Under the pieces are notes generated by a model, which worked only from the letters and a program-made list of their open reading frames with translations, was not told where the DNA came from and made no database searches. The translations under genes and the position numbers were made by a program. A stretch of DNA of 55,157 nt, the filler included, from Sluysia triapertura (Eukaryota), in the NCBI GenBank assembly GCA_046118255.1. It is 4 parts of 4 records of this genome, joined end to end, with 100 filler letters (N's around TTAATTAATTAA, not from the genome) between each part and the next. Parts side by side here need not be neighbours in the genome. Positions count along the whole stretch, not along the records: positions 41,340 to 55,157 come from JBJNIA010017746.1; 3 more parts are not named here. One strand, written 5' to 3'. Shown in pieces: positions 1-55,157 of the stretch (within the stretch, counting starts at the first letter, position 1; every line of letters starts with the position of its first letter).

Positions 1-744
1 ATATGTGAATAAAGACATATTTATAATTTTATTTTGATAAAACAAACTTCTTTCTAGAAGTTTCATTTGTAGCAATTCTTTATTTATAATAATAATAATT
101 TTTATTTTAAATTAATTAATTTAGTAAATTTTTATGAATAAATTTTATAATATTTTTATAAATTACTTTATAAATTAAAAATTTTAAAAATAAAACAAAT
201 AAAAATTAAAAAATTATATACATTCTTACAAAAATATAAAAAACCCGATGTTTTTTAATTCAGTTTTTGTAAAAATAATCCGAACGTTAAGTAGTTAAGA
301 GATATCCACACATCAAGAACAATCGAAGAAAAACAAAAACAGAATGTAAAGGACATAGATTTGAACTAACTATACTTAGTAAACAAGTGTGAAGGTTAGA
401 CGGTAAAGTAGAAAAATTTTATTAAAATGGAAAAGAAATAAATTCCAAAAGCACAAAATAAAACAAACCCATACATAACTATCAAACGAATACATATGAA
501 TATATAAATGAATAACATAAGAAAATTAATTTATATATAGATTACATTAGCCTATTACAGAATATAAGTGAAAATATTGTTAGAAAACACTATGTAAAGT
601 AAAGATTTTTATTTTATATGCAGAAAAGTTTTCAGAATAGAGTTGCGCATAAAGAATTTCAAAGTTTTTAATAATAAAATCCTTTAATCTAAATGTACTA
701 TTATATGAGAAAATATTTTAACAATAAAACATAAAAAATCTAAC

Positions 745-1027
745 ATTAAAATTATTAGAACAAAGTTTATTAAATTTTAAATCCAAATTACTCAGATCGG
801 CCACGAAAACATATCCATGTTCTATAATAACAGGTAAATATTCCAAATGACGTTTACTGGTATACTGAGTTTGATTGGTATTTTGTTGATTATTTTGACG
901 AATAAATAACTGGCAACCTGATAAACTGACATCACATTTGAATGTCGATGATGAATCATCATTAAAAGACATTTGGAATAGACCATTTTTGATTAAGCAT
1001 AGCATTATTAATGGCGAATGTGTGAAA
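745..1027 (-). CDS. ATG2: ATG2 autophagy lipid-transfer protein, internal exon (downstream of the 12260-12542 exon)
   Basis: Stop-free frame (S)FTHSPLIMLCLIKNGLFQMSFNDDSSSTFKCDVSLSGCQLFI...EHGYVFVADLSNLDLKF, which parallels the ATG2 stretch as I recall it (PVRVLIT..FTLSSNI..D.S.F.LRFILDDSALYL...DYVCVLDVDLLEL). AAG acceptor at 1030-1028 and GTTAG donor at 744. Phase matches the upstream exon. Confidence 0.7.
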
Positions 1028-1039
1028 CTTAAATTATAA

Positions 1040-1043
<4 letters not shown>

Positions 1044-1100
<57 letters not shown>
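1044..1100. repeat. (AAT)n microsatellite just upstream of the ATG2 splice acceptor
   Basis: About 19 perfect units, directly visible. Confidence 0.95.
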
Positions 1101-1103
<3 letters not shown>

Positions 1104-2339
1104 GTTTTCTTCAATATATATATTAAAGATTGAAGTTTTTGTTGAATTTTCATTTTTCAATTTTTGAACCTTATAGTATTAAAGAAAAATATTTTAATTG
1201 TTGCTTGGATATGTTCCAATGTACATAGTTATGAAACTTCATAAGTGGACCCTGCTAAATTAAGCGAAAATAAAAAATTGTATTATTTAGATGCAGTACT
1301 TGTATTGGTTTTTCAAGAAGTCAATAATTTTCATGAATAATAAAATAATAAATTAAATTAAAATAATAAACTTAAATTTTTAGATTAGAACTTAATTAAA
1401 AATATAAATTAAAATAAACAATGGTGAATTTTAGATTTAAATTCAGAGAAAGTTAGTTAAACTACATATACCAAAATAAATATTTAATTTAAATAACTTC
1501 AATTTATCGAACGAAAGCTAAAACATTATTTGATGAGTTACAATTTTACACGAAAGACAAACAAAAGGATACATTTCAACAAACTGGAAATTATTCTTGT
1601 CTAAATTAATTTCATCAAAAACTAATTAGATAAATTACAAACTTGAGTGATAAATTTTCTAAGAAGTTCGTCGATCACTAAACAGGTTTTAAAAATGTGT
1701 ACTCAATACTTTGCATAAGAAACATATGTTTGCTTGATTACAAGTCCACACTATTGTTATTATCTTTTTATAAAATTATATTATTGTAATTATATGAATA
1801 ATAGAATTTAAATTACGTTTAAAATTATTCATAAAATATGTTTACAATTATTCGTTCCCTCATGGCTTAATCCTCTCACAATCAGTTTAAGTTCCGACTG
1901 ACAACTAATATTAACAAAAGTGTTAGTTGAAAATTTAATAGTTATGGAGTTAACACAAATTGTAAACTTTAAAATACGTTTAACATTTAATATTATTTCT
2001 TTGGTACATTTACGATTATTCTTGGCCTCATCGTTTACTTTCCTGATAATTAGCTTAAATTCTGAATAGTAATATAATCAAAAGTTATAGAGCTAGTACT
2101 AATTGTAAAAAATTTTTAAAATTTAGTCTTATCTCTCTGATATATTTACTATTATTCAAAATTAAAACCATGTTAAAACATGCAATAAACTCAAAAGACT
2201 TATAAAAATAAAAATACATTCAATAATAATATCAAAGTTTGTCTTAGGTAATAGAGTACAAAACAATTAGTATTTACTTCGCAATCATCAATATCACAAA
2301 CTCGAGGATTTTCCTTAGCGATAAAATTGTCACAAAGTT

Positions 2340-2960
2340 CTTTGAACTAACGTAATCATCAGCGTTTTGTATGTGTTTATCTGGACGATAAATTTGAGAC
2401 AAATACTTGACAGAATTTCGCATTTCTGACTTAGTTGCCTTGCTTAGGACACGTAACGCTGAATATAAATCAGCCTGGTTTAAGTATGCTAGTTTGATTT
2501 CAAAATAACGTTCAATTATTATTGTCTTATCATGATACGAACTTGTTCAATCAAATAAGAACTACCATGACTTAAATCATATTTCCAAAAGCCGTTAAAT
2601 GCTGTATGGTCGATTATTACATCATCAAGTCTTGAATACGGAGCATTATTAACAAACGGAAGATCAAGATTATCATCTTCCTTATCAATAGTAAGAAATT
2701 ATCTTAGTTTGACATTTATTTTGTTGAGAAATTTTCATAAGCAAGCCGGACAATTTTAGTTCGAAATTATCTTGTGAAGAGAACCACTAGATGCTTAGAG
2801 AAATTGAGTAGATCCTCTGATCAAAATAAATTAAAATCTCAGTTAATTTGTCAAATTCTTCGTTTAAATGAGGAAGAAATAGCTCAGCTGCCTCAAAATC
2901 AAAGGAAAAGTAATTAAGTATTAAAATCAAAAATAGAAGACTATCATGTACAAGTATTGA
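2340..2960 (-). mobile_element. Degenerate Ty3/Gypsy pol fragments (RT-RNase H region)
   Basis: Minus-strand QIYRPDKHIQNADD (2396-2356) resembles the RNase H end motif I.YRPGK.N.NADAL. The segment EEFDKLTEILIYFD resembles the RT/RNase H connection. Heavily disrupted. Confidence 0.4.
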
Positions 2961-3214
2961 TATATCCACAAGAAAATATGTCCTATGCGATAGTTAATGG
3001 ATGATTTTGAAAAATGAATCAAAACCAATTCAATAAGACGATTTAATTTAAACGACGCCCAAATATTCATTTAGAAGTTGAAAGAACTGATCAAAGTAAT
3101 GACTTATAAGAGAATGCTACTCGTAGATTAACGTGGTTTAACAAAGATCTTCGATGAAGTGGTAAGAAAAATAATTTGAATTTTAGTAGTAATATGTTTA
3201 ATAATAATAATTAC

Positions 3215-3216
3215 AA

Positions 3217-3275
<59 letters not shown>

Positions 3276-3277
3276 AT
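3215..3277. repeat. (TAAA)n microsatellite
   Basis: About 15 perfect units. Confidence 0.95.
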
Positions 3278-5789
3278 TCAGTAAATTTAAAATATCCAAA
3301 TTTAGGCTTTTACTACCATCAAAAATTATAATCTCTATTTGTCTGAAATGCATTATGCGTTCAAAAAGTTTGTATTTAAGCATGTGAAAGTAAAAAATGG
3401 CTGCTAATTAACTGAAGTACAAATATAATAAACAAGCCTAGATAAAAGATGCATAGTAAAATAAAGTCACGCAACAAAATTCAACAGTGTAAAAAATTAC
3501 AATCAATAGAGCTCAGTTAAAAAATTAAACAAAAATTCTCAAAGAAAAGTAGAGTGTGAGTAATGTTATCAAACGTCAAGTATGATGATTTAAGTGTTAA
3601 AGCGAATACAAAGTATGATAAATTAAATGCTAAAGAAAACGTTACAACAAATGTAAATGTTAAAGAAAATATGAATTAAGATGAATTAAAAACAAATAAC
3701 CTCGGAATCCAGTAGATGTTAATTCTATCACAACATTTATAACCAAAGGCAACAGTACAATGCTTAAGGAGTTCAAATTCAAGCTAAACAATGACAGAAT
3801 CGCTACAAATGTCACCTATGATTAAAGTTCCAAAGATATCCATTTCCAAAATGGCATTTATCAATCTATTATGGTCATGCAATATTTAGAAGTGAACTTG
3901 AAACATAGCAGAGAAGTTACCTCTTAGTGGCTAAAGAAGAAATTTACAAGTATGCTTTTCGAATAACATTGCAAACTTTTATATTTTTATATTTATATCG
4001 ACTCTTTTATTGTTATTTAATTTTCAGGGTAATTCAATTCCCCAAAATTCATGTAAATAATTGCAATAAATTAACCTACATGTTGTTTAAAAGAAAGTAT
4101 AAGGTATCAATAAATGATAAAATTGTCAGAGTAAGTATTCATATTGAAATAAACATGAGCTGGCATTATCTTCGTAACCGTATTAATAATTCAGCAAGCA
4201 AAATTCTTATAATAGTTTTTTAAATAAATAAACAAAATATTTGATGGTAAAATTTACGAGGATATCAAAGTTTTTAATAAAGTGCTAGGAAAATTATAAA
4301 CTACCATCACATCAAACCAGTTATAATTATAAATTGAGTAAAATCTTGAATAATAAAATACCAAACTTAACTACATACATAAGTTTGACAACTGTGCAGT
4401 TACCAAACATTCGGCAATTTGACATAACCATCAATGGACTTAATAACAGTGTAAACTCTTCGTTTGTTATATTTCCATTCTTTATAAAGTTCAAATAAAC
4501 CATACAATTCCAACTCAAACTCACATTCATAAAATGTCATCGAACACGAAGTGAACCATACAACATTTTTATCTAAGTCATTATTAAACGTATAATTTAA
4601 TTTTTGTTATAAAATATTTTTTTGTGATTTTGGAACTTAGTTTTGAGTTTATGAATTGAGACCCAATAGTGTTGTGGACCAAAACACAAAGCAATTACCT
4701 TATACACTTCACAAGAACTTCAAATAAACCAGAAACAAACATACGCACGAAAGAACTAATTTATATCATAAACATTCTTATAATACGCAATCTTAACCAT
4801 CACAAAATTTGTCTTTTAAGCCACCAGTTGATCCTCAAACATCTTGCGCATCTTACTGAAATATCTTTCAAAATTTATTCTACTTTACCACATTAAAGAA
4901 CAAATAAAAATGAAGAATAGGCTACCAAAATAAGAACCAATCTATATAAAAGCCATTTATTAGATTTAAAGCATTGTTTTAGGATCAAAGACAAAGAAAA
5001 AGAAAAAGAATGGAGACAAGCAAAGAACCAACAAGATCAAAAAATGAGATCATAGTTCAAATTGATTTAGATTTTGCATTTAGTACTTTATGTAGAATTT
5101 TATGACATAAGTTATAAAGGAACTGAAATTGGAAGTGTGGAGGCAATTTAATGCAGAATAAAATATTAAATTAGATTTTTCATTTCATTCCTTTATGTGT
5201 ATTTTTATGTTTTTATAATAATAATATTTAGATATAATAATAATAATAATAATAAAAATAAATTCAATAATTCAAAATCAAAATGGCCACCAGACCTTAT
5301 TATACAGTAACTACTCTCTTATCCGCCAATTTATTTTTGCAAAAATGAATATAAATAAGTGTAACTTGGTTTAATAAAAATAATAATAATAATATTATGA
5401 TTATGATGATGATTATTATTATTGCTATATTAATTGATTAAATTAACCTAATTCACTGGCTAAAATAATTGCCAAAAAGTAAAAAATTAAAAAATTAATA
5501 CAACAAAAATTGAAAAAACTGAAATCGAACCTAAAAATATAATAAATCTGTGAAGAATCTTGTGGGAACAAACTTGTGTTAGAATATTATAAATTTTTCA
5601 AATATTTAGATATAAAGATGTTAAAGTTTAAAATACCTTGAGTAATATTAAGAAAGGTTAGTAATTGGTGTTAAACTATGGTATCCTATGTTTCTGCGAT
5701 AAATGATACTCCAATTTTTTCTTGCGAAGCCTCACATGATATTAGTACATGTTAGTAAATCTCATTCGTTGTTCAACTAACTAAAAGTA

Positions 5790-5905
5790 TTCTTGATGAT
5801 CTTTAACACTAGATTTTGAGTGTTACAATTTTTCATACAATTAATCCAGTGTTACCGAAGGTTCTCCGTTTCGACGTTCGACAATTACTAAAATGTTAGA
5901 CAGCG
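5790..5905 (-). mobile_element. Degenerate Ty3/Gypsy reverse transcriptase N-terminal fragment
   Basis: SNILVIVERRNGEPSVTLD resembles the Gypsy RT motif SP.V.V.KK.G..RLCVDY; stops follow. Confidence 0.35.
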
Positions 5906-7148
5906 TTATTTAGACAATATTATAAATCTAATGGTGTGAAATTTAAATAGTTTCTTGTATACCTACGTATGTATTCTGTATCCAGCGTACATTACTTAAT
6001 ACAGTCAGTTAAATATTGAAACCAATATCAAAAATCTTATGAATAACTTAGCATTCGTGCTGTTACCATATGAGAAATATCCTGGGTAGCACGTCGAAGA
6101 TTTCGATAATGTAATGTACATTTGATTTTGAGTCTTCATCAAAATTCAAGTATTTTTTTAGAAATAAAGTTAGACATTTTTATAATTATGTGATTATAAT
6201 GGTTGATAAAATTTTTAATTTTAATTATAAAATCACTTATTTTTATTTTGTGTGAGCTTGATTCCCTATTCAATAATTTTAAAAATAAGACAAAAATATT
6301 TTTAACGAAATTTTATTAGAATTTTTTAATTTGTTTATAAATATTAATTTTTTAGGTATTTTGTAATGAAACTTACGTTATAAACCATAATAAAATTGAT
6401 AAACTTGTGAGTTTAGGATTGATTGTCACGTTTTAAACATATTTCATACGAAATTTAAAATTGAAATTGACAAACATTCAATCGAAGCAATTACAAATTT
6501 AAATTATAGTAATAACTTATCAATTTTCTTGCACCTTAAACATAATTATAATCAACATTCATTAATTTCCTTATAATACTTAATGAGAGTGACCAATTCA
6601 AGTTTATGTATAACATTTAGTTTAAGATACAAATTATAGAGGGTCTCTATCATAATGAAAAGTAATCTAAGTTATAACTGTTTATAGAAGGTGATGATAT
6701 ACATAATTATAATCCTTTACTTAATACATATTAATTATCCACCTATTGAGATCTTAATAGTTGCATGTAAATGACTGCGCTTTTACCATTTGTTCAACAT
6801 GAAGTCCGTGCTCCAATATTATACAAATTTTTATACTATTTTACACAAATTTCGTCCGATCCAATAAATTTGATCGTTATTCTCACTATTTGTTAAAACT
6901 CGACCATTATTTGCCTATTTGTCAAGACCTCATAATCTATGCACTGCAAATACATTGTGACCGCTAAATTACATCACTTTAAAATCATTAAGATTACACA
7001 AAATAGATTTTAAGTTTTAAAAATATGCATAGTTAATTATGTGATGGAATAAAAATAATTTAAAAATAAAATTCATCTTTTGTGAAATTTGTAAATTAAT
7101 AAATCATTTTAAACTATTTATTACACAATAACACAATAACACAATTTC

Positions 7149-7226
<78 letters not shown>
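7149..7226. repeat. Palindromic microsatellite: (AAT)n switching directly to (TTA)n
   Basis: Strand switch at about 7183 gives roughly 35-bp perfect inverted arms with no spacer. Confidence 0.9.
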
Positions 7227-7229
<3 letters not shown>

Positions 7230-8495
7230 CTTTCTATATGACTACTCACGCAATCATTATCACTATGCTTGTTGCTGTGCTTACTACAATTACCATAACT
7301 ATTACCACCATAACAATTATTGACTACTACTGATTTATTATAGTAGTAGTAATAATATGCATTCACATTATTATAACTGTTTGTTTTTTACTATTTTAAT
7401 TTTAACATTTTGGTAAAAGTGAAGTTATAAGTTAGTTTATAGACTTCCTTCATATATTGTTCTAGTGATTCATGTAAAATAAGAGAACTTAACCTCAGGA
7501 TTGTTAATTTCAAAATTTTTATAATACTCAACAACCTCGGAAATTAGAATAAATCTGTAAGACTTAAATTTAAATGCGAAAAGTATAATTATAAACAATA
7601 TAATTAAAATAAACAATTATAAGTAGGAAAATTAAAATGAGAAAAAACACCGAAACATCTTGATAAGACGAATCAATGTAAGAAATAGTGCAAAGTGTAG
7701 AAAAATCATTGAGAATGTACTACACTTTATAAAGCGTTGCAGATGAAACTTGAACGATATAGGAAGGGAGAAGCTTGAAATGTTAATAAAATAAAAATGA
7801 ATATAAACACCCACATACACAAACAAATAATCTGGCACAATACATAAATTACATGGTCATAATTATAATGCAGAATGAAATTAATTATTATGTAAAAGAA
7901 ATTTGCTGCATAAGCACAAAACCCATGTATTAATATATAAGGACAAAGTAATATACTATAACAAAGTAATGTAGAATGAAATTCGAAAAATAATTTATAT
8001 AAAGTAGTCTACTGATTGTGGTGTCTCAAACTCCAATCGACAATCTTAATACATAATAAACGTATCATGTTACTTTATAGAATGCCAGTGCATATAATGT
8101 ATATAATACATAATGCACATAATATATACCTTAACTTTAATCAAAACGTATATGTAAAAATAACAACTTCTACCAATACCTGTACTATTTATCATTTTTC
8201 CGTTAAAATAATTTATTTTAAACTATTTTAACAATAAATTTAACTAAAAATACTAAAATTTGTTTCATTTTTTAAAAATAAGATATAAAATAACGTAATT
8301 ATATAGAAAGAAAATTTGTTTCGTGCAATTTAGAATATAAATTGAGCACACAAATAGTTTCTAAAAGATAAGCTTAAAGTTAAAGGTTATTTTACTATGG
8401 AAACCATATATACAATTTATAGAATTACATACATTTAAAAATGACTAAATTAATTATACAGAAAATCCTATAATTCATAAAAAAGCAAAACACTG

Positions 8496-8643
8496 TTAAC
8501 TCATTACTGGCATAGTAATACGTCATTTTTTATTCGAAATCCAGTAGCCGCTGACTTAGTAATACGTTTCTTTGCAGAATAGTCTTGTTTGTGTTTCCAT
8601 CAAACAGTCGATTAAGAATTTTTAGCGGCCAGTTATGAGTTAA
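8496..8643. mobile_element. piggyBac-type MITE (140 bp plus TTAA target-site duplications)
   Basis: TTAA-CTCATTACTGGC ... GCCAGTTATGAG-TTAA (15/16 inverted match including TSD). Internal direct repeat TAGTAATACGT occurs twice. Confidence 0.8.
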
Positions 8644-10729
8644 TAATAGTAATGAAATATAGATACAAATAAAGAAATTAAACACATTATATAATGAAAC
8701 GTTACTGATGGGTTTTAGTTAAAAAAGTAGTAATTTATAAAATACGATTCGTCTTTGAAATGACTTTTATTTACAACATATAGTTAGTAAATTAAATCAT
8801 TTTTTAATTCAGTGTAATTTTGTTATTTTTAATCACATTAATTTCAACAATCTCGGTTTACTTAATATTACGAAGTGCCGTACGATAAAGGTTAATTAAT
8901 ACATGTCCGCATAAAAGCACTTATGGGACAATAACAGATAACACAAAACTTAATTCATGGATTTTTTTGTGTAATGGTAACAATATAATATTAGAGTTAA
9001 AAAATTATTTAATTAGCATTTACCAAAAATGGTATATCAACACATTGAGTACGTTTTTTGAAATTTAATGCAATATCTTATAATAAATTATAATCACAAG
9101 TAAATAACTCAAAAATACTTCTGCTCGAAAAATTTTATACCGGGTAAATCTCGAATGAATAATTTTTGTTATCACTTTTTTTATTAAGTATTTATGAAAA
9201 ATATTCTGGAATTAAGGCTATATACTTTTCAATATATATACCATCTTCAATATATACCATCCATCTTCAATATATTAATTAATTTTTACTGTTACTATTG
9301 TTTTTATTATAGCATTTAAATTACTAAATTTGTAATAAAATTATGATTTTATTTATTACTTCGACCTATTCACAAAGATTTAGCTTATTTTGACTTTTTG
9401 GTCCGACAATAAGACAATATCTGTTTCATTTACACGTCGACTTATCCATTCACAAATAATTACAATGACGTTGTATCGGTAAGATAAATTATATTTTTGC
9501 ACATAAGCAATAGAATCCATTTGCCATTTTTAATATTTAAAATTTGTTTTTAGATATTTTTTCTGCATTTATAAATACAATCAGTAAGTTTTCCGTAACA
9601 CTACCCAAGTGGTTTTGCTTACGAAAAAGCAGATAAAATAAGTTGTCTTAAACCCATAAACTTAAAATAAACTAGAACCTTAAAACTAAGATTTATTTGA
9701 TAAAACGATAAAGAAATGTTAATATATAAAATTCACAATATAACTAAATAGACCGCACACAATTACTATAGATTTAGTTTAATAGTTTATGATTTTAATT
9801 TTAATTTAATTTACTTACGAAACAGTTTGTGCAATCGATGAAAAACTAAGATTAAATAATATTGTCATCAAAGATATGAATCCAAATGCATTATTAAAAT
9901 ATGAATTAAAAATAGCCATAAAATACTTGCAAAATAACTTGTAAAAATTATAGTGTCAAAAACACTTTATAATTTATGGGTCTTGAAAGCATTGCTTTTT
10001 TTACTGAAACTATACTATGCCTAATATATTTTAAATGTCATTATATAACAAATTTTCTATAGTTAATTGTTTTCCATAGTTAACTTCGCTTATACAGGAA
10101 AATTTTTCTATAGTTAAAAATTCTCACATAAGATTTATCATGATAATATGACCAATTTCATTTAAATGTTAATTTTTTTCTATAATATTAGTATGGATAT
10201 AATTCATTTACATATTCATATGCATTTACCAATGTATTTATATATTGGCAAAGTTTGTGTCTGATAGTTTTTGTTTCTTAATTTCTACTTTAATAAGATC
10301 ATATATTTTTTTCGTCTGATCTGCAATTTTTCGACTTGTTAATTAAGTTTGATGAGATTAAATCTAAGCCTCCCGTATTCCGTTTTATTCTGTTTCATTT
10401 ACTTTTTCATTTCAGGATTTTTTAAGATGTTTCTTTTAAATTTATTGAAATATTATTTCATAATTACTAAAATAATTTAGATTTAATTTATAATTTTTAC
10501 TTTAAGTACATTAAAATATTTGAATATTTACTTTAAGTTTATTAAGATGTTAGGTTGTTTTTAAAACATTCATTCTCATTCTAATTTTCCTTATTATTAT
10601 AATCATCTTAAGACCATTGTTGTCAATTTATTGATTTTATAGCGCATAATAATAAAAACAAAATTGAAAGTAATAGACTTAAGTGTATTCGTGATACTCT
10701 TTATAAATCTGTTTATACATTCATTTTTT

Positions 10730-11430
10730 AAAAAAATAGTAGAAAAACGATTGAAAGTTTATCACTGAATCTGATTTAAATACTTTAGAATGAGAGAGCG
10801 GTGAAGAGTGATATTTCAGAAGTAGAAATAAATGATTATATTGCATTTAATCATATTGCACACATGCATGTCAAAAACCATAGTCTGTCACAATATATAT
10901 CCAAGTTGAAAATGAAAGGGTTAATAAAATATTATTATACTTCATATTTTATAGATGAAATCAAATCAAGTCACCAGCAAATAACAATTTATGGACAGCT
11001 TCCACTTAATTTGCAAAAAAGAAACATCAACTGTTTCAGAGAAGATAAACACTTTTTGATGTTGAAACAAATTAACCTTCACAAATTATTATTCAGGCTT
11101 GTGTTGCTAGGCAACATGTCATCAATTCCAGGTTTTTACAGAAAGATTGCAAATCGTTTTGTTTTTCATGTCAAAGAAATCGGAACACTTTTTAGACATT
11201 TGACAATAAAATAACCATGAGATAAGTTAGATAAAAAATAATTAATATCAGATAAATGAATGATTTTCCAATGCAACTTGTTGCAATATTATTCAGTGAG
11301 TATTAAAAAAACAAAATTGATTTAAATTTCTTCTATGAATCAACAGAATAATCGATCATTTGCATGAAGATAATCTCTAATAATTCATAATCCATCATAT
11401 TGATGTGATGGATTCAAAGATAGACGACTG
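10730..11430 (+). mobile_element. Decayed piggyBac-like transposase remnant
   Basis: IVEK...SDISEVEINDYIAF, IPGFYRKIANRF...FRHL...DKLDK and a later GFK occur in the order of piggyBac motifs (IVE.TN...D.T..EI.AFIG; MSRNRF..I...LHF...DKL.K; KWGFK). Includes ORF 10801-11214 and is followed by a terminal-type palindrome. Confidence 0.45.
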
Positions 11431-11553
11431 TTTTCTTTAGGCCCTAATATCTACTCTTAAGTAAGTGCAAAGGTACTTAAAATAAATAAAAAAACTCTTT
11501 TTCTTAAATATTTTATTATTTTCCAGTGATTTGTCATTCTTCTGAAAACGGTA

Positions 11554-11628
11554 ACACTCAAACCTGTTTTTGTGCGATGTTTTAAATTTAATTAAATTAT
11601 GAGATCGCACAAAAACAGGTTTGTGTGT
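11554..11628. repeat. Inverted repeat: 25-bp stem (24/25) with 25-nt loop; probable piggyBac subterminal palindrome
   Basis: ACACTCAAACCTGTTTTTGTGCGAT (11554-11578) pairs with ATCGCACAAAAACAGGTTTGTGTGT (11604-11628). Confidence 0.85.
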
Positions 11629-12259
11629 GTACATTTTTGAAGCATAAATGTTATACAACCTATCGCCTATCTGTATAAATTCATTTTAGTTTTATAATTT
11701 TTTAATTATTTCAGGACTTCAATAATGTAAGGATTTCTAAATTATTATCATGAATTCTATTATTTGAATTCTACTTGAATTATTATTTGAATTCTATTCT
11801 TACCATTATTAATGTAAATCTTGAAGATGACATCTCCCTACTTCGAAAATTAGTTTTGATGATTGATTCAATAGTAATTGAATTTTTGCACTTTTCTGTA
11901 TGAAATTGAGTACAATATACCATTATTAAAATCTATATTATTAGTTATCAATGAATGAACAATTAGTTTAGCTGTATCTTTATTAATAAATTTCAAACTT
12001 TTTATATCTTCTTTAATTGATATTTACACTTTTTAACAATACGGCTAGTAGAAATATACTGTTAAATGAAAGTAAAATAAAATTTAAAAATACAAAATGA
12101 CTATAACATAATCATCAACTAGTACTTATATTATTCCAAAACTTTTCTGATAAACATTGTTAAATGTAACCTTAAAATAGCTTAGCAGATATGCTAATTA
12201 ATAAGTTATTATTAATTATTTTAAAATAATAAATTTATATATTGTATTAATAAAATTAC

Positions 12260-12542
12260 CTTATATCGACGCAACCACCTATTAAATGTAAATCAATGTG
12301 AACATCTGTATCTGGCAAAGTGTAACCAGTTATTGATGGATTATTTACAACCAATAAATCCATTAAATTAATTATCCAATCAAAGCTATTTTGATGAGTA
12401 TGATTATTAACCATTTCTGAATTTGAAACTTGTACATTATGATTGGTTGATTGTTTATTCATAAGTTCTTGATAATATTGATGTTTCGTAATGAAGTTAT
12501 TTAAGTAAGATGCTACAATAGCGGATGATTTTTGCCTAGATT
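12260..12542 (-). CDS. ATG2: ATG2 autophagy lipid-transfer protein, internal exon
   Basis: SRQKSSAIVASYLNNFITKHQYY...FDWIINLMDLLVVNNPSITGYTLPDTDVHIDLHLIGGCVDI matches the conserved ATG2 block as I recall it (KEFLV...L..ATLRH...W..QL..FL.V.D.PVLGY.PP..IT.LH.HL.SC.VDYRP). TTTAG acceptor and AG|GTAAT donor at 12259. Confidence 0.8.
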
Positions 12543-13199
12543 CTAAATATTTAAATAAATTTCAACAATATCCATTATTAACACACTGTACATCAGCCGT
12601 TTAAAATCTAAACAAATAATTATTAACGAGAAAAATTTTTATGCATTGATTTTTATTATACTAATTCTTTAAAAATTAATGTGTAAGCAAAAATATATAA
12701 AAAATTATCGATCTTCGGTGTTAATTTGGTTTAAATTTCACAAATGCATAATCGTTAATATGACTTACATAATGTTCATTTATTCAAATTTATTTATTCA
12801 AATTCCTAATCATTATCATTAAGATTATAAAGCTTTTATATTAATTTAAAATAAGATTTAATAGAATATAAATTTAAAATTTAGTAACAAATAATAACCA
12901 GTTTTAAAATTGCAATTTTATAAACAATAATTTTAAAATGAGATTCTATAAAGATAATGTGAAATTAAACTTTAAGAATTAAAGTTTATTTTAATTTGTA
13001 AGTTAAAATTATATTAACATTATTCTCTATTAAAATTAACTTAAATTAAAGATTCAGTAGAACAGAAAGAATAATGTAATATCAAAATTTAGAGGCATTG
13101 TAATCGACAAAAATCATATTAAAGAATAAATAAAAATTATATGTAATCAAATTTTAATAACGCTAAAAATTTGAAAATAAATTTTCTTATCAGTATAAA

Positions 13200-13390
13200 A
13201 ATCTCGGACAAAGGGAAAAGCCAATCATCATTGTTGAAAATTTTATGTATCGTAAAAATTAAAAATTAATTGTATATGAACAGTATGCTTTTATTGAATT
13301 GCACATATTTTGATAAAATTGTAACTATTTCTAAATATACTATACCAGAAAATCATATTAAAAATTTCGGACAGAGATAAATCATGAGAA
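13200..13390 (+). mobile_element. FLYWCH zinc-finger remnant, probably a MULE/Mutator transposase N-terminus
   Basis: GQREKPIIIVENFMYRKN followed by a frameshifted Y-x-x-C-T resembles FLYWCH (S.RGKP.L..DGY.Y.KN....YW.C). Confidence 0.45.
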
Positions 13391-13414
13391 ACTAATATAT
13401 ATAATTGGATATAT

Positions 13415-13514
13415 NNNNNNNNNNNNNNNNNNNNNNNNNNNNNNNNNNNNNNNNNNNNTTAATTAATTAANNNNNNNNNNNNNNNNNNNNNNNNNNNNNN
13501 NNNNNNNNNNNNNN
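13415..13514. other. Artificial gap spacer (44 N + TTAATTAATTAA + 44 N)
   Basis: The 12-mer at 13459-13470 puts stops in all six frames; identical at all three gaps. Confidence 0.97.
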
Positions 13515-13549
13515 GTTTATAAAACAGATTCGATTTTAAGTTAGAATTT

Positions 13550-13780
13550 ATTGCGAAGATTATCAAAGTGACTTTATAAATTATTAACTTACTGGGACAA
13601 ATATGTTTTCAGAAGACAGCTTCAAATCGAATTTTATCTCGTATCGTTAAACGAAAAATCCAATCGTGTATTTCAAAAATTATAAAATTTCCACCAATTA
13701 ATATAATAAGTTATGAATTCCAAAATCCACAATGACATTCCAAATCTTTTTATAAGATGTATCGACGTTATCAACTTATC
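13550..13780 (+). mobile_element. Possible MULE transposase C-terminal remnant
   Basis: DFINY..YW ... NFHQ ... IPNLFIRCIDVI loosely follows the MULE C-terminal pattern (F..YF...W ... E.FH..LN ... HPNIF.FI..L). Frameshifted. Confidence 0.3.
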
Positions 13781-14044
13781 GTACTATTTGTGTGTTACAA
13801 AATTACCATAAAATGTTTTATCACTTTTCGAAAATAAAATAAATATATTTAAGCTATAAATTAAACGTATTTCTCAAAACGTAAAAGAATATTTTCTGGT
13901 TTTATAAATAAATTATAAATTACGAAAATAATTATAAAACATTATAAAAATATTGTTTTTACAAATAGAAATGTTATTCAATTATAACAATGTTATATTT
14001 ACAAAATGTTATTCTACAATATTTATATAAATTATTAGTTCATT

Positions 14045-14242
14045 TAGTTACAGAAACGCCCTATTTACGATAAACACGGTTACTTTAACCGGACCCTGCT
14101 CAAAAACATTTTGCCGTAGGTTACGAGTTAGAAAAACCGCAGCAAATGGATGTGAAGTACATTCAAAGTCTTGCGTATCGCATAACCTACATGATCCTGT
14201 TACAGTAACCGTCTATATGGTAAAGAGGCGTTCTTGGAACTA
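14045..14242. mobile_element. Foldback MITE with nested inverted repeats
   Basis: Outer pair TAGTTACAGAAACGCC / GGCGTTCTTGGAACTA. Inner pairs ACGGTTACTTTAACCGGA / TCCTGTTACAGTAACCGT (16/18) and GTAGGTTA / TAACCTAC. Partial second copy at 53013-53056. Confidence 0.7.
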
Positions 14243-15139
14243 TTCACAAGCAAATGGAACTATACTAGTGCGGGTCTCCGATCTCAATGTACTTTGCAAA
14301 TAATAATTTTTAATAAACGCAATTTTTATTAGTAATAATCAAATAGACAAATATTAAAGGTTTATATAAGATCAAAGACAAAATAATTAAATTTAAAATT
14401 ACTACCTTGATGGAAATGGAATTGCTTAGCTGTTTAATTTCAAATTAAAAATATTCCCTCATTACATCGAGGTAAATAAAAATGGTTTAATTAAAAAGAT
14501 ATTAAATATTTTCACCTTCTTCGGAATAATAAAGCCACCTTAACAAAAACAACTTACAACACTCATGGAAATTAGGATGATGTTGAAGTGAAGCGAGGAA
14601 GAAGTAAAGCGAATATATTGATCCAGTCTGAGATGGGAGCACTCTTAAAAATTCACAGTAAACACCAAAATGAGGACTGAATCATTTGAATTTAAGAATA
14701 ATAATTAAATCTACAATTATTATTTTTGTATTTGCTTTATGATTAATTGCAGCTATTTATATAAACCATCAGCCAATCATAAGCGAGTGTAATTCTAGAA
14801 ACTTCTTTTCTATTTTTAGTAAGGATAAGCTTAACTTAGTTTTTGTTTTGTAATTTTAAAAGGATTGTTAAATTAATGTTTCAACGAGATTCTAACTGAA
14901 ATTGTTACAAAAATTTAAATGTATTTTACAAAATGTGTATATTAATTAATCACAAAATCCGCTCGATTTTGATCCACAGCTAATAGTCCAATACTTTAGA
15001 CCGTTAATGTATCTTCAGAATATTTCAATTTTTTGATCCAATGTTAATTTCAGATTGTACTATCTGCATTTTGATTAAGTGCGAGCAGGCTCTACAATTT
15101 TCATAATTATTATAATTATTATTATTATCAATATTATTA

Positions 15140-15180
<41 letters not shown>

Positions 15181-17399
15181 GTCCAGCCATTAATGTTATG
15201 AAGCCATTTTAAAGTAATAAGAGTGAGGCTTTAAATTACTAAAAAACAGTGAAAGTTCATATTAACATTTTGATAAAAAATTTTGTCTATTTTTGCTACG
15301 TTTTTTGTAACTTATTTTATATTAAACTAAATTAATCCAATAAATTTATTATTAGACAGTTTTATTAATCGATATAAGAAACATTTGATGATTCCACAAG
15401 AAAAATATCAATCACCACAAACCGAAAACCAAAACTATGGATGGATTTATGAACCTTTGGTTTGGTTTAGCATTACATTTTTAATTTTAGTTTATAAAAT
15501 TATTTAATTGGAAAATTATAAATGAAATGATATTTGCTTAATTCAATCAACGATTTGTCTTATTTTAAATGTAGATTCTGCCAAACATGCATGTCTCTCA
15601 CATTCTGAATACATCTTCAGCATAATTCTTAATAAATAATTATTAACCAATCAATAAGGTCTGCTAAATTAACAAATATTAATTCAATTCAACCATCCAA
15701 ATAATTTAACATATTTGATTAAATCGAATATTAATATATAATTTGTGATTTTTTTTGTATTTATTGCTACTTTTATATCGACCTAATTACTTAATTAAAT
15801 TAATTTATTAAACATGTTTTACAAATACTAAAATTATAATAATTAAATTTAATTCAATAATTAATAAAAGATTTGTTTAAATATATACCTTAAACATATG
15901 TAGTATTTGTAAAAAATCGTTAAAAATAATTATTTTATTTTCTAAATAGTACATATTAAATAAATTATTATTATTATCAGACTGATCCAAGCCGTTCTGA
16001 TATACGATTTTTTTTCCTTCGGCCGCACACTGACATTACGAAACATGGTATAATAAAATAATGCCGATTGCGAATATAACATTTACAAAAAGTGAAATTT
16101 GTTATTATTATCGAACGTGTTTACTTGAATAAAATAATGATAAGTGTGATTTTAGATTTATATGTATTTATACAATCAAATAACAATGAAAGATAATACT
16201 GAAGTTCAATAATGAAGTTATGTTAAAATGGATTATTTAACAATGTACTTAGCCAATGAAACCAACATGTGATTCGTGCATTACATCGACTTTGATCGTG
16301 TGAGACTGAAATTAAAATAATATATGTGTATTAAGTGTTTTGATTTACTTTTAGAATTATTTATATATTTATTTGGAAAGTTTTCTTAAAAAAATTGAGT
16401 GATGATAGTAAATGGTAGAGTGTTTTGTTAAAAACAGAAAGTGGATCTGAAAATGCGTGAGTGTGTAAGACGTCTTTAGAGGTATTTTTATGTTTTGTTA
16501 TATTGTGTGTTCGTCTGTACGACTTATTGCCAGGACTGTAGCATGCTAGTTGAAGAAAGTGCACTCTTTTTATTTTAATTGCACCTTTCGACTTAAAAAT
16601 AACATTTGATTTATAACTTTTGAACTTTTTCGATAAGTAGTTGATGAATCGTTTATTTTGTTCGGCATTTTGATATGGAAAATGACAAGCATTTTTTATT
16701 TAAAAATTACTTAGTTGATTATGTAATAAAATTTGTTTATTTCGCATTTTGTTTTAGTTAGGAAATCCTTAAAGAAAATGTTGCACAAAAGAAATAATTA
16801 GATTCTACATAAATTGCGCATACATGTGAAGCTAGAAAAATGGAATAAAATCATTTAATACATCAAATTTATATTCCAATTGTTATGTCAATTAATAATT
16901 ATTTTAACAATTCTGAAATGAAGTACTACTATCGTTACAAAAACTCAACAGTAATATATCAAAGTTATTATATTGATTTAGACAATAATAGTGAAAATAA
17001 CTCAACAACAAATCAATTTAGTTTGGAGAATCTCAATAAATTTAGTAGTTACAAAATCAAATGTAAATTGTCAAAATTCTTCATATTTTAACAATGATAC
17101 TTATTAAAATCAAAAGATACAACTCCAAATGTATTCAATTTCATGTAAATGCTACAATAAAATAAAACGAACAAATTTTGATCGTTGTTCAAAATTACAA
17201 ATTATTATGTTGTAAGTATTTGGTAAATAACCAAAAGGACAATTGACTGCTAGTAATTCAAAGAATTAGATAAATAATAATTAAATAAAATAAAGTAATA
17301 TCAACCAAGGTTGCGCAACAGAAATTTCAATTACCTATTATGCCAAAATAATTCTAAAATCTATTAATAAACAAAGGGGAATTATATAAGAATTATTAG

Positions 17400-18870
17400 T
17401 TTAATAAACTGTTGCGTCTTTGAAAATTATTAAATTATTTAAATAAATATCAATTTAATTAGCTTAAAAAGAACCTCCATTATTTAAGTATTCACTAGAT
17501 CAAATATAAATTTTCAATAATTCTCTTAATTAATATCAATAATTATTCACCCCAAAATTAAGGACTTGAAAATCAAATCAATAACAACACAACAATTTAC
17601 TGGTTAAATAAAAATCAATTACAAATTAGTATTATTATAAACCTCTATCAAGCAGTACTAAAAATGATTAAAATGACGAGATTAACAATAACGTTTATAA
17701 TAGTCTCAAGGATACAACAATCTATCAAAAGAAACCAGAGGTGAAGCAACACTATGATTCACGATTAACAAATATAAATTTTTCAACAGAACACAAGAAC
17801 AAAAAACTATTTTAATAAAATCCTATAAAAAAATAATATTATTTTTAATTATAAAATAAATTCAAAAATTACTTAAAACATGAATCTTCTCATTTTCATT
17901 ACTAATTGTTATTATTGTTGTATTTTCGTTGTAGTTGTTGCGTTGTGTAATAAAATTTTTAAGTTTTCCTTTTTTATATTTTCTCATCATCCAATAATTT
18001 CCAATTTTGTGATTAAACATTTGCTCACATATCATTGAGAATTAATCCGACAATAATAACTTTGACAGTTACATGGTACAGAGTATCAAACTTTATTAGA
18101 TACAAAACACAAAAATTGATTTACGATTATCTATTATTTTCCTTCACTCTACTAAATCTAATTTTAATCAAATTAATTCTTACATTAAAATAACGATCAA
18201 CAATATTGTTAACATACATAAAAATAATGAATTTAATTTCACTTTTTAGGATTTAATTGATTTTTGGTTTTTCATACCCAATTTTCTAATGAAAAATGTT
18301 TAAGGTTCTTATTCTCAAACAAACCATTTTACAAAATTTCGAACTCACTTAGAGATTCTCCTCTTTCATAGCAATGATCCCATATTCCATTCATCACATT
18401 TCCATCACTCTAAGTATAATATATTAAACATTCCATAATAATAAATTAATTAAATTTTGACTTTTCTCAATATTAAGGCTTTCCTTGCATGAATTCGGTC
18501 AAACCATACCTTCATCGGAAGGTCTTTTCAAAACAAATATATACACAGTTTCAAATTTAACGTAGCATTCCGCATTCAAAAGTTATTCACAAAAATATAC
18601 TTTTCCTTAATTAAGTTATTCAAGATTATTAATTAATCTATTTTTAGACTTAATCTTATTTTATGTTTAAAGGTTTTATTAAGGTTCTAAAGTTTTTTAG
18701 TAGTTTATAAGGCATTCAGGAAGCTCTAGATGTTTACTTTTATGATTCTTATTCCAATAATGTTTACCATGTTCAATCCATCTCTTTGTATCAGATTTTT
18801 CTTCATTTTATAATTTTATATGTTTTCATTCATCTCCAGATCCAGAGTTGGGCAATCCCAACAATTAACT
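17400..18870 (-). repeat. Diverged dispersed repeat, left arm of a large inverted pair
   Basis: Colinear reverse-complement matches to 19760-21160 at several anchors (about 17410/21150, 17735/20900, 17960/20560, 18050/20440, 18725/20215, 18850/19780). Confidence 0.65.
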
Positions 18871-19759
18871 CTTTATAGATTTGGAAAGAAAATATTAAAA
18901 TTTTATTCGCACTTCCTTCTCTAATATCAGAAATGAATTCGAATCATGACTTAACAGATAAAAACTGTTTATATTAAGGTTTTAAAGTCATTTGATTGAG
19001 ACAGTTTATGTTACCGATAGTAAAGTTAAACCGAATAATTTTAGAAAAGAAGAAGCAAACGCTTTATAAAGTTTATAATTCCCAAAGTTTATAGAGAATT
19101 TTAAGAGTCATTAATTATTAGCAAACATAAATTAAGTTTAAAGTTTGTAGGCGCAATTTTAAACCAAATTAAAAACGAAATAATAAATATAATAAATAAT
19201 AAAAATAAATATTCGAATAAAAAAGAATGAAAGACGCCAAGGAATAACCCTTTACAAGGTTTTATTTGTTAAAGTATTAAAGTACATTTGTTAATTAATT
19301 TAATTAAAATTTGTTTTATTTGATAACTTTATGAAAAATGTTTGCTCATGATAAAATAATATTAGACGTAATATATAATGATGAATTTTATAAGTATTTT
19401 TAATGATAAAGCGTTAAGAAGCATGTCGACGTAGATAACGTAAAAATTTGTTATTTTAATTAGTTTTTATAATTTAAAATGAAAGTTAAATATGTTCCGA
19501 TGTTTAATTATAATTAAAGTATATGTTAAATTAATGCTTATAAAGTTACCAATTCACATAATTCCTTGAATATAACGTGCGACGTACGGTTGATGCACAA
19601 CGTATTATACAAAAGATTTCTATGAAAAATAAATTTACTATTTCATTAATTTTATCCTTAATTTAAGTTAATAAATTGCGTTATTGACAAAATAGTTACA
19701 TAATGAAGACATTAAATTTTAATTTAATTATTTTGAAAAGATAAAGAGATTGTTTATCC

Positions 19760-21160
19760 CATTATCTTTGTGTTGGGGTTGCCTAGCTAGTGAGTAGAAA
19801 ATAGGTTAAACGTTAGGGAATTTAAAATATGTAAGAAGAAGTGTTAAAAAATATCTGAAACATAATAATATGAGCACAATTAAATACTCCTGGAGCAAGA
19901 ATGATGAAAAAGAAAATGTTTATAGTCATTTTGAAACCGAAGAATTAAGACCCTTATGAAAGCTTAAGAATGATTCGAAAATATGTTTTAAAGAATGAAG
20001 ATATCTTGGAACTTCTAAACCTTAGGATCATCTGAGACCCTGTTGATCTTTTGGAACCTTAGAAGACATTCGAATAACTTTGTAAAATGTTTGGAACCTT
20101 TAAAATGTCCAAGAATTAAAATCATGGTTCATGATATTAAAGATAAATTTTATACATTATAATTAACATTAAAAAGGTAGAAAAAGGAATCAGAAAAAGG
20201 TGAAAGTGAAAACATCTAGAACCCCTGAGTACCTTTTAAAGTATCTAACAATTTTATAATCATAGTGAAACATTAATTGAATTAATGATTAATTGAATTC
20301 CTAAAACTAAAATTAAATTTATCATTTTTAAGATGTTGATAACAATAACAATTGTTAATTTAAGTAATTTATGAAAAAGTAGATCATTGTAGAGTAGAAT
20401 AATGGTTAATTGTTAATGGTCGTACCATGTAATTGTCAAAATTATTATGTTCGGTCTAATATTCAAAAGAGGTTTTCATGGTTTGATTGAAAGTAATTTC
20501 TGATCGTGAATTTGGGAATTATTGAATGACACAGAAGTATAAAAGGGAACGCTTAAAAAATTTTTAAGCAACCAAAAAGATTCAAAAGTGTCCAACAAAA
20601 ACATGATAATAAAAAAATCCATGTATGGATAAAATTTTTAATTTTAATTTTATTTAAGTTTTAAATATTTGAATTTAAATAAGTGTTTTATATATTATTT
20701 TGGGAATTCCTCCTTTGGCATTCATTTAATATTTTGTTAAGTAATTTTTGTTATTATAGGGGATTCCTTTTGATTTGAATTTAGGAAAGTTTTACATATT
20801 ATTTTAGGAATCCTCGTTTGAATTGACATTTGTATTATAAAAATATAAATAGATATTTTGAGAATTTACTTTTTGTGCTGTAACGAGATTGTGTTGCATA
20901 ACCTCTGGATTAGATGATTAAGTTATTGCTTATTTATAATTAAGAATTAAGTTTTATATGATTATTACTAAAAATTTATATTATGGATAAATATCATTTT
21001 GTTGATTACGTTTTTTGTGATTATTTAAAATTAATTGAAGTTTTAGTTATTTTGATTTTATCATTTGATTATTATTAATAGAAAAGTATATATTATTGAT
21101 TTAAGAATTTTAAAAATTGCAATTATTATTAATATTTAATATAAGATGCAACATTGGGAT
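19760..21160 (+). repeat. Diverged dispersed repeat, right arm of the large inverted pair
   Basis: For example, GTACCATGTAATTGTCAAAATTATTATGTTCGG (about 20422) is the reverse complement of CCGACAATAATAACTTTGACAGTTACATGGTAC (about 18047) with few differences. Confidence 0.65.
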
Positions 21161-21169
21161 AATTACAAA

Positions 21170-21420
21170 AGATAATGAAATTGGACATGGAGGGAAATTA
21201 CTACGGGAATTTAATCATTAAAAATGGTTGGCTTATCGCGAACTAAAAAGAATCATTAGTTTAATATTCGTCTTGTCCAATTTCCAATCTCCTAAATTAT
21301 TGTCAAAGTGCTATATAAGCGGTCATATTTTTGTATAAAAATTAGACACAAAAAGGGATAACCCAAAAGAAAAAGAATGGCAAAGGAAGCGCCTTAATCC
21401 ATTTTTTGGAAAACAGTGAG
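21170..21420 (+). mobile_element. Possible RTE-like LINE 3' end remnant
   Basis: Fragments WTW, KNGW and KEKEWQR resemble RTE C-terminal KWTWAGH / DNRW / QDR..WR. A similar KDKEKEKEWRQ occurs at about 4987-5020. Confidence 0.3.
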
Positions 21421-22063
21421 AATGATGTTTACTTGTCAACAAGTGACTAATATATAGATAGGGTTAGTCATTCGTTTTATATTTATTATTGTTGTCAGGT
21501 TCTAATTCCAAATTGTATTTATCTCTTTATCTGTTTTAATTTTAATTTGTATATTTTGTGTATTTTTTATTTTTATTAAATAATTATTATTATTATATTA
21601 AATAAATTAGAAATAAAAATATTTAAAATATAAAATAATAAATGGAATTGAAATTACTTAAAGAAAAAATTAAATTTTAATTAAAGAAAAAATTAAATTA
21701 ATAAAATAAAGTAAATTAATAATGAAAAGATTATTAATTTAAAATCTTAGAATAATAAAGAAAAAAGAAATTATTTGTTTAAATAAATTAATTTAAAAAA
21801 AACAAGAAGACATATTGGAATTAATCAAATATAAATAGGTGAGCTTTTTTAATAAACAACACCAGAAAATTTTTCAGAATTTTAGAAAGTTTTTAGGAGC
21901 AAATTTTAGCATTTGATCTTCCGGAACAAATTTCAATATTTTGGTACTATATATCAATCATCAATTTTTCTCAATTCCATGATAGCGAAGTAATTATTAT
22001 TATTATTATAAGTTTCTATGGTTTTACTCTAAATCATTTTACTTAAAATCATTTTTATTTTCA

Positions 22064-22333
22064 AAGCAACACCATAAAAAGAGTTGCGAAATATACATCT
22101 AAAATTACAAACTACCAAGTAATATTTGAGTAGTTAATTAAAATTTTATTATTACTATAAATCATTTTTGTAAGTTTTTAAACCTTGCGTTATAATATAT
22201 TTTAAGAAGGTTTTAAAGTTTTTATTATTAATTTAAAATCTTTTTTATAAGCAACACCATAAAAAGGGTTGCGTAATTTCTAAATTTATAAAAATAGTTT
22301 TTTATAAGCAACACCATAAAAAGGGTTGCGTAA
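22064..22333. repeat. Three hairpin-containing direct repeats
   Basis: A perfect 36-mer TTTTTTATAAGCAACACCATAAAAAGGGTTGCGTAA at 22241-22276 and 22298-22333 (21-nt spacer), plus a 25-nt core with one mismatch at 22064-22088. Internal stem GCAAC(A)CC / GGGTTGC. Confidence 0.9.
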
Positions 22334-22612
22334 GATATAAATAAAGTTCAAATTAATTTAATTAATTAACTTTCTAGAAGTGTTAGGTAAACATTAAGTA
22401 ATTTGAATTAATTAGTACGGTAAAGTAATTAGTATAAGAAATTTTAGTAATTCATAATAATACGCCTCCAATTTTGGTATAAAGCGTATATATTAGGCGG
22501 ACCGACTCTTCAGATAATTTGCTTAAGTATAAGAAAATACTAGCATTGTTAATACGGGCGTCAATGTTTATTGATTTTTTAAGTTCTGTTATCCTGGTAG
22601 TAACTTTGAATT

Positions 22613-23460
22613 TTAAAGTTTTGTATCAAACTTTATTAAAAAATTAGTAACACAGAGAAGCGTTACATACATTAAAATTAACAACAAAGCATCATATTTC
22701 AAAATTAAAATATTACTAAAAATTTCACGTTTTGAAACATCTGGCTCCATTCCTTCTAGAAAAGATATTCGCTCATGCAAGAAGCTAAGCGTCCATAATC
22801 ATTTATTCTTTGCATCCACATAAATTACATTATGTTTTGAATTTACTTTTAAAACGTTACCATTGAAACCTTTAGCGCTGATTTTTACTTTCCATAATCA
22901 TATTCATACACATACTCGACTTTCGTCAAAACGAAGCTAGTCTGATTAAAAATTATGTACATATATTGATTCATATCGTATCACTTTCCAAACACATTTG
23001 CAATTACCGTAACGATTCAAACTTAACGTATACATTTTATAGTGACCATGAAATCTAATACCGCCTTTGGTTATATAACGGCACATTGTTTCAATACTTA
23101 CAAGACTAGAAACTTTCACTCATCTCTTTTACGTACCGAAATGTTCATCACCTTGTTTCGATTTAACGTGAATAGTTGCCGCTATTTGATAGTAGTAGCG
23201 GAAAATTGAATTATTTAACTTCAAATTCTTGACGTGAAACAATATTCAATCAAATAACCGAAGTAGTCTGCCTAAGGAAATAAAGTTCTTAATAACATCA
23301 TCTTCAAAAAACTTTGTTTTCGGATTCGTTCAATTATTCAATAAATTATAAAAATTTTCTTTATTAATTTTATGATTTGATCAGAAACTCACAAGCGTAA
23401 AGCTAGTATAACTACATGTCACTAACACAATCAAAAATGGACGAATATTGAAACTATTGT
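22613..23460 (-). pseudogene. Decayed intronless ORF of unknown function (about 280 codons)
   Basis: One frame runs about 280 codons with only 10 internal stops (7 TGA, 2 TAA, 1 TAG), few for this base composition. Reads ...KTKFFEDDVIKNFISLGRLLRLFD*ILFHVKNLKLNNSIFRYYYQIAATIHV...MCRYITKGGIRFHGHYKMYTLSLNRYGNCKCVWKVIRY... Confidence 0.55.
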
Positions 23461-23586
23461 TAACATAGTTTTCGTTTTTATAATATACAATATTTTTAAT
23501 TTAGAAATAACTTACTTAAAATAATGACTTAGAAATAACTTACTTATAAATATTTACTTATGAAAATAAAATAATTGATCATACAC

Positions 23587-24187
23587 TCAAATATAAATAA
23601 AGTGATCTAGATTTTCGAATGATACATTTCTATTTAATACTGCATCGTCATGTTCATTTTCGGCCAAATTATGAACCAATTTAGTTTCAGTAATAAGAAG
23701 TTCTTGAATTTCTCGAATTTCATCTTCCCATTTTGATTGTTTGAAATAATTTACTTCTTGAACTTGCAGCATTTGGAAAGTTAATTCTTCTACTTTGGGA
23801 TTGATTATAACCTGTTCCATTGTCTCCAAATCACACAAATTGCCGAATTTATCAATCATCATTTAGTCATATTTCCGTGAGTTTAATTTATTTTTGTTGC
23901 TGCTGTAGATGCACTGGGTGGTCATCCAACGTAGCTGATAAATTTTGCTTTGTGATCTTGTAGTTCAATATGTTCTTTGTAATTCATATACAATCGTTTT
24001 AAGATTTTCTTCCATTCTGAATACATATAACGCTGATTTTGAACAACAATATTGTGAAATCTTGACATCTATCAGATATATCTTCCTTTAATGATTTTTG
24101 TACATTTTTTGAAGTAAATTCAACTGAATAAGACCATAGTGACATCAAAACAACGTACATGTTCAATGTATTTATGAAATAGCTCAT
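23587..24187 (-). pseudogene. Decayed intronless ORF with acidic helical C-terminus, unknown function
   Basis: ORFs 23999-24187 and 23587-23862 are linked by coding-like sequence with stops and a frameshift. Protein-like composition (KWEDEIREIQELLITETKLVHNLAE). Confidence 0.5.
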
Positions 24188-24720
24188 ATATTAAAATTAA
24201 CCACAATTTGTCAAAATGTCTGTCACCAAAATGATCAAATGTTGCCATGACTTATTTGTATAAAACATGTGCTGCTAGTAAAGATAAATAATTATTTACA
24301 CAATTAGTAATAATTGATTCAAAGGAGAAAAAACTATAAATAATAAACATAATTCACGAGAAGAGAATGTAGTGTATGAAATTATAGAAGAAGTGCTCTT
24401 AATAATGACGCAGATGAAGGAGGCGATATCGACAAAACTAATTATGATACTAGTACAATCAATTATAATAGTTTGTGTTACATATTTTATTTTGAGTTTG
24501 TGGTTTGCGTGAGGTTTTTGTGTGGATGGATTTTATGAAATTTGTGATTGCACATGATAATAAAAGTACAGTATATGACTGGGACGCCACATTGTCATCT
24601 CTGGATTCGTATAGATTTAGAATTTTATAGCCAGTGATTTATAACTTTAAATTTGAAGATATATTATTATAAAATTGTGAAAATTATATTGTCAACTTTA
24701 TAAAACTTTGACTTTATACA

Positions 24721-24955
24721 TTAACCCCTTAACTCGCACACTCGAATTAACTCGAGCGAGGTAAACCTGCAGAAATGAGCATACTCGAGTTAATTCGAGC
24801 GTCAACACTTTTCGTATTACTATAATAATCACAATTTTTTTTGAATTTTTTTTATAAATATCACACTAAAATATAGTTTAGTAAATAATGCAGCAATAAA
24901 AAAATGAGTTTTTTGGACGTTTTTTTTGAAAAGAAATTGAACGTTAAGGGGTTAA
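24721..24955. mobile_element. piggyBac-type MITE (227 bp plus TTAA TSDs)
   Basis: TTAA-CCCCTTAAC ... GTTAAGGGG-TTAA. Perfect 16-bp subterminal inverted repeat CTCGAATTAACTCGAG (24741-24756) / CTCGAGTTAATTCGAG (24784-24799). Confidence 0.88.
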
Positions 24956-25999
24956 TTAGGGTCTTATCAAATTTTCAATTAACTGTGTAATTAATAATCA
25001 TTTATAATTTTAATTATAACAATATATGTCGTTTATAAATGATTTTTCTGAAATCCTATTAAAAGGATTTGTGCTTGAGATAAATGATTTCTCGTTGCCA
25101 AAATTATACTTTGACTAAAAACTTTACTTATAGTGATAAATTTAATTATTTTAAAACTATAAAAATTAATGTCTGTTCAATAATAATAATGATTTTTTTG
25201 TAAGAGTATTTATTAAATGTATTACAAAAAAAATCGATAATAGATTTATAAAATTTTTCGTTAATAATTATTAGTTAATTAAATTCTTAGGTAAATCAAT
25301 TTAAAAATATAATAACTGTTTCAAATGTATTTTGAGTGTATTTTATGGAGATACTGTTTTAGTATCGAACCTTAAAATAAAATAAACCAACGTTAAAGAA
25401 GAATTTATAAAAGCCAAGATTGAATAAATTTGTTTTTTAAAACTCAGTTATCCGAAATACTGTGTGTCGCTTGTATAAAACTTGGAAGACTTGTAAAAAT
25501 TTTTCATTTTTCGTTTGTTAAAAAAATTGTGAGATAATGTAAAATTTGTGACTTTTATACTTGTTCTAGATCAACCTTGGCTTTTAAATTTAAACAATTT
25601 AGAATATTAAATAAATATTAAATTAAATACTCAAACTAGAGTATTAAATTAAATATTTCCAAAATTAATAATCAAATAAAAATCAATAATAATTACAATA
25701 AAATCAGCCATAATACGTATGTTTACACAGATAATATCAATATATGTTTATCACAATGCACAAATAATATCAATTGATTGTACTTTGTACAACAGAAATA
25801 TAAAACAAAAGAAATCAACGCTAAAGTTATTCAATGAAACCTTTGAAATTAATAATTTTAAAATAGGAAACCAGTCTATCCTTTGTAGTTATTATCTATG
25901 AAACTTGTGATTCTACGTAAAGTTTATGCTTTTCGATTCAAACTTATCCAATTCTCTGAAATCATACAGATCCAGTCATTGATTCTAATGCTGTATTTA

Positions 26000-26489
26000 C
26001 AGTTGTGGCTAAATTATTAGACTAAAACAGGTAAAATATGTTTTTCTTTGGTTTTCTTAATATTTGCTACCCTGGCCTGGAAACTCTTCAGACATGAACC
26101 ACTTAGAAAATCTGTGGAAGATTGTCAAAAGGAAAGTTTGTACCCAAAAAACAACTACCAGGAACTTATTGAAACCCTGATAGAAGTGTGACATCCGTGT
26201 TAAGCCTTTAAGGATCAGAAAATTATTGGATAACCAAGGACTGATATAACAGTTTGTACATATTTGATTTACAGTAAAATGTGTTATCACATACTACATG
26301 AACAAAATTTCTGCATGTTTTGGATCTCAGTATTTTTATCTATTATGTTACTTTCACCACAACTTTTTGGATAAAGTAGTTATTTTCCGTAGTAGTAAAC
26401 TACTTTTGATTAATAGTTTCATAGTATCTTTGACAAATGTTGACTTTGTCACAAAAATGGTCTTTATTCTAATAATCTGACCACCACTG
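26000..26489 (+). mobile_element. Non-autonomous Tc1 deletion derivative, copy 1
   Basis: TA|CAGTTGTGGCTAAATTATTAGA ... TCTAATAATCTGACCACCACTG TIRs. Retains WPGNSSDMNHLENLWKIVKR, the Tc1 DD34E motif (WPxxSPDLNPIENLW). Confidence 0.9.
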
Positions 26490-27459
26490 CATACATATAT
26501 AATTATTATTCTACATATATCAATAATTATCTAGAAAATTATTCTTAATTGCTATTACTATAGTGGCTATTCAATCACAATTAGTATATTTTTGTAACAA
26601 AAGAATACTTTTCTGTTCCTTGAAGCAAATTTAATTGAATGTGTGATTTTTTAAGATAATTTTACATATTCTGATTTGTTCTCACTAAAATAATCTCTTA
26701 ACATATTTAACAATGTTTTCTCAAAATCTTCATATTAATTCAATTTCTTTTTTATAGCATTTTGAATAGCTAGTATTTCTTCTTGATTTTTCTTTTTTTT
26801 CTACAGGGTCGTTTTGCAGAAACATTCTTACCAATAAAAATCCTGTAATTACGTCTTATGTACGACATAAATCGCGAATTACAGGCCGACTCGAAATATA
26901 CATTGTTATAATGGTTGGTGTAATTATAAATAAACACAAACATATGCAATACGCATTTACAACAAATAGGTACCACACTAGTCCTGAAAATATAATGAAC
27001 AAGTTCTTATCTTTACTATTGAGTCATGTTTAGAAACAACTTAAAGGTAAGACTTAACCTTTTTATTCATTACAATGATGTAAAATGAAAAATTTCAGAA
27101 TTTTTATATTCGAACAGATAAAAACCCAAAGATTTTGACAAACTTTGTCAGGTTTTTTCGTTCACTGATTCGTATTTATTTTTTGAAACATTATCATTCT
27201 TCTTAAGTGTATAAAATGCTTAGTTTTGATTGTTGTTTGTAATTAATCTTATCATATACCGAATATTTAAATAATTCTAACACAGAGATGGTACCTTACA
27301 ATTACTTAACTACATAATGTGAATTTATTGTAAAAAACCCTTTAATTGTAAATTGTGTCTTATAATTGATTTTTAATGTAAAGTATGTTTTATAATTGAT
27401 TTTAAAAATTTATCATTATTATATAATTAACAAAAAATTAAAAAAATTATAAAATTTAT

Positions 27460-27559
27460 NNNNNNNNNNNNNNNNNNNNNNNNNNNNNNNNNNNNNNNNN
27501 NNNTTAATTAATTAANNNNNNNNNNNNNNNNNNNNNNNNNNNNNNNNNNNNNNNNNNNN
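27460..27559. other. Artificial gap spacer (44 N + TTAATTAATTAA + 44 N)
   Basis: Same structure as the other two gaps. Confidence 0.97.

Positions 27560-27627
<68 letters not shown>
27560..27627. repeat. (AAT)n microsatellite at contig edge
   Basis: Perfect tract starting at the gap boundary. Confidence 0.95.
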
Positions 27628-27629
<2 letters not shown>

Positions 27630-28167
27630 GTGATGGCGATGGTCATGATGACAATAATACTAGTAAATATAATAATGATAATAATAGAAATAGTAATAAT
27701 AAATATATTAGTATCTTATTTAATGATTGTCAGAATCCAAAATTTTCTTAAAGCTATACTACTTAATGACATAAAATCAATTGTTTTGAGTGAAATTATG
27801 ATTTTGGTCGAATCGTTATTTGTAATAAGAAATATTTGTTTATTTAAATAACAAGGCTATTCAAAAATAATTAATAATATAGGGAAGACGACATATTTCG
27901 TATTTAATTCAGACATGTCAATGTATAAATTTTATTCTGGATAATAACAAAACTAAATCATTCTATTGCCAATAACAATTATTTATATTATAATTTTGTA
28001 AGTTTGTAATAAGTTCTGAAGATTTTTCGAAAGGACTTTTCGATGTTTTAACACTAACTTAAACTGTGTAAAATTAGGCTTAATTGTAATAAAAGTGAAA
28101 AAAAGTGAAACTTGAAAAACTCGAAATACATTTATAATGAAATTAATAAAATTTATGAACGGTTCAG

Positions 28168-28514
28168 CAGCGATTGGTGGTCTTACAAACAACGTACCAT
28201 ATTCGATTTCATCATCTTCAGCCACAACCCCCACAAATACTCCCTCAACCTCCACTCATTCTAGTGGAAGTAATCACACCAATAAACTACTTTATCCGGC
28301 AATCAGTGTTTCTCATGGTATTAAATTGCGATTGATCAGTGGACTCCCGACTCCCAACACATATTTCGAAGACGATCCGTCCTATCTCAACAAGACATCT
28401 AGTAACAATGAAAATTCTACTCGCAGCAGTCTCGAAGACATCACAACACCATCGCTCACACGGCGAATAGACGTCACAACATCCTACTTAATGGATGGAA
28501 TCACTACATTATAA
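28168..28514 (+). CDS. Probable terminal coding exon: Ser/Thr-rich tail ending in a class I PDZ-binding motif (-ITTL)
   Basis: GC-elevated stop-free frame, candidate TTCAG/CAGCAG acceptor at about 28167-28170, ends YLMDGITTL-TAA, AATAAA at about 28539. 5' boundary uncertain. Confidence 0.6.
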
Positions 28515-29145
28515 CAAATCAATTTGTACATTTATGTAAATAAATAATAAGATTTTAATATTCGATTATTTTAATTTGTAGACATAGCATTGTATTTCAT
28601 TTCAACTTTTTTTCTTTCGCATTTTATGAATTGTTGGGTGTCTTTTATTGTTAAATTTTTCGATAGTAAAATTTTTGATTTTATATATCTTTATGTCTAA
28701 TTACGAATGTTGAATAAATAATGTGTGTTAATTCTATGTTTTATAGTTAGAATTAATCAATTAGTTCTATTGTAATTTAGAACTATTGTAGTTTGAACTG
28801 TTCAACTAATAATAATTTCTAATATTACATTGGAAAGAAAGTGTAATAACATTTTTCCACATTCATATTTATTAAAAGTATAAGCGACATATAAATTTCA
28901 AATGCTATTTTATTCGTATTAGATGTTGTATTCTTTTGCATTCACTTAGTGTTTTTCTAAAGATTTTGTAAGTTCTTTCACAAATTTAGACATCCAGGAT
29001 AAACTCAGATTTGGATGACATCAAAAACTGAAAAGTACACTTGTTTAGTGCAGTACAAGACTTTCAGATAGATTCAAAAGTTCCTGAATACGGACTGGTT
29101 TACAAATAAAAAACTAAATAATATAATTATCCATTATCAAAATAA

Positions 29146-29290
29146 GGACAATCACTAAAATTATATAAACCGTTCAAAGGACCTTATAAAGTAATGAAAA
29201 TTACATCCTTTGAAATCTATGTATTAAGGATCATAGTAAAATTGATATGGAGACTTGTAGTTCATGTGAGTAGATGTAAATTAGCTCCAA
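29146..29290 (+). mobile_element. Ty3/Gypsy integrase C-terminal GPY/F module remnant
   Basis: GQSLKLYKPFKGPYKVMKITSFEIYVLRIIVKLIWRLVVHVSRCK matches KL.P.(F/Y).GPY.V......Y.L......VVHV.RLK. Confidence 0.8.
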
Positions 29291-30597
29291 AGTAGAATAG
29301 AAATGTTAGAAGTAGAAAGATTATGAAGAATGTAGGAAAGGTTAAACAAGCCTCATTCAATGTATTCATTTATATATAAAGAGGAACAATAATAATAAAT
29401 CAAATGGTTATACGTTCCAAAGCGCTCAATTTAATAATAGATAGATTCTAACTGTAATTATAATTGATACTGCCCTACTATTTCGATCATTCATAAATTT
29501 TTATGATAGACCAACCCATTCAAGATTAATGGAGTAGTACAGAATCACATAAGAGTTTTAGATAAATATGTCAAAATTCAGATAAATGTATGGGATAATA
29601 CCCCTTTTGAATTAATCGTATGTATGGATGTATTTAATAGAAATGACTTTGTAAAATTACAACAAGTAGTGCATACAATGTTACCTCATATTAATATTTC
29701 GCATAATGATGTTCAGAATTTGCGATACCTCTAGCACCATTTCATAATACCGATGTTCCACAAGTAAACACGCAAACCACTCATGACATACCTAGTCTGC
29801 TTGTGCCAACTTCAGAATTACTTAGAATAAATTTCTCACTATGACTTAAGATTCTTCAACTCGTGCAACACAATCGTTACAACCACCTTTCGGAACATCA
29901 GGAATAGTATCCCATTATTTCAGTGGAATGATGCTTATAACTGGTAGAAATAATAAGAAAATACAAAATTACTATTTGCATTTCTACAATTAATATTGTC
30001 TAAAAAATTAATCCCACACCACTTATTCTAAATGGATTGTATGCATTTAAGGCCTCTAATAATAGGTCAACCATATGTAAATAATAATAATTCTCATTTT
30101 TTATGTTTCCAGAATAAACCAATGTTGGTAAAATTTTTCTTACGTACAACGATATCGTTTCATTAAGGCAATAGAAAATAATGCGAAAGTACCACCACTA
30201 AACAGTTATAAATGTTTACACACTAATGAAAAAATCTATACCATCTTGTAATGTATCTACCATAACAATTTTGAAAACAATTAACCTTAATATTACTAGG
30301 ATCTACATTATAATATATATTTTGAAAAGTTTTTTATTGATAAATTTCATGTGAATCTCAAAAAATTAAAAACCAATAGAACTTTTGTACCTATAACTAT
30401 GTTAACGTTAATAACATTTCGTATTGCAAGTGTTTGAGCTAAAAGTTTGCAAAAATAGTTTTCTGAAGGATAGTTCACCTAATAGAGCCGTTTTATATCT
30501 GGTCGAAGGCGATCTATCAGGATTTGATTTTTTAAAGAACTTAAAAAGAATGCTACTACGCTTAATAAGAATTAGTTTTATAAATTCTATTCGATAA

Positions 30598-30716
30598 ATT
30601 AAACTAGCCGAATTATGGTCTAGTTTCTAGATAGTTAAGCTAGCCGATTATGGTCAAAATTATATTAAAAATAATTTAATACAGTTAAACGTTAAGCTAG
30701 CAAATAAGGTCTAGCA
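30598..30716. repeat. Three degenerate direct repeats of about 25 bp with internal dyad symmetry
   Basis: AAACTAGCCGAATTATGGTCTAGTTT (30601), GTTAAGCTAGCCGATTATGGTC (30634), GTTAAGCTAGCAAATAAGGTCTAGC (30691). Confidence 0.7.
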
Positions 30717-31873
30717 AATAACTAATATTTCAGGTTTATAAAACGAAAAATAAGTTCTTGAAAAAACTTTTTTAGCTAAATAATCGACTATAACAAATGT
30801 AATAATAGTAGTACAAATAAATAATGGTAGTATCAATAGTTATTTTAGATTACTTAAGGAAGGAATTTCCTTAGCAATTGTTTAGAATTTAAAAAGAGAA
30901 TTAAACTAGCCTTTTAAGATCGTGTTCAGATTAATAATTTTAAGTTGATTTTAGTTATTTCTTATTAAGATAAGAATTTTAAAATCCTATATAAAAAACA
31001 ATCTACTTCTTCTCATGGAAAATTGGAACAAATTGAAACGCATAAATTGATGATGAATTTTTTGTCTGGCTTTAACAGTGAAAATTCAGCCATTTATATA
31101 GCTAAATTTTCAATGAGGCAGCCATATTGAAATATTTATTTAATTGATTTAGCAAAACAAGAAATGAAATTATTTTCTTTTAGATTATTATTAGAAATTA
31201 TATTATTATCATTTTTTAAATTATGAAATTAAAAGTTTTATTATTATCGAAACCAAATTTAAAACTTTAATTTATTTTATAAATTAAAAAATAATAGTTT
31301 TAATTCTTTTATAATAAATTCAAATATAATAATCAAAATATACAAAACTTGTATAATAAAACATAATATAATAAAGCATATTCTTACAGTATTGTAATGA
31401 ACTCTAGGGAACTCGACATTTTCACATCAAAAGCACAAACACATTTTATCACATATGAACATTTAATACATAAACAAAACACTAAATAAATTACTCGATT
31501 CATTCAAAAAATAAACATAGTCATTGTATATAGTTATCATTAATTATGTTTATTGTTACCATAACTTCTACTACAATAATAACTCACGCAATAATTTCAT
31601 ATAATCTTGACTCTGTCAAATTATCATATTGAATTACGTAATAAATCAAATAAAATTTCATTCTCGTAATAGTTATCGTTATAATTTTATTATTGTTAAA
31701 ATCATCTTAGTTCTTCAATTTTTTGCTTGTATGCATGTCTATATGCAATTATGTATGTATGTTTGCACTTCTGTATGAGTGTTTATTCTTTTTCACTCTT
31801 CCCTTATATTTTATTAGTGTATAGACTTTAATATTGAGATGTACTTTCAAAACAGAAGTAATCAAACTCAAAT

Positions 31874-34800
31874 TTATCGAGAGATATTATATGCGTATCT
31901 AATTCCAATTACAAATTTAGTAAATTTATGTGGAATGACATTTGTTTTTACAACCATACGAAGTGTACATATTATTGATATTATAGAAATCTTACCAGCT
32001 TTAGAATGTTGATATTTGATATTTAATCCAAAATTCGAATATAAAACAACGCATGATTTTAATTTATGCAACTAATCAATAACATTTATGAACATAAATT
32101 GAATCCATATCCATAATACTACTTAATCTTTTACATAAGCGTGAAATGTGTAATGTAACGCGTGTAACAGAAATTCATTATGTTATTGATATAGAACCAC
32201 TGAAAACTGGTATTACCGTCTATATAATATTAATTAACAATGAAAATAATCATTATTACTTAAGATTTCATGCCGTATTATAATGTTTGTGTTTCGGCAC
32301 AGGTGGATATTAATGAAAGTAAAGATATAAATAATTGTCGTACATCTTAATGCCATACATTAATAAACTTTCTACCGAAAAATCTGAGCACATAAAAACA
32401 GTTTATTATTGGTTCGTATCGATATTTATTCCATCAGCTATGCTTTCAAAAATTATTGGTATGCCAATTTATGATTTAAAATTTTGCCATTTATTCAAGT
32501 GAATTACTGCTGTTTTCTTGTGCAACATTCAGTTTTTGTGGAGGGCGTTAAGTAATTTAATTGTAATAAATTATAATTATTTCCATTTAATTTTAATAAA
32601 TTATGCTTAATTCTATTAATTTTTGAATAGGTATTAAAAAAATTACTAAACGTTATATTTTTGTGAAATAATTTTATCAGTTACAGAAACTATCTGTTCT
32701 AACAACAGTGTAGATAACGACAGTATATTAACTACAGAATTATTCGATTTTGAAGTTTCATTTTGATTTGACATTTTTACCGGTTTGTGTTTATTATGAG
32801 CTTCATAATTGGATTTCTGTTTGGAAATGCTATTTTCTTTACTTGTAGTAGTTAAAGCAGTGTTGGCATTTTTAATTGTGCTTTCCGTACCGTGCATTGA
32901 TTTTTTCCTACACATGTTCTATCCTCCTCGTCTTCATAACAAGTGTCTATTTCAAATTCTTCTTGAGAATTTAGACAAACTGAACATTCTTCTGTCTTAT
33001 TTCCCAATGCTAATGGCTCATCTCTTACGGATTTTTGTTAACCTTAAGAGATATATTTTCACTCAGAAATTTTTTGCATTGGAAGTTTCCATAAGATCTG
33101 AACAAGTTAAAAGTCTGGGTTTTAACATTTCGTGCAATGTATAAATATTTTGAGATACATGATCCAAATTGTAACCAACTGTAGTATTTGAGCTTTCGAG
33201 TTGATTTATTGGAATTGTACAGGATAAATTCATTGATTTATCATCAAATTTAAAATCTGATAAATCTTCATTAAATAGGTGTCGTTTGCTTACAGAATCA
33301 GCGTTAAACAAATCGCCGAATGAAATGCAATTCGATGTGGAAGTTATATCACTATCTTTAAAAGACAGTCCACAACCTGATTTATCACTTAGTCTAGGTC
33401 TAAACTTTGGGTCAGTTTGAGTTAATGAAGATACTTTTAACAAAAAAATCCAAATATGATTAATTTGATAAACAATGATGGTCAACGTTGCCAAAATTTA
33501 CTATCAACTGAATATTTATAGTCGCCATTGTAAAATTTATATCACTCTGCATTTACGTTTGCATTACAGGTACTGTATGGTGCTTGGAATTCTCGATTTT
33601 GTAATACGATAAGTTGAACATCATTATACGTATTTGGAAGCAACCACAGAGATACAGATATCAAATGCATAATTTACAGATTGACACTTCTATAAATACA
33701 TACAAAATGGAAAAAGAAAGATTAATACTAAGGATAAAAGAAAATAATAATGATAAAAATAACGTGGTTATTATGTTTATTAATACTGAATTGTTGATGT
33801 TGATATAAAATTTATTGTGAAATTTATTATAAAAGTTATTATTTGATAATCATATTATATAACAATAATGACTATAATTATTATATATAGTTTAATACGA
33901 TTTGAATTGTAATAATAATAGCTGTAGTTCATGATAATTATGTGCGATGATTATGTTTGTTTTTTGAATGAGTTTAGTAGTTTGTTTAATAATCTGTGTA
34001 CATGTGAAATGTTTTTATGTGATGAAGTGTGATGAATTTTGTGTGATTTCCCTACAATAAATATTAGGTTGGCCACCACAATTATTATTCTTAAGAATTT
34101 TCTTAAACCTTCCTTTTGTTTCGATTCCTTTATGAAGAGTTCCCTATTGTTTAAATTTCTACTTTTATAAATTTTCCATTTCCACTACTCATTTTATTTT
34201 ATTATGAATAATAATTTCAACATCCAATTTGGATATCATGAAGTACTGTTACATTTGGAATTAGAAGGGTGCGGAATACTCACACATTTTTATCAATACT
34301 ATAGGAAAATTTGTAGGTTTATATTGAACTTAACATAATGTCAGGTAAAGTAAACTTATTACGACTACTAAGCAGCACCCATGAGTAGCTCACCTCGACG
34401 TATTTGAAGATTACAGACATAATTTGATTACGTAATTTGTGGCGGATTCGAACAATAAAAAGCGCATGAACTAAGATTTTGTTAAGTTTGAATTCAAAAA
34501 ATAAATTGTTTTATGAACCTCTCATTTGTTCTTTCATAGTAAGAATGCCATTTGCTGTACGATGACCACTCCAAACATGAATTGATTGAAATATATAACC
34601 GACTGATTATAACTTGAATTTGATGATGAATTTCAAAGATTTGTTTCTCATTCTTTGGCATTTCATAGTGATAGTACTTTTCGGCATATGCATCAGATTT
34701 AGAATTTTGAATACCATATGAACCTTTTAAATCTAGCTTCAATTCAGACTATATCATAGGAGTCGTGACGTATTACATCTATTTTCTGGTTCTAATTTGT

Positions 34801-34924
34801 TGACTGCATTGTTGAATAGATCAATTAATATTCACATCATTGTACATCCATCAAAGATAGCACTGGATCATGTGTCCTTGAGCATACTCTGAAGCACTGT
34901 TGCTCACTTATTCAACATCAATAA
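31874..34924 (-). pseudogene. Decayed multi-exon gene of unknown identity
   Basis: Co-oriented coding-like blocks (ORFs 34494-34742, 33063-33494, 32646-32915, 31874-32071, and a stop-riddled block at about 32270-32545) with AG acceptors and AT-rich spacers. Numerous in-frame stops and frameshifts. Confidence 0.55.
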
Positions 34925-35534
34925 CTGATTTCAAATTCATAATAAAAGATAATGATAAATTACTTATGATAATAAATAACTAAAACAAATAAAAAAATCT
35001 TAATGCATTTCCTATAATAATAATAATAAGAAAATAATGGAGCAAAAATGATTTTATTTCTATAATTTTATTAAATAAAAATGGAACTATGTTAGTAATA
35101 TAGTAATACAGTAAAAATTGCGTTTCGAAAAGAATATTTCACAGGTAAATCGATTTAGAATTTAAAAATTACTACAACAGTGGAGATGTAAACAGAATAC
35201 AAATATAATGAAGTTTAGATTAAAAAACATAGTACAATATTAAAATAATACCAAATGAAGCTTCAAATATTCTTTCTTCTATGAAATTATTGATAATTTA
35301 GAATAGAAAACTTTAACGATTCAAAATATTTATTAAACATTAATACGTAGAATGGTCGATTATGATCTGTCTATTAATTGGTCGATTAATGTCTGCTTCT
35401 TTAGTTAACTTAATGGTATGTATGATTTTATTATTACCTAACCTATCTAAATTGATGATAACAAACTTCCTTATGAGTCAATACTCGTCTCTGGTATACG
35501 AGATGGAAGTGCAATATTTAGTTATTTTCCTACA

Positions 35535-35558
35535 CCGGTTCACCGGGAACAGCCCTAC
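35535..35558 (+). mobile_element. Helitron-like 3' terminus, copy 1
   Basis: CCGG-TTCA-CCGG hairpin, 8 nt, then CTAC (CTAG-like). 19/21 identical to 35893-35913. Confidence 0.45.
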
Positions 35559-35890
35559 TCAATAATTAAACTCCCAATGAATGATTTAATAATAATGTAT
35601 TATTCAGTTAAATAAAATACAATAAAAACAAAATGAAATTACAAACTAACGCTATGAATTTCGATGGCTTTTTAATAAAATAAAGGAAGAACCAGATATA
35701 TATATTACACTATATATGTATATTATACAATATATAATGAGATGTGTTTTGTATTATAAAACATTGATTTCCCAATTAGGAATTTATTGTAAATATTATA
35801 TAATTTGATTTCAAAAACACTCAAGAAGGATAATGAAAATGCATGATTTTTAAGACCATTATACTGATGATCATGTTCATAAGATAAAAT

Positions 35891-35914
35891 CAGGTGCACC
35901 GGAAACAGCCCTAG
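35891..35914 (+). mobile_element. Helitron-like 3' terminus, copy 2
   Basis: CAGGTGCACCGG hairpin, AAACAGCC, then CTAG. Confidence 0.45.
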
Positions 35915-35976
35915 AATTATTTTGAAATCTTGTACTTTCGGTGGTGAGTTTTTGTTGTATTTTCAATTGTGTTTCA

Positions 35977-36039
<63 letters not shown>

Positions 36040-36551
36040 CGTATTATCATTTAATAAATTTTGACCTTAATTCATATAAATAAGAATAAAAGGAATAAAA
36101 TCAAATTTACACGATCCAAGTAAAGTCGAATAATAATTACAACACATAATTTAAATATTATATATCCAAACGAATATTCAAAATATTCAAAACAAAAAAT
36201 ATAAAATATTGATTAAAATAATATCAATCATTAAACATTTATTATTGATTTTCGCAGTTCATAGATTGAATATAGATTTGTTGTATGCATAACGGTATGA
36301 AATATCTAGTTTAAACGTAATAAAAAAGTACAGCATTACTCTAGTCTTCAATTAAATTACCAGCAATTTCTTCAGCGACGACATTGATTTCTCTCGTGTG
36401 TGTGGTTTTAGTAAAAATCACTTGTTTATATAGTGGTTTTTTCTATTGTTTAATTTCTTCATAAAATATATACGTTTTATTCATCCATATTCGTAACGAA
36501 GCCCTGGATATCTAAAATAAATGTCATTAAGATGAACTTCAATGCCACATA

Positions 36552-36989
36552 CAGTGGTGGCCAAATTATTAGACTAAAACAGGAAAAATATGTTTTTCTT
36601 TGGTTTTATTAATATTTGCTGCCCTGACCTGGAAACTCCAGACATGAGTCCCATAGAAAACCTGTGGAAAATTGTCAAAAGGAGAGATTCTACCCATAAA
36701 CCAACTATCAGGACGGAACTTATTGAAACCCTGATAACGAGATCAAAGACTTGTACATATTTGATTTGTAGTAAACTGTGTTATCACATTCTACATGAAT
36801 AAAATTTCTGTATGTATTGGATCTCAGTATTTTTATCTATCATTTTACTTTCACCAGAATTTTTTCGAGAAAATAATTATTTTCCAACACTTTACATTTT
36901 CCGTGACAATGTTTTTATACACTTTTGATTAATAGTTTCGCAGTATCCTTGAAAAATGTTGAATTTTATCACAAAAATGGCCACCATTG
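36552..36989 (+). mobile_element. Non-autonomous Tc1 deletion derivative, copy 2
   Basis: TA|CAGTGGTGGCCAAATTATTAGA ... TGGCCACCATTG|TA. Encodes PDMSPIENLWKIVKR and is colinear with 26000-26489. Confidence 0.9.
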
Positions 36990-37278
36990 TAGGCACTGTA
37001 TGAAATAGCACAGAATTTTTAATTACTGACATATTATGAAATATCTAAGAAAAATCAAATTCTCGATAATCGCGCTGTGTCATCCAGATTTTGTATAATA
37101 GAATAAAAATCTGAATAAGTTTTTGATATTTTCAGAAATAGTTTAATAAATAGTTTCTCATATTCATTTCGCATAAATAAAATGAGTAAACATCAAAAAC
37201 ATCCAACTTTTTAATCAATGATCAAGCTTCTTTTATTGACAATATTGACAATATTTATGTGTAAAATGATTTGTTCAG

Positions 37279-38332
<1,054 letters not shown>

Positions 38333-38389
38333 ATAATAAGTTGTTGAATGATTGTTTACTTTTAAAACATTGTTGTGTCTTGAATTTTG

Positions 38390-39889
38390 ATTGCTGTCGT
38401 ACATATTTTAAAATCTTGATATTTATATCCACAAGCTCCTAATACGATTTTGAAGGACTTACGAAGTGATTGGATTTGATATGGTAAGGAAAATGTATTC
38501 AGAGCACAAATTAGAGGAAGGAGAGACTGTTTTCTGTTGACTTTAAATGATTGAGTTTATAAATTTTTGAAGGTTATTTGATACCTTAAAATAAGCTAGA
38601 ACATTTAAGAGTATAGAAAAACTACACTTTACACAGTAATATTTGAGTGGGAATTTCATTGTGCTTAAAATGTATTGATAATTTTAGGATGAATAGTTTC
38701 AGATTTGTTTAACACAAATAAAACGATAATAAAGCAATAAATATTAATTGAATCCATTTAATGAAAACCGAGCACCATCTTTTGCTTGATCCCATTCTCA
38801 GTATCAAAATTAAAATAGTTAAATTGTTTACATTGTCTCAAATATCGCAGTACAGGTCATAGAAATGTAAATTTTTCAGTCATACAATACGTGAAACTAG
38901 TGATAATCTTGATAATTTACATTCTACTATAAATGTGCATGACTTATTTAGGTCTAAGAAGCTCAAACTTATTACTACTACTAATAACAATTTATTTTAA
39001 AATTATAAAACCTGCAGCGTGTAAGGTGAAACTAGTATGAAAAACGTATTTTTAAAAATCAAAAAATACCACGAGCGAATAAACGAAAAAAGTTGGTACT
39101 TGTACTTGATAAACAAAAATATTAAGTAAAATACAAGAAACAAGTTCATTCTTAAGTGCAATTATTTATTTCTAGATTCTTAACGAAATTGTGAAACATG
39201 GTTGCAGGCTCAAGTAGTCCTGCGTATGTTTCATAAAATTGAGAAGTTTAATTGATAGATTGTATAAATTAATTGATCTATCTATTGTCCACGATTATAT
39301 TTCCAAATTTGCAATTCGCAAAATAACCAATGAATAATCTTTTAATTTGTTTAAATGCTGCTTTGGCTAAATTTTTTTCAATTATGAATAACCAGTATCA
39401 TCTAAAATGAGACTTGGAATTGTAATTTTATATAAAATTTATTTTTAAAATTATATAAAATCCAATTATGTTTTATTATATTATATTTTTATTTTTGTGT
39501 ATTTTTATTTTTATATATTTTATAAATAATAAAATATAAAACATAATTGGATTTTATATAATTTTAAAAATAAATTTTATGTAACTTTACAGAATTAATA
39601 TTTGATGCCATGACATAAAAATAACTAAACGATTTCTTTTTACCTATTAACAAAAAAAGAACCACATTATTCGAAAGATTTTCTATCCATGCAAACGTGA
39701 GTTATCTTTTCTATTGTACAATTTCTAATATCTCAAAAGTTGACAAAGTAATTCTCTTATCACCAATATCGCCTGGCATAACAAAATCGTCGTCAATTGG
39801 TAAACAAAACCAGATAAAAAGTAAACTGCATGTGAAGATTTGATAATCCTAGCTACAAAAGCGTCATAAGTCGAATATTGTAAACAGAC
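38390..39889 (-). pseudogene. Possible decayed multi-exon gene convergent with ALKBH6
   Basis: Coding-like blocks after AG acceptors at about 39889 (VCLQYSTYDAFVARII.../LPIDDDFVMPGDIGDKRITL), 39402 (YWYFIIEKNLAKAAFKQIKRLFIGYF...) and 38584, each with in-frame stops. Confidence 0.35.
39432..39580. repeat. Perfect 45-bp inverted repeat with 59-nt spacer (AT-rich MITE/foldback)
   Basis: 39432-39476 is the exact reverse complement of 39536-39580. Confidence 0.9.
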
Positions 39890-40339
39890 CTGCTAAAAAT
39901 TTATTTTGCTCTAGGTTAAGAGTTAAGAAAACTGCAGCAAAATTTGGCGACTGAATTGGTACGACATAAATTTGCATTAGATATTGAATTCTTTATGTTA
40001 AGATGTATTGTACTAGATAAAATGATATCGAACTTTGTGAGCTATAGTCACGTTTAGCATTGCATAAGTCTATGTATTGAATTACTTGATATGTTTAAGA
40101 TTACAAATTTAAATTTCATCGATTTTTGGAATATTTGCTTAAGTTAATTTTATTTGATATTAAGTCGTTAATTGATTTACTATTTTCTCGTTTACGTTAA
40201 ATATATGAAAAATTTTTTATAATTCTTTTTAACATTATAAAAATTTAACTTAGGCTTAAGACCTTTAACGAAAACAAATAAAATTATTATGAACAATGCA
40301 ATTAAATTCAAAACACGAAAGTTTATATAAGACTATAAA

Positions 40340-40384
40340 ATGGCGGAAATAAGACAACAACATACCTTTAGAATCAGTTCATTA
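40340..40384 (+). CDS. Candidate first coding exon (MAEIRQQHTFRISSL)
   Basis: AAAATGGCGG start context and GTAAGG donor at 40385. No downstream exon identified. Confidence 0.3.
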
Positions 40385-41068
40385 GTAAGGAGATATATTA
40401 TAGTTTGATCGTTGTGACATTGTATTAATGTATTATTTTTCGAGAGCAAAATCGAAATGTTTAAAAAATAATTGTAGGAGAAAATATTGTAATATAATAA
40501 CTATTACATGATTACTGAGTAATATGTCACATACATACCATGTCATGCATAAATATTTTATAGTTTTCGTTGAATCATAATAGACTAGGGTAAAATTAAT
40601 GTAAGTACACAGACTTGTATGAATAACGCCAAATTTATAACAGTATGAGCAGAAAATATGATTAAGATAATTGCTTTAAGTGTGAGAAAATATCTAACTA
40701 AACCCCTATGGAGTTTATGAACTATTTCAACATAATATTTTAATTTAAATAAAAACTATAAGATAATTAAAGTAGCAATATAATAAATACTAATAAAATA
40801 GGTTTACACAATCATAATATGTTTCACTGTATTAAAAACACTTTAATATGTATAAACAAACATTTCATTAAATTTATCATTTGTATAAATATCGTTTTCT
40901 AAAACCATCATAAAGTTTTAGAAGTGACGTTTCATCATTAATTTTTATATCATTTGATGTATGTGTTCATTTTAAAAATGTTAATTGTGTATAAACCACA
41001 GGTAAAAGTTAATATTGTTGAGTTTAAAGAATGTAAGTTAAATATCAAAGGTTAAAGGTCTCAATTAT

Positions 41069-41162
41069 AAATTTACAAATTTATTTCAAATTTACAATTT
41101 TATTTCAAATTTACAATTTTATTTCAAATTTACAATTTTATTTCAAATTTACAATTTTATTT
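41069..41162. repeat. Minisatellite, 19-bp unit AAATTTACAATTTTATTTC x5
   Basis: Five near-perfect tandem units. Confidence 0.9.
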
Positions 41163-41239
41163 AATCAAATAATTGGAAAAATCTTTATTTGGAAATTTTA
41201 AATATATATTCATCGTCCTTAGTAAGTCTAAATTATTAT

Positions 41240-41339
41240 NNNNNNNNNNNNNNNNNNNNNNNNNNNNNNNNNNNNNNNNNNNNTTAATTAATTAANNNNN
41301 NNNNNNNNNNNNNNNNNNNNNNNNNNNNNNNNNNNNNNN
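41240..41339. other. Artificial gap spacer (44 N + TTAATTAATTAA + 44 N)
   Basis: Same structure as the other two gaps. Confidence 0.97.
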
Positions 41340-43534
41340 TAAAATTTATATTTTATTATTTATTTTATATTTTATGCATTTTATGTTTCGCGTATTGATT
41401 AAAAATTATAAAAATTATTATTATTTAAAAAATGACAATTAACATCATATTAAAAATTATAAAATTTAATTATTTCAAATTACAAAGAAAACAGAATATT
41501 CTAGTACAAGTTGTAATTAATTAAATTTTTAATATGGTTCCTTAGCGTATAAAGATAAGAAAAATAGTAACAATCACAATTGATAGACAAGTTAACAACA
41601 CAAGAAGAATCGCCATTTTTAGATCACAAATAAAGCACAATACTACTGTACAAAGCAGTTAGACAAGAAGGAACACAAAGAAGTTATATAATTGATGTTT
41701 TATGATACAAAGCTCCGACTATATTAAACTAAGTGTTTAATACATCATATTAATTCTACGATATCTAAGACAAGAAAAATTTAGTTATCCGAAAATCAAA
41801 TTTTTTATTCTATCAATTCCCATTTATGTTATAAAGCAATATTAAGTAGTAAGTTTATTTTAAATAGATTTCAGACTCGTAAGAATTAAAATATTTACTT
41901 AAAATACTTGTTTTCAGTTGATCATTAAGGCCAATTATAAAATATAAATCCATTTGGCCGAGTCCTTTGGATAGGTCAACTTATTTAAAATCATTTATTA
42001 TTATTACTATATTATTATTGCTTATATTTGATAAATTTGAATTTATATATTTTATTTTCTTTATAACGAATTTTGACATAATACACATTGTATAATTTTA
42101 ATATTGTGATTTATTAAAGTTTAACGTAAAAGTTACCATGCAAATCTATTAGCAACATAATAATAAGAAAACTTAAAGACACATTACCATCATTTACTGT
42201 GTGACTAAAATAATCTTAAATTGATTTTTGACCATAGTGTTCATTAAGATAACGCGTATAGATTCGTGAATTAGACTTCGTTTTAGTAATATTTAATAAA
42301 TAATTGAATTATAAAGACATGAGAGAAGTACGTTATTGCACGATGTCTTTATCGTTATTCTTAGGAATATTTCACGTTACTTACAGATACGCCATTGATA
42401 AGTCGTATAATGTAAGCGGACTCTAAATATTAATTTATTTTGCTGTTAGGTAAGTTTTAGAGTTAAAATATATAGCTAAAATTATTTATTGTCATCCAAC
42501 AATTATTTATAAAATTTTATTATTATTGTTGTTATTGTTATTGTTGCTGAAATTGTATGATTTAATCTTGATAAATTACAAAATTACGAAACATTAGATT
42601 TATGCAAATTTTTATACTTTTTTTGTTTCAAATATTCTAATTCTGATGAGATAATGGTTTTATTTTTGATATACTTTAAACGTTCAAATGATTTTTTATT
42701 TTTACTCGACGATATATTATCTTTAGAAATATTAGTGATTTGTGACTATTAATTTTGAAGATATTTGTAACAAGTATATTTTTGATTTTCTGACGACGAT
42801 TTGATTTATGAAATTAAAATACTTTTACAATTAACAATAATCTGATCCACATGAATTCACGAATGTTTCATTAAAATAGCTTTTTCATTTTGTTCAATTT
42901 GCAATTTCAGCAAAGCATTATTCATTAACTTTGTAATGCTTACTACATATTTCTGCAATTTATTTTTAATATTGGTAACATTTGTTCGATTATAATACAA
43001 GCATTTCTCATTACTCTATAAAAATGGTATAATTCAGCGACATTTGAAGATTTAGGAATGTCTGAAAAAGTTGGAGAATCAGACTTAAATAGCGTTATTT
43101 TCTGTTTAATATTAAATTTATCATTTTCTATTTCTGATGCTTCATAAATTCCAAATTGATTTGTTTCTAAACTAGTTATAATTTTTCAATATTATGTTTT
43201 GAAGATTAAGAGAAAAAAAGAAAATATAATAGAAGAATTGTGAGTGTTTTTATAGAAATTTCATTGTTATTGAAACCATGTTTAATTTTAAATTTTGGGT
43301 TTTGGTGTTGGTGTGCTTAAGTCTTTGTGCGATTACACATTTGTTTAATATTTTGTGAAGTAAATGTGATGTTTTGTTTAACTATGTTTGGTAAAATTTT
43401 CAATGATAGATTTGAACCACTCAAACATTTCAAATTTATTTCTAGATTCTCCTTTATAGCAATAATTTCATTCATTTCATTATCAAAATTCAGCATTCAA
43501 AAATTAAAAATTAATTAAAATTTAACTTAATTCA

Positions 43535-43750
43535 TTATTAAGGCTTTCCTTGCACGAACTCGGTAAAACGATATCGTTATCGATAGATATTTTTAAAACA
43601 TCGACAGTACATTTATCAATCAAACTAAGATTTTAATTAATCAATTTTTAGATTTAATCTTATTTTATGCTTAAAGGTTTTATTAAGGTTTGAAAGTTGT
43701 TTTGTACTTTATAATGCAATCAGGTCATTCGAGATGCTTTCACTTTTACC
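43535..43750. repeat. Dispersed repeat copy homologous to 18470-18745
   Basis: Shared TATTAAGGCTTTCCTTGCAyGAAyTCGGT and TTTTTAGAyTTAATCTTATTTTATGyTTAAAGGTTTTATTAAGGTT. Confidence 0.8.
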
Positions 43751-43841
43751 TCAGTATATTAAGAAATCTCTCTGTTTAGTGATTTGAGATTTAACTGTTT
43801 TTAAATATTAGAAATCTGTAGAGTAATCATAAAGTACGATG

Positions 43842-43908
<67 letters not shown>

Positions 43909-44469
43909 TTTAATTTTCTGTAAAAGAACTTTTAAGTATTGTAATTATTTAAAATAGTAAACATAAACCAAATAATTGATTTAATTGTAATGTGTTCAAA
44001 ATAAATGTAAATTTTATTGTAGTAATTGCTGTAATTATTTAATTTGTAAACAAAATAACGAAAATAATTGTTTGAATTATTGTGCATTTATTCCTCCGAT
44101 GAAAATTGTAAAATAATTGTTTAATTGAAATTGTTCTACATTTACGATTCTCGGAAAATAAGTACAAAAATAACATATTAGTCACTCACAAATAATTTTA
44201 AAGTGAAACTTAGAATGAATTAGTTCGAATACATATTCAATTTGGAAGAATTTCAATTCACTTCTTGCAGAAATATCAATCTTCGAAGATCAAATTTTAT
44301 TACTAATATTTTATTTATTTGACATTTGAAAATTATTTGAAATTAAATTAAAATCCTTTCTTGAAAATAAATAATTATTAAAATAAATTAATGATATTTA
44401 TAATTTGTCTAAATTAGACTTTACAACTTATGATTAAATTGGACTTTAACTTTGACTTTAACTTTACAA

Positions 44470-44545
44470 TAGTGAGGTTTTATTAAAGTTAATTAAATTT
44501 AATATTGATTTAGCGTAATTAATAATTTTCAAAGACGCAACAATA
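44470..44545. repeat. Dispersed repeat copy, inverted relative to 17410-17485
   Basis: TAATAATTTTCAAAGACGCAAC is the reverse complement of GTTGCGTCTTTGAAAATTATTA at 17411. Confidence 0.7.
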
Positions 44546-46642
44546 GCATTGATGATGGGTTTTATTATGAAGTTTTATCTTCGGATTTTGATGATTATTT
44601 TATAAGTTTATGTATTCGTTGCTATTTTTCTCTCCGTTAAAGTTTTTATATCAATATTATAGCTTTTACGTATAAAGGTAGTTGTCTTATAAAATGTATA
44701 GGTTTTGTAATGTTGGTGATTTTCTATTACTATTTAGTAATATTTAATAATACCTATTAACAGTATCACGCTGAAAAGGATGTAAACATTGTAAATATCA
44801 TCATTGCAAGATCGAGTATATATTATAACTTTTATAACAATAGAAACTTCACAGTCATAACCATGGTACATATAAAATATAATATTTTATATGTAATCAT
44901 GTACAAGTTTATAGGTTTCTAGTTCTAGTTTATAAGTTTTTAGATTAAGTATGAGTAAACTACAGCAGATGTTGTAGTAAAACGAAACTCATTTCCTGAT
45001 TAACTGACCATTAAGATTGACTTTAAATACTTAAAATAAATTTGGTAGCTTCATTTTTAGTTTCTATTTTGCTAACACCAAATACACATTTTTCGATGAT
45101 AAAACTGTAATCAACCAATCATAGCGCCCAAATCAATTTGTTACAACGTTGGGTCACTACTCGAATCTAGATCAATCTTACTGAACAAATGTTCGGAATT
45201 TGCTATTTTTGATCATATATTGCAATTCTTACATTATAAAATTCGTGCAAAATTAGAAAATATTAAAAAATTAGTACAAAATTAATAAAAATACAATCCC
45301 AGGTAAACTGATTTGATAATTTAATAATAATATAATAATATCAGTTACTAAATTTTAATATTAATAAATGAAAATTGTTTATATCTTTTTATACATGGAT
45401 TTCTAGAAATCATAAATATTGCTATTACTCAGAAACTTTGATTTTTATTATTAGTCAAAAAATACGTATTAAAATATATTATGTTGTACTAATTATTATA
45501 AGTAATTAATCATTGTTATATAATTATTTAATCTATAATATTGGTTGTTTTGAGACCTCAGCATAAATATTCTGAAATCACAGCTATTTTTATCTCAAGT
45601 GCAATATTTCAAATTTTAGCTCATTTGTTTAGTAAAATAAACGCATTCATATTTTTAGTTTTAAATACTTTGTTCTTGAAATAAATGGTCTACAAAATAT
45701 TTAGCATGGGACATTCGTAGACTGTAATGTAAATAATGTAAATTTAAAAAACTATATGGAATTTAAAATCATAAAATAGTACATAAAGTAATTAAAAATC
45801 GAAGTAATGATTACTCAACTAAAGGTTGTTGATATTAAATAATAGTTTAACATTTGAAATGAATTTATTGAATATTTTGTGTGCAACGTTCATTATTTTT
45901 TATTACAGCTGTAAAGTTTTCAGTACATTTATGATGTAATTTAGCATTTAAAACAGTTGTAAAATATTTTTCATACAATTTTTAAGTTCAGTGAAAATTA
46001 TCTTCACTTAAATTTCTTCGAAAAGTGTTACGAACATTGAACATTTTAAAAGAAGATAAATCATTTTCGGCAATAAAACAAATATTCGTTACTGACATGA
46101 TAATAAATAAAAGCTAAATAAATCTATTGAAAATTAATTAAATTCATTTGTGATCTGACACATTATAGAGCATAAATTAACAAGACAATACGGGAATAAA
46201 ATAATATAAGTCAATATAAAATATAAATTAATATTAATATTAAGAATCGGATGGTTTTTTGGAAATATAAAATTATATTTAGAAAATAAAAGTACTTTTA
46301 ACAAAAAAATTCTAATAATTTAATTAATTTAATTCACTTTAATAGTTTTTAATAATAATAAGCTATTTATTAATAACATGTAGATATTACAAAAAATTGA
46401 TTATTTAATAATAAAAAAATTATTTAAAAATTATTTCGATCAGACTTTCAAACTTTTCAGAAATAAATTACTCAATGCTGTAAGTAAATAAATTTAATGA
46501 AAAAGAATATCAATTAATTCGTTCTATTGTTTGAACAAATTCCAATAGTATCAAATTTCAAAAGGGAAATATATCTATTTTTGTGTACCGTATTATTATT
46601 ATTATTATGATTATGATTATGATTATTATTATTATTATTATG

Positions 46643-46695
<53 letters not shown>

Positions 46696-46842
46696 GATGC
46701 ATTTATCATTATCATATTTTTATAAAAATTGTTTAAACATCTGGTCTGAAATCACTATTTTTCAAGAAGTTTTCTTCAAACTTTTGGAATTTGAATTTGA
46801 ATTTCTGGTAAGTGGGTTTTAGTTTCATTACAATTCCTAAGT

Positions 46843-47391
46843 ATGAGAGATTTTCCTATACCGGATTTATATGGCAAATTTAGGGCTGATCTAGGTGGCT
46901 ATAATGTAATTACTGTTCATCACGATTCAAATGGAAGTTTTCCTAGTATTATATCTGTTGGTTTCTTACGAAATTTAGCTATTAAATCATGTCATATGTA
47001 TACATCATGTTAAAGTATACATGATTTAAAAAAGCAATGTAAAATAAATTTACATAAAAGTCGTGAGTACAAACCAGTTTTAAATGAATTTGAAAATAAC
47101 TTAACGTTATTTATCGCCGGTTTTATAAATGAAGCTTCCTCGGAAGGTTCAGAAGAATAGGCCACTGCAACTATCTTTGTTAAGGATAATCAAATGTTGT
47201 TACATTTAGTTTAAATATTATTTATAAAACGGCTAAATAAATCTGGTCATTTCATTCAAGAACTGTTGCATTGGTTAAATATACAATTACCGAGAACACG
47301 TAGTGGTTCGAAATTAAATAATGCTTTAATTTTAAATGAAATTATAGTCACGAAGAAAATATCAAAGATGAAAATGCCGCACCAAAATTGA
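46843..47391 (+). pseudogene. Decayed intronless ORF of unknown function (183 codons, 3 internal stops), possibly Polinton cargo
   Basis: MRDFPIPDLYGKFRADLGGYNVITVHHDSNGSFPSIISVGFLRNLAIKSCHMY...VLNEFENNLTLFIAGFINEASSEG...QELLHWLNIQLPRTRSGSKLNNALIL in a single frame. Confidence 0.55.
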
Positions 47392-47502
47392 GAGGAGGAA
47401 TAATGTTATCTTAATTTTACTGATCATTTTTAAATTTTGCAGTTTGTTGTAGAATACCCTACAAATTTATTGTTTATAAATTTGCCTTTTAAGCATAAAT
47501 GT

Positions 47503-47610
47503 ATTAGATTCCTCGTTCATTATTTGTTTAATAAAGAGACAGCTAAACATATTGTTCATTCATTACTAACCAACAACATAGATTTTAATAATGGTTTATT
47601 GTACTCAATT
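47503..47610 (+). mobile_element. L2/CR1-clade LINE reverse transcriptase C-terminal fragment
   Basis: IRFLVHYLFNKETAKHIVHSLLTNNIDFNNGLLYSI matches the L2/CR1 motif IR.IR.YL...TAK.LVHALV.SRLDYCNSLLYGL. Confidence 0.7.
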
Positions 47611-48295
47611 TCATATGTAGTGTTTTTGAGCACTTACTTTGAAGTAGATATGAGCGTAATATAAATTAATACATTATTATTTTAATCATTTTAGTTTTAA
47701 ATTTTTGTACAGAATAAAATGATTTAAGCACTGTTTTTAAACATTGTAATATAAAAATTAAAAGATCTATAAATATTAAAATTAAAATAAGATCTCGACC
47801 AAACCAAATATGAGCGCAGGTAATCATAAAAGTTATCTTACCACAGGTTTAAGTAATAGTAGATTTTTAAAAATACAAAACTAGATAATCACAAGGGTTA
47901 CAAAAATAAATCAACAATCGTTTAATAGCAAAATCAGCATCTAAAAGTTCATTTTCATACAGTACTACATCTTTAGGACCACCATCATTACAAAGTTAGA
48001 CCCACCCATAATTCTTGAAAGTAGTGAAGATAATGTAGATAATGATAATTTTCGTACTTCAATAAACGTAAAGGATGACGTAATTGTTGCAGAAGCGAAC
48101 TTAGGTTCATTAAACTCAAATTAAAACCAAATTATTTCAGAAATTGTTGGCATATAATAAAACAAATTCAATCGACAGAGAATGAATATTTATCTCGAAC
48201 AATTACAAAAAATTAGATTTTATTCACCGCAACGTAGAAAGCTTATAAATTTTAAGGAATATAAATTAATTACTAAATTTAGTAGCTCTCACAAA

Positions 48296-48440
48296 ATAAT
48301 GTATTCTGATATTAATTAAAGTATTATAAAAGTTATTCAGTCATTGTTATTAAGACATTGTTATTCAGATATTAATTAGAGTATTATAAAATTATTCTGA
48401 CATTGTTATTCAGTCATCAATTAAAGAGTTATAAAAGTTT
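48296..48440. repeat. Composite tandem repeat
   Basis: Alternating TATTCwGATATTAATTArAGTATTATAAAA and TTATTCAG(T/A)CATTG subunits. Confidence 0.75.
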
Positions 48441-48994
48441 ATCCACAAATAAATAGTGTCATGTTTTTGAATTAAAGAAACACGACCCTCAAAACAAAAA
48501 TATTGGGAAAACAAATTTCAAAATATTTTCATAAAACTATCAAGTTTAAAAACAGTAAACATTCTATAAATATCATACGCATAAATCACTTTCATTCATT
48601 ATTAATATTATTAAATTTATGAAATTTATCTTTGAAAATATTTGTAATTTCAAAATAAATGTTATGAACCTAAATTAATTCTAATAACAAAATTCGAACC
48701 TAACTATTGTTTCTTAATCTTAATAAATAGATCACTGTCGAAAATCAACTAACATCTACGAATAAAATTAATTTTTCACAAAAAATACCATCAACAAAAT
48801 TCTGAGATATGTTTTTGATACTAATATTTTTATTATTGATAAAAATATGACTCAAACTAAAGTATTTAAAATTGCAACTACCATCTTGTCAATTTCGTGA
48901 AGCTAAATTTGTATAGAGGTAGGATAATGAAATGAAGATTCCCAAAGAAAAAAATTTAAAGAAATAAACCTGTTGCTATAAGTTAAGTTTAAAA

Positions 48995-49520
48995 ATAGAT
49001 TTAAATAATGATGCAACGTTCAAGGTGGTAGTAGAAAAACATATTTTCTAAGTAAATTACTACGAAGTAATAAATTTAAAAATAACTTTAATAAAACATT
49101 TTAGCATCAATATGGGTGTGGAGAAGCATAGTTAATTCAAACCGAACTTATTAAATTAAAACGTATTAAAGTAATTAATGTTTTTGAAAAAAATTGGTCA
49201 TGCAGAATACATAAACGTGATTTAGTGGTTATTGATAACTTATACCAAGTAGCTAATGGTGTATCCAAGAAAATAGCTACATTTTAATTTTTATAACTCA
49301 AAATCTAATATTGGAACTCGAAATTTAAATTTAAATTTAGTAATACTCAAAAATCATATAGATCAAACTCTAATCGATTATTTATCGTGACAAGTATTTC
49401 CAGATAACATTATTTTTAATAAATGCTTTTCATGATGTCATAGAAATATCACATGGATATTTGTTTTTAGGTTTTACACAAGCATGCCCTAATGACATGA
49501 CTACACCTACTGATATACGT
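48995..49520 (+). mobile_element. Polinton/Maverick DNA-packaging ATPase (A32/FtsK-HerA type) pseudogene
   Basis: Motifs in the expected order: GGSRKTYFLSKLL (Walker A, 49024), LVVIDNLYQ (Walker B, 49222), ILIFITQNL (49281), LVILKNHIDQTLIDYLS*QVFPDN (about 49337), AFHDVIEISHGYLFLGFTQACPNDM (about 49425). These parallel Polinton ATPase motifs GSGKT / LIILDDLM / IYITQNLF / VLFKNPRD..QI..LARQ.YP / AY.DAT..P.GYL..DL.Q.TP. Confidence 0.85.
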
Positions 49521-49565
49521 ATCACTTATTTATAATCAATGTACTAAATAAGGTATTAATTAATT

Positions 49566-49875
49566 ATGAATAATTTTAAAAAGTTGTAGTTAAACCTAAT
49601 AAAGTTAAACACCTAATTTCGACTATACTGCAACAAAATAAAAAGACGAATTTTGAACTTATTTTACCATACTTTAATGCATTATTGATAGCACAAAAGT
49701 CTCATAGATGTTAATGTTAATGAATTTAAAAAGAAGCAAACATTATTGAATTATAAGAATCTACTTATTGATTTAAAAAATGCAACGTCTGAATTCTAAA
49801 GGACAAGTAATTTACAAACAGAATGGTGCAATAATTCCAGTAACTGCTGGATTAGTAAATTACGGAATAGGATAA
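49566..49875 (+). mobile_element. Polinton small conserved ORF (PW-like) pseudogene
   Basis: Basic helical segment (FKKKQTLLNYKNLLIDL) then KGQVIYKQNGAIIPVTAGLVNYGIG*, resembling the Q.GG-F-L-P hydrophobic tail of the small Polinton protein usually found beside the ATPase. Confidence 0.5.
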
Positions 49876-50075
49876 TAGGCTCAGCATTATCTAGTTTATC
49901 TAATATAAATTTCAGTGTAACATCAGATTTTTGTAATGGACAAAGTCGATAAATATGTGGTTCGCTCCAATACAGGAATAGAAAAACTAAAAAGGAGGAG
50001 GCGACAAAATGAATGAGAAATCAATTAACAAACAAATGATAAGAAGATTTCGACACATAAATATAAACCAAAAAT

Positions 50076-50160
50076 AAACCCAAATATAATGTTGGCGATT
50101 GCGTGAGAATATCAAATTTTCAACAACTCCCTTCACAAAAACTTTATTCATAAGAAGTAT
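50076..50160 (+). mobile_element. Polinton retroviral-like integrase C-terminal remnant
   Basis: KPKYNVGDCVRISNF...LYS*EV matches the Polinton integrase tail KPKFKVGD.VRISK.......WS.EIF. Confidence 0.75.
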
Positions 50161-51470
50161 AATAATAAGAGAAAATAATGATAATAATGATTTAACTTGA
50201 AATGTATTTAAAATGCAAACTGTAAGTATTTAATAATTATTTAAACTAAGTATTTAAACTAATGATTATTGTGCAATAAATGATAAAGTTTATTACAATT
50301 CCTAAATAATTTAGAAATGTCATTTTGAAAAGAAGTATCATTTATTATCTTGTTATATTTTGATAATAATTCAAAAAGGCAATACTTTTAATTTATAGCG
50401 AACTTTAAATATTTTTCCTTTTCTAAGTAATTTAGAACGGAAACAATATATTATCGTATTAATGCTACATATAATCTGAAATATTTTAATAATTAAAAAT
50501 TATTCTAATAAAAAGATTAACAAAAGACATTAATAAATTAAAAATATTTAATAACATATAGTATTAAGTGGAACTTTTTTAAAAAAGTTTACCATAATAT
50601 CGAATGAATAACACATTTTCAAAATTATCAATGCCTTATTCGGTCACTCTGTTTTATTAAATTTGAATTGCTAATTTTATGAAACAATCTAGATATTTAA
50701 GAAATATTATGAAAATTTATAAGAAAATAGAATTTACGGGAACTAACAAGTTTTACGATAGAAATATTAGTAGGAATTTCTAATTTAAGCATAACAATAA
50801 AAACGCTTTTATTATTTTTGTATTTGTAATGAAAAGTCTGAGAATAGTAAAAATTATTTAAGTGAATTTAGCATAAAAGTAACTTTTTTATTAACGGAGA
50901 TGATAATAAAATTTTCGATAACAAAGTTAAGAGATTAATAATTAACATAATGAATAATAATAATAAATCATATAAATTTCATAAATTTAATAATCAACAA
51001 TCGTCATCTTCATCACTAAATAACTAATCTGAAAAATTGAATGAATTAAGAGTTGGTTGATATATTTAAATCGTATAATGTATATTTGTTAATAATAGAT
51101 ATGTTTCTTTATTCTTTATGTTTCGATCTATTGTCACCTAATTTTTTTGCTTAAGATATGAAACGATAAGTGAATCATTTGAGATATTATCGAGTTTATC
51201 TTCATGATAGTGGTGGAAACAAGGAAGCGATAAAACGGAATGAAAAAAGAATGAAAGTGAAAAAAATAGAAAAATCAAAAAATAATAATACTTTGATGAC
51301 AATAATGTAGTGATAATAACAAATAATGAGAGAAAATAAAAGAATAACAACAATGGATAACAACAATACAGTATTAATTTTAGTTCCTGTCTCTGTATTG
51401 TTATGATTAATATTGTCACAATTATTGTGATTATTATGAAGATATTATTGGGATACAGGCCTAAATGCCA

Positions 51471-51545
51471 TTTAGTATGATAATTCTGTAGATAGAGTAT
51501 CGAACTGCGTAGCGAGAGGTCCCGGGTTCGAATCCTGGTCTAACA
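51471..51545 (+). mobile_element. tRNA-derived SINE head or tRNA pseudogene
   Basis: Intact T-arm/B-box GGTCCCGGGTTCGAATCCTGG. A-box degenerate (TAATTCTGTAGATAGAG). Acceptor and anticodon stems pair poorly. Confidence 0.65.
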
Positions 51546-52117
51546 ATATATTAAATTTGTGTTATGTCATATTAAGATTTTCTGTTGGTTTAATATTTTG
51601 TGTTGAGTTGAAATTTTTTCAAGGTTTTGTTTATGAGAAATGTGTTGATGTTTGTCTATGATTATGTTCTTGTTGAGTTAAGTGTGTTAAACATTTCAGA
51701 TATTTGTAAAGTTCTCATTTGATTAAACTATTATTTACAAAATTGCACATACTATATATTTTAAAGGGTATTTAAGCTATGTAAGCAAACCCACTTACGT
51801 AGGTCTAAAATTCAATTGTGATACTGAAACCACATCAGTAGGGGAAACTAAATTTTTATTCGTTATATTCTTTATTTTATATTTTATAAATAATTGTACT
51901 TCTATACAATTTCCAACTTATATTTTCTAATAAATACATTTTTAGTCTTTACAAAAATATAGATGTTCTTTCAGAATTACTAGATCTACAAAATGTCATT
52001 ATAACCGAACAGTCTAAGAAAACTTATAGGAAAAATATCTCATTAGCTTAATGTTTTAAGTAAATAGTCAATAAACCTACTGCACTTTTATTGTAACTGA
52101 GTATAATAATTAATTTT

Positions 52118-52131
52118 GTTATTATTATTAC

Positions 52132-52196
<65 letters not shown>
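52118..52196. repeat. (TTA)n microsatellite directly upstream of a splice acceptor
   Basis: Near-perfect tract ending about 20 nt before TTTCAG at 52215. Confidence 0.95.
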
Positions 52197-52198
<2 letters not shown>

Positions 52199-52215
52199 TT
52201 TATGTTAAATTTCAG

Positions 52216-52317
52216 TATCGCAGTGATGATATTATTGGATTTTTAAATAAAAAGGCTGCAGAATTTCAAGAAGATTTAGTAATAAGTTCTTGGAAAAAAG
52301 AATTGCCAAAGTTATTG
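52216..52317 (+). CDS. Orphan internal coding exon, 102 nt (YRSDDIIGFLNKKAAEFQEDLVISSWKKELPKLL)
   Basis: TTTCAG acceptor, G|GTTAG donor, 34 stop-free codons with protein-like composition. Family not recognised. Confidence 0.6.
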
Positions 52318-53012
52318 GTTAGATATAAATTTATTAAAATCGTATGTAATGCCTATTAAAACTTGTATGTCATATAATGATATGTCGTTTAATTATGTTA
52401 TAAAACTTGAATTTAATAATTATGAATTACATAATAGTTTCTTGTTTTGTTATTTAACCCGAAGTATTTTATCAATTTATAAAACTATTAGTTTTATAAT
52501 AAAGTTCGGATTAAGTAAAATTAATTATTTTTGCTCGATCATATGATTTGTGTGTTTTTATTGGTTGTAATGAGTGGTTCGATGTGTTTTGAGAAGTTTG
52601 TTTATAACAAAATGCTTTAGCGCGGTTATAATGATCTGATTGGTTTATTATTGTGCAGTAGTTTTGATTAGAATGAGAGTATTCGTTTATCTTAAATTTG
52701 GATTTGGTGTTAATAAGTTGGAAGTGATATTTTAGTTTAGTTTATATTATTGTAAATTGTTTATGTTGGGTTTCAGGGAATTATAATAATTTTAAATTGT
52801 TATTAATATTTTGCACTTACAACCCTAAAATAGATTAACAAATAATACTTACTGAACTAATATATAAATACTTACTTTCTTATTTATAGCAATCATATGC
52901 ATACGAAATTGGAGCAATATGCACCAAGTATTATTACTTAAAATTTAAGAATTTCGTCCAAAACTTTATATTTATTCACTTTAAATTTGCTGTGGTTTTC
53001 TTAAAGTTAAAT

Positions 53013-53056
53013 CTACGGCAAAATAAAACTGGGCAGGGTCCAGTTACAGTAAACGT
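53013..53056 (-). mobile_element. Partial copy of the 14045-14242 MITE
   Basis: Its reverse complement ACGTTTACTGTAACTGGACCCTGCCCAGTTTTATTTTGCCGTAG aligns without gaps to 14076-14119. Confidence 0.75.
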
Positions 53057-53319
53057 AACTAATATGTTGAGAATCATACTTAAAAATATTAGGTCTAACA
53101 CGTTCCTAACAATTTTATTACGAGGGTCTTAATTAAATGTGTCAATTTATCAAAAACGAAAAACAATACTTAATTTTTATTGATAACACTAAAAATTTTG
53201 ATAATAGAAGAAAAAGAATAAAGGTTAAAATTAAAAAATATATGATGCGTGTTCTGGTTGGATGGCCAATTAAAGCAGATAAATAAATAATATGCAAGTA
53301 AATTAAACTGTGATGCCAA

Positions 53320-53380
53320 CCATCATCAACAGTGACAATGAGCCATATATGTAAATTAAACATGTCACCGTTGATGATGG
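53320..53380. repeat. Inverted repeat: 18-bp stem (17/18) with 25-nt loop
   Basis: CCATCATCAACAGTGACA / TGTCACCGTTGATGATGG, preceded by TTAA at 53302. Confidence 0.8.
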
Positions 53381-53461
53381 CAGTTACCAAATTAATTGAA
53401 TTACTAGTAAATAATAACGAAAATTAAAATGGTAATAGTAATAATAATAACAAAATGTTAC

Positions 53462-53498
<37 letters not shown>

Positions 53499-55054
53499 TC
53501 ATAAACTCTTTGTATTTTGAAAGCTTTCTACGTGATCTTTCTTTTATTTTGTTTATTTTCTCAACATATTTAAATTTAATTACCTAAAATGCTTAGAATG
53601 AAATTATTTTAAGATGTCTGCAAGTTGAATGTCGGGATATGATGAGCATGAAACGTTTTAATCTAATTTTACTTGATGTTTGGTGGTTTTGCGTAAATTT
53701 TAAAATATTCAGCATAATGTTCTAAATGAGATAATGTTTCTAGCTGAAAATGTTAATAGATCATGAGTTACTAATATGTTATAAGGTGTAGTTTAGTAAA
53801 TGTAAAAAAAATAAATCATAGCCTAACTTTTAGTATGTTCAAAAGGTGATTGTACAATGTTGAAATGTGATTTATTTTCTCGATATGTTTAGGTAGTGAT
53901 ATCTTGATGTGTTGTAGAGAATTAAATAATGCAGATCATGAATTTAGAATGTTTGGATTGCTTTGAAGATGTTTGTTAGTTAATCTCGAATGTGATTGTG
54001 ATTGAATTGTTAAGAAATGCAGAATAAAATATTTTAGATGACTTTTTTAATGTAAATTAATGGTTTTGAATGTAATTGTGGTTTGAACGTTATGAGATTG
54101 TGGGTTTAATTGATTTTAACGGATGAAAACGTTTTTAGTGGATGTAAAAGAGATAAATATGGGAGTGTTAAAATGTTTAAGAGTATGGTTTTATGTACAA
54201 TATGTTGATTTAGGTTATTATTGTTTTATGTTAAATTTTGAATGTAATGTCTAGATTTTGAGAGTGAATGTTACGTTAACAAAAGCTCATGTAAAAGGGA
54301 TATTTATGAAATGTGAATTTTAATAAAATTTATTAAGGTTATATGTTGGCCACCACAGAGGTACCTTTGAACTTGTGATCTTTAAAATCATTTAAGACCT
54401 TGATAAGCATTTAAGATCTTTGAGTAACCTTGCAAAGTAGTTGAAATCTTAAAAATTTTTGAGAAAATGATTGTTAAAGATGAATTTCATACAATAATAA
54501 ATAATGTAGAGAAGTGGGAAAAGGAATGAGTGTTGCGAAGATGAAAACATCTATAAGTCTCTGAATATCTTATAAAGTACTATGAGAATATGTTGCTTGA
54601 ATTTAAACTTTAATTTATATTATGTCTTTAATGTTTATGAGAGTCCTCTATGATATTGGGCTTATACACTTAAGAGTCATTCATAGATGTCAACGTAATA
54701 ATATAGTTGCACGTATTGGAGGTCAAAGGAAAAGATTTATTGTTGAAATTTTCTGCTGATTCGTTGGTTTAAATAATTTATATTTTGTATCTGATCCACG
54801 GTATAAGGATCTATTAAACAGATTTAATTTTATTATAAAATTATGTGTTCGTTAATATTAGTCTAGAATTTAAATTAATTTTAAAACTGTTGGGATTAGT
54901 GAAGAATAAGGGTTGATAGAAGGGTCAAAACTTGGGATAGCAGTGTCAGTGGAACGTTATTGAAAAATCAAGTTGAGGCATTATGATGAATTGAAATAGC
55001 GGGATAACTGTAGAGAGTATTTTAATCAGGGTAAAATGGTGAGAGATACGAAGA

Positions 55055-55157
55055 AACAACCCTGTAAAAGGTTTAATTTATTAAAACATTAAAGTACATT
55101 TGTTAATTAACTTAATTAAAATATGTTTAGTTTAATAACTCCATGGAGATGTCTGCT
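55055..55157. repeat. Dispersed repeat copy homologous to 19243-19346
   Basis: Shared ATTAAAGTACATTTGTTAATTAAyTTAATTAAAAT core with colinear flanks. Confidence 0.8.

Follow-up and report, generated by a model that had tools for sequence, protein, structure and literature searches.

The question raised by positions 48995 to 50160 of the DNA analysed here is whether the protein fragments that can be read through its stops and frameshifts are the fossil of a Polinton/Maverick endogenous virus, as the preliminary description proposed, and, if they are, what kind of Polinton it was and what became of it. The window, that is, the whole stretch of DNA that was analysed (55,157 nucleotides from Sluysia triapertura), is a pack of four stretches with GC contents of 23-26%. 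The locus lies in the last of them (positions 41340-55157); this last stretch is contig C17746, one of the 263,945 contigs that make up the 619-Mb assembly. We consider, with a probability of roughly 0.93, that a Polinton (adintovirus) with a Beta-class virion module left this copy, now pseudogenised and with internal deletions, which was likely inserted into the germline in one old burst and then decayed neutrally. The identification as a fossil Polinton is borne out by matches to an ATPase profile, a clean reversed control and sibling copies with termini.

The packaging ATPase

The features below were read from motifs, HMM, tblastn and DNA alignment to siblings for the whole pseudogene, and from six-frame translation for the single motifs.

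48998..49545, plus strand: A32/FtsK-type packaging ATPase pseudogene
49004, plus strand: ATPase motif NNDATF
49027, plus strand: ATPase motif GSRKT, presumably a damaged Walker A
49225, plus strand: ATPase motif VVIDNLYQ, presumably Walker B
49287, plus strand: ATPase motif IFITQNL
49316, plus strand: ATPase motif TRNLN
49346, plus strand: ATPase motif LKNHID
49452, plus strand: ATPase motif HGYLF

The ordered motifs described at first do hold through the broken frame, from 49004 to 49452 and across four frame changes; in-frame stops add to the damage, as do short deletions that affect the P-loop and the part following Walker B. A sibling copy supplied an open piece of 90 residues, and with this as query 163 proteins were retrieved, most of them with PF04665 (Pox_A32), and among the 120 listed of these the identity to the piece is 57-75%. 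An HMM built from 64 of the 120 listed intact natural relatives finds three ordered pieces in three frames of the window (iE 1e-19, 2.8e-7 and 5.2e-10), and the best match in the reversed window has an iE of 1, with none lower. The remnant thus matches a profile of A32-type relatives, and its intact relatives carry PF04665, as the A32/FtsK-type ATPase of a Polinton should. The window also matches P0005, an intact environmental protein, by tblastn (E 4e-35); its first ATPase piece, decayed as it is, remains 64% identical to that protein, so the Polinton was not very divergent, contrary to what had been supposed. No relevant Pfam match was obtained on the three stop-read frames of the window and 16 sibling fragments; decayed pieces need profiles closer than those of Pfam.

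GasderminX and the integrase remnant

Downstream of the ATPase, two further remnants follow on the same strand, the second of which was located by HMM and by DNA alignment through siblings.

49575..49880, plus strand: start of a small basic ORF, followed by what is left of GasderminX, broken and ending in a pX-like GGF-hydrophobic tail
49930..50153, plus strand: integrase remnant

At the protein level alone, the GasderminX and integrase pieces of the window are not significant. The GasderminX HMM gives three ordered pieces (iE 0.28, 2.1 and 1.5, with a best reversed control of 2.6), and an integrase HMM built from 40 integrases (that of the intact relative L041 and 39 of 150 listed) has its best window match at 50001-50135 with an iE of 0.037. 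Both remnants were placed by DNA alignment, with 66-92% identity per piece, to 22 of the 23 sibling loci tested; in most of these loci the two genes reach significant scores. The identity of the window GasderminX follows from this alignment because in the siblings the ORF scores up to E 2e-13. The QNG-hydrophobic tail that had been assigned to a small basic ORF was found at 49795-49875, with a protein-level score that is weak alone. Residues ~68-93 of the relative's ORF are missing, with the gap at 49708/49713.

Relatives of the pX-ending ORF numbered 26, and all of the 25 that were aligned end in a GGF-hydrophobic tail; the intact ones match PF05829 (Adeno_PX) below the cut-off (E 0.011 in L041). 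The fold model of one intact relative, P0124 (pLDDT 83.8), matches the GasderminX of the Terrapene box turtle adintovirus with a probability of 1.00, a TM of 0.78 and an E of 3.7e-3, the next match having an E of 0.73. Against solved structures the same model gave a best Z of 5.7 and no gasdermin among 50 rows. Judged by the predicted fold of its intact relatives, the small ORF of the window is GasderminX. The start of the small basic ORF precedes GasderminX both in the window and in L041 and has no Pfam match; its position suggests that it may be of Cupiennin type. In PMC8502044, GasderminX and Cupiennin are given as markers of Beta-class virion modules.

The sequence KPKYNVGDCVRIS, which had been read as an integrase tail, lies at 50076-50114, and DNA alignment to siblings fixes it as such. 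The tail does not stand alone, since a front piece is kept as well: residues ~45-80 (49990-50070) are joined straight to residues ~246-275 (50066-50153), and family similarity stops at 50153. The core had been called deleted, and indeed a deletion of ~500 bp took the catalytic core from the window copy, whereas sibling copies retain it. The rve domain expected of a Polinton integrase is recognised in L041 (PF00665, E 2.6e-15). A chromodomain (PF00385) scores E 0.004 in the L041 integrase, below the cut-off, and the window copy has lost the corresponding part.

The family in the genome

The host lineage did carry a Polinton, as the preliminary description held, and the window copy is no lone relic; it is one among many equally dead copies. 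Matches in the same genome amount to 153 for the ATPase (150 of 873 candidates scored), 110 for the hexon (101 of 647), 105 for a TBP-like gene (150 of 239), 140 for the pPolB exonuclease motif (150 of 268) and 114 for the integrase (113 of 1286), the last including unrelated retro-integrases. In the 150 listed ATPase matches, stop-free coverage amounts to 103 of 211 residues at most. The search of the assembly for relatives yielded siblings, terminal repeats and pPolB pieces, and no intact family copy was seen; young intact copies could be hidden because only part of the candidates was scored and the assembly is fragmented.

Gene order and strand are identical in 107 of 107 fetched loci with at least two markers; these loci were chosen by marker searches and some of them overlap on one contig. 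The order is terminus, TBP-like gene, segment X, ATPase, GasderminX, integrase, penton-like, core-like, hexon, protease-like, pPolB and inverted terminus. It was pieced together from overlapping loci, with at most six markers on one contig and none spanning the whole element. The TBP-like gene is linked to another marker in 25 of 40 loci, and pPolB to other markers in 17. The capsid, protease and pPolB genes, which had been considered gone, are absent from the window; sibling copies hold pPolB and putative capsid and protease genes. The putative hexon corresponds to a 412-aa ORF of L041 that matches PF21738 (DJR-like) weakly (E 0.039). The penton-like gene, without a Pfam match, is labelled by position, siblings matching the 361-aa ORF that follows the integrase in L041. 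Right after the hexon, siblings have a GEHW motif, which we take to be that of a protease, with no Pfam match on stop-read frames.

For the polymerase, PF03175 was matched above the cut-off by one of eight sibling pPolB pieces (26.7 vs 25.8 bits) and by one more at E 1e-4; the other six gave no match. A homologue search, a PDB sequence search and a phage tblastn with pPolB pieces returned nothing, and the leads from the Atlas, to clusters of PF03175 and endonuclease-VII polymerases, all stayed below 0.9. The Beta-class PolB is less than 30% identical to the PF03175 type and has an N-terminal OTU domain. The motif style of the sibling pieces (PFV.YADFE, HNL.GYD) presumably fits Beta. If the family were a chimera of a Beta virion module and an Alpha polymerase of the typical PF03175 type, the one piece above the cut-off would be explained, and such pairings are described for some adintoviruses in PMC8502044 and 10.1101/2024.03.25.586562. 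A genome search with PF03175, however, gave seven matches and none among the family loci examined, as would be expected if the polymerase lay far from the Pfam model, the distance by which Beta is defined; we regard the chimera as unlikely.

The matches of this genome search include one phage contig and four short contigs of 41-46% GC. The former (L127/L105, G000:C57989; also L106 and L111) has a phi29-like phage layout at 28% GC and is probably bacterial phage DNA in the assembly; its ORFs are, by our partly assumed labels, a TGA-read protein-primed polymerase, an ATPase-like and a connector-like one. The short contigs (L107-L110) hold polymerase pieces of the PF03175 type whose frames are nearly open (L107 with E 1e-20) and are a second, different Polinton type with a composition unlike that of the host.

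Termini, deletions and decay

The sequence shared by the copies stops about 1 kb 5' of the TBP-like gene, and an inverted copy of its end recurs 3' of the genes. Matches to the terminal sequence lie downstream and inverted in 18 cases, upstream in the same orientation in 14 (including 5 queries) and otherwise in 4. The termini begin with AGTAG, and the terminal motif has 119 matches against 0 in the control. The 6-bp flanks agree at 5 of 6 bases in three of the five facing terminal pairs (chance ~3e-5); the other two pairs show no clear duplication. According to 10.1101/2023.08.22.554363, Polintons have terminal repeats of 100-1500 bp and target duplications of 5-8 bp.

The units between facing termini measure 258, 549, 3185, 3344 and 4900 bp. 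Those of 258 and 549 bp (L241:135-392 and L242:133-681) consist almost only of two terminal repeats and may be mini-elements or extreme deletions. Since three of the five units have near-perfect target duplications and many copies lack large inner parts, short copies, that of the window included, could have moved in trans as a non-autonomous derivative after the deletion. The deletions of the window copy speak against this. Both flanks of its integrase junction are present in 13 loci (10 contigs); these have 337-492 extra bases at that place, and 0 of 13 span the junction, so that, as far as tested, only the window copy has lost the catalytic core in this way. The GasderminX deletion is likewise absent from siblings aligning on both sides, and the five terminal pairs all differ in length. 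We find a non-autonomous derivative very unlikely. The window copy has no working gene, and its deletions likely arose after insertion.

Differences between copies are spread evenly over the codon positions: 0.21/0.18/0.18 for the ATPase in 30 copies picked by DNA, 0.21/0.19/0.19 for the hexon and 0.20/0.18/0.21 for the integrase, each in 22 loci. Between the copies and L041 the values are 0.27/0.16/0.49, and this difference in pattern points to a burst followed by neutral decay. One master, or a few that were nearly identical, likely gave rise to the copies, on which selection then no longer acted. The median pair identity is 0.80-0.81 in well-aligned blocks and is biased upward; each lineage has gathered about 0.11 substitutions per site where the alignment is best, and up to about 0.18. 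A second run (X2), with scraps of coverage at low depth, provided no dating.

That the remnant was co-opted by the host, or that the match is due to chance or to an assembly artefact, we hold to be extremely improbable, and no supporting points were found. Stops, frameshifts and deletions have broken all of its genes, divergence is neutral, and the E-values exclude chance. Identical contigs of run X1, which was separately assembled and is probably the source data, cover the pieces of the window, and one with zero differences spans the integrase junction.

Going by Polinton biology, the active element would have copied itself from its termini by the protein-primed pPolB, the rve integrase would have inserted it with a 6-bp duplication, and the ATPase would have packaged its DNA into double-jelly-roll capsids. 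The protease likely cut the pX-like end of GasderminX. The germline would then have been invaded in one old burst, after which the copies decayed neutrally.

Flanks of the window copy

The family sequence reaches upstream to ~47806, beyond the start at 48995 given at first.

47806..48120, plus strand: family segment X, which in siblings separates the ATPase from the TBP-like gene
48132..48435, no strand assigned: stretch not common to most siblings, with short 30-45-nt repeats (D7, D8, D10)
48773..48995, plus strand: family spacer 5' of the ATPase, its DNA 60-80% identical to that of 10 of the 11 siblings compared
52620..52750, no strand assigned: lone terminal-inverted-repeat remnant, 94% over 33 nt (E 6e-10) and 80-94% to 7 fetched loci

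Of 2408 first-look candidates 40 were scored, and most of these matched segment X. It was seen in 45 fetched loci, always 5' of the ATPase and on the same strand, and is probably a small accessory ORF with its ATG at 47810. Pfam and the Atlas gave no match for it, and a coding test tells nothing here, since a codon signal among the copies is missing for the ATPase too. The spacing between X and ATPase is ~300 nt longer in the window than in siblings; the stretch at 48132..48435, with one strong match elsewhere (77%, L033), is likely a later insertion. No termini flanking the window copy were found. The lone terminus at 52620..52750 probably comes from another insertion because it is oriented as a left end of the window copy would be.

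Several neighbouring sequences were also recorded. Positions 46726-47534 were rejected as part of the element, as they match three loci (73-83%) without family genes and are a low-copy repeat. Just left of the remnant, at 47528-47697, lie very high-depth short repeat ends (summed depth above 100,000 in run X1). A tRNA-like stretch at 51478-51545 recurs in other loci and is probably a SINE head. Positions 54817-55157 belong to a high-copy repeat of about 1.3 kb starting with TGTTGGGATT (6522 first-look candidates, 88-91% identity at the 5' part). This younger repeat, which starts with TG, resembles a solo LTR, and one pPolB copy carries an insertion of it (L164:956-1188). In another of the four stretches, an open frame at 38000-38332 weakly matches a 2OG-Fe(II) oxygenase (E 0.029) and resembles what we take to be the last exon of an AlkB-family gene, presumably ALKBH6.

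The TBP-like gene and an intact relative

A metagenome scan gave nine loci, and in one of them, L041 (Ga0209893_1000171), the ATPase is 75% identical to P0005; scans of viral_contigs found no relative. The ORFs of L041 are, in order, TBP-like, small ORFs, RING, ATPase, small basic, pX-ending, integrase, 361-aa, 118-aa and 412-aa, and Pfam recognises TBP (E 1e-11), Pox_A32 (1e-6) and rve (3e-15). At L041:177-729 the TBP-like region lies in two overlapping frames and looks split, by an assembly error or in reality.

The TBP-like gene, which the window copy lacks, is the one unusual trait of the family. PF00352 exceeds its cut-off in L041 and in the fossil L130, and comparison with TBPs of the PDB gives E 2e-13; the second repeat is confirmed and the first is suggested by eye. 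TBP-like genes are named for non-animal MELD viruses in the Fig. 5 legend of PMC8502044. Literature searches for TBP in Polintons turned up only the adintovirus papers, and TBP is not mentioned in the main text of PMC11161782, PMC11131425 or 10.1101/2024.03.25.586562. Some 4.0 million characters of supplement to PMC8502044, perhaps truncated, give no animal example; figures and genome maps may show TBP in animal adintoviruses. Since MELD viruses have such genes, an animal case would mean a wider host range of a known trait and not a new kind of system.

A further reading, which we offer tentatively as a possibility that we ourselves somewhat doubt, is that the family is an undescribed Beta-type animal Polinton lineage with its own TBP homologue, which flooded the germline once and died, while close relatives that share its gene order are still found intact in environmental samples. 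If this is true, the TBP homologue beside the left terminus likely steers host RNA polymerase II to viral promoters, and the fossils would be a dated calibration point for the lineage.

Comparison with known systems

By its sequences, the remnant family appears to be an extinct Polinton with the virion module of a Beta-class adintovirus. It indicates heavy past replication of a Beta-type Polinton in the host germline, and for annotation it provides a repeat family with well over a hundred fossils in the genome. Endogenous degraded adintoviruses have already been reported from many animals, and the stretch is mostly ordinary because comparable Polinton fossils are known. Degraded relics are described in PMC8502044 and 10.1101/697771, one of them on human chromosome 7. 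Adintovirus virion genes are reported in PMC8502044 as restricted to animals, which makes an animal host likely.

With Polintons/Mavericks the family shares the core gene set, of which the hexon, penton and protease are putative, as well as terminal inverted repeats and 6-bp target duplications. Those elements are 13-25 kb long, whereas no full-length family copy was seen in this fragmented assembly and every listed copy is broken. L041 and the clusters P0004-P0123 have the same order as the fossils from the TBP-like gene to the hexon, where the sequence of L041 stops. Relative to the fossils, the ORFs of L041 are open and under purifying selection, and in the place that X takes in the fossils it carries small ORFs and a RING gene; a RING search found no matches in the family's own loci.

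The closest known systems are the Beta adintoviruses (Terrapene; Polinton group 1 polymerases, as given in PMC8502044), which share the ATPase, GasderminX, rve integrase, a putative hexon, a protease-like gene and a probably divergent pPolB, and which also have a small basic ORF at the Cupiennin position. For the hexon and pPolB the likeness to these viruses is one of gene content. Unlike these viruses, the fossil family has a TBP-like gene near its left end and the segment X. It has also left more than a hundred dead copies and not one lone relic.
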